In this document: positions 1 through 64,000 of the stretch, one piece after another
How the letters are laid out: every line of letters starts with the position of its first letter
How positions within the stretch are numbered: the stretch's first letter is position 1
Virus record (IMG/VR): IMGVR_UViG_3300010885_069896
Location: 21,983 to 85,982 of that record
Strand: one strand, 5' to 3'
Length of the DNA stretch: 64,000 bases
Origin: a virus
Lineage: Duplodnaviria > Caudoviricetes
Made by a program: the position numbers and the translations under genes
Notes under the pieces: generated by a model
What the model was told of the DNA's origin: nothing
The model's input: the letters and a program-made list of their open reading frames with translations, nothing else
Database searches by the model: none

Positions 1-1
1 C

Positions 2-409
2 ATGCAAATATTTCTTGGCGGCAGCGCCTTGCGTGTAGATAATCAAGCACCTCCACCAGATGTGCCACTTAACCCAGAAGGATCAAACTCTGCGGTAGAA
101 GTTGGTACTGAGAATTTATTTGCAGGAACGGAGCCATATATTAAATGGTCAGAATATAAAAATACCGTAGAGAACCTTCAGCAACAAATAAAAGATTTAC
201 GTGACGCTTATTCTGGTTTGGTTGATGATATCGGCGGTTTGGTTGGTAGGCAGGTATGTACGCCATTTGGACCGGATTCTGGTTGGCCTACTTTATACGG
301 TAAAAGCCAAACAAGAAGATCACAACTGGATTCCAGTCTTCAAGACCACAGAACTAAAACCAACCAAGCGGTATATAAATCGAGGAGCTCTAAAATATTT
401 GGGCAATAG
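2..409 (+). CDS. Hypothetical virion protein, probably the 3' part of a baseplate hub/spike-region gene cut by the window edge
   Basis: ORF open from the window edge to TAG at 407-409; lies upstream of gp25/gp6-like genes; no diagnostic motif, so function is inferred from position only. Confidence 0.35.
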   Translation: MQIFLGGSALRVDNQAPPPDVPLNPEGSNSAVEVGTENLFAGTEPYIKWSEYKNTVENLQQQIKDLRDAYSGLVDDIGGLVGRQVCTPFGPDSGWPTLYGKSQTRRSQLDSSLQDHRTKTNQAVYKSRSSKIFGQ

Positions 410-434
410 AAGCTATTGCCCAAATCGTAGCTCT

Positions 435-1244
435 ATGAAACATGAAGAACAAGAGAAAGATTTATTAAAATCTGGTATTTACACGCTGACAAATAAGCTA
501 AATGGAAGAATATATATTGGATCTGCAAAGAGATTTAGAGATCGTTGGCAATCTCACAGATATTGTCTTAAAGCCAATAAACATAGCAACTGTTTTCTAC
601 AGGCCGATTATAATAAATGTGGCCCTGGGTCTTTTTTATTTAAAATTGTTGAATTAACTGATGATAAATCAAAAGAAGAAAGGTTGCTGATTGAAGAAAA
701 ATGGATTGAGCAATATTATGATTCTGGCCATAAATGCTATAATCTTTGTAAAAGAGCTTTTTCACGAGAGGGGTGCCGTGATAAAAGCACAAAAGAGACT
801 AAGGAAAGAAAAAGAAAAGCTGGTCTTAAGAACATGGAAAATCCTGAATTCAGGAATAGGTCAATTGAATCTTTGCGTATTAATTTATTATTAAATGGAC
901 CTCCGAATCTAGGCAATAAGCATAGTACAGAAACAAAAAAGATAATGTCTGACAAGCATATAGGAAAATTAAAATCCGAAGAAACAAAGAGACGAATGTC
1001 GGAAGCGCAATCTAAACGTGCTGAAAGTAATCCAAGTTTTATAAAAAATCTTTACCTATCCAGCTTAGAATCTGTTTCAAAACCTATAATTGTAAGAAAT
1101 AAAATAACCGGCGAAATTATAAGGTGTATTTCTAAAACAGCAACATGTAAAGAATTTGGGTTTAAAAATACAAAACAGTTAAAATGGTACATTGATGGTA
1201 AATGGGTTCATGATTTATATGAATTCTATGAAGAAGCTCAATAA
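435..1244 (+). CDS. Free-standing GIY-YIG homing endonuclease
   Basis: SGIYTLTNKLNGRIYIGSAKRFRDRW..H...E..CYN catalytic pattern with NUMOD3-like basic repeats (HSTETKKIMS, KSEETKRRMS). Start moved from track 201 to the in-frame ATG at 435 to avoid overlapping ORF 2..409. Confidence 0.88.
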   Translation: MKHEEQEKDLLKSGIYTLTNKLNGRIYIGSAKRFRDRWQSHRYCLKANKHSNCFLQADYNKCGPGSFLFKIVELTDDKSKEERLLIEEKWIEQYYDSGHKCYNLCKRAFSREGCRDKSTKETKERKRKAGLKNMENPEFRNRSIESLRINLLLNGPPNLGNKHSTETKKIMSDKHIGKLKSEETKRRMSEAQSKRAESNPSFIKNLYLSSLESVSKPIIVRNKITGEIIRCISKTATCKEFGFKNTKQLKWYIDGKWVHDLYEFYEEAQ

Positions 1245-1338
1245 TCATAATACTAACACTATGTACCAATGTTATATTATCAAATAACATTAAATTCTAA
1301 AATTATCATTAGTTATGAATAGGAATTAATTAAATAAC

Positions 1339-2190
1339 ATGCCAGAGCAACTTCCACAACTACCATCATTGCCAACCCCTGAAGATTTGGCCAGACAAGG
1401 CACTAATACCATAAAAATAACTTCATTAGAAGCAGCTTTAAATGCATTGCCGCCTCCACTTGGACAAGGTGCAGTAGGCTTGAGCAATTCATTATATGCA
1501 GTGTTAATACGGCCACCAGAGCCTTCTGGTCCTGGGGCTCCACCAAGCTCTGATCAAGTTAAATTATTTGCATTAGGTATAGCGATGGCTATCGTTATGT
1601 TTGTATGGTGTCTTATAAAGAATTTTTTAAATAGCTTGCCAATCATCGGAATTTTTGTTGATGGCTGCACAAGTGATGAACAGGCTATTCCGCCTTCAAT
1701 AACTGCCCAAAACAAGGATTCATTAGATAATTTTATTACATCTGAGGTTGAATCAGTTAAACCAAATATATCTCCTGGAGCAACAAACCCCACGGCAAAA
1801 GGAAGGACTTTTGAAGAGTTCGCTGCCTCTATTAGCGTAAATAATCAATCTGGTGCAACTGCCAATTTGCCTGAAAGTTTGGGCGGTGCTGGTTCGGCTG
1901 GTGGATTTAATGGATTTAGTGCTGGTGCTGCTGGTGCTGCTGGTGCCGCTGGTGCCGCTGGTGCCGCTGGTGCTGCTATAAATGCTGCTGCGTCGGGCTT
2001 ACAGCTTGGACAGAATGCAACTGGTGCTTCAAAATCATCGGCAAATATACAACAATCGTCAGCGGACACATCAGCGGCTAGTACAGCTAATAGCAATGAT
2101 GTACAAAATAGTACACCTTCTCAAAGAGATAATGCTACCCAAGATGTACGATTATCTTCCGAAGGTCTAAAGAAATTATTTGGTTTATAA
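1339..2190 (+). CDS. Hypothetical protein with a hydrophobic segment and a Gly/Ala repeat
   Basis: 283-aa ORF with FALGIAMAIVMFVWCLI hydrophobic stretch and (AGA)n tract; directly upstream of the gp25-like gene. Confidence 0.65.
   Translation: MPEQLPQLPSLPTPEDLARQGTNTIKITSLEAALNALPPPLGQGAVGLSNSLYAVLIRPPEPSGPGAPPSSDQVKLFALGIAMAIVMFVWCLIKNFLNSLPIIGIFVDGCTSDEQAIPPSITAQNKDSLDNFITSEVESVKPNISPGATNPTAKGRTFEEFAASISVNNQSGATANLPESLGGAGSAGGFNGFSAGAAGAAGAAGAAGAAGAAINAAASGLQLGQNATGASKSSANIQQSSADTSAASTANSNDVQNSTPSQRDNATQDVRLSSEGLKKLFGL
1921..1977 (+). repeat. In-frame 9-nt tandem repeat (GCTGGTGCY)x6
   Basis: Six consecutive GCTGGTGCT/GCTGGTGCC units encoding AGAAGAAGA... Confidence 0.9.
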
Positions 2191-2199
2191 TTAATAGTC

Positions 2200-2673
2200 A
2201 TGAGAAGTTTTAAAAGTGTTGGAATCACTGGCGCAGAATTAACAGCACAGCAAGTAGCTATTGCTCCTACCCCGATACGTATTGGAATTGTTACTCCTTT
2301 AGCCATAGGAAATAATGATGAAGGCTTGCTAGCCATGAGTTATAATGTTGGAACGCAGATGAAAAATAATCTTCGTGATCTAATAATGACAAATTGGGGT
2401 GAGCGTTTAGCGCTGTATGATTACGGGGCAAATCTACAGCCTTTAGTTACTGAATATGAGAATGGCAAAGATAATTTCGACAATAACGCTATGCAAAGAA
2501 TAATGGCTGCTGTTCAAAAATATATGTCATATGTTGAACTAGATGGATTTAATAGTGAGGCAAGGGCAGCGGAAAATATTGGAGTTGGCAATGTGGTGAT
2601 TACAGTTGATTATAGTATTCCGAGAGCAAACGTTCCAACTACCAGATTAGAAATAAGTTTTGCAGTTACTTAA
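2200..2673 (+). CDS. gp25: Baseplate wedge subunit, gp25/GPW-like
   Basis: MKNNLRDLIMTNWGERLALYDYGANLQPL matches the gp25 family pattern (NL..L..T..GER....FG..L); size 157 aa; precedes the gp6-like gene. Confidence 0.8.
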   Translation: MRSFKSVGITGAELTAQQVAIAPTPIRIGIVTPLAIGNNDEGLLAMSYNVGTQMKNNLRDLIMTNWGERLALYDYGANLQPLVTEYENGKDNFDNNAMQRIMAAVQKYMSYVELDGFNSEARAAENIGVGNVVITVDYSIPRANVPTTRLEISFAVT

Positions 2674-2714
2674 TATTTCTCTGAAAGATATCTAATATAA
2701 AGTGAGAATTAAAT

Positions 2715-4574
2715 ATGCCGGTTGATTCAAGAAGAAACATCCAACAAGCCATCAGAGAAAGAAAATTTTTAAATAAAGATTTTGATTCCTTCAGAAGCGA
2801 TCTTGAGGAATACGCACGAAATTTTTTTCCTGATAAAATTCAAGATTTTTCACCAAATGGTTTTGGTGGATTATTAATCGAACTTGCAAGTTACATTGGA
2901 GATGTTCAATCATTTTATCTTGATCATCAATTTGGCGAACTGAATGCTGAGACGGCAGTCGAAACAAAAAATTTAGAAAAACTACTAAGGGAAGCTGGAG
3001 TAAATATTATTGGTGCAGCTCCTGCCGTAGTGGGTGTAACATTCTTTGTTAAGGTGCCTGCAAGTTCAGGCACCTATGATAAAAGCGGATTACCAGTTAT
3101 TAAAGCTGGATCAACAGTGAGTTCTAATGCATCCGTGTCATTCCAGTTAATTGATGATATTGATTTTACGATAACAAAAAGCGATGGAACGCCTGGGGTT
3201 GGTATAAATTATGTTGTTGGTGAAACTGATAATAATAACAACCCAATAAACTATATTTTCAGTGCTACCGGCGATTCTTTGTCAAGCATAGCACGTACTG
3301 AGTCGTTCTCAGTTAATGGGTTTGAACCATTTAAAAAATATACAATTCAAAGTCGTGATGTTACGGATATTATATCAGTGATAGACTCTGATGGCAACAA
3401 TTATTATGAGGTTGACTTTTTGACACAGGATACTATTTTTAGATCGGTAAAAAACAGGATACCTGCTTCTGAGTCGCCTCCAAATCAACAATATGTTGAT
3501 TCTAATTTAGAAATATTGCCAGCACCATTTAGATTTTATAGATCAACATCATTGGCTACACGTTTAACTACGCTTACTTTTGGTGGTGGTTCTAGCGAAT
3601 CCATGAACATTGATTTAATACCAGATCCAAGCCAAGCTGCTCTTCCATTATATGGAAAAAGAAGTTTTTCAAGATTCTCAATTGATCCAAATAATTTGTT
3701 AAAAACATCAACTCTTGGATCTATAGCACCAAACGTTACAATAACTGTGAATTATAAATCTGGTGGGGGTTTGAATCATAATATTCCGCCACAGAGTATT
3801 TCTGAGGTTGCGATAGCAATCATGGAATTTCCAAACAGCCCAACTCCAGGGGTTGCATCTATCGTAAGGGCTTCGGTAGACGCAAATAACAATGCAGAGG
3901 CTGCTGGAGGCGCAGATGCACCAACCATTGATGAATTAAGGTTACAAATTCCATCTGCAAGGAATGCACAATCTAGAATTGTTAGTAAAGAAGATCTTCT
4001 GGGTAGAATCTATTCTTTGCCAGCAAACTTTGGGCGAGTATATCGTGCATCTATCCGCAACAATCCAGATAACCCAAACAGCGCTCTGCTTTATCTTCTT
4101 TGCCGCAACGCAAATAACGAACTTGTTCTTGCACCAGATTTATTAAAAAAGAATTTGGCGACTTATCTAAACCAGTATCGAATGATTTCGGATGCAATTG
4201 ATATTATGGATGGCCGAATCATTAACTTACAAATTAATTATGACATTACGGTTGATCCAACGTATAACCGCCAGCTTGTATTACAAAATGTCCAGTCTAA
4301 ACTTATTCAATATTTTAATATTGGTAATTTTCAAATGGATCAACCTTTGATTCTCGATGATCTTAGAAACATTATCTATAACAACGTTGGTGTTTTGGCT
4401 GTAAGAGGTATTACCGCTACAAACCAAACTGGTACAATCAGTGGTAGAAATTATAGCACAGTACGCTATGATGTTAACACGAACTTAATTAACAATTCAA
4501 TTCTTATACCACCTCCTGGTGGTATGTTTGAGGTGAAATATAAAAATTTTGATTTAATCGGACGCTCAAGCTGA
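2715..4574 (+). CDS. gp6: Baseplate wedge subunit, T4 gp6/baseplate-J-like
   Basis: N-terminal KDFDSFRSDLEEYARNFFPDKIQDFS...LIELASYIGDVQSFYLD and AAGGADAPTIDELR...AQSRIVSKEDL motifs typical of gp6-like wedge proteins. Confidence 0.85.
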   Translation: MPVDSRRNIQQAIRERKFLNKDFDSFRSDLEEYARNFFPDKIQDFSPNGFGGLLIELASYIGDVQSFYLDHQFGELNAETAVETKNLEKLLREAGVNIIGAAPAVVGVTFFVKVPASSGTYDKSGLPVIKAGSTVSSNASVSFQLIDDIDFTITKSDGTPGVGINYVVGETDNNNNPINYIFSATGDSLSSIARTESFSVNGFEPFKKYTIQSRDVTDIISVIDSDGNNYYEVDFLTQDTIFRSVKNRIPASESPPNQQYVDSNLEILPAPFRFYRSTSLATRLTTLTFGGGSSESMNIDLIPDPSQAALPLYGKRSFSRFSIDPNNLLKTSTLGSIAPNVTITVNYKSGGGLNHNIPPQSISEVAIAIMEFPNSPTPGVASIVRASVDANNNAEAAGGADAPTIDELRLQIPSARNAQSRIVSKEDLLGRIYSLPANFGRVYRASIRNNPDNPNSALLYLLCRNANNELVLAPDLLKKNLATYLNQYRMISDAIDIMDGRIINLQINYDITVDPTYNRQLVLQNVQSKLIQYFNIGNFQMDQPLILDDLRNIIYNNVGVLAVRGITATNQTGTISGRNYSTVRYDVNTNLINNSILIPPPGGMFEVKYKNFDLIGRSS

Positions 4575-4658
4575 TAAAATTTTCTATTTACATATTTTGT
4601 TAAAATGATAAAGTATTGAAGTATTTACAGAATAGCATAATAGAAAGCAAAGATTTCA

Positions 4659-6242
4659 ATGTACCGTATTCTAAAAGCCGACAAAGATTCATATGTCACG
4701 AATAAAGCGATTTATAGTGCTCGTGGTGGTTTCACTAGTTCAATATATTCAAATGTTGGGCAAGCTGGAACAATTGATTTATTCAAGCTTTATAAAGAGG
4801 GTGGTAATACAGGCATTGAATTAAGCCGTGGCGTTATTCATTTTAATTTAGACCCAATAAGAGAGTTAACTGGGTCGTTAATAAATGTTAATGACACAAG
4901 TTTTAAATGTTATGTAAATCTAAAAGATGTATATGGTGGTCAAACAGTACCATCAAATTTTGACTTAATTTTATATCCGTTAGCAAAAGAATTTGAAGAA
5001 GGAAGGGGAAATGATGTCATAGGATATCGTGATTTAGACGCAGTAAATTGGGTGACGGCAAGCTTAAATGGTATAAATTCTTGGACAACTGGCGGAATTG
5101 GAGCATCTGGGTCAGCTGGTGATATAATCACTATTAATGCTGATTATTATACTTTCTACTCCTCTTCTATTGGTTATCTTCCACTAGGGTTTACACAACA
5201 TTTTGATCGTGGAGATGAAGATTTACTAATAGATGTAACTACAGCCATTTCAGCAACATTGGTTGGTGGTATACCGGATTATGGTTTTAGGCTAAGTTAT
5301 TCGGGAAGCCAAGAAACAGATAGCGTAACACGATTCGTTAAGAGATTTAGTTCCAGACAATCTAGAAACACCAACCTTCATCCTAGATTAATTATAAAAT
5401 ACAATGACACATTTATTGATAACCAAGTACAGACTTATTTTGACGTAAATAATAAGATAGGAATTTATAATTCTCCATACGGCAATCCTACGAATTTTTT
5501 ATCTGGAGCGATCCCAGTAAGTGGTTCTGGTAGCGTGTTGCTTAAATTGTTTGCAAGCCAAAGTTCTTATGTCACAGCGACAACTTACAGCTATAGTCAT
5601 CAGGCTACAATAAGTTATTTATCAACAAGTTGGAGTTATTTCTCTCAATCATTTACTGGATCACAGATATCATTTGGCGGAATAAATCAATCTGGTTCAT
5701 ATTATGCTGATGTATGTATACCATTTAATGCTTCTGGATTATCTAGCGTAATCAATGGAAATTCTGTGGTTTTTAATTCTCTCTGGACTTCGCTTGATCA
5801 GAGTGTTGTATATACGACAGGTTCTAATTTCACTATGATGGCTTTAAATGCTTCAAACGCCAGTATTCCTCAGAAAAACTATGCTATAAATATTACAAAT
5901 TTACAGGATGTTTACAACGATAAAGATGTCGCTAAACTGAGAGTATTTGCGTATGATTTTGACCCAACGCTAACTTCGTTTTATATACCTTATGATGTAA
6001 AACCTAAGATATTTAAAACCATGTATTGGAGTGTCATTGATCCATATTCTAAAGAAATAATAATACCATTTGATGATAGCGGTACACAGCTATCTGCCGA
6101 TGGAAAAGGTATGTATTTTAATTTGTACATGCAAGACTTACCTATTAACAGACCTTTGGAAATAAAATTATTAATTAAAGAATACGGCAACAGTAGCCTT
6201 GTAGAAAATCAAGCATTTATATTTAAGATAGTGGATGTATGA
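4659..6242 (+). CDS. Probable virion structural protein (baseplate cluster)
   Basis: 527-aa Ser/Gly-rich ORF between gp6-like and gp7-like genes; overlaps the next gene by 4 nt (ATGA coupling). Confidence 0.6.
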   Translation: MYRILKADKDSYVTNKAIYSARGGFTSSIYSNVGQAGTIDLFKLYKEGGNTGIELSRGVIHFNLDPIRELTGSLINVNDTSFKCYVNLKDVYGGQTVPSNFDLILYPLAKEFEEGRGNDVIGYRDLDAVNWVTASLNGINSWTTGGIGASGSAGDIITINADYYTFYSSSIGYLPLGFTQHFDRGDEDLLIDVTTAISATLVGGIPDYGFRLSYSGSQETDSVTRFVKRFSSRQSRNTNLHPRLIIKYNDTFIDNQVQTYFDVNNKIGIYNSPYGNPTNFLSGAIPVSGSGSVLLKLFASQSSYVTATTYSYSHQATISYLSTSWSYFSQSFTGSQISFGGINQSGSYYADVCIPFNASGLSSVINGNSVVFNSLWTSLDQSVVYTTGSNFTMMALNASNASIPQKNYAINITNLQDVYNDKDVAKLRVFAYDFDPTLTSFYIPYDVKPKIFKTMYWSVIDPYSKEIIIPFDDSGTQLSADGKGMYFNLYMQDLPINRPLEIKLLIKEYGNSSLVENQAFIFKIVDV

Positions 6243-9200
6243 CAACTTTTTCCCCAACACAAAGATTAGTTCAATTAAGACCAGGAGTTTTTAAGACATC
6301 TGTTGTTCGTGGCATTACAGATCCTGACGGTGGCTTATCTACTTTTCAGAGTGAAAATGGCGGATTTGTCGAAACAACAGCACTGGGAGAGTCTGGCTCT
6401 TTTCGCTATGACCCAATTGGATCAGGAATAAAGTCTACACAGCAATTAAATGTTGATTGGAGCGCTTTTGAAAATCATGTTTTCTTTAACTCTGCACAGG
6501 TAAAAGTTAACTCGGCATTTAATAAAATAATTGATCGTTATCCGTTTGATGGTACACGTAAAGAAACAGAGTTATTTTTTGACGGAATGACTGGTTTTGA
6601 AAACTATGTTTATCAAAGAATGCCAAAAAACAAGGGCTATCTTTATTTTTCTGGTTCTAATCCTAGCGATACAATAACAAAGGGTACTTGGGTTACTGTA
6701 AAAGATGTTGCTGGGGCTCCATTTCCGTTCTTAACCAAAAACCCAAATGGTGCAAGTCGTCTTGACCCAGTGGCGTCATCAGTAACTTTCCAATTTCAGA
6801 TTTTTTCTCCTACGATTGCCAACGATAATCAAATTATTTTTCAAAAACTTAACAGTGTTTCGTTGGCAGATCAACAGGGTTTTGGATGTTATTTATCGCA
6901 GAGCCTGAGCACCTCTGTAGTCGATCTAACTTTCTTTGTAGCCAGTGGGTCAACCAACGTCATGTCTGCCTCTATTGGGCTCAATAAGGGCCTCTGGACG
7001 CCTGTTTCTTTTGTGTGGGATCGCAGCAGCGGTGTTAATCAATTAAAAGGATATGTTAGCGGATCGTTGGTTGTTACCAGTAGTCAAGTTACAATTGGTA
7101 ATTTGAATTTTTCATCAAACAATTTTTATATTGGCACAGGTAGCAATATTACAGTGCCTTTTTTCACTCCACAAACCACATTTTCTGGCGGTTTAGACGA
7201 ATTCAGGTACTATAAAAAAATATTATCTACCGATGACATGGTAGAGTATCAAAGCAGCAGCATTTATCCTGTTTCTGGCTCTGGTGATTTAGGTCTATAC
7301 CTTAAATTCAATGAGCCCTCTGGGTCAAATTCTGAATTAGTAATTGATTATTCTGGGCAGGGTATGCATGGTGTTTTAAATACCTACGCATTGAATACTT
7401 TGAAAGTTAGAAATATATCAACTGGATCTTTGTTTGGAGAAAGCCCAATGGTTTATGAGGACATAAAGGAATGTCCTATTTTATTTCCTGATCATCCTGA
7501 AGTGGAAGCGTTAAGAGAAGATTTATTAACTGATGCTTCATCTTATGATACCGACAATCCTAATGTTATCACAAAACTAATACCCAAGCAATATTTTTCA
7601 TACGGCCAAATACAGGCTGCTCTGAGCACAGAAGAGGGTGACATAAACACTCTTCAATATGGCTCTGAGCCAAATACTGCTGCACTCGGAAGCACACAAA
7701 CCCTGCTTTCATTGGCATATATGTGGGCTTCGTTTTTTGATGAAATAAAAATATTTTTGGATTCTTTTTCAACTTTGCGGCATGTTGATTATGAAATCAA
7801 AGACACTGTACCAGATGCGTTTTTAAAACAATTAGCAGATTTTTATGGTTTAGATCTACCACCAATTTTTATTGGTTCGACAATTGATCAGTTCATCAAT
7901 GGCAATAATATCAGTACCGATATTGTAAAAAGCGAAAATACTTTAAACTATCTACAAAATCAAATTTGGCGTAGAATATTAATTAACGCTAATGACATTT
8001 TAAAAAGTAAAGGTACGCTACATTCAATCAAAGCTTTACTTAGGGCTGTTGGTATTGAGGGGGATAATATATTTCGTTTCAGAGAGTATGGTGGACCAAC
8101 GCAGCGCACATTGAACGCTTTAAGAGAAAATAGAAATGATCTTGGCTCCATATTAAATTTCCAAGGCGGCGGTTATGTTAAAACACCGTTCTTATCAGGA
8201 AGCCGTATCGAGCCAGGATACCCAAATCCAGTAGGTACGTTCATTGTTGATCCAATAACTGGTCATAATACTGATACTACAAATGAAAATGATGGTTTAT
8301 TTACAAGTGGCTCATGGACCTATGAGGGGATTTATAGTTTTGCGGGATCTTCAAATATAACCGTTACGCAAAGCCTAGCAAGACTTATGTCTTCTGGGTC
8401 TGGTAACAATGAAAACGTTTTGGCAAACCTCATGGCATTTTCTGGATCTGGTTTGCAATTAATTGTAAGTCCAAACTACACAGCTGGCGCAAACGCATTA
8501 ACCATGTCAATTTCAACACCAGAAATATTGGATGGACAATTATGGAACATATCATTCGGTAGAACCCGTGGTGATTCTATAGGACAAATATCATCTTCCT
8601 ACTTCTTAAGAGTGGCAAGAAATAATCTTGGAAAAATTATTGAAGAATTTACTACTTCTTCATTGTATGATGATAATTTCAACGGAAATTATGCAAACAA
8701 TTTGTTTCAAACAGTGAACGCAACAAGAAACATATCTGGGTCATTTATTGCAATCGGAAGCGGAAGCGCAAATATTGTATTAAATACAGAACTAGCAAAT
8801 GAAAATTCAATTCAGAACTTTGAGGGAAGCGTTACTCAAATAAGATTTTGGTCAAAGGATTTGGCGATTGATGAATGGCGAGAACATGTCAGAGATTATA
8901 AATCATTAGGTGTGTATGATCCAAGAGTAAATTTCAATTTTGAAAACTTACGCTCAGGGTCATTTGAAAAGGTAAGACTTGATCTTTCAACCGGTCAAAT
9001 AACTACAGAAACAGATGGGTCTGGAAATATACAAATATTTGATTTTTCAAAAAATAATCTGCACTCGTCTGGGACATTATTCCCCGTAACTTCATCTGTG
9101 ATTGCCTCAAAAAGATTTTATTATTCTTTCATATCTCCAAACTTTGATGAAGCTGTTACCAATGATAAAGTTCGTGTAAGAAGCTATCAAGATTTAGATA

Positions 9201-9703
9201 ATGTTTTAAATGATGATGGGATGTATTCAATGGAGGCCCCAATATATGAGATCTCGCAAGAACAAATTCCAGAAGATAATGGTAAATTCAGTATAGATTT
9301 TAGCATAGTCGATTCATTGAATCAAGATATGATGATAATGTTTTCATCATTGGAAATTTTTGATGATATACTTGGCGCACCAAACATGATGTTTTCTGGA
9401 GATTACCCAGGTCTAGAGACCTTGAGAGAAATCTATTTCAATAGATTAAATAATAAAATAAATATTAAAGGATTTTTTGAATTCTATAAATGGATTAATA
9501 CTAATATTGGTAAATTTATTGAACAGTTGATACCTAGAAAAACAAGATACAATGGAATAAATTATGTTATTACCAGCCATCTTTTAGAAAGATCTAAGGT
9601 AGAGTATCATTGTGAGGATATTTACATTGGAGAAAGTAACAGAAATAGGCAAAAAGATGTTTCAAGTTTACAAATTGTTGATGGATTGTTGAGGAAATAC
9701 TAA
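6239..9703 (+). CDS. Baseplate wedge protein, gp7/P2-gpI-like, with a LamG/concanavalin-like domain
   Basis: VPDAFLKQLADFYGLDLP...IWRRILINANDILKSKGTLHSIKALLRAVGI resembles the gpI/gp7 motif; WTPVSFVWD...YVSG...FSGGLDEFRYY resembles a LamG domain. Confidence 0.65.
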   Translation: MTTFSPTQRLVQLRPGVFKTSVVRGITDPDGGLSTFQSENGGFVETTALGESGSFRYDPIGSGIKSTQQLNVDWSAFENHVFFNSAQVKVNSAFNKIIDRYPFDGTRKETELFFDGMTGFENYVYQRMPKNKGYLYFSGSNPSDTITKGTWVTVKDVAGAPFPFLTKNPNGASRLDPVASSVTFQFQIFSPTIANDNQIIFQKLNSVSLADQQGFGCYLSQSLSTSVVDLTFFVASGSTNVMSASIGLNKGLWTPVSFVWDRSSGVNQLKGYVSGSLVVTSSQVTIGNLNFSSNNFYIGTGSNITVPFFTPQTTFSGGLDEFRYYKKILSTDDMVEYQSSSIYPVSGSGDLGLYLKFNEPSGSNSELVIDYSGQGMHGVLNTYALNTLKVRNISTGSLFGESPMVYEDIKECPILFPDHPEVEALREDLLTDASSYDTDNPNVITKLIPKQYFSYGQIQAALSTEEGDINTLQYGSEPNTAALGSTQTLLSLAYMWASFFDEIKIFLDSFSTLRHVDYEIKDTVPDAFLKQLADFYGLDLPPIFIGSTIDQFINGNNISTDIVKSENTLNYLQNQIWRRILINANDILKSKGTLHSIKALLRAVGIEGDNIFRFREYGGPTQRTLNALRENRNDLGSILNFQGGGYVKTPFLSGSRIEPGYPNPVGTFIVDPITGHNTDTTNENDGLFTSGSWTYEGIYSFAGSSNITVTQSLARLMSSGSGNNENVLANLMAFSGSGLQLIVSPNYTAGANALTMSISTPEILDGQLWNISFGRTRGDSIGQISSSYFLRVARNNLGKIIEEFTTSSLYDDNFNGNYANNLFQTVNATRNISGSFIAIGSGSANIVLNTELANENSIQNFEGSVTQIRFWSKDLAIDEWREHVRDYKSLGVYDPRVNFNFENLRSGSFEKVRLDLSTGQITTETDGSGNIQIFDFSKNNLHSSGTLFPVTSSVIASKRFYYSFISPNFDEAVTNDKVRVRSYQDLDNVLNDDGMYSMEAPIYEISQEQIPEDNGKFSIDFSIVDSLNQDMMIMFSSLEIFDDILGAPNMMFSGDYPGLETLREIYFNRLNNKINIKGFFEFYKWINTNIGKFIEQLIPRKTRYNGINYVITSHLLERSKVEYHCEDIYIGESNRNRQKDVSSLQIVDGLLRKY

Positions 9704-10719
9704 TGCCATATTGGATAGTTGATTCTAGATTTAAACCATTCAATGATGATCCATTTTATTATGGTAAAACAAACCGTAATTTATCTGTCTCTGGTGGCAT
9801 AAACACCACTGCAATAGATAATTTTCGTGAAGGTGTGAACGTAAGAAATACAAACGATATTTATAAATCAAATCAAGTAAAAATCTCATTTGTAGATGGT
9901 TCTGGCGATTTAGAGATTTTGCCAAATGGAGATTTAACAAATCAATCTCAATTTATAACATTTGGGCAAGCTGTAGACTTTATTCAATACACTGGCCAAG
10001 CAGCTTTCATGGATTCACATGTGGGCGTAGAGGGAACGTCTATAAAAAGCAATGGTTTGAGATTGCCAAGAACTGTTGATTATCTTATTGATAATGCGGC
10101 AATTGTGGAAGGTTTTGTGCAGCCAGATGTATTGTATCCAGTATATATGAATGGAGGTCCACAGTTTTTCGAAGAATGTATAATTGAACCTTTTCCAATT
10201 CCCAATCGCTTGGCTACAAACGAAAGCCCTCAAGAGATTTCAAAAGGTATATTTGCTTTTTTGGAAGGTGGTAATGTTGGAGATGAACGTAGGTTTGGCT
10301 CAAGTAATAATGAGCAAATGATTTATCGTGATCAGCCACTTGTAGTGAGACCTTACTTAGAATATGGCGCTAATTATCTTCTGGTGACAAACAGCATTGG
10401 AAATGTAATCAAATTTATTGAATCAAAACCTTCGGCAATTCCAGATCAAAGCATTGTTGCAAAAATAAAACCATGGATAGATGAACCAAGAAATATATAT
10501 TTTCCGAGATTTACGGATACTTTAGATCTATTAAGTGCCAGCGTTAAAAATAATAATACTACAATCCCATTTTATTCATTAAACTATGGAACAAATGATA
10601 CAGAAATTCAAAGCCGTGATCAAAAATCTGCACCAGCTGGCTATAGCTATTATGGCGGAAATGCAGGATTGTACGGTACGGATAGTATTGCCTTTGGCGG
10701 AATTTTTCGTGGAAGTTGA
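9703..10719 (+). CDS. Hypothetical protein (tail/baseplate cluster)
   Basis: 338-aa ORF, TAATG-coupled to the upstream gene; no motif recognised. Confidence 0.6.
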   Translation: MPYWIVDSRFKPFNDDPFYYGKTNRNLSVSGGINTTAIDNFREGVNVRNTNDIYKSNQVKISFVDGSGDLEILPNGDLTNQSQFITFGQAVDFIQYTGQAAFMDSHVGVEGTSIKSNGLRLPRTVDYLIDNAAIVEGFVQPDVLYPVYMNGGPQFFEECIIEPFPIPNRLATNESPQEISKGIFAFLEGGNVGDERRFGSSNNEQMIYRDQPLVVRPYLEYGANYLLVTNSIGNVIKFIESKPSAIPDQSIVAKIKPWIDEPRNIYFPRFTDTLDLLSASVKNNNTTIPFYSLNYGTNDTEIQSRDQKSAPAGYSYYGGNAGLYGTDSIAFGGIFRGS

Positions 10720-10734
10720 TTGTTATAGGTCATT

Positions 10735-13020
10735 ATGAGCAGAACACTAAAAGGCACAAGAGCCAGAGGGCTTCCTCCAAAAGTATTATTATCACAAAGG
10801 CAAGATGCAACAGGTAGTTTTCCCACAGTATGGAGAACTTCCAGTGATAATCGTACCGGAAAATACCCAGTATTTTTTAATGACAACAAGGTTGTTCCAT
10901 TTAATCAGTATGAAGCTGCTGATTATGACATCCCTAGTGGAATTGCGTATATTGAAAAGGTAGAGAATGTAGGAGCAGTAGAAACTGGCGGCACTAGTAT
11001 CGTAACCTACCCTACTGCATTCACAGGTGTACCAATCGTTGTTATATCCGAGCTAAGTAGCGCAAATGGGGATAGCTCCCAAAATGTCAATGTGTTTTTA
11101 AGCGCCAGCAATCCCAGCAATTTTACCGTAAAATTCTCTTCGCAATTCACTGGCAGTCTTGTTTATCGTGCTGTATATGATCCATCGCCGGGAACTCTTC
11201 GTGTTGTCGAGCGAGCACCAAGATATACCGCATCATACACTAGGCTCGTTGCAACGGCATCCAGCTTGAAGAACACAAACACAGTTGATATTACATTTAA
11301 TAATTTCGGTGACGATACAGCAGAAAACTTTGTAACTTTTTTCGATAGCACGGGCAACAGTCAATCAGATATATGGCCAAACATAACAGCACAAACTCGT
11401 ACTAGGGTTGCTTTGACGGCAAGTGCAATTGCTACCACAGTAGCACAGTTTGAACGCTTTCATCATGGCCTTCACAATCGTGGCATTATTTATCCTCTTG
11501 GCATGAACCAAGCAACCATTCTCGCTGGATTGTCCCAAGAGAATCAAATAGAGATGTATGGTTCTGTATCATTTATCAGTGGTGCAGTGGTTAACCAGCC
11601 AACCAAATGGATTGTTGCTTCTGGCAGCATGAAGAAAAATATTGCAGATACGTTTGTTACCTTTACTCCCGGTCAAGATATACAAGCCTTTAGAGATAAT
11701 TCAAATCCAGCAGTTGTTGGAAAAATATCTTCTTCGGTTAATGTAATAAATCCCTTCTATGCTACGGGAAGTGCAGTTGATGTTACTGGGCAAGGCTTTC
11801 AGCAGCCGCTATGGAGCAAGAGTAAAATAGAGATTGATTTAACACCTAGCGCAGTTCATACTATAAGTTTACCAAGAACAGGAAGCATCGGTACAAGTTT
11901 TCCAATGATGTATTGGAACGCAGAAAAAAAGCGCTATGAAGGAGTTGGACTTGGGAAACCCATTGGTGGTACTTATGCGGAAAATACCAATGGATTAAAA
12001 AGCTTTTTGGACGATCAAACAATTGGTTTTTCTGCTTGTGTTGATGGTGGAGGTGCGAGTCTTAATCAACAGAATTTATATAATGTATACAGTAGACAGA
12101 TAAGCAATTTTGGTTTTCCATATGCTCAAAAATTTCAGCCCACAGGTTCACAGCAGATAAATATGTCATATTATTTGTCCGAACCTTTTCTTTTAGAAAA
12201 ACTTGTGGTTGAAGTGAGTGCGGCAATTGGCCTTAGCGGAAGCTTAACAAGCCGTGCTGCTATATGGACTTTTTGTATGTTGAATACAAGAAACATGTTA
12301 TCCGGCGCTTCGGTTGGAAGTCAAACAATAATTCCATATAATGCTAGCACTGCCGGGACTTCATTTGTAACTTCTTCTGTGGCCGGATCATCCTACCTTG
12401 ATGTTATTGATTATTGCCAAATATCTTTTACTGGCAGCAATCCATTTAGTACTGCTTTTCAAGCGGGTGGTCGTGAATTAACTGTAACTCCAATATCCTA
12501 CGGAAGTCCCCAAAAAGGTTGGATACGCACAGGCCAGATGGTCGTTTCATCTTCCGTTAAAAACAGCATATCTCATCAAGGAGGAACAGCAAATTTTTCT
12601 GGATCGAATACTACTACAAAATTTTTGCAATCATTGAATTTATCTTCAAGAAACCAAATCACTAATGTAAACGGAAGAGATTGGACAACCAGCGAAGAAA
12701 AACCTCAAATTATAGGTTTCGCTACGCTTGAAAACATATCAACTCCTATAAACTCTTTCTACTTCAAAGAAAATCGATATCTTCTTCTGCCAAGTGATAA
12801 AATTACTCTAGCTTGGCACTTGCCTTGGCCAACTATTTTAGCTGGCGGCGGTGGTACTGATGGAGTATCGTCAATAACATTCTCTCCGCTTGGCGTCAAC
12901 AAGATAACCTTATACGGCTCATCTCTTCGTATTAACCCAGAGACAAATCAATTAGAAGAGCATCACGATACGCTCAATCAATTACTTAGCTCAGAGAGCA
13001 TTCACGAAAATTTGGGTTAG
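10735..13020 (+). CDS. Hypothetical structural protein, possibly tail-fibre/appendage associated
   Basis: 761-aa Ser/Thr/Gly-rich ORF; TSIVTYPTAFTGVPIVVIS..NFTVKF resembles the H-lectin-like modules of tail fibres. Confidence 0.55.
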   Translation: MSRTLKGTRARGLPPKVLLSQRQDATGSFPTVWRTSSDNRTGKYPVFFNDNKVVPFNQYEAADYDIPSGIAYIEKVENVGAVETGGTSIVTYPTAFTGVPIVVISELSSANGDSSQNVNVFLSASNPSNFTVKFSSQFTGSLVYRAVYDPSPGTLRVVERAPRYTASYTRLVATASSLKNTNTVDITFNNFGDDTAENFVTFFDSTGNSQSDIWPNITAQTRTRVALTASAIATTVAQFERFHHGLHNRGIIYPLGMNQATILAGLSQENQIEMYGSVSFISGAVVNQPTKWIVASGSMKKNIADTFVTFTPGQDIQAFRDNSNPAVVGKISSSVNVINPFYATGSAVDVTGQGFQQPLWSKSKIEIDLTPSAVHTISLPRTGSIGTSFPMMYWNAEKKRYEGVGLGKPIGGTYAENTNGLKSFLDDQTIGFSACVDGGGASLNQQNLYNVYSRQISNFGFPYAQKFQPTGSQQINMSYYLSEPFLLEKLVVEVSAAIGLSGSLTSRAAIWTFCMLNTRNMLSGASVGSQTIIPYNASTAGTSFVTSSVAGSSYLDVIDYCQISFTGSNPFSTAFQAGGRELTVTPISYGSPQKGWIRTGQMVVSSSVKNSISHQGGTANFSGSNTTTKFLQSLNLSSRNQITNVNGRDWTTSEEKPQIIGFATLENISTPINSFYFKENRYLLLPSDKITLAWHLPWPTILAGGGGTDGVSSITFSPLGVNKITLYGSSLRINPETNQLEEHHDTLNQLLSSESIHENLG

Positions 13021-13084
13021 AAACGTGCCCTTCCTATTAATACAAACAACCATCTTATAATCGAACAAAAGACTAATTAACATC

Positions 13085-14302
13085 ATGCCAATATATGACG
13101 TAGAAAATAGATTCTCTTATTACAAATCCTATTCTGATAATATTCTTGTCGGCCCTGCCAGACCAACTATGGGTTCGTATGATTGGCAAAGGAACGTTTC
13201 TGGAAGTGTTGTGAGTGGGTCCGAAGAATATAAGACAAGTATTTTATTTAGTGATTTTCTTAAAAAATACACTGCTCCATTTTATCGATCTGGAGAAGTT
13301 AGGTATATAAGATTTTTTAGTAAAAACCAAACAATAAAAGACAGCATCACACCATCTGCACTTGAATTATTGTTGACAGGATCTTCTCCATCAAAACCTA
13401 TATTTACCACAGTAGCACCATTTAATATTGCCACTCCCCTAACACCATTACCATTTTTAAAATTTATTTTTGCTATAGATGGTTTAAAAATAGAAGCTGA
13501 TGATTCTACAATAATAAACAATACAGAATGGGCCTTTTCTTTTCCTTATGAGAAAAAATATTTCAATGTCAATTCCTACGATTCAATGGCTTCAGAATTT
13601 TTCAATAAACTTTTTTCAATAGATAAAACAGCATACGGAGAAGATGCAACCACTACATTTTTTTTCACTTCTTCCGTTATTCCATCATTAAATACAACCT
13701 ATGAAAATGTATTGATAGCAACGTCTAAAAGTGGTTCGGTAGAAACGTATATAGAAAATTTTTGTGATGGTGTAGGGTATTATGATTCTTCTGCTGGCCC
13801 ATTCCCTTTCAGTCTGCTGGATATCGTTGGAAATGTGAATAATCTTAACTATAAGCAATCAATTGTGTTTGGTATAAGGCCATCAAGCATATTTTCTGTT
13901 CCGAATACCTTTATTCCAAGCAACACCGTTTATTTTACTAATATAGGGTTTACTATTGAGGGTTGGAAATATGGTCTTTATAATGGCCTTCCTACAAATT
14001 TCTCTGCCGTGTTCCGTCAAAACCACTACGGCCAGTTCCGTGATATGTTAGAGCAGCGCATATACACCAAAACTTATAATAATCCGTTGATAGGTGGTCC
14101 TATGGATAATAACGGTGGCATAAACTTTATATCTGGAAGTGCTCTATTAGGCGAAAGTAATGATTATATTACTGCATCAATATACGCTTCCGACAATGTG
14201 ACAGAAGCCTATAGAGTCAATCCATATGGTTCTGGTATATTTGATAAAGAATATAGAGCATCACAGCCATGGTATGATAATGATCCAAGGGTAGGGACAT
14301 AA
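13085..14302 (+). CDS. Hypothetical protein (tail/baseplate cluster)
   Basis: 405-aa ORF in a co-oriented structural operon. Confidence 0.6.
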   Translation: MPIYDVENRFSYYKSYSDNILVGPARPTMGSYDWQRNVSGSVVSGSEEYKTSILFSDFLKKYTAPFYRSGEVRYIRFFSKNQTIKDSITPSALELLLTGSSPSKPIFTTVAPFNIATPLTPLPFLKFIFAIDGLKIEADDSTIINNTEWAFSFPYEKKYFNVNSYDSMASEFFNKLFSIDKTAYGEDATTTFFFTSSVIPSLNTTYENVLIATSKSGSVETYIENFCDGVGYYDSSAGPFPFSLLDIVGNVNNLNYKQSIVFGIRPSSIFSVPNTFIPSNTVYFTNIGFTIEGWKYGLYNGLPTNFSAVFRQNHYGQFRDMLEQRIYTKTYNNPLIGGPMDNNGGINFISGSALLGESNDYITASIYASDNVTEAYRVNPYGSGIFDKEYRASQPWYDNDPRVGT

Positions 14303-14306
14303 TATC

Positions 14307-15383
14307 ATGGGAATATTAAATCAAAAGAATTCTATCATGGACACCATCTTAACGGATGAAGGTCGCAGGCAGCTAGGGACAGGTAAATTTCAACCAGTAT
14401 TTTATTCATTCAGCGATGCTGGTGCTGTTTATTCTCCATTAGATACCTTTGTCTCAGGAACATCACCAGAAACAAATATTGCAACAACATTGACTTTTGA
14501 AGCATTCCCATTGCCTCAAGATCAAGTGGCCTACGAAGCAGACGATGCTGGTGGGTTAGTTGCTTCTAGAAAAAATAATTACTTTCAGTTACCATCATTT
14601 GATAATGTGAGGGTTCTTTCCGGTAAATTGATTCAAGGATGGGAAACCGGTAACCCACAAATCCTAACATCATCAGCACAATTTTCTTCATTGGCTTCAT
14701 CTGTTATGTCTGGGACTACGGATAATTTTCGTAAGCTTATGATATTAAAAAGCCCAGATTTATTATATGCCAATCGTGACGAGTTTAAATTAAGCACAGA
14801 AAACGTGCTAGAATTTCGTATTGATGATAATACTCTTTTGCCTGGAAATATAACAAAAGGTATTTTAGAATCATCTGAGAATCTTTTTTCAGATCGTAGA
14901 TTGTCTCATATTGATAACTTTAGCTATCTTCCTCCTATAAATAAAAGGACTATTCCAAATCGGCCATCGACGGAAATAGGAAATTATGGCAATGTTATTA
15001 ACGGAAACAGACAAATATTAACATATGATGATCTAAGGAATGAATTTCAGCATACGGTCGTCCAAACTGGAAGCGTACAGCAGATAAGTTATTTGCAAAA
15101 GCAAACTGTGCAATTCAGTGAAACAAGTATTACCAATAGATTAATGGGTCAAATGTTTGAAGTAGCTCAAGGCAAAATAACAAAGCTTGATGTAATTGAT
15201 TTTGGTATTTTTACAGTTAAAAGAACTGATCCGCCTCTATTTCCAGACGCTGTAGCAACTCCTCTTAACCAAGATCTAGTTACCGCAACAACCCGTACTC
15301 AGGTTTATTTTGTTGGTAAAGTATTCTTAGATTCTACTGGAAACAATAAATTCATTAATATTTTTACACTTGTATATCAGTGA
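14307..15383 (+). CDS. Conserved-type virion protein with a tail-collar-like N-terminus
   Basis: MGILNQKNSIMDTILTDEGRRQL..FSD resembles the ILT..GR..L N-terminal motif of tail-collar/fibre-attachment proteins. Confidence 0.5.
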   Translation: MGILNQKNSIMDTILTDEGRRQLGTGKFQPVFYSFSDAGAVYSPLDTFVSGTSPETNIATTLTFEAFPLPQDQVAYEADDAGGLVASRKNNYFQLPSFDNVRVLSGKLIQGWETGNPQILTSSAQFSSLASSVMSGTTDNFRKLMILKSPDLLYANRDEFKLSTENVLEFRIDDNTLLPGNITKGILESSENLFSDRRLSHIDNFSYLPPINKRTIPNRPSTEIGNYGNVINGNRQILTYDDLRNEFQHTVVQTGSVQQISYLQKQTVQFSETSITNRLMGQMFEVAQGKITKLDVIDFGIFTVKRTDPPLFPDAVATPLNQDLVTATTRTQVYFVGKVFLDSTGNNKFINIFTLVYQ

Positions 15384-15494
15384 TCGCAAATCACACATCA
15401 CACGCCCAAAATAAGAAGTGACTTAATCAACACAGATTTTTACCATACAGGTAATTTGTCTAGATACTATATATTTTTGATAGGTTTATAAAAC

Positions 15495-17912
15495 GTGGAA
15501 ATTAAATCAAACACAATACAGGTCATTACGGCTAATGATAATTTTGCTTCTCTTGAAGAAATTTCAATAAGTCATTACTTGTACAGTTTCAATCTTTCGG
15601 TAAATAAACCAACTGTTTTATCTTTAAAAGCTAATCAGTTGATCGTAAGGACATATCAAGATAACCCAAAGACTTCGGTAGCTTTATCAATTTTTGATAA
15701 AACAAACAATCAAACGCTAAATGTTCTTAATCAAGATGCTACAAAAATAATCAATAACATCAAGCAGAGATCTAACAGGGCATTTACTGACATAAGCAAT
15801 ACAAGAAAATCATATTTATCATATCAATGTTTCACTATGGATTATCTTATCCAAAAATATTCTAATGGTGTAGGGTATTCAATTATAAATTCATCCGATA
15901 ACATACCGATTAAAAATGATATATATTCTGTGCCAAATTTAATTAAGCAAGAACAATTGAATGAAGATCGTGTGCTTTCTGAATTGAACATACAATTGCT
16001 AGAAGAATATAAAATTGATCCGGCTTCTGTTATTACAAAAATATATAGTTCGCAAACACCTTACGAAATCAATAATGGTGTCAATAAAGATCAATATTAT
16101 TTAACAAAAACAGAAGGATATACTGACCAAGCAAAACAAATAACGCAGCAGCTTCTTCATGAAAATTTTGCAGAATCTGGTAGTCGAGTATCCATACAAA
16201 CTTATGATATTTCTTCTCAAGACACCATACAAATTAACGTTGAGCAAATGTTGCCTGCCGCCGCAGTAGAAAGTTCAGATTTTTATGTGATGTTTTCTGT
16301 CTATGATATAGACAATAATCTAATACAAGAATTCGTAAAATACGTATCTCACAATAAAAATATTAGTTTATTTACACACATAAAATCTCCACCAATACTA
16401 AATGTAAATAAAAAAGACGATGGCACAGTTGAGATATTTTTACAACAGACAGATCCTAATGCAACTGGCGTGAAAATATATAAAACAGTATTCACTGAAA
16501 CCATCCAACCTTTTAATGCAATGCAGCATTTGGTTGGTAGCTATGAATTAGCCTATGGAAATGTTTTAAAAAGAACTCTTACCACCGAGAATTTAGGCTT
16601 TATATTATATCGTGCTTTAAGCTATAATGCATTTGGTGATGTGAGTTCAGAGTTTTCAAGTCAAGTAGTTGAAAATCAGACAGAAAGCGTTGACGGATCT
16701 CCAAGACCTAATGTTTTTCTGTCATTAAATCATGAATATACGCTTGGCGGTATAAATTTAATAATATCAGAAATAACAAATAACATTTCTGTTATAAAAT
16801 TATATAAAACAAATATAACGATAGACCCAGATACAGAAACATTAATCCAAACATTTTTTATTGGTGGGGCAACTCAAAATACATCATTTCTTTACTTTGA
16901 TAATAATCTGGATCAATATAAAACTTATCGTTACAGATGCATCGTTATTGATAATAAAGGTCAAGAGTTTGACTGTACTGGCGTTGAGGAAATGTATTAT
17001 AGACCTGTATCGCAAAATTATGCAGCCGTTACAGTCACTTCGCCGGTTGTCAGCAACATACAGCTTCCATCCGAAAATTCGCAAGCATATGATGTAACTT
17101 TTACTATTGATTATGCAATTAATAAAAAATTGGAAGATAATCTAAAAGATATATTGACAAAACAGGGGCTGATAGAATATTATGGCGGCGATATTCAAAG
17201 AGAACGCCTAAAGGATCTACTTGTCACTAAAGTTGAATTAAGAGACTTGGACAGTAATGAAAAAGTATTTCTAACATACACTGCTGATGTTTTTACACAA
17301 AGCAAAACAAAGTATGGGTATATTAATAAAAACTCGAAGTACTCATACGAGTTAACAACATATGTAAGAAACCCAGCGACTCTCTTAGAATCCGTGATAT
17401 TGACAGGATCATCTACTCCACGGTCAAATGGTTCAAATACATCAATTACTTATACTTATAAACCATCAGTATTTGATCATCCTTTCGCTTTATCTCAAGG
17501 AATAAATCCTAAAAAAAGCGGAGATGAGTTTTGTACATATTTTGGTTTAAATCAATTCGCATTTGGGGATGTCACTTCTATTGATTATGTAAAAATTGAT
17601 CTTACGGAGCCAAAAGCTTCTCTTGGAGCCATAAAAGCGTTTTTATTCAATAGCAAGAATATCCAATTGGCTTGGTCGGTGAGTGGGAACCAAGAGGAAA
17701 TTAGTCACTTTATAATTAAAAGACAGAATATAGAAACAGGAAAATTGGATATTATTGGAAAAGCACACGGAATCAATCCACAGAACGCATTTACATACAT
17801 TGATCCAGTTAGATATACGGAGACCGGTGTGTTTAGATATATTATCACTATACAGTATTTTAATATGATGCTTAGCCAGGATTACAATAGCAACGAAGTG
17901 GTGATTTCATGA
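15495..17912 (+). CDS. Large hypothetical protein with FN3/Ig-like beta segments
   Basis: 805-aa ORF with GTG start; IQLAWSV...ISHFIIKRQ...FTYID...YRYII and LYFDNNL..YKTYRYRC patterns resemble fibronectin type III folds. Confidence 0.55.
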   Translation: MEIKSNTIQVITANDNFASLEEISISHYLYSFNLSVNKPTVLSLKANQLIVRTYQDNPKTSVALSIFDKTNNQTLNVLNQDATKIINNIKQRSNRAFTDISNTRKSYLSYQCFTMDYLIQKYSNGVGYSIINSSDNIPIKNDIYSVPNLIKQEQLNEDRVLSELNIQLLEEYKIDPASVITKIYSSQTPYEINNGVNKDQYYLTKTEGYTDQAKQITQQLLHENFAESGSRVSIQTYDISSQDTIQINVEQMLPAAAVESSDFYVMFSVYDIDNNLIQEFVKYVSHNKNISLFTHIKSPPILNVNKKDDGTVEIFLQQTDPNATGVKIYKTVFTETIQPFNAMQHLVGSYELAYGNVLKRTLTTENLGFILYRALSYNAFGDVSSEFSSQVVENQTESVDGSPRPNVFLSLNHEYTLGGINLIISEITNNISVIKLYKTNITIDPDTETLIQTFFIGGATQNTSFLYFDNNLDQYKTYRYRCIVIDNKGQEFDCTGVEEMYYRPVSQNYAAVTVTSPVVSNIQLPSENSQAYDVTFTIDYAINKKLEDNLKDILTKQGLIEYYGGDIQRERLKDLLVTKVELRDLDSNEKVFLTYTADVFTQSKTKYGYINKNSKYSYELTTYVRNPATLLESVILTGSSTPRSNGSNTSITYTYKPSVFDHPFALSQGINPKKSGDEFCTYFGLNQFAFGDVTSIDYVKIDLTEPKASLGAIKAFLFNSKNIQLAWSVSGNQEEISHFIIKRQNIETGKLDIIGKAHGINPQNAFTYIDPVRYTETGVFRYIITIQYFNMMLSQDYNSNEVVIS

Positions 17913-20900
17913 GCTCAACAAGAAACAATTCTCCTTTGTCTTTCGGAGAAATAACAATACAACCAGCCAGGACACCACAGTTAGCACAGCAAAATGTTTT
18001 GGCTTCTACACCCAATCTATTAGCTTCACCAATGGTACCTGCTTCAACTACTGCCAACTTTGTCCCAGCGGTTCCTATTGGCGTCTCAAACCTTTCTACA
18101 TTCGTTATACCGGTGCAATCTCCACTTATAACATTAACTGGAACGAATGACCCTTTTATAGCTCCGTCGCTGATATTTATCCCAAGACCAAACGCAATAA
18201 AAAGATTGACAGATCGGGATTCGCAAGAAGAAACACTGTCTATTGAAACATACAGTTTTATAAATGGTCAAGCTGTTTATAATATTAATAGTTTAAGATG
18301 CGAGATATTAGCTTTGCTAGAGTTTAAATCAATATATGATAACTCTATTACTATTAATTCTTTTGGTTCTTACTTTGAAGATTTATATCAGTCTAGCATA
18401 TTACGTGATTCATTGAGAAAATATTTGCTTGTAAACAGGGTAAGTAATTCTAACATATTAGCCGTTGGCCTTGATCAATTATCCACAAGAATCACACAAG
18501 ATATTGATGCATCTAAAGGTAAAATTGCGGTGTTGGATTCTTTAATATATAAAATTAAAAATATCAACAATGTTCTGGATGTTAAGAACAGTTTGTCAGA
18601 TTCTTATGTTTTCACTAATCCTAGCCAGCCATTAAGACAGTTTTTTACTTCTGCGATGCTTTTCTCAGAACAAACATATAATATATTTTCAGATACCAAA
18701 GTACTTTATCAATTACTTTTTGATCTAGGTGGTATTATTGAAAAATGTTCTTTTAATTTATTGAGCAACTTTACTGATTTTGATAGAACAAATTATGTTA
18801 AAAACTCTGATACGATAAGGCAACAAACGGTTCAGGACTCCGTAACAATAGATCTGACTTATGGTGATAATTTAAAATATAACTCAAAGACATTGAAAGG
18901 AAAATATATAAATGATTCTGTTTCATTTAACGGAATATTAAACTCTCTTCCTCCATTATCAACCAATAGATTTAAATTTATTACCAATTTACTTTCTAAA
19001 GAAATGCGGATATCAAAAGGACTTGGTAAATACAAAATACCTGAATCTAAGTTTTTTGGATTTAAAAATCAGGGCAATCCTTTTGATAGTATTATTGGCA
19101 CCGTTCCAAATGATATATTCTCGGAGCCTGTTGGAAATAACAGTTTATCTACACTCTTTTATATTAAAACAGGAAATCAAAATGTAGTTGTCTTGCCTTT
19201 CGAAAATAGGCAAGTAGTTGGCGACAATGAAACCGTGTTTGTTCCAGGTAGTGTTTACTTTTCTGATGGTATTTTAAAAGGAGATCTTTCATCCTATAAC
19301 ACCTACCGAGAAGTTTTTTCAACAAGAATCACCAATGCAAAAACGGTTGTTGAAAAATTGTTAACTCAGCAATCTGATAATGATAAAACATCCAAAGATC
19401 TTGTTTCTACGAATATTCTTAATAAATCGCTTGGATTATATAAAATTTCCCAAGATTTTATTCGAGGAATAAATTTTGACTCAACTTCAGTTCTAAGTTT
19501 TATTTTATTTCTTAGCGGAAACTCAAATCCTAAAATTAAATTCGAAGTATTTAAAATGCTTCTATTAATAATTTTATATAACAACAGAAGAGATGTAAGT
19601 CAAAATGTGTTGCAGACCGATAAATTTAGAGATTTATTGTTCAATGAAATGGCGCAGCAAAAACTTCAAGGTTTCACGGATTCAATCACTGAAGAAAACA
19701 TTGGCAGAATTTTAGATTTACAGATAAGTCTAGTTAAAAATTTACTTCTCAATACCATGACTAGGACAAAATCAGGAAAAGAAGAGGAATCCGCATTACA
19801 AAACACGGACACAGCAGAAGCGTATTCAAATACACAAAGAGAGCAGCTTGGAAAAGAAGTTGCACAGCCGTTTCCGCAGAGAAACAATCCGAATAACAGT
19901 TCAATCCAAATTGCTGTACAGCAGTTTACACAATTGACATATTGCCTAAGAGGAGAACAGAATTTATTAAAAAACGTTGTCGATCTAGCAAAATCTTTAT
20001 TTACTGCGGGCAGTGATGATGATAACATCTATTACATCATCGAAAACAGCACATTAACTAGATTTAATAATGTTAGTGTTTCTGGATTTCTTCTTATGGT
20101 GTTTGAAATGTTTTCATCACTGGTTGATCAGTTTGCAAAGCCAAACATGAGCTATAATTTAATTGATGGATTCGGATCAAGAAATACAGATTCTCAATAT
20201 ATTAGATTTTTATTTGTTGGTAATTCTTTAGAATCTATCAGCAACAGCATAAGACAATTTCAAATAGGCGCTACATACAATAATCCAATTATTGATGATT
20301 ACTCTAGGAAACTACAGCAGGAAGACGAAATCATTGATAATATAATATTATTTTTTGATCGTATGAACTCGCAAATGAAAAATGTAGTTGCTCCGTCTCC
20401 AAATGAAATCAGTGTTTTGTCATCAATGTCCACTACAAATCCAAATTCATTGTCAACTGCTAGAACTGCAAAAAATACGTTAAATTATATTTTAAATAAA
20501 CTGAACTCATATAATCCAACTGGAAATCCATCACTAAATTTTTATTTACCAAGTGGAAAATCAATTAGTGATAAAAATTACGTCGCACTAAAATCATGTT
20601 TAAAGAACCATAGATTTTTGAGTGGTAAAAATAAAATAGCGACAGTTGGAATTCCATACGGATTCACCGATTCCGCTTTGTCGGCACGGCTTTATAAATC
20701 CGAAACATACAACGGTAAACTACAACAAGAAACAAATGATGTAATAAACATTAAGGTTTATAAATTAAATAAAAATAATGAGGCTGTAATTTATAAACCA
20801 CAGTCAATTAAATTTGACCTTTCGTTATTTGCAAGGGGATTCGATAGATATCCCATGGAGTTGCTGGCGAATCAAAGCTATGACCAATTAGTAACATTGT

Positions 20901-21517
20901 TTGAATTCTATGACTTCGATGAAGATAATCCATTTACCGAAGTAATAGCAGAAAATGCAGAAGTTTTTTCTACCACCGATCCATATTATAGCATATCGCA
21001 GGATCGTCGAGATTTAGCTAAAGAATTAAGCCGTAATTTATTTGAAAGCTTTATGCTTGATTTATACTTGCATTTATTAACTGGACTAAATACCGCTGAA
21101 GAAACTTATATAAAATATAGCCAAAATGAAATAAATACTTTTAATACTGAGCTTGGGAAAATTGGTTCAGGTGCAGCAGATTTGTCAAAAGTTAAACTTA
21201 TGTCGCCAGAATATAAAACATTACTTGATCAGTTTAAAGATAAGCTAGATGATGTTAAATTAATGCTGACTCTTTGTAACGATATACCAGGAACAGTGTT
21301 TAGAGAAAAAGAATACGATCGAACATATACTATTATGTTTGACTCAGATAAATTTCCTATAGATGTAGAAGCTATGAGTAAGACTGTAGAAGGTAAAGAA
21401 ATGCTAGGATTGATGTATAGCTCAAACCAAGTATACACTGAAGATAATGAGCTATATAAATACTCAGAAGATTTTGTGATCGATCAGTACTTTATTAATG
21501 TGGAGTTAATACAATAA
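17909..21517 (+). CDS. Very large hypothetical protein
   Basis: 1202-aa uninterrupted ORF with a 4-nt overlap to the upstream gene; no family recognised. Confidence 0.65.
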   Translation: MSSTRNNSPLSFGEITIQPARTPQLAQQNVLASTPNLLASPMVPASTTANFVPAVPIGVSNLSTFVIPVQSPLITLTGTNDPFIAPSLIFIPRPNAIKRLTDRDSQEETLSIETYSFINGQAVYNINSLRCEILALLEFKSIYDNSITINSFGSYFEDLYQSSILRDSLRKYLLVNRVSNSNILAVGLDQLSTRITQDIDASKGKIAVLDSLIYKIKNINNVLDVKNSLSDSYVFTNPSQPLRQFFTSAMLFSEQTYNIFSDTKVLYQLLFDLGGIIEKCSFNLLSNFTDFDRTNYVKNSDTIRQQTVQDSVTIDLTYGDNLKYNSKTLKGKYINDSVSFNGILNSLPPLSTNRFKFITNLLSKEMRISKGLGKYKIPESKFFGFKNQGNPFDSIIGTVPNDIFSEPVGNNSLSTLFYIKTGNQNVVVLPFENRQVVGDNETVFVPGSVYFSDGILKGDLSSYNTYREVFSTRITNAKTVVEKLLTQQSDNDKTSKDLVSTNILNKSLGLYKISQDFIRGINFDSTSVLSFILFLSGNSNPKIKFEVFKMLLLIILYNNRRDVSQNVLQTDKFRDLLFNEMAQQKLQGFTDSITEENIGRILDLQISLVKNLLLNTMTRTKSGKEEESALQNTDTAEAYSNTQREQLGKEVAQPFPQRNNPNNSSIQIAVQQFTQLTYCLRGEQNLLKNVVDLAKSLFTAGSDDDNIYYIIENSTLTRFNNVSVSGFLLMVFEMFSSLVDQFAKPNMSYNLIDGFGSRNTDSQYIRFLFVGNSLESISNSIRQFQIGATYNNPIIDDYSRKLQQEDEIIDNIILFFDRMNSQMKNVVAPSPNEISVLSSMSTTNPNSLSTARTAKNTLNYILNKLNSYNPTGNPSLNFYLPSGKSISDKNYVALKSCLKNHRFLSGKNKIATVGIPYGFTDSALSARLYKSETYNGKLQQETNDVINIKVYKLNKNNEAVIYKPQSIKFDLSLFARGFDRYPMELLANQSYDQLVTLFEFYDFDEDNPFTEVIAENAEVFSTTDPYYSISQDRRDLAKELSRNLFESFMLDLYLHLLTGLNTAEETYIKYSQNEINTFNTELGKIGSGAADLSKVKLMSPEYKTLLDQFKDKLDDVKLMLTLCNDIPGTVFREKEYDRTYTIMFDSDKFPIDVEAMSKTVEGKEMLGLMYSSNQVYTEDNELYKYSEDFVIDQYFINVELIQ

Positions 21518-23319
21518 TGTCAATAACAGTTGGTTCTTCTTTACCGTCCTTGCCAGTTACTTCTATAGATTTACCAGAAATTAAAGAATTTAATTATGAT
21601 TTTGTGTATAATTTTTTCACTACAGATGAACTGACCAACGCCAATATAACAACATTGGCAAACCCAAATACAGTAGAGTTTTCTAAAAATGTTCCAAGAT
21701 ATGTTAAACTATCTTGGAGTAAGGTTATCGTGGAGTCAGCAGAAAAAGCAAGGACAGATTTCATCGGTATATCGATACAGAAAAATGCGGCAAAAGTCAT
21801 AGATGAAGAAGATTTTTATGTTAAGGCTTTTTCAAATTTTCAGCAACAAGAAACAAATTTCGTAACACAAACTCAATCTTATATGAGTAGGCTTTATGAG
21901 CAGCTTAACTATAATCGCAGAAATGCAAGTTTAAATGATGCATATAAAGCAATTCATGAATCAACACCAGAGCTTTTATCACAGGAATTTATTTCTAAAT
22001 ATCTAAATTATGCACAAAGCAATGCCACAAGAACATCACAAGAGTCAAGCAGTCCAATTGATGATATGCAGATGAAAAATATCGTTGTTCCAGTAACAAA
22101 AAAAATATACGGAACAATGTTGCATGAAAAACTATTGAACGACTCTTTAACTCCGTTGAATAAAAACATTATTGATGCAGTTGCTCAAAAATTTGAAGAC
22201 CAAGTATCGATTAGAGATTATGCAAATCGTTTCAATGGATCACAATATGATTTAACTCTAGAAACACCAGTGAGCACTAAGGTAGAAGATGTAAATACAA
22301 ATAATAATTTTGCCTATGAAACCACGGGCTATATTATTGATAGATATAGATTACAAAATAGCTCACTTGTTGAAAAGAAAACATTTTATATTGAAAATCC
22401 AGAAACAAATGAACTATTTGACACAGAAATACTTTATAACCAAAAGTATGTTTATAATATCAAAGTAGTGACTGCAATACAAACTTTGGCCTTTGACCCA
22501 GAACAAAAAATAAACTTTGTAGGAACATATCTTGTTGCGGGAAAAGTTATGCGAACAGTGGCCAATTGCATAGATGAAAATCCAGCGCAGCCACCTACTG
22601 ATTTCTTCATACAGTGGGATTATAGTTTAAAAAAACTAGTATTATCATGGAATTTTCCAAATGATATACGTAGGCATATAAAATATTTTCAGGTATTTAG
22701 GAGAAAAAATGTAGGGCCAGTTAGACCGGCACAGTTGCCTTTTGAACTTGTTAAAATGTATGATTTTAATGATTTACAGCAAGCATCCGGCGTAATTTAT
22801 AATATCGCAGGAAATGTTTTTAAATTTGTAAACGGAGAAGATGCAATCGATATGTCCGTTGTTACGAGAGTTAATGATTTAAAAAATCTTTCCGTGGTAA
22901 CTCCAACTTGTTTTATTGATGAGGAATTCAACAAGGAGGATTATTATATCTATGCCGTCGCAGCCGTAGACGCTCATGGCATTACTACAAATTACAGTAA
23001 TCAAATAGGTGTCAAATTCAATGTGCAGCGTAATACAATTGGAAGAGTAGATATATCAGAGCCAGGAGCACCAAAACCATACCCAAATCTTTATCTAAAT
23101 AAAGATACCTTTATTGATACAATAAAAAATGAGGGTTATAGCCAAGTAACTGTAGTGTTCAATCCAGAGTACTTTGATTTACAAAGACAAAGCGGTGAAG
23201 ATTTAAATGTGTTAAGGTATGGACCAGATAATTTCTACAGACTGCAATTAATAAACACAGATCTTCAACAAGATCAATTTATAGATATTAAGATAACAGA
23301 TGATAGAACAACGGTTTAG
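21517..23319 (+). CDS. Hypothetical protein with an FN3-like segment
   Basis: 600-aa ORF, TAATG-coupled; PPTDFFIQWD...LVLSWNFP...YFQVFRR...YIYAVAAVD..G...YS resembles FN3. Confidence 0.6.
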   Translation: MSITVGSSLPSLPVTSIDLPEIKEFNYDFVYNFFTTDELTNANITTLANPNTVEFSKNVPRYVKLSWSKVIVESAEKARTDFIGISIQKNAAKVIDEEDFYVKAFSNFQQQETNFVTQTQSYMSRLYEQLNYNRRNASLNDAYKAIHESTPELLSQEFISKYLNYAQSNATRTSQESSSPIDDMQMKNIVVPVTKKIYGTMLHEKLLNDSLTPLNKNIIDAVAQKFEDQVSIRDYANRFNGSQYDLTLETPVSTKVEDVNTNNNFAYETTGYIIDRYRLQNSSLVEKKTFYIENPETNELFDTEILYNQKYVYNIKVVTAIQTLAFDPEQKINFVGTYLVAGKVMRTVANCIDENPAQPPTDFFIQWDYSLKKLVLSWNFPNDIRRHIKYFQVFRRKNVGPVRPAQLPFELVKMYDFNDLQQASGVIYNIAGNVFKFVNGEDAIDMSVVTRVNDLKNLSVVTPTCFIDEEFNKEDYYIYAVAAVDAHGITTNYSNQIGVKFNVQRNTIGRVDISEPGAPKPYPNLYLNKDTFIDTIKNEGYSQVTVVFNPEYFDLQRQSGEDLNVLRYGPDNFYRLQLINTDLQQDQFIDIKITDDRTTV

Positions 23320-23324
23320 TGAAT

Positions 23325-23597
23325 TTAAATTTTCGTTACGATCACTGTTGCGATTGATCTTATAATAATTCCAAGAAATAAAACTAAAAACAAATTAGAA
23401 TCAGTGAATGTAATATTTTTATTTATCTTAGATAATGTTTTATCTTTGGAAATATTTAAATACATCATAGTTCCAAGTATTATTTCTGGTATTGCGTAGT
23501 GTAAATTAAAAATTAAATTATTTCTACAAAGTAGCCATTCTATTAGAAACAGAAAAATTAAAGGCCCCAGTATTTTGCAAGGGCAATCTTTTTTCAT
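23325..23597 (-). CDS. Small membrane protein
   Basis: 90 aa with about three hydrophobic segments; ATGA-coupled to the upstream minus-strand gene. Confidence 0.5.
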   Translation of the reverse strand: MKKDCPCKILGPLIFLFLIEWLLCRNNLIFNLHYAIPEIILGTMMYLNISKDKTLSKINKNITFTDSNLFLVLFLGIIIRSIATVIVTKI

Positions 23598-23947
23598 GTT
23601 ATTTGACCATGTATGATGTGCATGTGATTTTGGTGAATATAAGCAGTTTTTTGATAATATTCAAAGAAAACAGGAAAAAGCATCACAAGATCACTACCTC
23701 CAAAACCTTTTGTGGTTTCGGTCATTCGTTCAACATATGATCTCTGGACTTTTACCGGTTCTCCTACTATTTTAGCAGTAAGACCACCTTTTACACCGCC
23801 AACAGGTCTTGGGAAAACACAACCATTCATGTCAATTCGAACATTTCCAATATTATCTTTTTCAAGCTCAAACACAGGAATGTTATCCGATGCCACACCA
23901 TGAACAATGCTACCCATACCTACTTTAACTGAATCTCCTATTGACAT
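23594..23947 (-). CDS. Hypothetical protein (117 aa)
   Basis: Start moved from track 24046 to the ATG at 23947, which follows AAAGGTAATAAT and avoids overlap with groEL. Confidence 0.6.
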   Translation of the reverse strand: MSIGDSVKVGMGSIVHGVASDNIPVFELEKDNIGNVRIDMNGCVFPRPVGGVKGGLTAKIVGEPVKVQRSYVERMTETTKGFGGSDLVMLFPVFFEYYQKTAYIHQNHMHIIHGQIT

Positions 23948-23985
23948 ATTATTACCTTTGTTTCCTAGTATTATATATTTGTTAT

Positions 23986-26754
23986 TTATTGCTGGCCAGT
24001 AACAACAACTGCATTTGTGGTCAAGAGAAGACCAATCACAGAACATGCATGAGAAAGCGATACACGTTCCACCTTATGAGGGTCAATAATTCCACAATCA
24101 ATTAAGTCGCAATAAACATGTTTTCTCGCATCGTACCCTTGGCGAATTCGTTCATTGACCATTGTTTTAACTTTATTCTCAACAGCTTCTAATGGTCTAT
24201 TGGTTTTGCCTGCAATATCATTTAAAACACTTCTTGCTTTGTCATTTGCCATGTTTTTTAATTCATTCATAACAACATCAGCACTTCGACCTGTATTCTC
24301 TACAATAACACGAAGTGGCTGGCGGCATGCTTCAAAAATAACTTTTGCCCCAGCCAATTCATCTTCAAGAAGGTCGTCCGCATTGATCGCCATTTCTCTT
24401 TGCAGCCATTCTGAGGCATAGAAAAGAGCCGTGCCACCACCTGGGAGGATTCCCTCTTGAACAGCCGCTATCGTGGCGTTTAAAGCGTCTTCTACACGGT
24501 CTTTCTTTTCAAAGATTTCAACTTCTGTCGATCCACCAACTTTAATAACAGCAATACCACCAGCGAGCTTAGCAAGTCGCTTTTTTGTGTTATCACGTTT
24601 CAGTTCATCAATCGCCACATTCGTTGCTAATAGTGAACGCAGTTGCTCAATTCGCTCATCGATAAGTAATTTACGGGCACTGTCTTCGCCCACAAGTGTA
24701 GTTGTGCCCCTGGAGATAATGGCACGTTTACATTTACCAAGATCCTTTAGGGTTACACTTTTTAGATTTGTCCCAGAACTGGCATCAATTACACTACCGC
24801 CAGTAACCAAAGCAATATCTGATAAAATATCAATTCTATTATCACCATAACTTGGTGCCTTAACGGCACAAGAAAATAAAACACCTTTCATTTTATTTAC
24901 AAGCAATGTATGTAAAGCTTCGCCTTCAATTTCATCACCGATAATTAAAAGAGGTTTATTGGCATTGGCAACCTGTTCAAGTACTGGTAAAATATCTGCT
25001 AATGAGCTAAGCTTACGATTTGTTATAAGAATGTAGGGCTCTGTTAGTTCGCAAGTTAGTTTTTCTTGATTTGTAACAAAGTAAGGAGAAACAAAACCAG
25101 ATTCAAATTGCATGCCTTCAACAACGTCAAGCGTTGTTTTCACGCTTTTTGCTGGTTCAATTGTAATAATTCCATCTTGTCCGACTTTAGAAATGGCATC
25201 GGAAAGTAATATCCCTATAGAGCGATCTCCGTTGGCAGAAATAGTTCCGATATTAATGATATCATCATTATTTCTTACGGGTATTGCATTTTCTTTAATC
25301 CATCCTGTAACTTTTTCCGTCGCCCACTCCATTCCATGCTTGATGGAAATAGATGAGCGGCCAGTAGCAATCATCTTGACACCTTGCTGAAGCATTGAGT
25401 ATCCTAGAACGGTAGCCGTCGTGGTGTTGTGCGTTGGAACATAATCATTTGTAATATATAAGCAATCTTGATTACTGACCTTGATACACATCATTTCAGT
25501 TTGCTTATCAAGTTTTTTAATATCAGTAATACGCATTCCACACTTATTACCTTTTAGCTCGGTAATTCTGTAAATTGGTTTAGTACTATAAGATCCATCA
25601 TTATGTTTTCTTGCATAAGTTTGTATATTGACTGATTTGCCAAGACTTCGACATAACTCAACAAAATCTTGACACAGTTGTTTACTAACCGTGCTATATT
25701 CAAATAATCCACGACTGTTAATGCTACCATCTGTATCAATCAAGCCATTTAGTAGTTTTTCTCTGACTGCGGTCACTGAATACAAATATTGCTTTGGAAT
25801 AAATTTAGTGTGGCTTGTTTTTCCAAGGAGTCCAAGTTGTTCTAAATGATTTTTTATGATGGATTTTTGTCCATGAACTGGTTGTTTTGCACGATGACTA
25901 CCAGTAATTGAGGCTTTTATATAATGTTTTGTGGATGTATAATATCTTTTACGTAGCTTACAGCCATCTGGCAAAACTATATTATCAAGAATATAGTTTT
26001 CTTTGAGACCAACCGAAATATCAATTTCATGTTTTTGCGAGAGACTGCCATCTCCAAGAAGAACGCCAAGTAAGTACGGGTCTATTGTTAAATCACTTGA
26101 ATTTTCAAATTCAACTGGTGTTTTATTAATAAAAAATCTTCCTCTACCCCCAAGTTGAGCTACAGCGCCCGTTTCTAATAGCGCTTTTGTAGTCATCACC
26201 TTTTCAGTTCCATAATTTGTGTTAACACTCCACAAATGATCCTCACAACACTCTACTGTTCTTGAAATTGTGTTGCGATTGCCGTCAGATATAATAACTT
26301 GATATATATCTCTCATTCCCTTTGGAAAGATACCAAGAACTTTTTGTACAGTTCCATTGGTACCGCAAATTGAGTCACCTATTTTTAATGCACCTAATGT
26401 CGTCCATCCGTGCGGTGTTAATACTTTAGCGTATAGCGGCTGTGGCCCGTCACCTGCCAATTCATTTGTTTTACTTGCAATTTCTTTAATAAGTTCCGCC
26501 CCAATAGAAGGAAGCTTGTCTTTTAAATTAATACTTCTGGCAACCGTGACTCCATCTTTTGTGATTATTGGTGCAGTTACCCCGGTATCAATAATTACAT
26601 TATGCCCTGACGGACCCATCGTAGATTTTACGGCACGATAAAGAATTTCTGCTCCTTGCAGTAATTGAGTATGTGCCTCTTGGCCAAATGTTACTTCGTT
26701 CACTGATGGCTTTTGTTGCATTTCCGCTGCTACCATTTGTCCTGCTTTGCTCAT
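23986..26754 (-). CDS. groEL: Phage-encoded group I chaperonin (GroEL-like) with an intein; about 582 aa after splicing
   Basis: TMGPSGHNV, TKDGVTVA, AGDG|TTTATVL, EGMQFESGFVSPYF, KAPSYGD, ERIEQL, RLAKLAGGIAVIKVGG, GILPGGG and GIIDP motifs. Confidence 0.95.
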   Translation of the reverse strand: MSKAGQMVAAEMQQKPSVNEVTFGQEAHTQLLQGAEILYRAVKSTMGPSGHNVIIDTGVTAPIITKDGVTVARSINLKDKLPSIGAELIKEIASKTNELAGDGPQPLYAKVLTPHGWTTLGALKIGDSICGTNGTVQKVLGIFPKGMRDIYQVIISDGNRNTISRTVECCEDHLWSVNTNYGTEKVMTTKALLETGAVAQLGGRGRFFINKTPVEFENSSDLTIDPYLLGVLLGDGSLSQKHEIDISVGLKENYILDNIVLPDGCKLRKRYYTSTKHYIKASITGSHRAKQPVHGQKSIIKNHLEQLGLLGKTSHTKFIPKQYLYSVTAVREKLLNGLIDTDGSINSRGLFEYSTVSKQLCQDFVELCRSLGKSVNIQTYARKHNDGSYSTKPIYRITELKGNKCGMRITDIKKLDKQTEMMCIKVSNQDCLYITNDYVPTHNTTTATVLGYSMLQQGVKMIATGRSSISIKHGMEWATEKVTGWIKENAIPVRNNDDIINIGTISANGDRSIGILLSDAISKVGQDGIITIEPAKSVKTTLDVVEGMQFESGFVSPYFVTNQEKLTCELTEPYILITNRKLSSLADILPVLEQVANANKPLLIIGDEIEGEALHTLLVNKMKGVLFSCAVKAPSYGDNRIDILSDIALVTGGSVIDASSGTNLKSVTLKDLGKCKRAIISRGTTTLVGEDSARKLLIDERIEQLRSLLATNVAIDELKRDNTKKRLAKLAGGIAVIKVGGSTEVEIFEKKDRVEDALNATIAAVQEGILPGGGTALFYASEWLQREMAINADDLLEDELAGAKVIFEACRQPLRVIVENTGRSADVVMNELKNMANDKARSVLNDIAGKTNRPLEAVENKVKTMVNERIRQGYDARKHVYCDLIDCGIIDPHKVERVSLSHACSVIGLLLTTNAVVVTGQQ
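25426..26445 (-). mobile_element. 340-aa intein with a LAGLIDADG endonuclease, class-3 type (Pro1)
   Basis: Splits GDG|TTT; begins PQPLYAKVLTP; block B CCEDHLW, LAGLIDADG motifs YLLGVLLGDG and LNGLIDTDG, block F MMCIKV, ends VPTHN followed by Thr. Confidence 0.92.
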
Positions 26755-26761
26755 TGTTTTT

Positions 26762-27271
26762 TCATTCTTGTGGTAAGTTAACTGCTATTTTACGAACAGA
26801 GCCATCTGGCATCATGACTTCTCTTGTGTTGAGGTCTGGATCAGATAAGGCTGATCGAAAATTATTCATGGCATTATTTGCCGTTTGAGTACGTGGTTGA
26901 TTTCCTACTTCACTCAAAAAAACAGAAGGATCTAATTTTTCGCCAGTTTGATTTGTCGCTGCGGAGGATTTATCAACATTGCCATACCAAGAATTTACAC
27001 GTCCCATAGTATTTGCACATAAATCATCAACAAATGCCGTCAGCCTAGAAATAAGAACATTCCTTACTTCATCAATACTGCCATAAACTTCGCCATCCAC
27101 ACTGGAAAGATCAACAATTCTTTGTTTTTCTGGCGGTCCAATTGCAATCTTATATGAAACGCTCTCACCATCCAGAGAACGGTTAACTATTTCTTGTCTT
27201 ATGATGCCCGGTAAAACAGTTTGAGTTTTATTGCTAAGGACATATATTACTTGACCAATCGTATAACTCAT
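26762..27271 (-). CDS. Hypothetical protein
   Basis: 169-aa ORF immediately upstream of groEL in a tightly packed minus-strand operon. Confidence 0.65.
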   Translation of the reverse strand: MSYTIGQVIYVLSNKTQTVLPGIIRQEIVNRSLDGESVSYKIAIGPPEKQRIVDLSSVDGEVYGSIDEVRNVLISRLTAFVDDLCANTMGRVNSWYGNVDKSSAATNQTGEKLDPSVFLSEVGNQPRTQTANNAMNNFRSALSDPDLNTREVMMPDGSVRKIAVNLPQE

Positions 27272-27283
27272 TATTATATCCTA

Positions 27284-27694
27284 TCAGAACTTTGGAGTTC
27301 CTTGTAAAACCTTCATATAATCTTCAGTCAAAACAAGAATAACATCATTACTTGCCATTTTTCTTTCATAAGGCGTAAATTCTAGTTTGCTTAGTGAAGT
27401 TCTCAGCTTTTGTTCTGAGTCATATCCAGAATATAAATCAAAAAAATACAATATTTTCTCAAAAGCAGAAGTGTGCAGTGCCATTGGAACAATGCTATTA
27501 GTTGATTGTCTACGGCTCATCGCTTCATTGATATATTGGTCTGCATCGACAAGAATCATGTCTTGACGATCACCAGCATAAACTGCATATCGTTTTTGAC
27601 TAAGAATATCTCTTAGTTTTTTTTCTGATGCATGACCGCCAAAATTTCTACAGTTAAGAATTATTTGTTCTACAACGCTTGGATGAAATCTCAT
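27284..27694 (-). CDS. Hypothetical protein
   Basis: 136-aa ORF with a 4-nt overlap to its upstream neighbour. Confidence 0.6.
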   Translation of the reverse strand: MRFHPSVVEQIILNCRNFGGHASEKKLRDILSQKRYAVYAGDRQDMILVDADQYINEAMSRRQSTNSIVPMALHTSAFEKILYFFDLYSGYDSEQKLRTSLSKLEFTPYERKMASNDVILVLTEDYMKVLQGTPKF

Positions 27695-28185
27695 GAATTA
27701 ACCTCGTCAACTTTATTTTCTTCTTTAATCTCTTGCTCATACTGAGCTACTCGTTCTTCCTGAGTAGCTTTTACATGTGTTGCAATTTCATTTGCTTTTT
27801 CAACAACCCTATTGATTAAATCATTGCCATCTTTTCGTGCTTTAGCCAAAGGCTTTAGACCTAGACCAATGCGAATTTTGTCAATTGCTATCCCCATATC
27901 CAATTGAGGAAATTGTTCTTCTAAAACAGATTCAAGATGTTTGAAATCAATATACATGTGTGGATGTGGACCGTCCATGATCTCTTCTGGTTTACCAGAG
28001 TCTCCAACTTCATGCTCGCCTGTCTGTTTATATTCCATAAGGAATAGGCCGGTGGGCATATCTTTATCTTTTGGTATTACCATGTAAGGTATTGGAGATA
28101 CTTTTTCACCTGGGTAATTTGGAGCTTCGTAAAGAATCTCTGGTATAAAATTTAATTTTCTTGATTGTTGTTTTGATACACTCAT
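27691..28185 (-). CDS. Hypothetical protein
   Basis: 164-aa ORF with 4-nt overlaps on both sides. Confidence 0.65.
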   Translation of the reverse strand: MSVSKQQSRKLNFIPEILYEAPNYPGEKVSPIPYMVIPKDKDMPTGLFLMEYKQTGEHEVGDSGKPEEIMDGPHPHMYIDFKHLESVLEEQFPQLDMGIAIDKIRIGLGLKPLAKARKDGNDLINRVVEKANEIATHVKATQEERVAQYEQEIKEENKVDEVNS

Positions 28186-28487
28186 GATACACCTGTTTCT
28201 AAAACTTCTAGGAATAAATCAAAATAATGCTTATGTTGAACTTTTTTCTTGATATCAACCAATCTCAGAGCAAGTTTTAGTGTTTTTGTATCAAGCTTTT
28301 GTGAAAACTCTTCAACCAGTTCCTTTTTTTGTTCACGTAATACTTGCTCTTCATTTTCAAGAGTCCGCATACGTGAAACAAAATCTGAAACGATTGGCCG
28401 AAGATCGTTAAAATTTTCTGGCATTGAGTCTGGATCGTAATCTTGTGTTTTGCGTTTATTCATATGGCAATATTTTTCCGTAAACAT
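28182..28487 (-). CDS. GapR/DUF2312/T4 DsbA-like small DNA-binding protein (tentative)
   Basis: FVSRMRTLENEEQVLREQKKELVEEFSQKLDTKTLKLALRL follows the FIERIERLEEEK...D.K.....I.LR pattern of that family. Confidence 0.5.
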   Translation of the reverse strand: MFTEKYCHMNKRKTQDYDPDSMPENFNDLRPIVSDFVSRMRTLENEEQVLREQKKELVEEFSQKLDTKTLKLALRLVDIKKKVQHKHYFDLFLEVLETGVS

Positions 28488-28532
28488 TGTCTATATTAAT
28501 AGAAACAGCAGGGGTTTGTATAATTTTAAATT

Positions 28533-30134
28533 TTAGCGTCTTGCAACATTAGCTGCTGGTGCCGTGGGAGCAGCTAATGTATTTGTGACCGCAGCAGGAG
28601 CAGTAGGGGCAGCAACAGGTTGTGCAGCGATAGGAGTAGGATTAACAGCAGCGACAGCTTTAGGAGCAGCTGCTTTAATGGGTGGATTAACAGCTTGCAA
28701 AGACTGTAAGACAATTGCTTTACTTTTTTCTATTGCGTTTTTTGCCTTTGAAGGATCGACATTTTTATTCTTTTTGACAATGGCCGCAATAGAATCATCA
28801 ATAGCTTTAGAGATAGTTTCAGGTTTTTTCATATTGGCAAGTTTTGTTGGATCTACTGGATATTTTGTTGCAAGCTGATTTATCTCTTGAACATACTCCG
28901 GCCCCATCGTTGCTTGAAAAAATGTTGGCAAATAGCGGTCGATGAATTTTTGCTCATCAGATGCTACTTGCGTTTGAGCTATGACTTGTTTTAATATTTC
29001 TTTCATTTGTTCTGGGCCAACTATTTTTTCTATTTTTTTAATTTTTGGACCAGCGGGACTTGGATCTGGTTTATTTTTTTTCCAATTTCCAACAGATGTT
29101 ATTAATTCATTTGGTACTTCTGCTTTTGATTCTTTGCCAAAGATTTTTTGAATAAATCCTTCAATGATAATATCATCTTCGATATACCCAATACTCTCAG
29201 TTATTCCCATGTATTTTTTTATTTCTTCTTTTTCTTTTGCTGAAAGACCTGAAAAATATCTTTGTCGCTCTGTTGTGGATAGCGATTTTAATCTTCTTGC
29301 TGCTTTTTCCATGTCGGATTCGTCGGCATCCGTTGTGCCCGGTGCCCTAAACGGGCTTTGCTTCGCTCTTTCTTTATTTTGCGTTCTTTCATATTTTTTA
29401 TTTTGCATATAAGAACGGTAGGAGCCAGGATCGTTAATATTATTAAGCATCAAAAACTCAGACACGGATTCTAAAGCCGCATTTGCTTTCCCGGCACTGA
29501 TTATATTAAGCATTGTGGCAGCTGCCTCGGCTCCTTTTGCAGTAGTCGCAGCGGCAGTTACCATATTAAAAGGAGCTATAAAGAAACCAACACCCCAAAA
29601 GTCCTTTTTAAACATCTCCCAGCCAGCTTCAACTTGGGCCATATCTTTTTTATAATATTCTTCGATGCCTTTTAAAGTTTTACCCTCCCAGGCCCTCATT
29701 TTATCTGCAACGTAGTTAACCGCAGCAGGATCATTAAAGGGAATTATGGCGGCAACACTTCCGCCAACTAAAGTACCCAACAGTGAAATTCCCTGAGCGA
29801 CTAATTTAGCAGCTGTTGATTTAGTTGTTGCCCATGCTCCTCGTAAAGCGTCTAGGCCCATTACAGATCCGATAAATCCTCCTTGCTTTAAGGGTCCAGA
29901 ACCTGTACTATCGCCGCCACCGCCACCGCCACCGCCACCGCCACCGTAGCCACCACCAAAGCCGGATGTAGGGGCTGAAGGATAGTTGTCACTATAATCT
30001 CCACCATCATCCTGTTCATTCAGCAAAGTCAGCTCAGATATTACAGAATCTATTTCTTCTTCTATAACTGCTTCAAGGATCTCCATCCTTTTTTTCTGCA
30101 TTTGACGCTTGTAAATATTTTTCTTTGTTGCCAT
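28533..30134 (-). CDS. Hypothetical protein with a Gly tract and an Ala/Pro-rich tail, possibly an internal head protein
   Basis: 533 aa; N-terminal ILEAVIEEEI...LLNEQ, poly-Gly, internal ITES/IIEG motifs, AAPTAP-rich C-terminus. Confidence 0.65.
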   Translation of the reverse strand: MATKKNIYKRQMQKKRMEILEAVIEEEIDSVISELTLLNEQDDGGDYSDNYPSAPTSGFGGGYGGGGGGGGGGGDSTGSGPLKQGGFIGSVMGLDALRGAWATTKSTAAKLVAQGISLLGTLVGGSVAAIIPFNDPAAVNYVADKMRAWEGKTLKGIEEYYKKDMAQVEAGWEMFKKDFWGVGFFIAPFNMVTAAATTAKGAEAAATMLNIISAGKANAALESVSEFLMLNNINDPGSYRSYMQNKKYERTQNKERAKQSPFRAPGTTDADESDMEKAARRLKSLSTTERQRYFSGLSAKEKEEIKKYMGITESIGYIEDDIIIEGFIQKIFGKESKAEVPNELITSVGNWKKNKPDPSPAGPKIKKIEKIVGPEQMKEILKQVIAQTQVASDEQKFIDRYLPTFFQATMGPEYVQEINQLATKYPVDPTKLANMKKPETISKAIDDSIAAIVKKNKNVDPSKAKNAIEKSKAIVLQSLQAVNPPIKAAAPKAVAAVNPTPIAAQPVAAPTAPAAVTNTLAAPTAPAANVARR

Positions 30135-30429
30135 TTAAAGCCCATCCCTTTGGTCTATGGACCCACGTTGGGTCATGCAACCTAGCGGGGTCAATGAATA
30201 AGTCTATACCTGTAAGTAGCTTCCAGTAGCTTATAACTTCCCTGTCGAAATCATTGATAAGCATTTTCTTTGTGTTTCTATGTCTTATGGAGAATCCAAT
30301 ATTTGTTCTCAGATGCCCAGGCATCGATCTGACTATTTCTTTTTTTACCAAAAACCAATCCGTGCATGATCCCTGCACATAAGATGCGACATATTCTATT
30401 TTTTCTTTTAATATACCATGTATTGGCAT
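30073..30429 (-). CDS. Hypothetical protein
   Basis: 118-aa ORF, first gene of the minus-strand island; overlaps the next gene by about 60 nt. Confidence 0.5.
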   Translation of the reverse strand: MPIHGILKEKIEYVASYVQGSCTDWFLVKKEIVRSMPGHLRTNIGFSIRHRNTKKMLINDFDREVISYWKLLTGIDLFIDPARLHDPTWVHRPKGWALNGNKEKYLQASNAEKKDGDP

Positions 30430-30488
30430 TGCTTTATTAATTTTAAAATATCTTAATATAACTAAGTGTATAGAAAATAGTCAATTAC

Positions 30489-31286
30489 ATGACATGGCAG
30501 CAAAAAAATTTTTTGTTTAAAAGACTAGGGCTGTTAGATTATTCATACAAAAATAAATCAGGTTTATATCTCATAGAAAATTTAGATAGCAATCGATTTT
30601 ATGTTGGCAGTGCAGTCGATCTATATAAAAGAATGCACGTTCACCTTTGTCAATTAAAAGGAAATTATCATCATAACGCATTTTTACAACATGATTATAA
30701 TTCTGGTAACAAAAAATTAGTTTTTACCGTTCTTGAGTTAATATCAAAGGATTTATTAATTACCGAAGAACAAAAATATATAGATTTAATTGGTAATAAT
30801 TCGGTTTGTTACAATATTTGTAAAATTGCTGGTAGTTGGCTTGGAAAAAAACACTCAGCAAAAACAAAAAAGATCTTAAGCGAAAAATCCATCGGAAGAA
30901 AAATATCAGATGCCACAAAGGAAAAAATAAGAAGATCTCACGTTGGCAAACCTCTATCGCCACATCATCCAATCCGAAATGGACATACAGAGCAGAGTAA
31001 AAATAAAATTTCAAAAACTATGCAGGGAAATAAAAATCATTTTTACGGCAAAACACATTCTAATAAGACAAAAACATTAATTAGAGAAAAACTACTAGGA
31101 AACTACCATGGCCCAAGAACAAGAGTGAAGATAATTAATAAAGACTCTGGGGAGATTTTAGTTTTTGATAGCATGTCTGCCGCTGGTAAAAAACTGGGAA
31201 TTAGTCAGTCTTATATAAGTCAAGTTTGTGCGGGTAAAATTAAAAATAATAAACCTTGGAATTTTGAGATAATTAAAGAAGAATAA
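30489..31286 (+). CDS. Free-standing GIY-YIG homing endonuclease (NUMOD3 repeats, NUMOD1-like C-terminus)
   Basis: SGLYLIEN...FYVGSAVDLYKRM..H...EEQKYI..CYN; HSAKTKKILS, HTEQSKNKIS and HSNKTKTLI repeats; FDSMSAAGKKLGISQSYISQVC. Confidence 0.9.
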   Translation: MTWQQKNFLFKRLGLLDYSYKNKSGLYLIENLDSNRFYVGSAVDLYKRMHVHLCQLKGNYHHNAFLQHDYNSGNKKLVFTVLELISKDLLITEEQKYIDLIGNNSVCYNICKIAGSWLGKKHSAKTKKILSEKSIGRKISDATKEKIRRSHVGKPLSPHHPIRNGHTEQSKNKISKTMQGNKNHFYGKTHSNKTKTLIREKLLGNYHGPRTRVKIINKDSGEILVFDSMSAAGKKLGISQSYISQVCAGKIKNNKPWNFEIIKEE

Positions 31287-31287
31287 T

Positions 31288-34200
31288 ATGGCAAATCAAC
31301 AAAAAAGTTTCTATCAACGTTTAACTCGTCTTTTCCGAAGTGGCCCAGCAATTCGCCGCAAAGTAAAAGGGCAAGATTATAAAAATTTCTACGATAATCA
31401 AGTTGTACAAAACAATCTAGGATATTATGGTGCATCTGGGTTTAAACGGGAAGCATCGCCATTTTCCGTCATGGGTGCTTATGGTATCCTCGATCGCAAT
31501 TCAAGATATGCAGAGTTCGCAGAAATGGAAAACTGCTTGCATGGTGACACTAAAATTGCAGTGCCTGGAGGATATAAAACACTCAAGGAACTAACTGAAG
31601 AATATGGATTAGAAAAAGATTTCATTGTATATTCTTACGATCACAAAAAAGGTGCAATTTTTCCGGCAGTGGCACGTCAGGCAAGACATACTACAACCAC
31701 TCATGCTTATCGAGTTAAATTTGATAATGGCAAAGAAATTATAGGAACAGAGGATCATCGTCTCATGAAACGAGATGGTACTTATTGTGAAATTCGTGAT
31801 CTTAAGTCTGGTGATGCGATGATGCCATTTTATCGACGATCTCTTGTCGGACAAAAAACAGGACCAGAGCTTCAAAAAAATTGTTATCAAGTTATATACA
31901 CGATGAATAAAGAAGATAGTCCATCTAGATGGATATCGGAGCACAGATTGTTAGGTAAATTTATCACAGGAAAAGGTTTGGCTGCAAACGAAGTTGTTCA
32001 TCATAAAAATTTTCAAGCTCACGATAATCGACTAGAAAATCTAGAGCTTATGACACTGGAGGCACATCAAACGTTGCACGCAAAAATACTGAATGGTAAA
32101 AAATGGGACAAAGAAACCAACTCAGAATGGATATCAGCATTCAAGAAACGTCACTCGGCTTGGATGAAAGAAAATAACCCAGCAGAAAGAAAAGATATTA
32201 AATTTGAAAGAATATTGCAATGGTGTGATGAAAACGGTTATAATTTACATGCTGTCGCTAGAGCGTTTGATACTGACCTCAATACAATTAAAAGAAAACT
32301 AAAATTAAAAGGCTTTAATGATTTTATTTCATTCGCAAAAGCATACTGCGTTGGCTGGAAACCTTATAACGGAGAAAATAAAGGATCTAGTAACAATCGC
32401 TATCGTAGCGATCTAACGTTTGAATCGATCTGCAACGCATACACAAAAGGGCTAAGTCAAAAAGCGCTCGCCAAGAAACTAAAATCTTCAGTTACTCCAA
32501 TAAATGCTAGGTTAAAAGAACACAAATATAATACATGGTCAGAATTCGCCTCGACATATGAAAATCTTAAAGTTGAAAGCATTGAGTATTATGGGATAAC
32601 TGACCTGTATGATATCACTGTCGATGGTTACAAAAACTTTGCGACAGATTCTCTCATAGCCCACAATACGGCTGAGATCGCTACTGCATTAAATGTATAT
32701 GCTGACGAGTCTTGTGCGACTGATGAAAAAGGAAAAACATTCCACATTTACTCAGAAAATGCACAAGTACAAAAGGCGCTAGAAGAGTTGTTTTACGAAG
32801 TTGTTAATATTGAATTTAATGCCCGTAGAATGGTGAGAAATTTAGTTAAAAATGGCGACTATTTTTGTTATGTTGAAGTAGTACCAGATTTTGGCGTTAT
32901 TAATGTTGAACCATTGCCAGTCAATGAAATCGAACGTGAAGAAGGATTCGATAAACATGATCCATATGCTGTTCGTTATCGCCTGATAACTCGTGGCGGA
33001 AAATATTTAGAAAACTGGCAGATGCTACATTTCCGTATTCTTGGAAATGATCTTTTCCTTCCGTATGGAACAAGCTTTCTTGAATCTGCACGTAGGTCAT
33101 GGCGTCAGTTAACAATGATGGAAGATGCGATGATGGTATATCGCTTAGTGCGATCACCGGAACGTCGTGTGTTTTATATAGATGTATCAGCAGTCCATCC
33201 AAACGATATTCCATCATATATGGAGGCCGTCAAGGAGGGGATGAGAGGTGCTTCCGTAATTGAGCAGCAGCAAGGTCGTCAGGATTTCAGATATAACCCA
33301 TTGCCCGTGCATAAAGATACTGGGATTCCACTGCTTGACGGCAGAACAATAACCATTGAAGAGCTTGCGAAAGAGTACGATACAGGAAAAGAAAACTGGG
33401 TATATTCTATTCAGGACTCTAGCCTCGGAATAGTTCCAGGTAAAGTAGCATGGTGTGGTAAAAATTATACCGCAAATAAATTAATCAAGATAACTCTTGA
33501 TGATGGAACTAGCCTTAAAACTGCACCAGAGCACCCTTACGTGCTTCGTGATGGTTCAAGTGTAAGAGCGGACCAATTGATCCCTGGAATGTCTCTAATG
33601 CCCCTTTATAGAGAGATTACGGACAAAGGATATGAACGGTGCTATAACCCAGAAACCCAGAAATATGAAACCACTCATTCTTTAGTTGCAAAAAACTTCT
33701 ACCAGAATGAATGGCAGAATACAGCGAGACCTGTGGTTCATCATAAGTGTCCATGGGAAAGAGAAACTAATAAAAGAAATAATTCTCCAAGAAATCTAGA
33801 AGTAATGAATTTTTGGCAACATAGAGAGCTTCATGCAAAAATGGTTGAGCATACTTTGCTTCGCCCCGAAGTATTAAAAGAAAATTCTCGTAGATTGACA
33901 CGATACAATCGTTCAAAACTACATAGCACCCGTGTGTCATTGAATAATATAAAATATCAAAAGGGCCAAAAATTATCTCAGCTATACAATGGTTCTGATC
34001 TTCACAAAGAGCATAATGAAATCAGAAAAGCTGCTCAATTTAATTCATGGTCATTGAACAAGGCGGAACGTTGCCAAGCAATGAGATTTAAATTTACGGA
34101 AAAATGCTTGCAAATAGCTAAAGATTTGCTGTCTGCTAACCCAACTATTTCACGAGATGAATTTGGGGCAAGATTACAAAATAATATTGAATTCGTAGCG

Positions 34201-36825
34201 GCGATAAAAGAAGCAAACGCTAATACGAAACGTCAAAATAAAATCCCAAACCATAGAATACTTGCACAGAATATTTCTAACTATGCTGGTTTTGAATCTT
34301 ATGTGGATTTCAAAAACTCATTCTCTTCTCATCAATATCTTAATCATAAAATTTCAATAGTTGAGACAGTCACAGAAACAGTTGATGTTTATTGCATGAC
34401 AGTGGTTGGGCCAAATGGTGAAGAAGATCGTCACAATTTTGCTGCTGTATCTAATGATGATACGGGTAATTCTAAAGAAAAAATTTCGGCAATATTTCTA
34501 AAAAACTCCGTAGATGAGGATTACTTTCTACCAACTAGACCAAACAATCAGACTAAAATTGAATCTATTGCGGGTGGACAAAATACAACGGCCACAGAAG
34601 ATGTGGAGTACATCCAGAAAAAACTTATTGCTGCCCTCATGGTACCAAAGGCGTACCTTACATACGATGAAGCAATATCATGCTTGGTCGGAGAAACGCA
34701 AATACCTTTACTTGACGGTTCTAGCCCCACTATCAAAGAACTTTCAGATAAATTTGCTAATGGAGAATTAACTGAAGCTTATTGCTATTCGACTTTACTT
34801 GATGGGACAGTTGTTCCAGGTAAAATAAACAAAGCGTGGGCCACCAAAAAAGTAAATTCAACATATCGGATTTATTTAGACAATGGAGAATATATCGACT
34901 GTACGGAAAATCACCCATTCCTGTTTAAAAACGGGGTCTATAAACGTGCTGATGAATTGACTGTTAATGACTCATTGATGCCTGTGTATAAAAAACTATC
35001 CTCCAAACAAGACAAAGATTTACTGGATGGATATGAAATGGTATTTGACAATAAAACTGGTGAATGGAAATATACACACAAAATGGTATCTGACTGGCAA
35101 GCTGAAAACAATGGTGGTTATACTATAGGTAAACAAAGAGTAGTACACCATGTAGATTTTAATAAACTAAATAATAGTCCAAAAAATCTACAAGAGATGA
35201 CTTGGTACAGCCATAGAAAACTACATTCACAAAATCTTTCATCGACAATTTTACGACCAGATGTAATGATAAAACGAGAGCCAAGTAGACTTGCTGCGCT
35301 TTCGGCATCTAGACACCGTAATATAAAATCAAGACAAATGAAACAACAAATGAACGATCCAAAATCGGCTTTGCGTTCATGGGTCCATGGGGAAGAAATA
35401 AAACAAGTAGTATCCAGAAACATGAAAGCCGCTTGGAGTACCGAGAAATATCGTTCAATAAAAACCAAGCAAAATAAAGAGATATTACAAAAACCAGAAG
35501 TTAGAGAAAAATTGTTTGGTAAAAATCATTGGGCTGCAAGAGCTACTAAACATTTTGATTTGAATTGGCTTGTTGAATACTGTAAACAAAACAATGTAAC
35601 AGAATATCTGCATTTCAGAAAATCATCACAGAACAATTCACCATGTAGCTCTAGAGTAGTCGGAAGAATATTCAGAGAAAACAATATTTCTGGCTGGCGT
35701 GAATTTGAAAAACAATATCTTTGTTTCAATCACAAAGTTATTCAGATAGAAATAAAAGAGTGCGGTGATGAAGCCACACAGGGTGTTTGGGTATATGACT
35801 TGGAAGTAGAAAAGACACACAACTTCCTTGTAAAACAAGGCGTGGTAGTACACAACAGCAAAAGTACATTGGCTCAGGAGGACATTAGATTTTCTCGCAC
35901 AATTGCAACATTACAAAAAATCATGATTGCTGAATTAAATAAACTTGCAATCATTCATTTGTATGCACTTGGATTCAGCGGAGATGATTTATTAAACTTT
36001 GAACTTAAATTCTCCAACCCTTCGACAGTAGCAGTCCAGCAAAAACTAGCATTGGTTTCTCAAAAAATAGAAATAGCGGCAAAAGCTTGGGAAGTTTCTA
36101 AAGAAACAGGCATTATGAGTATGCCATATATTCAAAAAGAAATTCTTGGACTTCGCCCAGAAGAAATAAATCAAATCCGTCTTGAGGCCCGTCAAGATCA
36201 AGTTGCAATGGCCGAGCTTAAGAAAATAGCAGAAAATCCACCATTTGATAATTCCCTCGACTCAAATATAGATATTTTTGATAAGGGTAACTATAGCGTA
36301 CCATCTTCTCCTTTTGCGCCAGACCCTAAACAACTAAGAGATATCGAATTAAAAAATCAAGAAGATGAACTAGCACTTCGCAGAGAAAGAAAATTGGAAA
36401 AGGAAAAAAATGGAGAAAACTCAGGCGCTCCAATTAAACTTAACCCAACGCCAAATCTTGATAAAGCATTCCGCAGGAATAAAAGAAGCAAAGAATTCAC
36501 TGGCATCAGTGCTTTGGCAATGCCTAACTTTAAAGACATGCTTGATATAACAAATAATCGTTATTCTAAAGACCCGTATGATACCCAGAGTTCAAATTAT
36601 ACAAGAAAATTTGTTCTTGAAGAAAGTCAGATTGAAAATGAGTTGCTTGGTCGTGGAAAACTACCATATAAAATTTCAAAAGAAATGCAATCTACATTAA
36701 AAACAATGAATGAATCCATGAAAAGAGATTTTGAAATTAAAGGAATTGAACTGGTAAATGAAAAATCTTCAGAAGATCAATCAGATATGTTATTTTTAAT
36801 AGAAAAAGATCTAAAAACAGAATAG
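31288..36825 (+). CDS. gp20: Portal vertex protein (T4 gp20-like) with three inteins; about 674 aa after splicing
   Basis: Extein motifs EIATALNVYADE, EDAMMVYRLVRSPERRVFYIDV, EDYFLP, DVEYIQKKLIAALMVPK and TLAQEDIRFSRTI are characteristic of gp20-like portals. Confidence 0.93.
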   Translation: MANQQKSFYQRLTRLFRSGPAIRRKVKGQDYKNFYDNQVVQNNLGYYGASGFKREASPFSVMGAYGILDRNSRYAEFAEMENCLHGDTKIAVPGGYKTLKELTEEYGLEKDFIVYSYDHKKGAIFPAVARQARHTTTTHAYRVKFDNGKEIIGTEDHRLMKRDGTYCEIRDLKSGDAMMPFYRRSLVGQKTGPELQKNCYQVIYTMNKEDSPSRWISEHRLLGKFITGKGLAANEVVHHKNFQAHDNRLENLELMTLEAHQTLHAKILNGKKWDKETNSEWISAFKKRHSAWMKENNPAERKDIKFERILQWCDENGYNLHAVARAFDTDLNTIKRKLKLKGFNDFISFAKAYCVGWKPYNGENKGSSNNRYRSDLTFESICNAYTKGLSQKALAKKLKSSVTPINARLKEHKYNTWSEFASTYENLKVESIEYYGITDLYDITVDGYKNFATDSLIAHNTAEIATALNVYADESCATDEKGKTFHIYSENAQVQKALEELFYEVVNIEFNARRMVRNLVKNGDYFCYVEVVPDFGVINVEPLPVNEIEREEGFDKHDPYAVRYRLITRGGKYLENWQMLHFRILGNDLFLPYGTSFLESARRSWRQLTMMEDAMMVYRLVRSPERRVFYIDVSAVHPNDIPSYMEAVKEGMRGASVIEQQQGRQDFRYNPLPVHKDTGIPLLDGRTITIEELAKEYDTGKENWVYSIQDSSLGIVPGKVAWCGKNYTANKLIKITLDDGTSLKTAPEHPYVLRDGSSVRADQLIPGMSLMPLYREITDKGYERCYNPETQKYETTHSLVAKNFYQNEWQNTARPVVHHKCPWERETNKRNNSPRNLEVMNFWQHRELHAKMVEHTLLRPEVLKENSRRLTRYNRSKLHSTRVSLNNIKYQKGQKLSQLYNGSDLHKEHNEIRKAAQFNSWSLNKAERCQAMRFKFTEKCLQIAKDLLSANPTISRDEFGARLQNNIEFVAAIKEANANTKRQNKIPNHRILAQNISNYAGFESYVDFKNSFSSHQYLNHKISIVETVTETVDVYCMTVVGPNGEEDRHNFAAVSNDDTGNSKEKISAIFLKNSVDEDYFLPTRPNNQTKIESIAGGQNTTATEDVEYIQKKLIAALMVPKAYLTYDEAISCLVGETQIPLLDGSSPTIKELSDKFANGELTEAYCYSTLLDGTVVPGKINKAWATKKVNSTYRIYLDNGEYIDCTENHPFLFKNGVYKRADELTVNDSLMPVYKKLSSKQDKDLLDGYEMVFDNKTGEWKYTHKMVSDWQAENNGGYTIGKQRVVHHVDFNKLNNSPKNLQEMTWYSHRKLHSQNLSSTILRPDVMIKREPSRLAALSASRHRNIKSRQMKQQMNDPKSALRSWVHGEEIKQVVSRNMKAAWSTEKYRSIKTKQNKEILQKPEVREKLFGKNHWAARATKHFDLNWLVEYCKQNNVTEYLHFRKSSQNNSPCSSRVVGRIFRENNISGWREFEKQYLCFNHKVIQIEIKECGDEATQGVWVYDLEVEKTHNFLVKQGVVVHNSKSTLAQEDIRFSRTIATLQKIMIAELNKLAIIHLYALGFSGDDLLNFELKFSNPSTVAVQQKLALVSQKIEIAAKAWEVSKETGIMSMPYIQKEILGLRPEEINQIRLEARQDQVAMAELKKIAENPPFDNSLDSNIDIFDKGNYSVPSSPFAPDPKQLRDIELKNQEDELALRRERKLEKEKNGENSGAPIKLNPTPNLDKAFRRNKRSKEFTGISALAMPNFKDMLDITNNRYSKDPYDTQSSNYTRKFVLEESQIENELLGRGKLPYKISKEMQSTLKTMNESMKRDFEIKGIELVNEKSSEDQSDMLFLIEKDLKTE
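31534..32667 (+). mobile_element. Portal intein 1 (378 aa, class 1, HNH endonuclease)
   Basis: CLHGDTKI start, block B GTEDH, HNH motif VVHHKNFQAHDNRLENL, block F LYDITV, ends AHN followed by Thr. Confidence 0.92.
33304..34506 (+). mobile_element. Portal intein 2 (401 aa, Pro1, block-F Cys, HNH endonuclease)
   Basis: Removing it restores RYNPL|SVDEDYFLP; PVHKDTGIPLLDG aligns without gaps to CLVGETQIPLLDG of intein 3; HNH motif VVHHK...NNSPRNL; block F VYCMTV; ends FLKN followed by Ser. Confidence 0.88.
34681..35856 (+). mobile_element. Portal intein 3 (392 aa, class 1, HNH endonuclease)
   Basis: CLVGETQI start, block B CTENH, HNH motif VVHHVDFNKLNNSPKNL, block F VYDLEV, ends VHN followed by Ser. 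Confidence 0.92.
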
Positions 36826-36898
36826 TAAATTCTATTTATGATAAGCTAGCTAGGCACGCAGCTATCTAATATAACTGTAATGCGGGTAAAAATAAATT

Positions 36899-37771
36899 AT
36901 GCAAAAGCTAAAACACAATAAAAAACGAAACATCGGCCTACTTTATGAATTTTTCACACGGTTTATCGGTAAAGCTATTTTAGAAAATAGAGATAACGAC
37001 ATCGTAAAAGCAAAAACTTTGCTGAAAAAACATTTGAACCGTGGAACAGATCTCTATAAAGAATTAAAACTCTTTAAAGTGCTATCAGAAGCAAATGTCT
37101 CAAATCGAGAACAAGCATTGCATCTTATAAATCGTGTCCGTGAAGCAGTGAAATATCAAAGCCAAGCTAGATTGGAGTTAGAAAAAACTAGCCTGATTCA
37201 TGAAGTCAATTCTAACCTTAATGCCGATTTGTTTTTCGAAGAAGCTATTACAGACTATAAGAAATTAGGAGTAATCCAGGTTCTTTTAAATACTTGGAGA
37301 GATGAAACTCTCAAAGAAAGTGTGGTTGGCGAAACTGTATACCTTGAAGAAAAATTAATTGATTTCATGATGAACAATAATAGCAAGGACGATAGCCAAC
37401 AAGCACTGCAAATGACAACTGAAGACGTTGATCGTCTTGTAGTAAATCTAATGACCGAAAAGGTAAACAAGAAATACTCAAATCTAAATGAAGAACAAAA
37501 AGATGTGATCCGTCTTTATGTTTTCAGTAAAGATGATGCACAAGTAAAAGAAAGCTTGGTAGAAAAATTGTCAGGAATAAAAAATAAATTCCTCGCAGTG
37601 CTGCCAGCCCATAGACACGAATTTGTAAACGATAAAGTTCTTATCGATAAACTAAGCGAAGTAAAAAATACTCTTCTCAAAGAATATAGCGATTTTTCAT
37701 CCGTCAATGATGATATGGTCGGGTTTTATCTTGGTTTATCTAAACTTGAACATGAGGTAAAATCAAAATGA
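36899..37771 (+). CDS. Hypothetical helical protein between portal and protease (prohead core candidate)
   Basis: 290 aa starting KLKHNKKRNIGLLYEF; its position matches the core-protein slot of T4-like head operons; coupled to the protease gene. Confidence 0.65.
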   Translation: MQKLKHNKKRNIGLLYEFFTRFIGKAILENRDNDIVKAKTLLKKHLNRGTDLYKELKLFKVLSEANVSNREQALHLINRVREAVKYQSQARLELEKTSLIHEVNSNLNADLFFEEAITDYKKLGVIQVLLNTWRDETLKESVVGETVYLEEKLIDFMMNNNSKDDSQQALQMTTEDVDRLVVNLMTEKVNKKYSNLNEEQKDVIRLYVFSKDDAQVKESLVEKLSGIKNKFLAVLPAHRHEFVNDKVLIDKLSEVKNTLLKEYSDFSSVNDDMVGFYLGLSKLEHEVKSK

Positions 37772-38391
37772 CCACAGAAAATAAAAAATATCTACTCAAA
37801 GAATTCACAAGCTTTGAGTACCTTGATGAAGATGTAAAAAAAATTACCGAAAAAGGAGGGCCAATGATCCTTAGCGGTATTCTGCAACGAGCAAATGCAC
37901 TAAACCAAAATGGTCGTGTCTACCCAAAAGACATCCTAGAACGTGAAATACGGAACTATGAAAAATTAATCCGTGAAAAACGTGCTTTCGGTGAACTAGA
38001 TCATGCCAATGAACCAATTGTAAATATGAAAAATATCTCCCACACAATCCGTGAAATCTGGATGGAAGGAGATGTCGTTTATGGTAAAGTAGAAATACTT
38101 GATACACCTTGTGGCAAAATCATTGAGGCCATCATCAAAGCAGGATGCAGACCAGGGATATCCTCACGTGCATTAGGATCTCTCCAGCGTGAAAACAATG
38201 TCAATGTTGTCCAAGATGATTTGCAAATTATCTGCTGGGATTTCGTATCTGAGCCAAGTACAGCCGGTAGTTTCATGACCCTTGCAGAATCACGTCAGTT
38301 TAGTAATGAAGAGATAAATAAAATCCTTAGTAAATCCGACAAAGTAGACAGAATAGTCAATGACATCCTTTCTCTGAAGACAAAAAAATAA
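37768..38391 (+). CDS. gp21: Prohead core protease (T4 gp21-like)
   Basis: NQNGRVYP, GELDH, GKVEILDTPCG, GISSRALGS and WDFVSEPS motifs. Confidence 0.93.
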   Translation: MTTENKKYLLKEFTSFEYLDEDVKKITEKGGPMILSGILQRANALNQNGRVYPKDILEREIRNYEKLIREKRAFGELDHANEPIVNMKNISHTIREIWMEGDVVYGKVEILDTPCGKIIEAIIKAGCRPGISSRALGSLQRENNVNVVQDDLQIICWDFVSEPSTAGSFMTLAESRQFSNEEINKILSKSDKVDRIVNDILSLKTKK

Positions 38392-38432
38392 TAATATCCA
38401 TACTGAAATGGTCATAATGATATTTAAAATCT

Positions 38433-39296
38433 ATGAAGTATTATTACGGCAGTAATTTACAATCTCCCTGCATTTACAAAATATTTAACACGCACTCCAA
38501 AAGAGTTTACATTGGCCAAACAATCACTGTTAAAAAGAGGTGGGTTTCGGGCCATAGCCTTAGATTAAAAAACAATAATCATTTTAATATTATTTTACAG
38601 AACGATTTCAATAAATGCTACAAAGCGCTAGGTCATACCGATTTTCTAGAATTTCATATTATTGAGTTATTGCCAGACTCAACACAGGAAACAAGAAATT
38701 TAAAAGAATGGCAATGGATAAATGAATATAAGAAAACACATAAGTTATATAATATAATTCTAGAGTGTGATGGCCGAAAAGAAATGCCTCAAGAGTTAAA
38801 AAATAAAATTAGTGAAACCAAGAAAAAATACTATAAATCCGAAGAAGGCAAAATTTTTATTGAAAAATTGTCAAAAAATAGGCTTGGAAAATCATATGAA
38901 GAATATTACGGAGAAGAGTTTGCGTCTGAAATAAAAAAATCCATAAGTGATAATAAAATTATTACAATGAATTTACCAGAGGTAAAAGAAAATCTATCTA
39001 AAATATTTACCGGAAAATCATTCCAAGAGCGTTTCGGAGAAAGTAAGGCAGAAGAAATTTTAGAGAAGATGAGCGCTGCTCGCAAAGGAAAATATATCGG
39101 TAAAGAAAGTTCTCGATTTCGTATTATTGAGAACATCAAACTACTATCTCCTGATGGAATGATTTACAATAAAATTGAGGGCATCAAAGAGTTTGCCAAA
39201 GAGCATAAACTATCCAAGCATCATTTATGTGAATTGCTTGCAGGAAAAAGAAGAAGTCACCATGGATGGGTACTAGTTAATGATAATAATCAATGA
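38433..39296 (+). CDS. Free-standing GIY-YIG homing endonuclease
   Basis: CIYKIFN...VYIGQT...KKRW..H...KEWQWI...YN; C-terminal LLSPDG...EFAKEHKL...GKRRSHHGW module. Confidence 0.87.
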   Translation: MKYYYGSNLQSPCIYKIFNTHSKRVYIGQTITVKKRWVSGHSLRLKNNNHFNIILQNDFNKCYKALGHTDFLEFHIIELLPDSTQETRNLKEWQWINEYKKTHKLYNIILECDGRKEMPQELKNKISETKKKYYKSEEGKIFIEKLSKNRLGKSYEEYYGEEFASEIKKSISDNKIITMNLPEVKENLSKIFTGKSFQERFGESKAEEILEKMSAARKGKYIGKESSRFRIIENIKLLSPDGMIYNKIEGIKEFAKEHKLSKHHLCELLAGKRRSHHGWVLVNDNNQ

Positions 39297-39359
39297 TTTC
39301 ATTGAACAACTGATGAAATCATTGGAATATATTTAATAGTTTAAAAAGAAGTAAATATA

Positions 39360-39902
39360 ATGAAAATCCAAAGAACAGAATTTAAATCAATTATTAAAGA
39401 ATGCCTTAAGGAATTAATTGTTGAAGGTGCATTAGACCATATGGTAACTGGTTTAGTGTCTGAAAGAACAAATCAAGCTTACAATCAAGCTTACCTAAAT
39501 GACCCTAGAGTTAAAATGGCTGCTGCACAAATTGCTGGTGGCAATCCACAACAAACACAAATGATGGAACAAATTCTTGCTGACACAGCAATGAATTCAT
39601 TACCAGATCAACAAGCTGCTATGAATCGCCTACCGAACGGCATGCCAATGCCAGGGGCAATAGGAGGCATGCAGCAGGACAATATGTTAAATGAGTATGG
39701 ATCACCTAACGGTGGTCATTCTTTGCAGCGTAATCCGCTACCTCCAAGAGAAGCGCAAAGACAGCAAAGTCAATCTTCTGGCGCTGCAAGCCGTTGGGCA
39801 AGCTTAGCTTTTAATTCACCAATTTCTAACCGTCCGCAATCTGGTGCCGGTGGATCAAGTGGCGGATTTTTACCTGGGGCTAAAAAAGGCTCCTTTGAAT
39901 GA
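39360..39902 (+). CDS. Hypothetical low-complexity protein, probable internal head/core protein
   Basis: Starts MKIQRTEFKSIIKECLKELIVEG; LVSE and MLNE motifs; Gln/Gly-rich. Confidence 0.65.
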   Translation: MKIQRTEFKSIIKECLKELIVEGALDHMVTGLVSERTNQAYNQAYLNDPRVKMAAAQIAGGNPQQTQMMEQILADTAMNSLPDQQAAMNRLPNGMPMPGAIGGMQQDNMLNEYGSPNGGHSLQRNPLPPREAQRQQSQSSGAASRWASLAFNSPISNRPQSGAGGSSGGFLPGAKKGSFE

Positions 39903-39954
39903 TCTCATAAAATAAATATTTCCGAATCATATACCTATTCATATAGGTGTATCT

Positions 39955-40524
39955 ATGGCTGATCCCGTCACTAAATTCGAAGCGTTAAGTGCGAATCCAA
40001 ATTTTATATCATCACGAGGAAATACTGGTTATGGTTCTGTTTCTGGCGGTGCGGAATTAGGCAAAAGAAATAATGCTTCGTTACTGAGAGGTTTCGCTGG
40101 ATCACCCATATTGTCCAATGCATATAAAATAACAGACGCTTCGGAAAAATATCAAAGTTATACCGGAGAAAATATGGACTTCACCCAGTACCGCCGTGAT
40201 TTTAAACCAGACGAGGCGGCAGGGGAAGAATATAGAAAAGTTAGAGATAAAAAACAAACAACGGTAGGCTTAAATGGTGAACCTGGGACTGCATATACTC
40301 CAAATATAGCATCTCCAATAGTAGATGAAGGAACTATTTTTACTGATTACAATCAACTTACTGTAATAGAAACTGGTCTGAACGCAATACAAAACGATAG
40401 AATCATAAATGACCCAACTCTAAATCCACAAACATATATAAATGTTGATTCTTCAAATCAATCCAATAATGTTGGTAAAATACGTAGATTTAAATTAGGT
40501 GTCGGATCTACAACTATTCAATAG
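39955..40524 (+). CDS. Head-region paralogue 1 of 3 (unknown function)
   Basis: YRRDFKPD..AG, TPNIASP and C-terminal RRFKLGVGST are shared with the next two genes. Confidence 0.75.
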   Translation: MADPVTKFEALSANPNFISSRGNTGYGSVSGGAELGKRNNASLLRGFAGSPILSNAYKITDASEKYQSYTGENMDFTQYRRDFKPDEAAGEEYRKVRDKKQTTVGLNGEPGTAYTPNIASPIVDEGTIFTDYNQLTVIETGLNAIQNDRIINDPTLNPQTYINVDSSNQSNNVGKIRRFKLGVGSTTIQ

Positions 40525-40549
40525 AAATATATAAAGGAATATTATTAAT

Positions 40550-41173
40550 ATGCCAACCGATCCCATAGCGCCTCCGACAACTCATGAAGCTGAAACAGAA
40601 AGATATGAAACGGCAGATCCTGACAAGTGTCCTGCCAAGGCATATCAAGGCCCACGTGGCGAAGGCAATGTTGGACAAAGAAACGATATTTCATTGAAGA
40701 ATGCGTTTCGGAATTCACCAATATATCAGCTAACGCCTAGTGTTTTTAAATCAGATGCTAAAAGAAAATTTTCATCATACGATAGAGAAAACGATTCATA
40801 TCGGATGTATAGAAGGAATTTTATTCCAGATGATACAGCGGGAGTGGAATATCAAACTGTAAGAGATAAAAATCTTTTACCTACAGAAATGGGCGGTTTA
40901 GGAAAACCAGCTACACCATTCAGCCCTAACGTAGCTTCACCAATTGTCCCAGAAGGCACTTTGTTTGCTGGCGTCAATCAAATAACAGATTCTGTCAAAG
41001 GTCTTAATATAAATGACACAGAACTATCAACCGCAATAACTGAATTGAATCCAATAAATTCTAATTATAAAAATCTTGATTCTCTCAACCACAACAATGA
41101 TGTGGGCGTTGTTCGTAGATTTACATTAGGAATTGGATCTACTATTGGGAAAACAAGAGCAAGAAGCACTTGA
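40550..41173 (+). CDS. Head-region paralogue 2 of 3 (unknown function)
   Basis: YRRNFIPD..AG, SPNVASP and RRFTLGIGST. Confidence 0.75.
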   Translation: MPTDPIAPPTTHEAETERYETADPDKCPAKAYQGPRGEGNVGQRNDISLKNAFRNSPIYQLTPSVFKSDAKRKFSSYDRENDSYRMYRRNFIPDDTAGVEYQTVRDKNLLPTEMGGLGKPATPFSPNVASPIVPEGTLFAGVNQITDSVKGLNINDTELSTAITELNPINSNYKNLDSLNHNNDVGVVRRFTLGIGSTIGKTRARST

Positions 41174-41247
41174 TAATTTCCTAATTCTATCTTTATTTCT
41201 AAGGTATGATATATTTATAAACACATTCAAGATAAATAGGTGTTATT

Positions 41248-41790
41248 ATGTCAGCAACCGTAAAATATGAAACAATTGATAATTCCGTTGGTAATAACAG
41301 AGAATATGGCCGTGGAGCCAGAAACTTAGGTAAAAGCGATCAATCAAATCTAACTAGAGCATTTATTTCCCCAGTCAACACTGGCGAATATACCGCACAA
41401 AATGCAGCGGAAATATTTGCAAGATATGACGGAGAAAATGTTAGCTATGGATTCGGCATGTATCGGCGTGATTTTAAACCAGATGGTGCTGCCGGTGATA
41501 TTTATTCTTCTCCAAGAGATAAAGATGAAACACCTACAGGTGCAGCCGGTCTACCAGCAACACCATATTCTCCAAACGTAGCATCCCCAGGAGAAGGAAA
41601 TGGTGTAACTGCTACCGCAATTTCTCAACAAGTTGTTGGTTTAGTACCAGTAAATGCAAGACCGCAAGAAATACTTAATCCAAAACTAGAAGTTTACCAA
41701 AATAAAGGCGAAGGTGCCGCAACAGGCAGAGTTCGCACGTTCAGATTAGGAATTGGTTCTGGCACAGCCAGAGATATTAGCAATCCATAA
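41248..41790 (+). CDS. Head-region paralogue 3 of 3 (unknown function)
   Basis: YRRDFKPD..AG, SPNVASP and RTFRLGIGS. Confidence 0.75.
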   Translation: MSATVKYETIDNSVGNNREYGRGARNLGKSDQSNLTRAFISPVNTGEYTAQNAAEIFARYDGENVSYGFGMYRRDFKPDGAAGDIYSSPRDKDETPTGAAGLPATPYSPNVASPGEGNGVTATAISQQVVGLVPVNARPQEILNPKLEVYQNKGEGAATGRVRTFRLGIGSGTARDISNP

Positions 41791-41829
41791 CATATATAAG
41801 ATTACATAGATATTTTTTAGGAGTTTACC

Positions 41830-43974
41830 ATGTCTACACCATTGTTTCAAGAAGCACTAATAGAAGCAAAAAAATTAAGAGAGGCCGCTACCATCGAAGC
41901 AAAAAATGCTGTAATGGAATCCATCTCTCCAGTTATTAAACAAATGATTGATAGAGAAATTAATGTAATACTGGAACAAGAAGAACCAGCAGATATGCCT
42001 CCACCAGCACCACCAGCACCAAGCCCAGATGCCGGTGCAGCTGCACCAATTGAGCCAGCTGGCGGTCCAGAGGCAGATATGGCTGCTCCAATGCCACCAG
42101 CGGCTGTTGCAGCGGCAGCACCCCCAATTGCTTCTCCAAATGCACAAGTTCTAGGCACAATAACAACTGGTCCCGATGGTGGACAAAGAATAACAATTCC
42201 AATAGACCAATTATTCCAGCCAGAAGTAAAACCAGCAGCAGCAGGAACGGAAATGGCACCCGCACCAGCGGAGGCCGCAGAACCGACTGCTCCACAACCA
42301 GTGCAAGCACCAGCACCGGGACCGGCAGAAATGTCTGCGCCAACAGAAGAGATGCCAAAATCTTTGGCAGAAATTTACAGTGCCGTCTCTAAATTAATTG
42401 CCGAACAAGCAGCGCCAGCGCCAGCAGTAGACCCAAATGCACCAGTAGCACCAGCACCAGCACCAGTAGCAGCAGTAGACCCAAATGCACCTCCTGCGCC
42501 TCCACCAGCACCAGTGCCAGTGGTAGACCCAAATGCATCTCCTGCGCCAATGGCAATGCCACCAGCTGCACCAGCACCAGTTCCTACTGCACAGCCAGTA
42601 CCAATTGCCCCTGCTCCAAACGCAGCAGCGCCAGTGGTAGATCCAAATGCACCTCCTGCGCCAATTCAAGAATATAAAAATTATAAACAAAAATTTGAAA
42701 AACTTGAAGAAGCGGTAACAGGACTTCGCAAAACAAATAAAACAAATAAAAATTTTATTAAAGAATCTTGTGAAAAAGAAATTTATTCTCTTTACACAAC
42801 TTTAATTAATCTCAAGGAAAATAATGCAATTTCCCCTAGACTCTTTTCTTTTAATGAAGAACGCTTGGAATTGCTACATGAAAATCTGAATTTAATATAT
42901 AGTTATACCAAAATTCCACTACTAAAAGGTAATAATATGCAAACAAAAAGAAAAGACTCATTAAAAGAATTCGCCAAATCACTCTTCGAAGGCGCAGAGG
43001 GATTTGAAAAAGCAGTTGGTCATGTAGATCCAGCTGGTGATGCAGAAGGTGGCGATGCAGAACATGCCCACAAAGCTTCTGGCAATCCTCATCATGTAAA
43101 AGCCGAAGCTGAAAAAGCTAAATTCCCAACCAAGCAAAAAAATGAATGGCCAGGGAAACCATCAGCAGAATCTCTTCTGGAACAGCTAGAAGAAGAAATT
43201 GCTGAATTCATGAGCGAAGGCGATGATGCTGATGAAATGGAAGAGGAAGTCGTGCTTGAACTAGATGAAAAAGAAGTAGTGGCAGAAGCCGCTCGTTCTC
43301 GCAAACGTCTACGTGCACTACGTGAACAAGCCGAAGCCGAAGCAGAAGATGATAGCTTAACTCTAGATATCGATCTTGATGGCGCAGGCGCAGAAGATGT
43401 TAATGTTAATGTTAATGTTAATGGCGAACCTGTCACTGGCGACGAAGATGAAGATATGGAGGGCATGGAAGATATGGAAGACGGCGAAGAAGATGCCGGT
43501 GAAGATATGGAAGATATGGAAGACGACGAAGAAGAAGAAGCCGCAGCCCTACAAGAAGTACGTAAGCTAGTTCGCAAAGAACTTCGCCTATTGGAATCTA
43601 AAGATTCAGAAGAAGAAGAAGAAGAAGAAGAAGAAGATAAAAAAGAATCAGTCAACGAAAACAAAGCTCTTCGTGGACAGCTTCAAGAAACCCAACTTCT
43701 TACCGCACGTTCGCTCTATTTAAACAAAATTTTTGTGAGAGACGATTTATCTGGGACACAAAAGCGCAAAATCGTTGAGTATCTAGATAGTGCTCGCACT
43801 ATTTCCGAAGCTAAAGAAGTTTACAATCGTATCGTCAAAGTCCTAAATACAGCTAAAAAATCAGGGATGATGAACGAATCTGTAGATGGTCGCCGCAACC
43901 TTAATGAAGGTCGCAACGAACCCGGCTTCGACACTACTCGCTGGCAAATTCTTGCTGGCGTGAAGAAATCTTGA
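41830..43974 (+). CDS. Prohead scaffold/core protein (gp22-like position), highly acidic and Pro/Ala-rich
   Basis: Immediately upstream of the MCP; AGGAG RBS; many LxE motifs; poly-Glu; helical C-terminus ending WQILAGVKKS. Confidence 0.7.
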   Translation: MSTPLFQEALIEAKKLREAATIEAKNAVMESISPVIKQMIDREINVILEQEEPADMPPPAPPAPSPDAGAAAPIEPAGGPEADMAAPMPPAAVAAAAPPIASPNAQVLGTITTGPDGGQRITIPIDQLFQPEVKPAAAGTEMAPAPAEAAEPTAPQPVQAPAPGPAEMSAPTEEMPKSLAEIYSAVSKLIAEQAAPAPAVDPNAPVAPAPAPVAAVDPNAPPAPPPAPVPVVDPNASPAPMAMPPAAPAPVPTAQPVPIAPAPNAAAPVVDPNAPPAPIQEYKNYKQKFEKLEEAVTGLRKTNKTNKNFIKESCEKEIYSLYTTLINLKENNAISPRLFSFNEERLELLHENLNLIYSYTKIPLLKGNNMQTKRKDSLKEFAKSLFEGAEGFEKAVGHVDPAGDAEGGDAEHAHKASGNPHHVKAEAEKAKFPTKQKNEWPGKPSAESLLEQLEEEIAEFMSEGDDADEMEEEVVLELDEKEVVAEAARSRKRLRALREQAEAEAEDDSLTLDIDLDGAGAEDVNVNVNVNGEPVTGDEDEDMEGMEDMEDGEEDAGEDMEDMEDDEEEEAAALQEVRKLVRKELRLLESKDSEEEEEEEEEDKKESVNENKALRGQLQETQLLTARSLYLNKIFVRDDLSGTQKRKIVEYLDSARTISEAKEVYNRIVKVLNTAKKSGMMNESVDGRRNLNEGRNEPGFDTTRWQILAGVKKS
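42427..42663 (+). repeat. Four copies of GTAGAYCCAAATGCA (VDPNA) in a Pro/Ala tract
   Basis: Copies at 42427, 42475 and 42523 (48-nt period) and at 42637. Confidence 0.85.
43609..43635 (+). repeat. (GAA)9 poly-Glu tract
   Basis: Nine consecutive GAA codons in the scaffold gene. Confidence 0.9.
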
Positions 43975-44039
43975 AATCAGCATATATTTAGAATTGACAC
44001 TATTAAGTGAATTTAAAAGGATATTAAGGAGAAAATAAA

Positions 44040-46049
44040 ATGTTATCAAAAACCCTAACACTCTCACAGCTCGCAGAAGGTATTCAACGTACCAGCGCAA
44101 CAGCAGGCAATGATCGCATCGTCGGCAAATGGAACAAAACCGGTCTACTAGAAGGTCTTTCAAACCTTGGTAAAGAAAAGATGGCACGCCTTCTTGAAAA
44201 CCAAGCTTGCGAAGTCCTCCGTGGCGGTTCCTCAATGCTTAACGAAAGCCTTTCCCTCTCCCAAGGTGGAGCAGGTATGGCTTCTAGCGGCCAAGTCGCT
44301 GGTTTTACCAACGTAGCATTCCCAATCGTCCGTAGAGTATTCGCTGGCCTAGTTGCCAACGAAGTAGTCTCCGTACAACCAATGAGCCTTCCATCAGGTC
44401 TGCTCTTTTATCTTGATTACACCTACGGTTCATACGTTGGTGGCGATGCTGGTCAAAACGTTTCAGGATACCCAGCAAATGGCACAACAACAGGTGGCCC
44501 AACCACAGCAGACCCAGGGGCAGCAACATATGCTCGTGGTAACTCACTATACACCAACCCATCCGGTTCCGCAATCCGCACCCAAGGTGCCCTTGCAGCT
44601 GGTGGTCAATATAACCTAATCGGTTCTGGTTACTCAAAAGTACACGTCCAAACCGCACTAACCTCATCTGGTATTCTTGTTGGTTCATGGCAAGGCGGCA
44701 CCACTTGGCTAACAGGTTCAACCGTTGCATCAGCTTCCGCAAACGTTGGTTACAATGCTCGTTTCAGTTCATATGACCCAACACTCGCAGCTGACGTAGA
44801 AGTTGCTGCAAGAGATTTCACATTCCTTGTTATGACTGCTTCACACTTTACAGACAGAGTTGCTGGTGCAGATCTTCAATCAGTTGATCAAATTGCTCTG
44901 GTTGGCTTCGGTGTTTCAGGCACTGTCGGTGGCGCACAAGTATTCTCACCTGTTCCAGCGACCTATCAGGCTGGCGAAGGCGTACTAAACTTCCGTCGTT
45001 TCAACCAACGTGGCAACTGGGATGCATCAGCACTGACCTTCACCCCAGCACCATTCGATGGCTCACACGTTCTATTTGTAATGAACGTTGCAAATGGCGC
45101 AGGTACCGTTTTACTCCCAGGCACTGGTCTTGGCGCAGTAACAACCGCAGTAACTGCTTCAGTTGTAATTGGCGATTCACTCTCAGTAAATGCTGATGGT
45201 TCAACCCTCACCATTCCAAGCTTTGAATCCAACTTTGCAACCAGCACAGCACAGCCAGTGATTCCAGATGTGGACATCAAAATTGAATCAGTTGCCGTAA
45301 CAGCAACAACCCGTAAACTCCGTGCACGTTGGTCCCCAGAAATGGCACAAGACCTCACTGCATTCTACTCAATCGATGTAGAAGCTGAGCTTACCAATAT
45401 TCTCTCAGAAATGATCACTCTCGATATCGACCGTGAAATTCTAAACGACCTCCTTACACAAGCTCAAGCAGCTAACTACTTCTGGAGCCGTGCCCCAGGT
45501 CGCTTTGTTAACAAATACACCGGTTCAGAAGTTGCACGTACAGCTTCCGGCGTATATCCAGGTCCAAACTTCACAGGCACCGTCCGTGAATGGTACGAAA
45601 CCCTCATCGAAACCATCACTGATGCAGCCAACGTCATCCACAAGAAAACCCTTCGTGGTTCAGGCAACTTCATTGTTTGCTCACCAGAAGTTGGTACCAT
45701 CCTTGAAGCAACCGTTGCTTACCGTGCAAACTACAAAATCGACAGCGATGGCCAAGTTCGTGACAACATGAGCATCGGCGCAGAAGCAGTCGGCACCGTA
45801 AACGGTCGCTACTCAGTGTTCGTTGACCCATACTTCCCAGTGAACAAAGTTCTCGTGGGCCTCAAAGGTTCAACCTTCCTAGAATCAGGGTATATCTATG
45901 CTCCATACGTGCCCCTCATTCTAACTCCAGTCATCTATGCACAAGATGACTTCACCCCAAGAAAAGGGATTATGACTAGATACGGGAAAAAAATGGTGAG
46001 AGCTGATTTCTACGCAACCGTCACCTGCCTAGACATGTCAATAATCTGA
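44040..46049 (+). CDS. gp23: Major capsid protein (T4 gp23-like)
   Basis: KWNKTGLLEGL, AFPIVRRVFAGLVANEVVSVQPMSLPSGLLFYLD, TRKLRARWSPEMAQDL, EIDREI-like DIDREIL, and YAPYVPL...FTPRKGIMTRYG motifs; strong AAGGAG RBS. Confidence 0.96.
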   Translation: MLSKTLTLSQLAEGIQRTSATAGNDRIVGKWNKTGLLEGLSNLGKEKMARLLENQACEVLRGGSSMLNESLSLSQGGAGMASSGQVAGFTNVAFPIVRRVFAGLVANEVVSVQPMSLPSGLLFYLDYTYGSYVGGDAGQNVSGYPANGTTTGGPTTADPGAATYARGNSLYTNPSGSAIRTQGALAAGGQYNLIGSGYSKVHVQTALTSSGILVGSWQGGTTWLTGSTVASASANVGYNARFSSYDPTLAADVEVAARDFTFLVMTASHFTDRVAGADLQSVDQIALVGFGVSGTVGGAQVFSPVPATYQAGEGVLNFRRFNQRGNWDASALTFTPAPFDGSHVLFVMNVANGAGTVLLPGTGLGAVTTAVTASVVIGDSLSVNADGSTLTIPSFESNFATSTAQPVIPDVDIKIESVAVTATTRKLRARWSPEMAQDLTAFYSIDVEAELTNILSEMITLDIDREILNDLLTQAQAANYFWSRAPGRFVNKYTGSEVARTASGVYPGPNFTGTVREWYETLIETITDAANVIHKKTLRGSGNFIVCSPEVGTILEATVAYRANYKIDSDGQVRDNMSIGAEAVGTVNGRYSVFVDPYFPVNKVLVGLKGSTFLESGYIYAPYVPLILTPVIYAQDDFTPRKGIMTRYGKKMVRADFYATVTCLDMSII

Positions 46050-46088
46050 GCCGGTAAAACAAGTCATTTATTACAGTGACCTGTTTGG

Positions 46089-46130
46089 AAAGGGTGTCAG
46101 GACTTCGGTTCTGATGCCCTTTTTATTTTT
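46089..46130 (+). terminator. Rho-independent terminator after the MCP gene
   Basis: AGGGTGTCAGGAC-TTCG-GTTCTGATGCCCT, a 13-bp stem (3 G-U pairs) with a C(UUCG)G loop followed by a T-run. Confidence 0.9.
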
Positions 46131-46193
46131 AAATCATATACATAATATAACAAAAACTGTATCCTTTAAAACATAAAGGATTGATTACGTTAT

Positions 46194-48350
46194 ATGGCAA
46201 GACCGTTTGTTCCGCATAAAAGAGGGATATATAAAATAACAAATACGACCAATGGCAAATTTTATATTGGTAGTAGTATCCATATAACTAAGAGATGGTG
46301 GTCACATAAAACTTTGCTTACAACAGGGAATCATATTAATGTTCATTTGCAAAAATCTTGGAATTTATATGGGGAAAATAGCTTTCAATTTATTATAATT
46401 GAAGAAATGCCAAGTGCTTCACACGAAGAGATTATAAAAAGAGAACAAGAATTAATTAATTTATATCATGATGACGGATTAAATTGTTATAATACTTCGA
46501 AAAATGCTGGTGGCATAGATTTTGAATCTAAAAAAATTCCTATTCTACAAATTGATAAAGATACTCGCAAAGTCATCAGAGAGTGGCCTTCGGCTGCTGA
46601 TGTGGAGCGTGAATTGGGATTTGGTGCGGGATGCATTTATAATGCCTGTAAAGGTCGTTTAATAACGTTTGGTGGTTATAGATGGATATATGCTGATAAG
46701 GAAAGAGCATCAAAATATATTGTAAAAGAAGGCAAACATGGTGGACATAACAAAAGATCCGTTATTTGTTTGAATGATGGAAAATTTTATGATAGTGTTG
46801 CAGAAGCTGCAATGAGCTATGGTGTAAGATACACTGAGATCATCTCGGTATGTGCCAATAGATTTGAGCACATTAAATCTTTAAAATTCAAATACTCCAC
46901 AGATGAGAATCATATTTTAGAGAATGACATTAAGAGACAGGTATGCATAATTTGTAACATTAGTTTTTCAAATGCAAGGTCTTTTGCAACACACGTTCAA
47001 TTTTTTCACAAAATTACAACTGAGCAATATACGATAGATTATTGTCTTAATGGCATAAGACCTCCGTGTAAGCATGAAAAATGTTTAAATTCAGTTCGTT
47101 ATGTTTCATTTGGATTTAAAGATTATTGCAAGGATCATTCTTCGCTGGCCGAGAGTGATGCGGGTAAAAAAGGTCAACGAATTAAAAAGCAGAACAACTT
47201 AGATAAGGTTAGAATAATGACAAACAATATTACAAGCAGCCAAGATCCATATGATTATGGTGATACGGTATGTTTAAAGTGGCATGGTAATGATATTACA
47301 AAAGACTATACCAAATCCTTATCTGAGGAAGAAAGAGAAAATCTGGTATTAGAATTATTTGACTTTTATAGATCTACTGGATTCCCTTACCCACGCCATA
47401 AGGATTTAGCAATGTCTAAGGAGTGGATTAAGTTAAAAACAAAATCTATTGAGGCTGATTCAGCCAAGCAGATATCTAATAAGAATCGTGCTGGTATGGA
47501 TATTGTACAGCATTTTACTGCTGAGCAATTTTACAATGTATCTTCCGATTCTTCTCCTAGTATGTTGGAGGCTTTTAATACTGATAAGACATTGAAGGCA
47601 GTGTTAAAGAATAGAATTGTTCGTTATTTCGGATATTTTAATATTCACGGTGCTATGTTGCGGCAAGGTTTTCGTTCGACACGTTCTAGTGCTGTTGTTT
47701 CTAATTTTAATTGTCTGTTGGCAAAATATTTTTATGAAAATTATTCTAAAAACGGCGACTGGGTTTATGATTATTCTATGGGATTTGGTCAACGAATGAT
47801 TGCTGCAATGTCTTGTGGCAGGAATTATGTTGCATGTGATCCATGGACAGCGAACATTGAATCAGGGCATAAAATAAAAGAATTTATTGGTGGCATTGAT
47901 AGTGATGTAAAAGATTTTGCAGTTGAACTAAACAATGTGGGTTCAGAATCATATTGTCCAGAAGACAAGAAGGGTAAATTCTCTCTTGCATTTTCCTCAC
48001 CGCCTTACTTCTCCAAAGAGATTTATGATAAATCAGAGAATGGTCAAAGTACTGATGGCCGAGGATATCAGGAATGGATCGACGGCTGGTGGGATACTGT
48101 TGTAAAAAACATTGATAGTTTGCTTAGTGAAGATGGTGTATTTATTCTTAATATGGTTTCCGTTTTGGATGGTAAACACAATATACTTGACGATATGCTC
48201 AAGGTGTGTAAAAATCATGGGTTTGAGGAAGTAGACAGGTACTTCATTCAGATGTCACATGGTCATTTTACAAAATATAAAAAATCTGCTGAAGAGCGTG
48301 AAGATTTTATTCATAAATCAGAACCAATTGTAGTGATGAGGAGAGCATGA
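46194..48350 (+). CDS. GIY-YIG endonuclease / NUMOD1 / zinc finger fused in frame to an amino-type DNA methyltransferase
   Basis: N-terminal GIYKITN..FYIGSS..RW..H..E..CYN, two NUMOD1-like modules and a C2H2-like CIIC...H...H; C-terminal half has SAM-binding-like VYDYSMGFGQR and catalytic FSSPPYF. Possible internal start ATG at 47217. Confidence 0.82.
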   Translation: MARPFVPHKRGIYKITNTTNGKFYIGSSIHITKRWWSHKTLLTTGNHINVHLQKSWNLYGENSFQFIIIEEMPSASHEEIIKREQELINLYHDDGLNCYNTSKNAGGIDFESKKIPILQIDKDTRKVIREWPSAADVERELGFGAGCIYNACKGRLITFGGYRWIYADKERASKYIVKEGKHGGHNKRSVICLNDGKFYDSVAEAAMSYGVRYTEIISVCANRFEHIKSLKFKYSTDENHILENDIKRQVCIICNISFSNARSFATHVQFFHKITTEQYTIDYCLNGIRPPCKHEKCLNSVRYVSFGFKDYCKDHSSLAESDAGKKGQRIKKQNNLDKVRIMTNNITSSQDPYDYGDTVCLKWHGNDITKDYTKSLSEEERENLVLELFDFYRSTGFPYPRHKDLAMSKEWIKLKTKSIEADSAKQISNKNRAGMDIVQHFTAEQFYNVSSDSSPSMLEAFNTDKTLKAVLKNRIVRYFGYFNIHGAMLRQGFRSTRSSAVVSNFNCLLAKYFYENYSKNGDWVYDYSMGFGQRMIAAMSCGRNYVACDPWTANIESGHKIKEFIGGIDSDVKDFAVELNNVGSESYCPEDKKGKFSLAFSSPPYFSKEIYDKSENGQSTDGRGYQEWIDGWWDTVVKNIDSLLSEDGVFILNMVSVLDGKHNILDDMLKVCKNHGFEEVDRYFIQMSHGHFTKYKKSAEEREDFIHKSEPIVVMRRA

Positions 48351-49150
48351 AAGATTTATATATCAACAAACATTCTGTTATGGGAATGTTATCAAAAAAT
48401 CAAACCATTATTGAAGACAGTCTTTCCATTAGAAGAAATAAGAATAAAATCTTATGTTTTGATGAGGAGTCTGCCAGATCATATATTGGTATTTACAAAG
48501 ATATTAATCTTGGATATTTTACTAAGAAAATAAAATCTGAAGACATGAGTTTTTATGGAAAAAGCACTGCTGTAATCACTGGGCCTTTTTCAAAAAACAA
48601 TTTCCTTGAATTTAAAGGTAGAGAATACGAAGAATACAGAGAGACAATTAATAGTCTTGATAAGAAGCTTTTGATCAGCGAACAAATGATTAGTCCTCTT
48701 GATGTTATTGGTGTTGTAGATGAATGGAATGAATTAGCTGGGAAAAGGAAGTATGGATGGCAATTGCATTCTGGTTATGATAAAAACTTCTTCCATTCTC
48801 AATATTTCGAACAAGAGAAGGAAAATTTACAGACATTGTTTTTTTATGACAAAGAAACAATGAAGTGCGTTGGCTATTCAGTAATTTCTAAAAATGCAGA
48901 TGATAAAAATTTAGATCATCCTTTGTTTTCGTATTTGATCAGGAAATATATTCCATCAAAAGAATATAAAAATCTATGCCTTTATATTGATTTAAAGACC
49001 ATCCAGAGGCTAGTAACGGATCAAGACAAGGAATGTCTAGTTCACTGGGGAGCTTCCTCTGGAGGGGTTTTAAATTACAAATTAGGTAAATTCAAAAATT
49101 TTATTTATAAAAGCTATGATGTTTGGTTTGGAAAAATCAAGGCTCAATAG
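48347..49150 (+). CDS. Hypothetical protein, possible GNAT/DUF2156-like acyltransferase fold
   Basis: ATGA-coupled to the methyltransferase; C-terminal VGYSVIS...LCLYID...VHWGASSGGVLNYK resembles the end of FemAB/DUF2156-type GNAT domains. Confidence 0.5.
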   Translation: MKDLYINKHSVMGMLSKNQTIIEDSLSIRRNKNKILCFDEESARSYIGIYKDINLGYFTKKIKSEDMSFYGKSTAVITGPFSKNNFLEFKGREYEEYRETINSLDKKLLISEQMISPLDVIGVVDEWNELAGKRKYGWQLHSGYDKNFFHSQYFEQEKENLQTLFFYDKETMKCVGYSVISKNADDKNLDHPLFSYLIRKYIPSKEYKNLCLYIDLKTIQRLVTDQDKECLVHWGASSGGVLNYKLGKFKNFIYKSYDVWFGKIKAQ

Positions 49151-49481
49151 TTTTTGAAAGATTTTCTTTAAATTCAGAAGCATTCTGTGTTACGTCTGGA
49201 TTAATCCTCCTCCAGCTTCCCATGTGGCCAATTTTAAGATGGCATTTGGTTTCTTTATTTTCACATAAGGTTATTAAATTATTTCTATCCAGTTCAAGTT
49301 CTGGGTAAAGATGAAATGGCTTAATGTGATGTACTTGTGTATTAACATTGCGCCCACATGCTGCACATGTTGGATATATTTCCAAATGATATTCTCTAAC
49401 ATTATCCCACCTTGGGGATCGTACTTTAAGCGGTTTACCTTTTACAGCTTCTTTTATCGCCTTGTATAATCTTTTAATCAT
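49137..49481 (-). CDS. Small HNH endonuclease
   Basis: CAACG...VHHIKPFHLYPELELDRNNLITLC....CHLKIGH zinc-binding HNH signature. Confidence 0.88.
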   Translation of the reverse strand: MIKRLYKAIKEAVKGKPLKVRSPRWDNVREYHLEIYPTCAACGRNVNTQVHHIKPFHLYPELELDRNNLITLCENKETKCHLKIGHMGSWRRINPDVTQNASEFKENLSKTIEP

Positions 49482-49513
49482 GATAATAAATATATATTAA
49501 TGGAGGTAAACTT

Positions 49514-49762
49514 ATGAATATTAAAGATTCAATCGGGGAGTTGGTAAAAGAAGCTATTTTTGAATGCTTGGTAGAGGGTAAATTTTCTGCTGCGGTAGAG
49601 AAAATAATAAAGAAAAGACTAAAACCAGAGTATGGTGATCCATATAAGATCAAAGATCCAGAAAAACGTAAAGCTGCATCGGCAAAAGTCTTTGGGACTG
49701 CAATGAAAATTCAAAAGGCGATGGATGATAAAAAGAAAAGAATGAAGAAAAAAAGCAAATAG
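49514..49762 (+). CDS. Small basic hypothetical protein
   Basis: GGAGG RBS; IGELVKEAIFECLVEG N-terminal motif. Confidence 0.65.
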   Translation: MNIKDSIGELVKEAIFECLVEGKFSAAVEKIIKKRLKPEYGDPYKIKDPEKRKAASAKVFGTAMKIQKAMDDKKKRMKKKSK

Positions 49763-49815
49763 ATATTATTTATTTACAACGCCAATAATATCTATAGGCT
49801 ATAGGAGAATATAAA

Positions 49816-50052
49816 ATGAAAATTACCGTAAGACAATTAAAACAACTTATCCGTGAAGCAACCGAAGAAGCAGTTCAGGAAATGCATGGTCACATGCATG
49901 CAGATAAAGAAGATAAAGATATGCCAGAAGAAGGCATGTATGAAGAAGGCATGCATGAAGAAATGCCAGAAAAAGAAGAAGCCGTAATGATGGAAGCAGT
50001 GAAAGCTGCATATCGTGCCGGTCTTCGCAAAGGCCGCTCAACCCGCCGCTGA
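49816..50052 (+). CDS. Small acidic protein, probable internal head protein
   Basis: AGGAG RBS; MKITVRQLKQLIREATEEAVQE; EEGM repeats. Confidence 0.7.
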   Translation: MKITVRQLKQLIREATEEAVQEMHGHMHADKEDKDMPEEGMYEEGMHEEMPEKEEAVMMEAVKAAYRAGLRKGRSTRR

Positions 50053-50083
50053 TTTGAACTAGTAAGAAAACAATAAATATTAA

Positions 50084-50110
50084 AGAAAGCCCAGGGTTCC
50101 TGGGCTTTCT
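50084..50110. terminator. Bidirectional hairpin terminator between convergent genes
   Basis: Perfect 12-bp stem AGAAAGCCCAGG-GTT-CCTGGGCTTTCT between ORFs ending at 50052 (+) and 50114 (-). Confidence 0.8.
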
Positions 50111-50113
50111 GCT

Positions 50114-50728
50114 TTATAGCATCTTAATATGCTTGGTTTTGATACGAAGTGTTTTACCAAATTTATTTTTTAAATCTGGGTCTTGTTTTAGAAGATCGAC
50201 AGCGGTTACATTTCTAATGCTATCATCGCAAAAAAATGTAGTAGAAATACTAAATTCCATCATCTTGTGTTTAATCCAGTTAGATTTATCTAATGGATCA
50301 CTGCTATCTAAAGTTATTATATGGGATTGCGGAAAAATAACATTATTGTCTTGCAAAAATTTATTTATCCATATACCTGAATCGTTTCCTCTTGCAGTTA
50401 AAATGTATGTCGTATCTTTTGAAGATATATTCTTTATAGAACGAACAAAACTATCAAAAACTGGTTTGTTGATTTCTGCATCTTTTACAGATTTAAAAAG
50501 AGTATAATCGGCTATCTCATCTGGTGATTTTTGATATTCTGCGTATTCATGAGGATTTAAATGTTTTACTACACTGCCATCTTTGGTTTTAATTATTACT
50601 TTTTCTTTTGTAATGGCAAGAGTTGAATCAAAATCATAAACATTAAGCTTTGATTTTAATTTTACTTTCTCTAAAATAACTTCCTTAACCATTTTCTTTA
50701 ATAAAACCCTAATAATAGTTTGTTTCAT
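50114..50728 (-). CDS. HAD-superfamily phosphatase-like protein with an N-terminal helical leader
   Basis: Motif I VYDFDST, motif II ILTARG, motif IV FCDDSIRN; leader LLKKMVKEVILE. Confidence 0.75.
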   Translation of the reverse strand: MKQTIIRVLLKKMVKEVILEKVKLKSKLNVYDFDSTLAITKEKVIIKTKDGSVVKHLNPHEYAEYQKSPDEIADYTLFKSVKDAEINKPVFDSFVRSIKNISSKDTTYILTARGNDSGIWINKFLQDNNVIFPQSHIITLDSSDPLDKSNWIKHKMMEFSISTTFFCDDSIRNVTAVDLLKQDPDLKNKFGKTLRIKTKHIKML

Positions 50729-50822
50729 TGTACTTTATTAACAATATAACACTCTGATAAATATTTGTAAAACATTTATTTATCAGATAAAGTGTTAGGA
50801 AATTGATTCATATTTATACTAT

Positions 50823-52082
50823 ATGAGCAGTACATTTAATACCACCTTACATCCAACTCCATTTGGTTTTTTTGATCGTTATAGTCTTTATCAGCAAGAT
50901 GCCGATAACATGGTTACGTTCGTTTTGCGAATGTTAGGCGAGGATGTTTTAGGTGTTGAATTAACCAAATTAATGATTTGGTCATGCTTTGAAACAGCGA
51001 CTCGTGAATTCAATGGAATGATGATTGAATATCAAAATAAATCAAATCTATCATCCCTGCTTGGTATGCCAACCGGTAGTCTTAATCAGAATAATGAAAA
51101 TAACATAAATGTCACCGACATGTATGTTCAGCCAAACCTTGAGTTTCTCAAAACACTTTCAGCACCTTATGCAAGTGTTATTGGCTATGGTCAATCAGAG
51201 CAAACATATTCTGGCTATATCAATTTAACAAATGGTCAGCAGACATATGATATTTATTCTGAGTTGATTGATACAACAGGTGCGACGATATTTAGTAAGC
51301 AGCCTTCTGGCTCTGTTGGGAGTATGCAGGTGGTCGAAGTATTCCATGGCCCACCTGTACAATATGTATTTAACAGCAACCTTGCATCAAACTTCGTAGC
51401 TACAGGATTGCCAGTAGAATCATATATACCAGATACACGTTTCTATGTTCTGCCGCTATTTGAAGACATTCTGAGAGCCGGTATGTTGGAGTCAGCACAA
51501 AAGGTTCGTAGATCTCATTTTAGCTATAAAATTTCTGGTAGAACACTAAGAATTTATCCTACTCCGAACAATTTAGTTTCTGGATTTAGCAATAGACTGT
51601 GGTTACGTGTTACATTTGGAACATCCCCATTTCCAACTCTTGCCTCCACATTAGTAAGCAGTGGATCTTCTTATTCACCAGTAGGGGCTGGGTCTGGTGC
51701 TTCTTATCAGAATGATAAAATTTATGGGGTCAACGGCCCATTTAACGTTCCTTTTGGCCCACTAAATTATAATTCATTAAATATCTGGTGCAGAAATTGG
51801 ATCGCACAACTTACTCTAGCTTTATGTACGGAACTTCTTGGTAGAGTTCGTGGTAAATTTAAAAGCTTTCCAATTCCTGGCGCTGAACTTTCTTTGAATG
51901 GCGATGATCTTATATCACAAGGCCGTGAAGATAAAGAAAAATTAACAACAAGCCTGCGTGAATCATTAGATAATTTAACATTCGATAAAATTGCCGAAAG
52001 AGAAGCAAGCAAAGCTGAAAATACCGTAAAACAACTTCAGTTCATACCCGTCCCACCCAAGTATACCATTTTAATTGCTTGA
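50823..52082 (+). CDS. gp13: Neck/head-completion protein (T4 gp13-like)
   Basis: LRMLGEDVLGVELT N-terminus and LALCTELLGRVRGKF...PGAELSLNG..L..G.E C-terminus. Confidence 0.8.
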   Translation: MSSTFNTTLHPTPFGFFDRYSLYQQDADNMVTFVLRMLGEDVLGVELTKLMIWSCFETATREFNGMMIEYQNKSNLSSLLGMPTGSLNQNNENNINVTDMYVQPNLEFLKTLSAPYASVIGYGQSEQTYSGYINLTNGQQTYDIYSELIDTTGATIFSKQPSGSVGSMQVVEVFHGPPVQYVFNSNLASNFVATGLPVESYIPDTRFYVLPLFEDILRAGMLESAQKVRRSHFSYKISGRTLRIYPTPNNLVSGFSNRLWLRVTFGTSPFPTLASTLVSSGSSYSPVGAGSGASYQNDKIYGVNGPFNVPFGPLNYNSLNIWCRNWIAQLTLALCTELLGRVRGKFKSFPIPGAELSLNGDDLISQGREDKEKLTTSLRESLDNLTFDKIAEREASKAENTVKQLQFIPVPPKYTILIA

Positions 52083-52132
52083 CGAGACAAAACGTTATAT
52101 CTGTTGTATATCTAAAAAAACACAGGTATAAT

Positions 52133-53098
52133 ATGGAGTATCATTATCAAAATAATTTGTATAAGTCTGGTATTTATAAAATAACAAATAAATTAAATGG
52201 AAGAATCTATATTGGTTCATCTAAATTATTTAAATTGCGCTGGAAGCAACACTCAAAAGCACTTCGCAATAACAAACATAGCAACAAATTTCTTCAAAGA
52301 GATTTTAATAAATGCGGTGAAGAAGTTTTTGTGTTTGAAATTGTTGAAGGGACGGATGGAAAAACAAAAGAAGAGCGGTTATTGATTGAAGAAATCTACA
52401 TCAATCAATATTTTGACTCTGGAAAAGAGTGTTATAATTTTAACACTTGGGCAGTGGCAAAAGAAGGCCCATGGAGCAATGACCCAGAAGAAACGAAACG
52501 CAAGATATCTGCGTCTGCGAAAAAGATGTGGAGTAATCCAGAAAAGGCTAGCAGTATACGAGCATCTATAAAAGATGCATTGTCTGATCCAGAAACAGCA
52601 CAACGGAAACAGGAGGGTCATATGCGTTCATGGGAAAACAATAAAGAACGCCGTGATGCAGCTTCGCAGCGTATGTCAGAGCGTATGAGAAATGATACAC
52701 CAGAGACAGAAAAAATTATAGAAACTCTGAAATTATCACAGCCCAAAGGCAGAGATACATTTAGAAAACGAATAAAAGAAGATGCGGAGTTTCGCCAGAC
52801 ATATATTGATATCGGAACAAAGAAAACAGAAAATTTAAATGAAAGATATAAGAATGATGCGGAATATAAAGCGATGATGGATCAAAAATCCATAGATAGC
52901 ATCAAGGCATACAATGAGAAAAAGATACAAAATATGCCAGTAAAGGCTCCATTGATATCGCCGGATGGCAAAGTATATTCTGATATTCGTAGTTTAACTG
53001 CGTTTGCCAAAGAACATGGATTAGATTCAAGTAGTCTTTATAAGCTTTATTCTGGTAAATTGAATGAAGTAAAAGGTTGGAAATTTTTTGTACGTTAA
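52133..53098 (+). CDS. Free-standing GIY-YIG homing endonuclease
   Basis: SGIYKITNKLNGRIYIGSS..RW..H..EERLLIEE..CYN; start set at ATG 52133 after an AGGT RBS (the track uses an upstream TTG). Confidence 0.88.
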   Translation: MEYHYQNNLYKSGIYKITNKLNGRIYIGSSKLFKLRWKQHSKALRNNKHSNKFLQRDFNKCGEEVFVFEIVEGTDGKTKEERLLIEEIYINQYFDSGKECYNFNTWAVAKEGPWSNDPEETKRKISASAKKMWSNPEKASSIRASIKDALSDPETAQRKQEGHMRSWENNKERRDAASQRMSERMRNDTPETEKIIETLKLSQPKGRDTFRKRIKEDAEFRQTYIDIGTKKTENLNERYKNDAEYKAMMDQKSIDSIKAYNEKKIQNMPVKAPLISPDGKVYSDIRSLTAFAKEHGLDSSSLYKLYSGKLNEVKGWKFFVR

Positions 53099-53126
53099 TT
53101 ATGAAGGTCATATCCCAGAAAATCAA

Positions 53127-53993
53127 ATGATTAAAACTGGTTTGATTTATTCAATTAAAAATACTTTTAACGGTAAAATTTACATTGGCCAAACGGTTAG
53201 ATATGCTGCGAGAAAATATAGTCATTTGTTATGTTTGAGAAAAAATACACACTACAACAAGCATTTACAAAATGATTATAATAAGCACGGGGAAGACAAG
53301 TTTTTGTTTGCTATTGTGAAAAAAGAAATTCCAATTCATGAGTTGAATGACGAAGAGAATTATTTTATTGGGTTATCAAATTTTGGTGATAGAAGTAAAT
53401 GTTATAATTTATCTCGCTATGCTGAGATGAATAGGAATAATATTCGTGCTAAGCATTATGCATTTATTGATCCATGCGGTAATGTTTACTCTGGATTTAA
53501 TATTTGTGTCTTTGCCGCCCAGAAAAATTTAAATGAAAAATCTTTACAAGCGTTAGTTCGTGGAAAAATTAAATCTTATTTTAAATGGCGTTCAGTTAAT
53601 TCTTTGCCGAGGAAAACAAAACTAAAAGTGGCAAAAGAAAACAAGATTTTGGTTGATTCAGATGATAGAGTACACACGGTAGAAACAACTCTAATAGAGT
53701 TTGCAAATAATTTTAATTTATCTGCTCGACAATTATCATACTTGGTCAATGAAAAAATTAAATCTTATAAAGGTTGGCGGCTTCAGAAATTAAAAAATCA
53801 TATTGCTCCTACAGTAAAATATAGAAATGGAGATATGTTTGTGAAAAATTTAAAAACCAATGAGATTTTTGGCCCAATTAAAAATCCAAAAGAATTCTGT
53901 GCAGCAAAAGGAATATATTCCTTATCTTCATTTTATAAAATGCTTAATGGAAAAAGAAAATCATGTGAAGGTTATGTAAAATTTGTAAAGTAA
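53127..53993 (+). CDS. Free-standing GIY-YIG homing endonuclease
   Basis: GLIYSIKN..KIYIGQT..RK..H..EENYFI..CYN plus three repeated DNA-binding modules; start uncertain (53088 TTG or 53127 ATG). Confidence 0.82.
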   Translation: MIKTGLIYSIKNTFNGKIYIGQTVRYAARKYSHLLCLRKNTHYNKHLQNDYNKHGEDKFLFAIVKKEIPIHELNDEENYFIGLSNFGDRSKCYNLSRYAEMNRNNIRAKHYAFIDPCGNVYSGFNICVFAAQKNLNEKSLQALVRGKIKSYFKWRSVNSLPRKTKLKVAKENKILVDSDDRVHTVETTLIEFANNFNLSARQLSYLVNEKIKSYKGWRLQKLKNHIAPTVKYRNGDMFVKNLKTNEIFGPIKNPKEFCAAKGIYSLSSFYKMLNGKRKSCEGYVKFVK

Positions 53994-54081
53994 TAGAGTG
54001 CGTACAGATACATGTGCATTGTGATAAAATCTTTATATATCTCGTAGCTAATTAATAATATAGAAAGATAGGGCTAGCTAT

Positions 54082-54798
54082 ATAGCAAGATTATTTATTG
54101 GGCAGCGTGAGATACATTTTATAAATGACCTGACTAAAGAGTACATAAAAGATGTAGTTGGTCAAGTTATACATTATTTTCCAATATCTTCTATAAAGAG
54201 CGATGTTCACGGTGTTTATAATGAATCCGTGAAAAAGATATTTGAGAATCCCATTAAAATACCAGCTTTAGTTGGTCAGCCGGAATGGTCTAGTAAAACA
54301 ACATCATTTGGTCCAGATTTGGAAGCTAAATTAGAGGTAAGCATTCAGTACAAAGATCTTATGGATAAGAAGCTTATTTTATCTGAGGGTGATCTATTTT
54401 CTTTTGATGATGTGCTATATGAAATATTGACTTTCTACAATGTCAATAATATCTTTGGTTTGGCAGAATATAACAATTCATGGAAAATTACTGCAAGATC
54501 TGCAAGGTTGGGTCAACTTGATCCAAATAGCCTTCCATTGCCACGACTGGCTCCTGATGATGTGCAGAAGGTTTTTGAGCAGCAGAGGGGTCTGCCAATT
54601 ACAAGTACGGGCGAAATCACTAGCGATATTCGTGAAATGCGTGAACGCTTGAATCATGTTATGGCACCTATTGCTTTGGGTACTGGTGCTAAAAAAGTGG
54701 AAAAAAATGATGAAAATGGAGACTTTATAGAAGGTGATAAAGCCACATCATTCAATAATGATCCGCTGCCTCCCAAAAAAGGTATATACGATGAGTGA
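54082..54798 (+). CDS. gp14: Neck protein (T4 gp14-like), probable ATA start
   Basis: The frame is open upstream of track start 54229 to TAG at 54061 and reads (I/M)ARLFIGQREIHFINDLTKEYIKDVVGQVIHYF...GVYNES; position between gp13-like and gp15-like genes. Confidence 0.7.
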   Translation: MARLFIGQREIHFINDLTKEYIKDVVGQVIHYFPISSIKSDVHGVYNESVKKIFENPIKIPALVGQPEWSSKTTSFGPDLEAKLEVSIQYKDLMDKKLILSEGDLFSFDDVLYEILTFYNVNNIFGLAEYNNSWKITARSARLGQLDPNSLPLPRLAPDDVQKVFEQQRGLPITSTGEITSDIREMRERLNHVMAPIALGTGAKKVEKNDENGDFIEGDKATSFNNDPLPPKKGIYDE

Positions 54799-54816
54799 AA
54801 GCTCTACTTATAGATT

Positions 54817-56028
54817 ATGACCACAAGACAAAACGTACCATTTATTGAAGGCAAAGATCAGTTACCAACAGGGTATGATACTCAGGGAAATGATGCATCT
54901 ACTTTTTCTATTCCGGCATGTGGATTAGAAGATGTTGATACCGCTGTTCATTCTTTATTTGATACTGATATAAAGTTTAGATCTTATCAAGCCAACGTTG
55001 GTTCGCAAAAAGAAATAAATTTAAAGAAGCCATTTGTTATATTTGCTACCGGTGAAAGATTCGCTTTAGCAAAGCGTTTAAAGCCTTACAGAGACAGGAA
55101 TGGATTGTTACTGCTTCCAGCTATTTCGATCCGCAGAACAGGCTTAGAACAGCAGCATGGGGATACTTTTTTCGGTGAGCTTACAATAAAACGAAGACTA
55201 GATCCAGCGGACAAAGATTATCAATCATTGATTAATCGTTATTTGTTAAAAAACGTACCAAATCCTCCAACAACTTTTCGTGATAATAGAGGTGTGGACG
55301 TTGATTCGACTTCTATACAAGAAGGCATGTTACTGGATGTTGGTAATAAAGATTTCAAAAGTAATCACATATATGAAATCGTAGCAATGCCCTTCCCGCA
55401 GTTTTTTACGGCCACATATGAGATTGTATTTTGGACGACTTATACCACTCACATGAACTACTTGATTGAAACATTTATGGCCAGTCAGATAACTCCAGGA
55501 AAAGGATTTTATTTAAAAACTGATAAAGGCTATTGGTTTAATGCAAATGTTGAAACCACAATAAGTCCACAAGATAATTTTGAAGACATTACAGATAGCG
55601 AGAGAATAATAAAATATAGCGTTACACTTTCTGTTAGAGGTTTTCTTTTAGCGCCACAGGGAGCCGGACAGCGTGTTCCGTTTAAGCGTTATCTATCTGC
55701 CGTGAATGTTTCATTTGAAACAGTTACCGCCGAAGGGGATGTGGCAGAGCAGAGAAATATTGATAATTTCAACGAATCAAAAGAAGACCTCACAAAAGAT
55801 AATAGCTTTATTTTAACAGATCTCGAACAAGATCCTGAAACAAAGCAAAAACCAACTTCCCAAGAGCAAATTTTATTCCGTAGAGAATATGTTGACCACA
55901 ATGGAAACAAACGTGTTAAATATGTAAAGCAGATGGCGAACAATCAAAAAAAAGGCGAAACAGTTTATTCTGCTTCTGATCAAGAGACATTGATGCAGTT
56001 TTTTATCGACAAAAACAAAACCTTTTAA
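54817..56028 (+). CDS. gp15: Tail completion/terminator protein (T4 gp15-like)
   Basis: DVDTAV..F...PFVIFATGER...LPAISIRR pattern; located between neck and sheath genes. Confidence 0.65.
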   Translation: MTTRQNVPFIEGKDQLPTGYDTQGNDASTFSIPACGLEDVDTAVHSLFDTDIKFRSYQANVGSQKEINLKKPFVIFATGERFALAKRLKPYRDRNGLLLLPAISIRRTGLEQQHGDTFFGELTIKRRLDPADKDYQSLINRYLLKNVPNPPTTFRDNRGVDVDSTSIQEGMLLDVGNKDFKSNHIYEIVAMPFPQFFTATYEIVFWTTYTTHMNYLIETFMASQITPGKGFYLKTDKGYWFNANVETTISPQDNFEDITDSERIIKYSVTLSVRGFLLAPQGAGQRVPFKRYLSAVNVSFETVTAEGDVAEQRNIDNFNESKEDLTKDNSFILTDLEQDPETKQKPTSQEQILFRREYVDHNGNKRVKYVKQMANNQKKGETVYSASDQETLMQFFIDKNKTF

Positions 56029-56124
56029 TATATCCTACATAGTTTTCTGGTGAGGTTGAAGGCAATACGATTTTTAAACTCTATTTATGCCCTAGAAACT
56101 TTATTCCAAAAGTGAGGAAATAAT

Positions 56125-59100
56125 ATGCCAGAAACAGTATTAAAAGCCCCAAATTATTTTGATCGTGAAATCGATCTAACCGAAAGAGTTACACCCGTTG
56201 GTGGTGTTCCCGCTACAGTGATAGGTGCTGCAAAAAAAGGGCCAGCATTTACACCAGTTAGCATTGGAAGTTATACAGACTTTGAATCAAAATTTGGATC
56301 AGTTGATCCAAAGTTCGTTGGAGGGTATGGTGCACAGAAATTTCTTGAAGCTAAAGGCTCTGAATTAGCATCAGTAAATTATATTCGTGTTCTTGGCTGT
56401 GGTGCAAACTTAGATGCTGTTGATATTTCGGCTACCGAAGTAAGCGGGACAGTTGTAAATGCAGGTATGAAAGTTGTTGGGGAAGGCACAGCACCTGTTT
56501 CTGGCGCTTTTCAAGGCGTTGTCCAATTTTTGGTAGGTAAACATTATCTACCAACCAATGAAGCATTTGGCTATCCATTGTTTACCGACAACCCACAAAG
56601 CTATCCACTTCAAAGTTCGGATCAGGTAAATCTTGTACGTGCAGTGCTTTTCACAACACCAGACTCAAGATTTATTGTATTGAGCGGCTCCACGGATGCA
56701 ACCGGCGTTTATAATCAACAGACTTTAGCAGCAGGGACAAATAACTATGAAGCAGCTCAAGTCGGCACAGAAGGAATTATGGCTGGGCAGTTTAAACTTG
56801 TCCTTTCTTGTTCCTCTGGCTCATTTGCCGTCGATGATGGCAAAGCAGGTATAAAAGTATTTTCTGCATCACTAGACCCTTCTTCAAACCAATACATTGG
56901 TAAAATACTTAACACAAATCCAGAAAATTTCGAAGAGAAGAAACACTTACTCTATTTACAGTATCCAGTAGACACTGAAATCGCCGTGCTTTCAGCAAGT
57001 AATGCAGTTCCTACTGTAGCTGTTCTTTCAGGCTCCAATAGCACAAACTCTTTAGGTTTGAGCTTTAAAGATGTTTTTGGTTTTTATAACACACGCTACA
57101 AATCACCAAAAACACCATACTTCATTTCACAACCATTTGCTGGTGTTGAATATGATCTATTTTACGCTGAGTCTCTTGATGATGGTGAGTATGCTTCAAC
57201 GAAATATAAAATCAGCATTACATCATTGCAAGCTTCAACCAATCCAAACACTGACCTTGGTTCATTCTCTTTGCAAGTAAGAGCATTTGATGATACTGAC
57301 GCAGAGCCACAAGTTCTAGAGCTATTTAACAATCTTTCACTTGATCCAGATAGTGAAAATTATGTTATTAAAATGATTGGTGATAAAAAATCACAATTTA
57401 ATTTTGATGCAATCGAATCTGCTGATCGTAGCCTAACAATTACCGGAAAATATGGTAATCGCTCCAAGTTCATTCGTGTTATTCCAAGCGCACAACTAAA
57501 TGCCGGTGAAGTGCCAGCCAAAGCACTACCGTTTGGTTTCCGTGGACATCAAATGCTTTTGACCAACCCTGCTTTGAATGACCAGCTTGGTCTTCTTTCG
57601 AACCGCATCACTGGCGTTTCCTCAAGCACAAGCCCAAATGGTGCATTGTTATCAGGGTCAATCGTTCCACCGGTTCCATTCAGATTTACTGTAACCAGAA
57701 ACCCACTGACTGCTTCCGGTACACCTGGAACACCTGGAACCCAAACATTCACAGACGGCAGACTTTATTGGGGTGTCAAATTTGAACGAAACAATAACGA
57801 TGCACTAAATGTTAATGCAAACATTGAAGTAAACCCAATTATTGAAAACTTCGCTAAATTTACAGGTATTGAAAAACTCGGAGTACTCACCACTGGTTCA
57901 CAGTCCGATTTGTTAAATAACAACAAATTTACTCTGGCCCGTGTCGCTCTAGCAAACACAATCATCACCGAGCTAACAACATCAGTTGGTGTTTATATGA
58001 AAGAAGCTGCTTACCTACGTGATGCTGCGATAAAAACAACTACATACAACACTGTGGTAGGTGACAGAGTCACATTTGCTTCTCTACTCAACTCTGGCAG
58101 TGCTGTTATATTTAATAACTTCTCATCTTTTGCCAAATTCACAACATTCATGCAAGGCGGCTGGGATGGTGTAAATATCTTTGACAAACAAGCAGCACGT
58201 TTCACTGATCGTTCTACCTCAACAGATCAGGGGTCAAGTGGTAAAGGTCTTGCTAATTCTGCATACCAATCACCAGGGGCACCCGCTGGCGTAAATTATA
58301 CAGGCGCAGGAGTAACAAACTCTAACGTTATTGCTTATCGTACCGCAGTTGACATTGCAACTAATACATCCATTGCCAATAACAACATTCTCGCATTGCC
58401 CGGTCAACGTGATCCGCTTATAACGAATTATGCATTAGAAAAAAATACAGAATATGCATTGTCATTTTATCTAATGGATATTCAATCCTACGATAAAGAC
58501 GGCGTAACAAATGGTCGTATTTTTGATGGCGATACAAATAAATTCGTATCAATTGCACAAACAACAAACGCATTTGTTACACGTCAAGTTGACAACAACG
58601 CAGCAGCAGCCTACTTTCCAAACGTCATCATTGATGATACTGTAAATAGTCGCAAGGTAACATTACCAGCATCAGTAGCTGCACTTTCAGCTTTGAGCTA
58701 CAATGATAGAGTTAAATTCCCATGGTTTGCTCCAGCAGGTTTTGATCGTGGCTCTTTGAGCTTCGTTCTATTAACCAGTATTCGTGTAAACCAAAACGAT
58801 CGCAATGCTCTATATGATGCCAACATTAACCCAATCGTCAAATTTCCTGGCGAAAACTATGTATTCTTCTCACAGAATACACTACAGCAAGCATCAACCG
58901 CCCTTGAGTCAATTAACGTCAAGAGAATGGTTCTTGAAATCAAACGTCAGATTGTTGCAATAGGTAACCGTATCCTATTCGAACAAAACACACCAGCCTT
59001 ACGTCAACGCTTTATTAATGAATCAAGCTTGGTTCTGTCAAACGTCCAAGTAAGACAAGGTATTGAAAAATTTGCCGTAATCTGTGATGATAGAAACAAT

Positions 59101-59217
59101 AGCTCTGAAGATGTAAATTCAAACCGTATGAATGCACAAATTAGAGTTATCCCAACCAGAGCCATCGAATACATTGTGATGGATTTCGTTGTGTTACCAT
59201 CGGGTGTTTCGATCTAA
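56125..59217 (+). CDS. gp18: Tail sheath protein 1 (gp18-like)
   Basis: N-terminal EIDLT...IGAAKKGPAFTP; C-terminal WFAPAGFDRG...LYDANINPI...INVKRMVL...CDDRNNS...PTRAIEYIVMDF. Confidence 0.92.
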   Translation: MPETVLKAPNYFDREIDLTERVTPVGGVPATVIGAAKKGPAFTPVSIGSYTDFESKFGSVDPKFVGGYGAQKFLEAKGSELASVNYIRVLGCGANLDAVDISATEVSGTVVNAGMKVVGEGTAPVSGAFQGVVQFLVGKHYLPTNEAFGYPLFTDNPQSYPLQSSDQVNLVRAVLFTTPDSRFIVLSGSTDATGVYNQQTLAAGTNNYEAAQVGTEGIMAGQFKLVLSCSSGSFAVDDGKAGIKVFSASLDPSSNQYIGKILNTNPENFEEKKHLLYLQYPVDTEIAVLSASNAVPTVAVLSGSNSTNSLGLSFKDVFGFYNTRYKSPKTPYFISQPFAGVEYDLFYAESLDDGEYASTKYKISITSLQASTNPNTDLGSFSLQVRAFDDTDAEPQVLELFNNLSLDPDSENYVIKMIGDKKSQFNFDAIESADRSLTITGKYGNRSKFIRVIPSAQLNAGEVPAKALPFGFRGHQMLLTNPALNDQLGLLSNRITGVSSSTSPNGALLSGSIVPPVPFRFTVTRNPLTASGTPGTPGTQTFTDGRLYWGVKFERNNNDALNVNANIEVNPIIENFAKFTGIEKLGVLTTGSQSDLLNNNKFTLARVALANTIITELTTSVGVYMKEAAYLRDAAIKTTTYNTVVGDRVTFASLLNSGSAVIFNNFSSFAKFTTFMQGGWDGVNIFDKQAARFTDRSTSTDQGSSGKGLANSAYQSPGAPAGVNYTGAGVTNSNVIAYRTAVDIATNTSIANNNILALPGQRDPLITNYALEKNTEYALSFYLMDIQSYDKDGVTNGRIFDGDTNKFVSIAQTTNAFVTRQVDNNAAAAYFPNVIIDDTVNSRKVTLPASVAALSALSYNDRVKFPWFAPAGFDRGSLSFVLLTSIRVNQNDRNALYDANINPIVKFPGENYVFFSQNTLQQASTALESINVKRMVLEIKRQIVAIGNRILFEQNTPALRQRFINESSLVLSNVQVRQGIEKFAVICDDRNNSSEDVNSNRMNAQIRVIPTRAIEYIVMDFVVLPSGVSI

Positions 59218-59261
59218 CACAAAGAAATAAGCTCAAAAATTAATTTTAGCTTAACAATATG

Positions 59262-59298
59262 ACTATATCCTCTATATTAAAACCATAGAGGATATAGT
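59262..59298 (+). promoter_or_regulatory. 14-bp hairpin sequestering the RBS of the downstream GIY-YIG gene
   Basis: ACTATATCCTCTAT-(9 nt)-ATAGAGGATATAGT is a perfect inverted repeat; AGAGGA at 59287-59292 lies in the 3' arm; ATG at 59302. Confidence 0.75.
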
Positions 59299-59301
59299 TT
59301 T

Positions 59302-60432
59302 ATGTTATTTGAAGACCAAGAAATTTTCAAAAACGATTCCGGTATATATAAAATAAAAAATAATGATAATGGTAAATTTTATATAGGATCTGCAAGTAAT
59401 TTTTTAGCCCGATACAAACAGCATCTTTCTGCTTTAAAGAACAATAGACATTATAACAACATCCTCCAACACAGCTATAACAAGCATGGAAAAGAAGCAT
59501 ATAGTTTTATTATTTTAGAGATCACGACGGGTAAAACCAAAGAAGAACGGCTAGATGTCGAAGGCGTCTATCTTAAAAAATATTATGATGGTGGTAAAAC
59601 ATGCTACAATTTAACATTCAAAGCGTATTCGAGAGAAGGTTCAGTTAGCAAAACTCCAGAAAAAACAAAAGCCAAGATGAGTGTTTCTTTCAAAGAGCGA
59701 AGTAAAAATCCAGATTATATTAAACGAAAATCTGATTCTGCAAAAATAACATGGAGCTCGCAAGATTATAGAGATAAAATGGTTCAGCTTGCTAACTCTG
59801 ATAAAGCAATTGAAAGATTCGAAAAAAATTGTAAAAATAAATTATCTATAGAAAAAATGGCAATTTCAAAATCCAAGCATTGGGGTAAAGTAATATCTCC
59901 TTTTGGCATAGTTTATGAAGTGGCTAATTTAAGTCGATTTTGCAAGGAAAATAACTTGCATAAATCTGGGATGATGTCAGTTTTTAGCGGCAAATCTTAT
60001 CAATGCCTTGGGTGGCGATTATATCATAATAAATTAATAGATGTCGCATACTCTCCTGATGAGCATAGATTAGCCAAAGATTTTACTATAATAGGGCCAG
60101 ATGGCATTGAATATAAAGGTAAAAATCTTAAAGAATTCTGTAGGAAAAATAATCTATCACAGGGTAATATGCACTCTGTTATTAGTGGGAAGAATAAATC
60201 CTATAGAGGTTGGCATGTGTTGGCTACAGAAACAATGTCCGGTAAAAAAGAACATTCACTTGCAAAAGAGTTCAAATTTTTAAGTCCAGATGGAATCATT
60301 TTTGAAGGAAAAAATTTGTGTGAGTTTTGTAGAAAACACAATCTAAACCAAAGTAATATGCACTGTGTTCTTAAAGGAATTTACAAACAACATAAAGGTT
60401 GGCGGCTACCAGATAATAAAACACAATATTAA
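59302..60432 (+). CDS. Free-standing GIY-YIG homing endonuclease between the two sheath genes
   Basis: SGIYKIKN..FYIGSA..RY..H..EERLDVE..CYN; three tandem (S/G)P(D/F)G..Y...NL..FC....L....M..V..G......GW modules. Confidence 0.9.
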   Translation: MLFEDQEIFKNDSGIYKIKNNDNGKFYIGSASNFLARYKQHLSALKNNRHYNNILQHSYNKHGKEAYSFIILEITTGKTKEERLDVEGVYLKKYYDGGKTCYNLTFKAYSREGSVSKTPEKTKAKMSVSFKERSKNPDYIKRKSDSAKITWSSQDYRDKMVQLANSDKAIERFEKNCKNKLSIEKMAISKSKHWGKVISPFGIVYEVANLSRFCKENNLHKSGMMSVFSGKSYQCLGWRLYHNKLIDVAYSPDEHRLAKDFTIIGPDGIEYKGKNLKEFCRKNNLSQGNMHSVISGKNKSYRGWHVLATETMSGKKEHSLAKEFKFLSPDGIIFEGKNLCEFCRKHNLNQSNMHCVLKGIYKQHKGWRLPDNKTQY

Positions 60433-60519
60433 AAGCAAATTAAAAACAGCTGTCTTATAGGTGGTATTTTTTTTTATTCTTCTATTTATTGTTAACGTTT
60501 TAAGATTTGGAGATAAAAC

Positions 60520-63500
60520 ATGGCAAATAGCAATGGAAGTGCTGGTGTTAGCACTAGAGAGATTGATATAAGCGGAGTTTCAACAAGAACCCCAACAGGC
60601 ACACCCTCTTGTGTAATTTCGCCTACCGTACAAGGCCCAGCTTTTGTACCTACTATGGTAACAACATTATCAGATTATGTTTCAGTTTTTGGTGGTGTTA
60701 ATGCAGATACTCCACTCGGATACCTAACAGCAAGAGAATGGTTTGCTAACTCTTCTACACCGCTTGTTCAAGTAAGAGTGCTTGGTGCTGGCAAAGGTCT
60801 TGCACGTAATGCAAATGGTACCGTAACAGGCGCTGGATTCGTTGTTGGCGAACAACAACCAGTAGAAAGTGCAGCAGGAGCACTTGGTAATAATAGCTAT
60901 GCAAACACTGGCGGCGTAACAGGTAGCGTATATGTGCTAGGTTGTTTCATGTCCCAATCTGCTGCTTCGACCATTTTCTCTGATGCTGGCTTGCAAACAC
61001 TTGGACAGAATGTAGCAACCCCTATTGTTCGTGGTGTATTATTTGCTCCATCAGGCGTTGTTCTTCGTTTATCTTCAGCTGCGGCACCAAGCGCCGCCCC
61101 TGCCTCATCCTTTGTTGCTACTGAAGCTAGCTTTAGCGGAGCATTTACTGGATCGTTGAACATACAAGCCGGATCACAAAAATTTGTAATGATTCTAAAT
61201 GGCCATAAAGGCACTGATACAAGATACCCAAATGTTCTATCTGCCAGCTTTGATCCAACTGCTATTGATTATTTCCCATCAGTATTCAATACTGATCCAT
61301 TGAAAACAGAGCAAGCTGGGCACTTACTATATAGCCAATTTGACATTTTCCCATCCTTTGCTCAGCCAACAGGATCAGGTATAATAGTCGCAGCATCTGC
61401 ATCTATTTATGGTGGAGCAGGCATAGAAAACGTTGCATTCCTCGTTCCAAGCTCTGGTTCTGCTGGTACACATACTTCAAATGTTGGAACTTCTGTAACA
61501 CCAAATTATGAAGGCTTCCAAGATCGTTTTGGCAGTGCATTTTCTCCATGGGTTATCTCACAAGGATTCGGCGGAAATGCTTACGATTTATTCCGTTTCC
61601 ATCACCTCTCCGATGGGGAAGCTAGCAATAATAGCGTAAAAATCTCTATTGCTAATATTCAGCCAGGAACAGCAACGCAGCCATATGGCTTCTTCGATGT
61701 CCAGGTAAGAGGCATTGATGATCGTGATGAGCTTGGTGTGGTAAGAATATTGGAGCAATACGTAAAATGCACACTTGATCCAACAAGCCCAAATTATATT
61801 GGTAAAAAAATTGGCAGCATTCATAACTTCTTCAACTTCGACACTGATCTATTTTCACAAAAAGTGGTTACTTCTGGGGAATACCCAGTTCAATCACGCT
61901 ATGTTCGTGTAGAAATAGCTGACGCCGTCGAAGCGATGGAACTTGATTCGTCTGCAATTCCATTCGGTTTCCGTGGCCCACAACACCTTGTGACTGCTGG
62001 TAGTAGCTCTCTTTACAATATTCGTCAAGGAGATCTTTTGGTTGGAACTGGTAGCGCATATTTCAATACTGGCTCCATAGGAGAATATCCGCTTTATAAA
62101 GCTGTTCAGCCACCAGTGCCAATGAGATTGAATCTCAAAAAATCTGCCAATAGTAATGGCGTAGATTCTAACCTTTATTGGGGCGTCCACTTCCAAAATG
62201 AAGTAAGCACAACCGATCCCAATGGCAGTTCAATATTTAACCAAAGCATTCTTGGATATTCCAAATTCTATCCAAGTTTCGATGATTCATCTACCGTTCA
62301 ATTTGCGGTATATAATAATACTGGCGTAGCCGCAACTACTGCAAGTTATATTCTAGACAGCGATCAGTTCAATAACAACCTATTCACACTAGAAAAAGTT
62401 AAAGTTGTTACTGGTAGCAATGGAAAACCTGACACAAGTTCAACAGCACTTTTAAATTGGCAATATGTTCGTAACGGCGCTATTGCTGATGATAACGCAA
62501 CTAAAACAAGAGCTCTAAGAGTAAGCGACTTGGTCAATAACGCTCCTGCTCAATCACTTGCCAAATTCTCCTTTTATCTAGAAAGAGGATTTGATGGTGT
62601 TCGTGTCTTTAACAACGGCACAAGATACCTAAAAAACATTGCCGCCGCTCAAGAAATTGATCAGACAAGCCGTGGATTGACTGATGGCGCTACTGTACAA
62701 AGCTATCTCAAATCATTGAGTATTGTTTCGGATGTAAATGAAGTAAACATGCAACTGCTTGTTATCCCAGGTATGCGTGAACGTTTTATCACAGACACAG
62801 CAATTACCACAGTAGAAAAAGATCGTTTTGATTGTTTCTACATCATGGATATCGAACAGTTCAGTTCTGTAGGTAGCCCATTGACCGGCTCTTATGATAA
62901 TGTCAGTGTCACGCAAACAGCACAGGACTTCTCAAATCGTGGAGTGAACTCTAGCTTTGCTGCTGCATATTTCCCAGACGTAAATATTCGTTTGGACAAT
63001 GGTGTAGTATATGAAAAAATGCCACCATCAGTTGTAGTGTTTGGTGTCTATGGCAACAACGACACGGTTGGTCAGGTGTTCAATGCTCCAGCTGGTTATA
63101 CTCGTGCAAGACTTGGAAACGTTACAGACTTTGCGGCAGTCATTGATAAACCAAATGCCGATACTCTATACGTTACAAGCATTAACCCTCTTCTATCTAA
63201 ACCAGGAGTAGGGCCTGTGGTATGGGGTCAAAAAACAACCCTAGCCAAAGAGTCGCTACTTAATCGTGTAAACGTGAGAAGACTACTTATCGCTATCCGT
63301 AGAGAGGTTCGTGCAGTTGGTAATCAATTTATGTTTGAGCCAGCTAGAGAAGAAACTCTTAAAGCATTCAATGCAGCTGTTCAGCCAATCATGCAACGCT
63401 ATCAAGCTGCTGGCGGCGTACAAAAATACAAAGTTGTTATCGATGCATCAACCACAACCCAGGCCGATTTGGATAATAAAACCCTTCGTGGTAAAATCTT

Positions 63501-63576
63501 CCTTATCCCTACCACCTCACTTGAATTTTTGTCAATAGACTTCGTTGTGAGCAACAGAGAAAATTTTGTCGGTTAG
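60520..63576 (+). CDS. gp18: Tail sheath protein 2 (gp18-like paralogue)
   Basis: GVSTREIDIS...GPAFVP N-terminus; FNAPAGYTRA...INPL...VWGQKT...LNRVNVRRLL...FEP...PTTSLEFLSIDF C-terminus. Confidence 0.92.
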   Translation: MANSNGSAGVSTREIDISGVSTRTPTGTPSCVISPTVQGPAFVPTMVTTLSDYVSVFGGVNADTPLGYLTAREWFANSSTPLVQVRVLGAGKGLARNANGTVTGAGFVVGEQQPVESAAGALGNNSYANTGGVTGSVYVLGCFMSQSAASTIFSDAGLQTLGQNVATPIVRGVLFAPSGVVLRLSSAAAPSAAPASSFVATEASFSGAFTGSLNIQAGSQKFVMILNGHKGTDTRYPNVLSASFDPTAIDYFPSVFNTDPLKTEQAGHLLYSQFDIFPSFAQPTGSGIIVAASASIYGGAGIENVAFLVPSSGSAGTHTSNVGTSVTPNYEGFQDRFGSAFSPWVISQGFGGNAYDLFRFHHLSDGEASNNSVKISIANIQPGTATQPYGFFDVQVRGIDDRDELGVVRILEQYVKCTLDPTSPNYIGKKIGSIHNFFNFDTDLFSQKVVTSGEYPVQSRYVRVEIADAVEAMELDSSAIPFGFRGPQHLVTAGSSSLYNIRQGDLLVGTGSAYFNTGSIGEYPLYKAVQPPVPMRLNLKKSANSNGVDSNLYWGVHFQNEVSTTDPNGSSIFNQSILGYSKFYPSFDDSSTVQFAVYNNTGVAATTASYILDSDQFNNNLFTLEKVKVVTGSNGKPDTSSTALLNWQYVRNGAIADDNATKTRALRVSDLVNNAPAQSLAKFSFYLERGFDGVRVFNNGTRYLKNIAAAQEIDQTSRGLTDGATVQSYLKSLSIVSDVNEVNMQLLVIPGMRERFITDTAITTVEKDRFDCFYIMDIEQFSSVGSPLTGSYDNVSVTQTAQDFSNRGVNSSFAAAYFPDVNIRLDNGVVYEKMPPSVVVFGVYGNNDTVGQVFNAPAGYTRARLGNVTDFAAVIDKPNADTLYVTSINPLLSKPGVGPVVWGQKTTLAKESLLNRVNVRRLLIAIRREVRAVGNQFMFEPAREETLKAFNAAVQPIMQRYQAAGGVQKYKVVIDASTTTQADLDNKTLRGKIFLIPTTSLEFLSIDFVVSNRENFVG

Positions 63577-63607
63577 CTGACAACAGACCAGTAAAATGGT
63601 TATAATT

Positions 63608-63640
63608 AAGCCGGGGACTAATAATCCCCGGCTTTTTTAT
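63608..63640 (+). terminator. Rho-independent terminator after sheath gene 2
   Basis: AAGCCGGGGA-(7 nt)-TCCCCGGCTT, a 10-bp stem followed by a T-run. Confidence 0.85.
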
Positions 63641-63773
63641 TTAATGTTTCTATATCTTTCTTCCATATAAAACCATTGGCAGATTTACATTTACCGGTGC
63701 AGCAAGAACTTATGGATGAAAGATTTGTACCTGTTTCTTTTGCGGCAAGTGACATTAGAGGCCATGATTTTAT
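63618..63773 (-). pseudogene. 3' remnant (NUMOD1 domain) of an endonuclease gene, interrupted upstream
   Basis: IKSWPLMSLAAKETGTNLSSISSCCTGKCKSANGFIWK matches the NUMOD1 pattern also seen in 46194; the sequence just upstream is an IS-like hairpin rather than an endonuclease N-terminus. Confidence 0.5.
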
Positions 63774-64000
63774 TGCATGAGCAGAAAACCCACAGGCTCG
63801 TCCTGTGGGATGAATGCGATTCATTTTAAATTATTTAAACAAAAACATATTTTGCATAATAATTAAAAACATCGGAGCAATTAATTTTTCCGATATCGTT
63901 CGGAACGAACGATTACGAGCATGGAGAGAATGTAAAACCAACTGGTTTACCAGCGGTAATTTTCAGTGAAGTGCTTAAAGTTCTAGAGACAAACTCTTTA
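63774..64000 (+). mobile_element. Probable IS200/IS605-family left end plus tnpB-tail remnant (non-autonomous; runs off the window)
   Basis: TTTAT at 63769-63773, then GAAAA-CCCACAGG-CTCGT-CCTGTGGG-ATGAAT hairpin; short ORF 63814..63969 ends IKNIG...VRNERLRAWRECKT, reminiscent of tnpB 3' tails (pattern recognition only). Confidence 0.45.

Follow-up and report, generated by a model that had tools for sequence, protein, structure and literature searches.

The groEL gene of an uncultured T4-like phage is interrupted by what is very probably (we would put the chance at roughly 85%) a class 3 intein that is both mobile and competent to splice, carries a LAGLIDADG endonuclease, and sits in the phosphate-binding loop of the chaperonin between GDG and TTT. 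The gene lies within the 64,000-nt stretch of DNA analyzed here (hereafter, the window), which also contains matches to Portal_T4 and Gp23. The mechanism is not new; a chaperonin as the host of a class 3 intein is what the published record, as searched, does not name. A full-text literature search, with most subscription journals and InBase lying outside its scope, recovered no report of an intein hosted by a chaperonin.

The interrupted groEL gene

The precursor ORF occupies 23986–26754 on the minus strand (stop codon included) and, according to the ORF list and its translation, encodes 922 aa. Even with the insert in place, the product scores 589.2 bits against TIGR02348 (GroEL), above the curated equivalog threshold of 582.1 bits, and it matches Pfam Cpn60_TCP1 at 4.6e-48. 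By that score, and by a GDGTTT motif that becomes contiguous once the insert is removed, the host protein is a GroEL, or group I chaperonin. The N-extein (residues 1–103; 26446–26754, minus strand) ends in ...ELAGDG, with the N-terminal half of the nucleotide-binding GDGTTT loop, and the C-extein (residues 444–922 plus the stop codon; 23986–25425, minus strand) begins with TTTATVLG. Between them lies the class 3 intein (precursor residues 104–443; 25426–26445, minus strand), whose 340 aa translate without a stop, start with PQPLYAKVLTP, end with YVPTHN, and comprise two halves of a HINT splicing domain around a LAGLIDADG homing endonuclease.

The initial annotation had placed the insert exactly between GDG and TTT, and both the translation and the intein-less homologs agree with this placement. 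The closest of these homologs (P0048, P0054, and P0059; 81–85% extein identity) read ...AGDG-TTTATVL... without a break, which makes the boundaries of the insert unambiguous. In an alignment of 206 sequences, the intein-less proteins are all pure gap over the 340 intein residues. Excision of 340 aa from 922 aa leaves a GroEL with a computed length of 582 aa, in line with the approximately 582 aa projected beforehand. Paralogous copies were sought across the 64,000 nt of the window and none was found; a check for GroES in seven small neighboring ORFs also returned none. The Gp23 homolog of the window is long, at 669 aa, with approximately 260 extra residues. A second intein was considered for this stretch and rejected, the extra residues being rich in Gly, Ala, and Thr and without an intein end motif.

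Class assignment and predicted splicing

The class 3 definition (Tori et al., 2010; PMC2807308) provides a set of sequence features, all of which are found here: no Ser, Thr, or Cys at position 1, Trp at B12, Cys at F4, Thr at G5, and Thr at +1. Position 1 is instead Pro (Pro1; 26443–26445, minus strand, from the translation), so that the N-terminal nucleophile is missing and the Cys, Ser, or Thr that characterizes class 1 inteins is not present. Pro1 is invariant in an alignment of 138 sequences (alignment A1), and P1, Q2, and P3 are each kept in 97% or more of the 164 chaperonin inteins compared. The core of block B, H70-L71-W72 (within EDHLW; 26230–26238, minus strand, codons read in the sequence), supplies the B10 His, which is invariant, and the B12 Trp of the WCT triplet, which is at least 97% conserved. 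Slightly upstream, at block B6, is a cysteine (C66; 26248–26250, minus strand, codon read in the sequence) that is kept in 163 of the 164 chaperonin inteins; a second non-catalytic cysteine, C27, is kept in 158 of the 164.

Toward the C-terminal end, block F (EMMCIKVSNQDCLYIT; 25450–25497, minus strand) holds Cys320 (F4, in MMCIKV; codon 25486–25488), the predicted initiating nucleophile. This residue is found in every one of the 164 chaperonin inteins, and its aligned counterparts are the catalytic Cys in 6bs8 and 6rix and the block F Cys of the Bethlehem intein; M318, I321, V323, S324, L329, Y330, and T332 of the same block are conserved at 97% or more. The intein closes with T338-H339-N340 (25426–25434, minus strand), comprising the G5 Thr of the WCT triplet, the penultimate His, and the terminal Asn. 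All three are invariant in alignment A1 and, like P1, H70, and W72, at least 97% conserved across the 164 chaperonin inteins. Also invariant in alignment A1 are the G-D-G that ends the N-extein and Thr+1 (25423–25425, minus strand), which is the first residue of the C-extein, the first Thr of GDG-TTT, and the predicted final acyl acceptor; class 3 calls for Ser or Thr, rarely Cys, at this position. Checked against the raw sequence, Pro1 and the Trp, Cys, and Thr of EDHLW, MMCIKV, and PTHN all stand where the initial annotation had read them.

LAGLIDADG motif 1 (DPYLLGVLLGDGSL; intein residues 122–135, 26041–26082, minus strand) carries the catalytic Asp132, and motif 2 (LLNGLIDTDGSI; intein residues 231–242, 25720–25755, minus strand) the catalytic Asp239. 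Both were read in the sequence and are intact, as previously noted; the residues of motif 1, including G-D-G, and the T-D-G of motif 2 are at least 90% conserved in alignment A1. Pfam Hom_end (3.5e-9) and LAGLIDADG_3 (1.7e-6) match here as well, spanning intein residues 216–295. The overall arrangement is that of PI-SceI: a LAGLIDADG endonuclease with two motifs, each bearing an acidic residue, set within a HINT domain.

Homology to experimentally proven class 3 inteins is detectable both in sequence and in predicted structure (AlphaFold model of the intein: pLDDT 94.8, pTM 0.93), and a PDB sequence search with the intein returns class 3 inteins. The prototype from mycobacteriophage Bethlehem (MP-Be; gp11 of AY500153) aligns end to end over residues 1–340 at 28% identity (E 1e-23), an identity at which the two are distant relatives. 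They share Pro1, the His-x-Trp of block B, the F4 Cys, the THN end, Thr+1, an in-frame two-motif LAGLIDADG endonuclease, a nearly equal length (341 vs. 340 aa), and a position in a nucleotide-binding loop encoded by a phage gene. However, the Bethlehem host gene, gp11, lies directly upstream of the portal gene, in the terminase position, and is not a chaperonin; its intein also has neither the Cys at block B6 nor the Gln2-Pro3 found almost without exception in chaperonin inteins. The fold of the splicing domain is close, over nearly the whole chain, to that of the mycobacterial DnaB mini-inteins, which share with the GroEL intein an N-terminal strand (TP-GWTT-G) and a C-terminal pattern (...C..V.....LY......PTHN). 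In sequence, these match at E 2e-5 for Msm DnaBi1 (6bs8) and at E 2e-5 to 8e-5 for Mch DnaB1 (6rix, 6riy). The model superposes on 6bs8 with Z 18.3 and rmsd 1.5 Å over 123/125 residues, and on 6riy with Z 18.8 and rmsd 1.8 Å over 128/130 residues; across the class 3 mini-inteins the ranges are Z 18.3–18.8, rmsd 1.5–2.1 Å, and 27–28% identity. Unlike the GroEL intein, the Msm and Mch DnaB inteins have no endonuclease, reside in a cellular helicase, and have Ala at block B6.

Two further comparisons involve class 1 inteins. The closest PDB sequence match (4e-8) is 6riz, an engineered WCT version of gp41-1, although this score is partly man-made, reflecting grafted W and C residues (PMC7664689); the natural gp41-1 (6qaz), a naturally split class 1 intein with Cys1, scores only 2.8e-5. 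It nonetheless shares with the GroEL intein an origin in ocean phage, the THN end, and a very similar block B that includes the B6 Cys. PI-SceI (the VMA1 intein) superposes on the whole model with Z 26.4 and rmsd 3.1 Å over 313 residues at approximately 20% identity. It has the same two-domain plan of HINT and LAGLIDADG endonuclease, but is a class 1 intein (Cys1, Cys+1) with an extra DNA-recognition region. A class 1 intein onto which W, C, and T had been grafted failed to splice efficiently by the class 3 route (PMC7664689), and the WCT triplet alone is therefore no guarantee of a class 3 mechanism. The GroEL intein differs from the grafting case in that the entire domain is homologous, beyond the three residues. 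The class 3 assignment first proposed is thus supported by the residues, the Bethlehem alignment, the PDB matches, and the superposition of the model.

How the precursor would be processed can be modeled on the class 3 mechanism worked out for the Bethlehem intein and the mycobacterial DnaB inteins; it is by analogy with these that we infer splicing, branched intermediates, a requirement for Cys320, and endonuclease activity for the GroEL intein. After translation, Cys320, activated by His70 with Trp72 and Thr338, would attack the Gly(−1)-Pro1 bond, leaving the N-extein as a thioester on Cys320 in a first branched intermediate. The N-extein would then be transferred to the side chain of Thr+1, forming a second branched intermediate, and cyclization of Asn340 would free the intein. 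A final O-to-N shift would restore the GDGTTT loop, giving a GroEL of 582 aa and a free 340-aa endonuclease. The unspliced precursor is predicted to be incapable of normal ATP binding or hydrolysis, and so chaperonin activity would depend on splicing.

Distribution and mobility

The initial annotation had called a chaperonin host unusual, an assessment that fits the literature searched but not the raw sequence record: no fewer than 164 metagenomic chaperonin clusters carry this insert at the identical position. In the literature, the paper defining class 3 (PMC2807308) assigns every nucleophile-less, non-KlbA intein to a helicase-type ATPase, a 2025 survey of actinophages reports class 3 inteins in only four extein types, none of them a chaperonin, and a paper on magroviruses mentions both GroEL and inteins, never together. 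Group I chaperonins borne by phages have been described previously, in Pseudomonas phage EL (gp146), in OBP, and among virioplankton (Marine et al., 2017; PMC5649160). These descriptions make no mention of an intein, and the word itself is absent from PMC5649160. The interrupted gene occurs in none of 50,697 deposited phage genomes, where no match spans 80% or more of the GroEL precursor; the best intein matches there are at 30–36% identity, in helicases, terminases, and SNF2/DarB-like genes. Cellular genomes provide little more, with the insert found in only 2 of 185,579 species genomes, both times on a short contig, one of them clearly phage.

The chaperonin inteins form one clade, with moderate support (FastTree 0.74). 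One member of the clade (P0154) is hosted by an archaeal-type thermosome; a scan of IMG/VR with this host returned no match. Mini versions of 157–295 aa, with decayed endonucleases, sit at the same GDGTTT site. Within IMG/VR, relatives of the window show 73–78% protein identity, a divergence at which synonymous sites would be saturated. Contigs there with and without the intein share the genes on either side, and in the syntenic sister phages the empty GDGTTT-coding site is also uninterrupted and intact when read as DNA. In their exteins, intein-less alleles are up to 85% identical to the groEL of the window. The extein tree requires 14 gain/loss changes, and mean pairwise identity is higher for the intein (51%) than for the extein (36%), though both the count and the comparison should be read only qualitatively, as the homolog searches were seeded with an intein-bearing query and over-represent intein-positive alleles. 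The conserved insert at one site, the empty sites in sister phages, and the decayed mini forms together suggest an active homing element. In mixed infections, its endonuclease would cut the empty GDGTTT-coding site of an intein-less groEL, into which the intein would then be copied.

Alternative readings and host range

Most likely, the intein splices constitutively and is a selfish element, not a regulatory one. A regulatory role was nevertheless raised in the initial annotation, which had suggested a switch sensitive to redox or temperature; our analyses lent this suggestion no support, and it is unlikely that the intein is retained because it ties phage chaperonin activity to redox, temperature, or metals. 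Such a switch could operate, for example, through reversible disulfide formation or oxidation at Cys320, keeping GroEL an inactive precursor until conditions allow splicing. There is precedent in class 3: H2O2 reversibly arrests splicing of Msm DnaBi1 by joining Cys48 to Cys118, the F4 residue, in a disulfide (PMC6195587), and mutations at Trp67 and elsewhere make the Bethlehem intein temperature dependent (PMC2807308). The near-invariance of C66 and C27 in chaperonin inteins might also be taken to favor redox sensing. However, the position of the DnaBi1 partner Cys48 is Ile47 in the GroEL intein, and the B6 Cys is shared by 67 of 99 relatives hosted by other proteins, PhoH among them, and is therefore better regarded as a trait of the lineage than as an adaptation specific to chaperonins; across the same 99 relatives, the block B His is present in all and the Trp in 98. 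Further, sister phages thrive with an uninterrupted gene, and the repeated gain and loss of the intein is the pattern of a selfish element. We regard as a shade less probable still the fuller proposal that the intein serves as a post-translational gate, holding the chaperonin inactive until conditions permit splicing initiated by Cys320, with redox possibly sensed through Cys320 together with Cys66 or Cys27. Were this the case, folding of capsid proteins would be timed to match conditions inside the infected cell, and the spread of a single clade over divergent GroELs and a thermosome could reflect selection for the gate in addition to homing.

Constitutive splicing by Cys320 must also be weighed against readings in which the intein is inactive or reacts differently, each of which we consider highly improbable. 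Decayed inteins do exist (PMC3196547), the class-3-like intein pseudogene Arth_1007 of Arthrobacter being a comparable case, and an inactive copy here would render groEL effectively a pseudogene or a source of cleavage products only. Yet the 922-codon frame is open, all catalytic and near-invariant family residues are present in the copy of the window, the exteins still exceed the GroEL equivalog cut-off, and a 99%-identical protein cluster of 41 members (P0003) was found on two contigs. Splicing might instead proceed without an obligate block F Cys, with Thr+1 attacking the N-terminal junction in the manner of class 2 (KlbA-like) inteins and the WCT residues playing a purely structural role. 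The absence of an N-terminal nucleophile is a feature shared with class 2, but, to our knowledge, the known class 2 inteins have Cys at +1, where the GroEL intein has Thr. What defines class 2, moreover, is that it has no WCT triplet (PMC2807308), whereas in the GroEL intein the triplet is present and invariant, and full-length homologs lose splicing when the F4 Cys is changed to Ala (C320A in Bethlehem, C118A in Msm DnaBi1).

The identification of this family has practical as well as biological implications. Metagenome pipelines label the intein-bearing proteins, of 850–930 aa, simply as "chaperonin GroEL," so that surveys relying on a length filter or on an alignment of the ATP site may mishandle them. 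The natural full-length and mini (157–295 aa) class 3 variants with Thr+1 are possible scaffolds for engineering. Chaperonin inteins conform to the rule that ATP-binding loops are where inteins settle, and a single homing lineage uses the homologous GDGTTT site of group I as well as group II chaperonins. Helicase-type ATPases and terminases were the hosts in which class 3 inteins were defined; the chaperonin family widens this host range to a protein-folding machine.

Identity and boundaries of the GroEL insert

The groEL precursor is a 922-aa ORF on the minus strand (23986-26754) whose ends are those of a GroEL, scoring 589.2 bits against TIGR02348 (curated cut-off 582.1) and 4.6e-48 against Pfam Cpn60_TCP1. 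Separating ...ELAGDG from TTTATVLG... are 340 residues foreign to ordinary GroELs (precursor residues 104-443; window 25426-26445, minus strand); translation reproduces exactly the coordinates that the initial annotation assigned to the intein. Its proposed GDG/TTT split (slashes mark junctions) agrees with the nearest intein-less relatives (P0048, P0054 and P0059; 81-85% extein identity), in all of which AGDG-TTTATVL is uninterrupted. In a 206-sequence alignment, all intein-less proteins are pure gap across the insert. The junctions are fixed, since no shifted boundary rebuilds GDGTTT, and removal of the insert leaves a product of 582 aa.

Class 3 inteins are defined by two features: a position 1 other than Ser, Thr or Cys, and a W-C-T triplet of Trp at B12, Cys at F4 and Thr at G5. 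The +1 residue is Thr or Ser in every member except one (PMC2807308). The GroEL insert has Pro1, H70-L71-W72, C320 in MMCIKV and T338-H339-N340 followed by Thr+1, with codons confirmed in the raw sequence. Over residues 1-340 it aligns with the class 3 prototype from mycobacteriophage Bethlehem (AY500153; 28% identity, E 1e-23), a 341-aa intein that lies in gp11, adjoining the portal gene, and not in the DnaB-like gene; the two share the initial Pro, the terminal THN and a LAGLIDADG architecture. By every sequence-level criterion, the insert is a class 3 intein, as first proposed, with end-to-end homology to the prototype.

Pfam places a LAGLIDADG homing endonuclease in mid-insert (Hom_end 3.5e-9, LAGLIDADG_3 1.7e-6); the Hint signal, at the N-terminus of the insert, is weak. 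Five inteins matched in a PDB sequence search. The best, gp41-1_WCT (6riz, 4e-8), is an engineered protein into which the W and C were grafted (PMC7664689), so that among natural proteins it is the mycobacterial class 3 inteins Msm DnaBi1 (6bs8, 2e-5) and Mch DnaB1 (6rix, 2e-5; 6riy, 8e-5) that count as meaningful matches; natural gp41-1 (6qaz) also matched at 3e-5. An AlphaFold model, computed from 138 family sequences for the intein with five extein residues per side, has very high confidence (pLDDT 94.8, pTM 0.93). As a whole it resembles PI-SceI (Z 26.4, rmsd 3.1 A, 313 residues), and its best three endonuclease-free matches are class 3 structures: 6riy (Z 18.8, rmsd 1.8 A, 128/130 residues), 6bs8 (Z 18.3, rmsd 1.5 A, 123/125 residues) and 6rix (Z 18.3). 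Prp8 and gp41-1 tie with these by Z, and identity is highest for class 3 (27-28%).

Conservation and predicted splicing

A search for other intein-bearing GroELs, suggested by the initial annotation, proved productive: a word-indexed search (5.8 billion proteins) and an exhaustive HMMER search (1.84 billion cluster representatives) recovered this insert, identically placed, in at least 164 distinct chaperonins, mostly of 850-930 aa, with intein identities to the query of about 40-99%. The query allele has been sampled independently, since P0003, a protein with 99% identity from a 41-member cluster, occurs on two contigs. Across the 164 inteins, C320 is invariant (164/164), and P1, Q2, P3, H70, W72, M318, I321, V323, S324, L329, Y330, T332, T338, H339 and N340 are each at least 97% conserved. 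Both LAGLIDADG motifs, Asp residues included, are at least 90% conserved, in line with their original reading as intact. This pattern indicates selection on both splicing and endonuclease function, as judged from sequence. Two non-catalytic cysteines are also near-invariant: Cys66 in block B6 (26248-26250; 163/164) and Cys27 (26365-26367; 158/164). The block B6 Cys is shared with gp41-1 and with 67 of 99 relatives outside the chaperonins.

By homology to the Bethlehem and mycobacterial DnaB inteins, Cys320 would attack the Gly(-1)-Pro1 bond, the N-extein would be transferred from Cys320 to Thr+1, Asn340 would cyclise, and an acyl shift would restore GDGTTT. The unspliced precursor is presumably inactive, since the GDGTTT loop binds ATP phosphates in GroEL. 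Such dependence invites the further idea, raised in the initial annotation, that the intein is a conditional switch sensitive to redox state or temperature. There is a precedent in the Cys48-Cys118 redox trap of DnaBi1 (PMC6195587), but the query intein has Ile at the position of Cys48, Cys66 is not specific to chaperonins given its presence in those 67 relatives, and sister phages live without the intein; a switch role is improbable. That the intein is a dead relic, with every catalytic residue of the family present in this copy, seems more doubtful still, and splicing by chemistry other than class 3, with the full W-C-T triplet in place, is just as hard to credit.

Phage hosts and genomic setting

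The window derives from a T4-like phage (Portal_T4, Gp23 and sheath domains). A family-alignment scan of 185,579 prokaryote species, one genome each, found at least 314 intein relatives, and the best 80 loci were kept. Only two of these best 80 were identified in chaperonins: L083, a 7.8-kb contig, and L084 (JAYSNU010000027.1, 5081 bp), binned in a Candidatus Nomurabacteria MAG and carrying a GDG/PQD variant. The L084 chaperonin adjoins a terminase-like ORF that is itself interrupted by a class-1-type intein (ending HN/C), and the contig is therefore most probably phage DNA wrongly assigned to the MAG. At the other 78 loci intein identity is at most 38%; the GDG/PxP junction is absent from 79 of the best 80 (all but L083), L084 being separately confirmed as a chaperonin. 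With only two chaperonin loci among the best 80 of at least 314 relatives, cellular groEL appears not to have been invaded to any visible extent.

One host is not a GroEL. P0154 (863 aa) is a thermosome (thermosome_alpha 643.7 bits, cut-off 450) with the intein at the homologous CGDG/...THN/TTSVVV site; its nearest thermosome relatives, P0273 (65%) and Thermoplasmatota thermosomes (about 55%), are intein-less, and it had no match in IMG/VR. On a FastTree tree its intein is nested among GroEL inteins, although local support there is weak (0.43). The intein appears to have jumped from a group I to a group II chaperonin via the common GDGTTT-coding sequence.

In the window, groEL sits in a minus-strand block (23325-30134) of small genes without Pfam or PHROG matches, with two weak exceptions, sub-threshold hints of a GapR-like (28182-28487) and a phasin-like (27691-28185) product. 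Block synteny is conserved in sister phages, and none of its seven ORFs scanned against Pfam matched the GroES family Cpn10. Elsewhere, the morphogenesis module is dense in selfish nucleases. In an 1845-aa ORF (31288-36825, plus strand), Portal_T4 (gp20) occurs together with HNH_3 domains and three Intein_splicing stretches, so that the portal gene holds several HNH inteins; these show no sequence relationship to the GroEL intein, which had no tblastn match there. Free-standing homing-endonuclease genes flank the portal region at 30489-31286 (phrog_314) and 38433-39296 (phrog_7168 plus an HNH match), both on the plus strand. The 669-aa Gp23-type major capsid protein (44040-46049, plus strand) has a Gly/Ala/Thr-rich insertion of about 260 residues (roughly residues 130-390) between two Pfam-matched stretches, in which no intein end motif was found.

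Both the type of element and its mechanism are already known. The chaperonin host, in both groups, the family size and the confinement to phages appear undescribed: no paper found by a literature search, with InBase and most subscription journals outside its scope, names a chaperonin as intein host, and against that literature the early impression of an unusual host holds.

Probable origin and homing cycle

The next-nearest inteins (33-42% identity) reside in PhoH-like ATPases and long multi-intein proteins, begin with Pro or Ala and share the end ...C[IL]x[VI]...LY[IV]TD.[FY]IVTHN/[TS]; relatives in deposited phage genomes (30-36%) occupy helicases, terminases and SNF2/DarB-like genes. A class 3 phylogeny, also suggested at the outset, was built with FastTree from 79 chaperonin inteins (as first labelled) and 82 others, with the Bethlehem prototype serving as outgroup. 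In it, the chaperonin inteins form one clade (support 0.74; next node outward 1.0), its 11 apparent non-chaperonin intruders being chaperonins mislabelled by a pattern filter. The simplest history would therefore be that the chaperonin site was colonised once and the intein then spread.

Among IMG/VR viral contigs of 30-390 kb, some carry the intein (L003-L006, L027) and others do not (L010-L013, L026, L037); both kinds share the groEL-flanking genes of the window (three upstream ORFs and the downstream ORF) at 55-75% protein identity, and the empty alleles retain an intact target, ...GCTGGTGATGGT/ACCACCACTGC.... In a tree built from the exteins of 206 chaperonins, intein-positive and intein-negative alleles are interleaved around the query. 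Intein presence requires 14 changes on this tree, against about 40 with shuffled labels, and mean pairwise identity is 51% for inteins versus 36% for host exteins (64% versus 23% in one pair), figures that are qualitative only, as the homologue sample was seeded by the intein-bearing query.

Versions with decayed or deleted endonucleases occupy the same site at 157, 185 and 241-295 aa. These include P0094-P0096 (157 aa), P0093 (185 aa) and P0052, P0014, P0015, P0047 and P0049 (262-295 aa), in which the LAGLIDADG domain is partly or wholly missing and PQP...CIKVSN...THN is retained; such natural mini chaperonin inteins could be compact class 3 scaffolds. Taken together, the data correspond qualitatively to the stages of a classic homing cycle, from invasion through fixation and decay of the endonuclease to loss.

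Follow-up and report, generated by a model that had tools for sequence, protein, structure and literature searches.

A proline-initiated portal intein with a block-F cysteine belongs to an abundant lineage of T4-like phages and probably splices by a class 3-type route

Class 3 inteins, among them Msm and Mle DnaB-1 and Bvi IcmO, have so far been treated as a single lineage with a Trp-Cys-Thr (WCT) mark. In the canonical set that we sampled, Trp was present at B12 in every sequence (100%), Thr at G5 in about 90% and His at G6 in about 88%, together with Ser at B7, a LAGLIDADG nuclease and insertion sites of the P-loop type. KlbA inteins, which form class 2, make direct use of Cys+1 and have no Cys at F4. 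They are archaeal, begin with Ala and are not among the WCT (F4-Cys) group (PMC2807308). The class 3 prototype from phage Bethlehem begins with Pro and has an absolute requirement for its F4 Cys (PMC2807308); this 'DnaB' intein actually lies in the gp11 terminase (Q|PLALNT..., ...SASHGW..., ...VKCIGI..., ...LTHN|T; here and below the bar marks a splice junction). The AceL NrdHF intein (PDB 6ZGQ) carries an MCT triplet, without Trp at B12, and lacks both assisting His residues, and a class 3 mechanism has been demonstrated for it all the same (PMC7891396), which shows that the W/T/His signature is not obligatory.

The operational definition of class 3 in the same study, no Cys1 combined with Cys at F4, already takes in the type of intein described here (PMC7891396). 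Its Table S1 (2020) sorts 1702 inteins of NCBI nr into 1685 WCT, 7 FCV, 1 FCS and a handful of further triplets, and in the text that we consulted the FCV and FCS inteins are counted, with no description, tree placement or assay. A structural study has judged the conversion of a class 1 into a class 3 intein to be improbable, as many simultaneous changes would be needed (PMC7664689).

Here we describe an intein, the second of three in one portal gene (intein 2), from a 64,000-nucleotide stretch of a Caudoviricetes genome (positions 21,983 to 85,982 of IMG/VR record IMGVR_UViG_3300010885_069896), referred to below as the window. Intein 2 belongs to an abundant and uncharacterised lineage in the portal genes of T4-like phages, and its sequence and those of its relatives indicate a real and conserved intein, probably of class 3 type, on a class 1 HNH scaffold. 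The further intein literature that we searched yielded no description of this portal lineage, which offers hundreds of natural sequences in which the class 3 hallmark, an absent first nucleophile with an apparently obligate F4 Cys, is combined with such a scaffold.

The portal gene and the anatomy of intein 2

The open reading frame at 31288-36825(+) matched the Pfam model Portal_T4 (E 1e-52), and the spliced portal is predicted to be about 674 aa long. Its neighbourhood is a T4-like morphogenesis module, with a free-standing homing endonuclease upstream and prohead protease, major head protein and tail sheath downstream. Portal proteins are essential to head assembly. The features of the gene and of intein 2 are collected in Table 1.

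Table 1. The portal gene, its inteins and the sequence blocks of intein 2 (positions in the window)
Feature	Positions	Strand	Details
T4-type portal (gp20-like) gene	31288..36825	+	1845 aa; Portal_T4 and three in-frame Intein_splicing stretches (Pfam)
Intein 1, class 1 HNH	31534..32667	+	aa 83-460; Cys1, LYDITV, AHN|T
Intein 2	33304..34506	+	401 aa, Pro1-Asn401; portal aa 673-1073
Block A, PVHKDTGIPLLDG	33304..33342	+	residue 1 Pro (CCC, 33304-33306); Cys in relatives
Block B, GTSLKTAPEHPYVL (TAPEHPY)	33505..33546	+	B7 Ala, B10 His77, B12 Tyr
Putative HNH-type homing-endonuclease core, VVHHK...N...N...HRELH	33733..33834	+	aligned with HNH regions of inteins 1 and 3
Block F, DVYCMTV-GPNGEED-RHNF	34384..34440	+	Cys364 at F4 (TGC, 34393-34395); block-F His retained
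Block G, SAIFLKN|S	34486..34509	+	G5 Leu, G6 Lys, G7 Asn401, +1 Ser (TCC)
Intein 3, class 1 HNH	34681..35856	+	aa 1132-1523; Cys1, VYDLEV, VHN|S

Searched by itself, intein 2 scored 46.5 bits against the Pfam splicing model (Intein_splicing, PF14890; cut-off 35.8). An AlphaFold2 model computed from an alignment of 56 sequences had a mean pLDDT of 90.8 and, when submitted to Foldseek, retrieved solved inteins as its top matches, with BIL and Hedgehog HINT domains lower down; the modelled intein has a HINT fold. The Pfam intein model, which placed intein 2 above its cut-off, nevertheless missed the class 3 intein in the Bethlehem record at E<=1e-3. The pattern His-His...Asn...Asn...His of the nuclease core was invariant across inteins 1-3 and kept in 56 relatives. 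Pfam HNH_3 was found in two stretches of the whole portal, the better of them in intein 1, whereas a search with only intein 2 gave no HNH_3 match at E<=0.1.

Intein 3 was recognisably related to intein 2 (phmmer E 4e-29), and comparison of the two bore out the residue assignments of an earlier note on this DNA. Pro1 of intein 2 occupies the position of Cys1 in intein 3 (PVHKDTGIPLLDG versus CLVGETQIPLLDG), F4 is Cys instead of Asp (VYCMTV versus VYDLEV), and Trp B12, Thr G5 and the penultimate His are all absent from intein 2, with Tyr, Leu and Lys at these positions. A further deviation, beyond those listed earlier, is the Ala at B7, where the usual residue is Thr. Block F of intein 2 also contains an insertion of 6-7 residues (GPNGEED) that is characteristic of the Pro1 lineage.

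Intein 2 interrupts a conserved portal motif, its N-extein ending RYNPL and its C-extein starting SVDEDYF. The uninterrupted site was found in 16 related portals (...DLRYNPL-SVDEDYF...) and is the same as the ligated junction predicted for intein 2, which fixes both junctions, with Pro1 as the first residue, Asn401 as the last and Ser, residue 1074 of the portal, at +1. The analysis supports the earlier note in that intein 2 is genuine, lies in an essential gene, has no N-terminal nucleophile and carries Cys at F4. Extein homology gives FLKN|SVDEDYF as the C-terminal junction and rules out TGN|S (34462-34473), which a three-sequence alignment had matched to the VHN|S end of intein 3 (VVHN|S).

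The proline itself could in principle be a sequencing or assembly error at 33304-33306, the real codon being TGC, a possibility in whose favour nothing was found, which we rejected and to which we attach a negligible probability. The change from CCC to TGC requires two substitutions, and the exact portal protein was found on three contigs from two sources (JGI/IMG and Logan). Four close relatives from other assemblies (P0003, P0277, P0004 and P0278, identical to intein 2 at 400, 397, 366 and 366 of its 401 residues respectively) all begin with Pro, as do the 149 lineage members described below, and the same intein recurs in five assemblies. Among 20 lineage members from IMG/VR all four Pro codons (CCT, CCG, CCA and CCC) were in use, which indicates that proline is maintained at the amino acid level.

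The Pro1/Cys-F4 lineage in portal genes

With intein 2 as the query, HMMER found 3161 matches at E<=1e-3 among 1.8 billion representative proteins, 352 of them at E<=1e-30. The best 150 of these matches, 49 IMG/VR loci and 120 relatives of the Bethlehem class 3 prototype were sampled for a census, which comprised 414 inteins in total (394 unique) with termini and block positions mapped by alignment. The earlier note had presented intein 2 as a singular variant; this did not stand, as the census contained 149 Pro1 portal inteins, 139 of them unique and sharing 35-75% identity. F4 was Cys in all 149. Among the Cys1 portal inteins of the census F4 was Asp in 107, Cys in 27, Thr in 22 and Asn in four, and among the Ser1 portal inteins it was Asp (10 sequences).

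Across the 139 unique Pro1 inteins, His at B10 and Cys at F4 were invariant (100%) and G7 was Asn in 95%. B7 was Ala in 80% and Thr in 16%; B12 was Phe in 70% and Trp in only 6%; G5 was Val, Leu or Ile in 91% (Val in 54%) and Thr in 2%; G6 was Lys, Ser, Arg, Gly or Ala, with His essentially absent. The +1 residue was Ser in 61%, Cys in 27% and Thr in 12%, the Cys+1 forms being those at the RNL|CKYGD site. This is one of at least three portal insertion sites used by the lineage, the others being NPL|SVDEDYF, where intein 2 resides, and GQF|TGDIE. Sizes range from full-length HNH forms down to minis of 100-299 aa in which Pro1 and Cys F4 are kept. The commonest triplet in the lineage is FCV, so that the FCV entries in Table S1 of PMC7891396 would fit it by triplet and by definition; the triplet of intein 2 itself is Y-C-L.

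Megablast of the intein region against cultured phages gave no match, and tblastn gave six distant matches only, five of which were Cys1 inteins (two records of Bacillus phage SP-15 included). No cultured host system for the Pro1 lineage was found by megablast or by tblastn, for which five of the six matches were looked at. A single metagenome scan yielded one distant locus only.

A candidate splicing route through Cys364

Judged by its residues, intein 2 has no Cys, Ser or Thr as its first residue with which to make the N-S/O acyl shift of class 1. It departs from the WCT definition (PMC2807308) in having Tyr in place of Trp at B12 and Leu in place of Thr at G5, although it does have the Ser or Thr expected at +1 (Ser1074), and it shares none of the KlbA features (Ala1, Cys+1, no F4 Cys), having Pro1, Ser+1 and Cys at F4. 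With Pro1 and Cys364 it does carry both features of the operational definition of class 3 (PMC7891396).

With canonical class 3 inteins it shares a missing N-terminal nucleophile, Cys at F4, His at B10, Asn as the C-terminal residue, a Ser or Thr +1 residue and residence in a phage host gene; it differs from them in Tyr B12, Leu G5, Lys G6, Ala B7, its putative HNH nuclease, its portal site and its block F and G insertions. The AceL NrdHF intein is unlike intein 2 in being a split mini-intein with Thr G5 and Ala1, in lacking HNH and in occupying another host gene. KlbA resembles intein 2 in having no N-terminal nucleophile. The class 1 HNH portal inteins (inteins 1 and 3, and an L028-type intein at the site of intein 2) share with it the host gene, the same or neighbouring sites, the HNH module and the motifs DTxIPLLDGR, NHKV and HNF, but have Cys1 or Ser1, Asp F4, Thr B7 and His G6, residues which leave the standard four-step pathway open to them.

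We put at roughly 0.65 the probability that intein 2, of HNH type, is functional and belongs to a large Pro1/Cys-F4 portal lineage, derived from Cys1 HNH inteins, for which a class 3-type route via Cys364 is most likely. Pro1 would be unable to make the N-S acyl shift; instead the thiol of Cys364 at F4, positioned by His77 at B10, would attack the Leu(-1)-Pro1 peptide bond to give a branched intermediate with a block-F thioester. The N-extein would then be handed to Ser+1, forming a block-G branch, and cyclisation of Asn401 would be aided by the retained block-F His in place of the penultimate His, before an O-N shift yielded the ligated portal (...RYNPL-SVDEDYF...). We infer these chemical steps, including the part of Cys364 as nucleophile, as the most likely ones from anatomy, conservation and co-variation.

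The case for Cys364 rests on the finding that Cys F4 is invariant only where the N-terminal nucleophile is absent, and there goes together with His B10, likewise invariant, with Asn G7 and with a nucleophile at +1, the same combination that served to define class 3; this pattern and the two precedents, Bethlehem and AceL NrdHF, are the grounds on which Cys364 is taken as the first nucleophile. Three points count against a class 3 route. In solved inteins a Ser or Thr at B7 helps to strain the scissile bond, and B7 here is Ala. Trp B12 was essential in the class 3 inteins tested (PMC2807308, PMC5222942), whereas intein 2 has Tyr and 70% of its lineage Phe. Finally, grafting WCT onto a class 1 intein gave no splicing (PMC7664689), from which it follows that Cys F4 alone is insufficient.

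Given that Pro1 excludes the first step of class 1 and that a +1 nucleophile is always present in the lineage, Ser1074 might instead attack the Leu-Pro bond directly, in the style of the Ala1 KlbA inteins, with Cys364 merely tuning the active site. The Cys+1 found in 27% of the lineage, at the RNL|CKYGD site, would suit such a route. However, the presence of Cys F4 in 149 of 149 Pro1 inteins, when it is optional in Cys1 relatives, is the pattern of an obligate nucleophile; the Ser+1 of intein 2 would be a poor nucleophile against an amide, and the KlbA inteins stand outside the WCT (F4-Cys) group (PMC2807308). We consider direct attack by Ser1074 improbable.

Rather less probable still is that intein 2 is an inactive remnant, a 401-aa domain which does not splice and is either tolerated in the portal or the mark of a defective genome. 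The simultaneous deviation of four canonical catalytic positions (position 1, B7, F4 and G6) and the uncultured state of the genome would fit with such decay, but the identical deviations are conserved over the 139 unique sequences despite their 35-75% identity. Synonymous Pro codons vary while His B10, Cys F4, Asn G7 and the +1 nucleophile are kept, minis retain the splicing residues, and the interrupted motif is contiguous in the 16 related portals, with the intein itself recurring in five assemblies. The lineage could also furnish protein engineering with new inteins that combine a Ser+1 junction with the absence of an N-terminal Cys.

Descent from Cys1 portal inteins

Profiles of the splicing domain were compared with one another after positions 1, F4 and G6 had been masked. 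The Pro1 lineage scored 339 against class 1 portal inteins and 351 against those Cys1 portal inteins whose F4 is Cys or Thr, and only 31.5 against canonical class 3, which is below the 71.6 scored by class 1 portal inteins against the same canonical set; by these scores no portal group resembles canonical class 3 less than the Pro1 lineage does. Splicing-domain trees (FastTree with 394 rows, IQ-TREE with 101 and 76 rows; 134-135 columns) recovered the Pro1 lineage as monophyletic with supports of 99, 96 and 98/92. In the 76-row tree it was nested in a clade, supported at 97/92, that also contained Cys1 portal inteins, same-site ones included, and outside this clade lay non-portal class 1 HNH inteins of Rhodobacter, Aphanizomenon, Bacillus and Streptococcus phages. 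Canonical class 3 formed a separate clade with 100/100 support, its branch measuring about 3.6 substitutions per site. The kinship with class 1 HNH inteins that the earlier note had proposed is supported by scores and trees alike, and the unconstrained trees, a check of the kind it had called for, set intein 2 with Cys1 portal inteins and keep the canonical clade at a distance.

Extant inteins at the NPL|SVDE site can be arranged as a series of six forms. The first has Cys1, Asp F4 and a VHN ending; the second, Cys1, Cys F4 and VKN; the third, Cys1, Cys F4 and a block-G hairpin; the fourth (P0105), Cys1, Cys F4 and the block-F insertion; the fifth, Pro1 and Cys F4 without the block-F insertion; and the sixth, the intein 2 type, Pro1 and Cys F4 with it. 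A tree of full-length inteins (63 rows and 384 columns, from a quick search) united the group of intein 2 with 11 same-site Cys1 inteins with Cys F4 in a clade with an SH-aLRT support of 97. As read from these sequences, the Pro1 lineage most likely has its ancestors among Cys1 HNH inteins of this gene, ones in which Cys F4 was already present and the penultimate His often lost.

Whether this descent was independent of canonical class 3 was addressed with AU tests in which the two groups were forced together; neither rejected the constraint (p 0.835, and p 0.457 with a delta lnL of 0.36), and the results leave free the point at which the very long canonical class 3 branch attaches. These values accord with a reading in which the Pro1 lineage is a divergent branch of the canonical clade, with Trp changed to Phe or Tyr, Thr to Val or Leu and LAGLIDADG swapped for HNH, as does the fact that in both groups Pro is often the first residue and Ser or Thr is found at +1. 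We nonetheless regard a single class 3 clade as rather unlikely. It has to contend with the profile score of 31.5, below the 71.6 of class 1 portal inteins and far under 339-351, and with the two clades, 97/92 and SH-aLRT 97, that join Pro1 inteins to same-site Cys1 forms, 11 of which carry Cys F4 in the latter; moreover the HNH module, NHKV motif, block-G hairpin and insertion site are common to the Pro1 lineage and Cys1 portal inteins, and a tree that holds the two Cys-F4 groups together is the outcome that long-branch attraction favours.

A separate origin is the more economical reading and a likely one on the sequences compared. The fuller proposal, that the block-F-Cys strategy arose independently of the WCT lineage within class 1 HNH portal inteins and through intermediates that are still extant, we rate at about even odds, and the same odds apply to the order of changes that forms part of it: F4 Asp to Cys and loss of the penultimate His while Cys1 was present, followed by Cys1 to Pro and B7 Thr to Ala. 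The earlier suggestion of an independent origin or an intermediate mechanism is partly supported: the same-site Cys1 forms with Cys F4 fit its 'intermediate' half, and independence is favoured, with a joint clade left unrejected by the AU tests (p 0.457 and 0.835). The existence of such relatives at one insertion site makes both the residues needed for a block-F route and the order of their acquisition open to experiment. Should the independent origin be correct, nature would have achieved the class 1 to class 3 conversion at which engineering failed, by a route that could be replayed with living sequences.

In the full-length tree, a small group of Pro1 inteins without the block-F insertion, and with MAPDHPV in block B, was placed apart from the main group and adjoining other Cys1 inteins. 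This split is at odds with the splicing-domain tree and could stem from a second origin, from recombination of the HNH module or from an error. As each of the two Pro1 groups lies beside Cys1 relatives in this tree, the block-F-Cys strategy may have arisen twice.

A canonical class-3 intein in the same phage

The phage carries a LAGLIDADG intein in a GroEL/Cpn60-like gene (see table below), inserted within the ATP-site motif (AGDG/TTTATV; slashes mark boundaries). Its first residue is Pro, block B reads ...EDHLW with Trp at B12, block F reads EMMCIKV with Cys at F4, and its C-terminal end is PTHN/T. This is the full canonical class-3 signature, and canonical and portal-type Pro1 inteins therefore occur together in one phage. 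A free-standing homing endonuclease gene ends directly before the portal start codon (31288).

Features in the window and in the phage Bethlehem record (L001)
Feature	Coordinates	Strand	Evidence
LAGLIDADG intein, 340 aa, in GroEL/Cpn60-like gene	window 25426-26445	-	full canonical class-3 signature
GroEL/Cpn60-like gene with intein	window, ORF 23989-26784	-	
Free-standing homing endonuclease gene	window 30489-31286	+	PHROG 314, E 1e-30
Bethlehem gp52, 'phosphoesterase'	L001:7578-9296	-	Pfam intein model match, E 5e-5, below cut-off

Cys at F4 outside the portal gene

Two non-portal class-1 HNH inteins combine Cys1, Cys F4 and Cys+1: one at locus L054 (IMG/VR record G001, 111197-112351; VYCLTV...VHN/C) and one in the dCTP deaminase of Aphanizomenon phage CL131 (locus L064; TYCLTA...VKN/C). 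Cys at F4 is therefore scattered across HNH inteins beyond the portal gene. In the record of phage Bethlehem, host of the class-3 prototype intein, the sole match to the Pfam intein model lay in gp52, below the cut-off. The protein reads ...HEGNHD/CSW... at a possible intein start and EVWCLRV ... HLTGN/S towards its end, and this stretch may be an intein in which position 1 and F4 are both Cys.

Unusual Pro1 inteins and intein load

The Pro1 family member at L010:3584-4801 (+) has the apparent end ...GIFMFQ/SVDEDYF, by which a C-terminal Gln appears to replace Asn. A small Pro1 subgroup (P0081, P0120, P0129, P0147 and P0064) has MAPDHPV as block B and a block F without the insertion, QYCMTVEKWHNF. 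In the splicing-domain tree this subgroup joins the main Pro1 clade, whereas the full-length tree places it elsewhere. Tree error could account for the conflict, as could an exchanged HNH module or a second origin.

The largest related portals, P0005 (2818 aa) and P0006 (2930 aa), contain 9 and 5 separate stretches matching intein 2, respectively, which indicates several inteins in each, two or three of them Pro1 inteins at different sites. With seven Pfam intein model matches on the single 141.8 kb phage contig G001, the intein load in these portals and this phage is extreme. Intein content also varies among close relatives of the window portal; the first intein of P0003 differs from that of the window portal, and P0004 is 416 aa longer.
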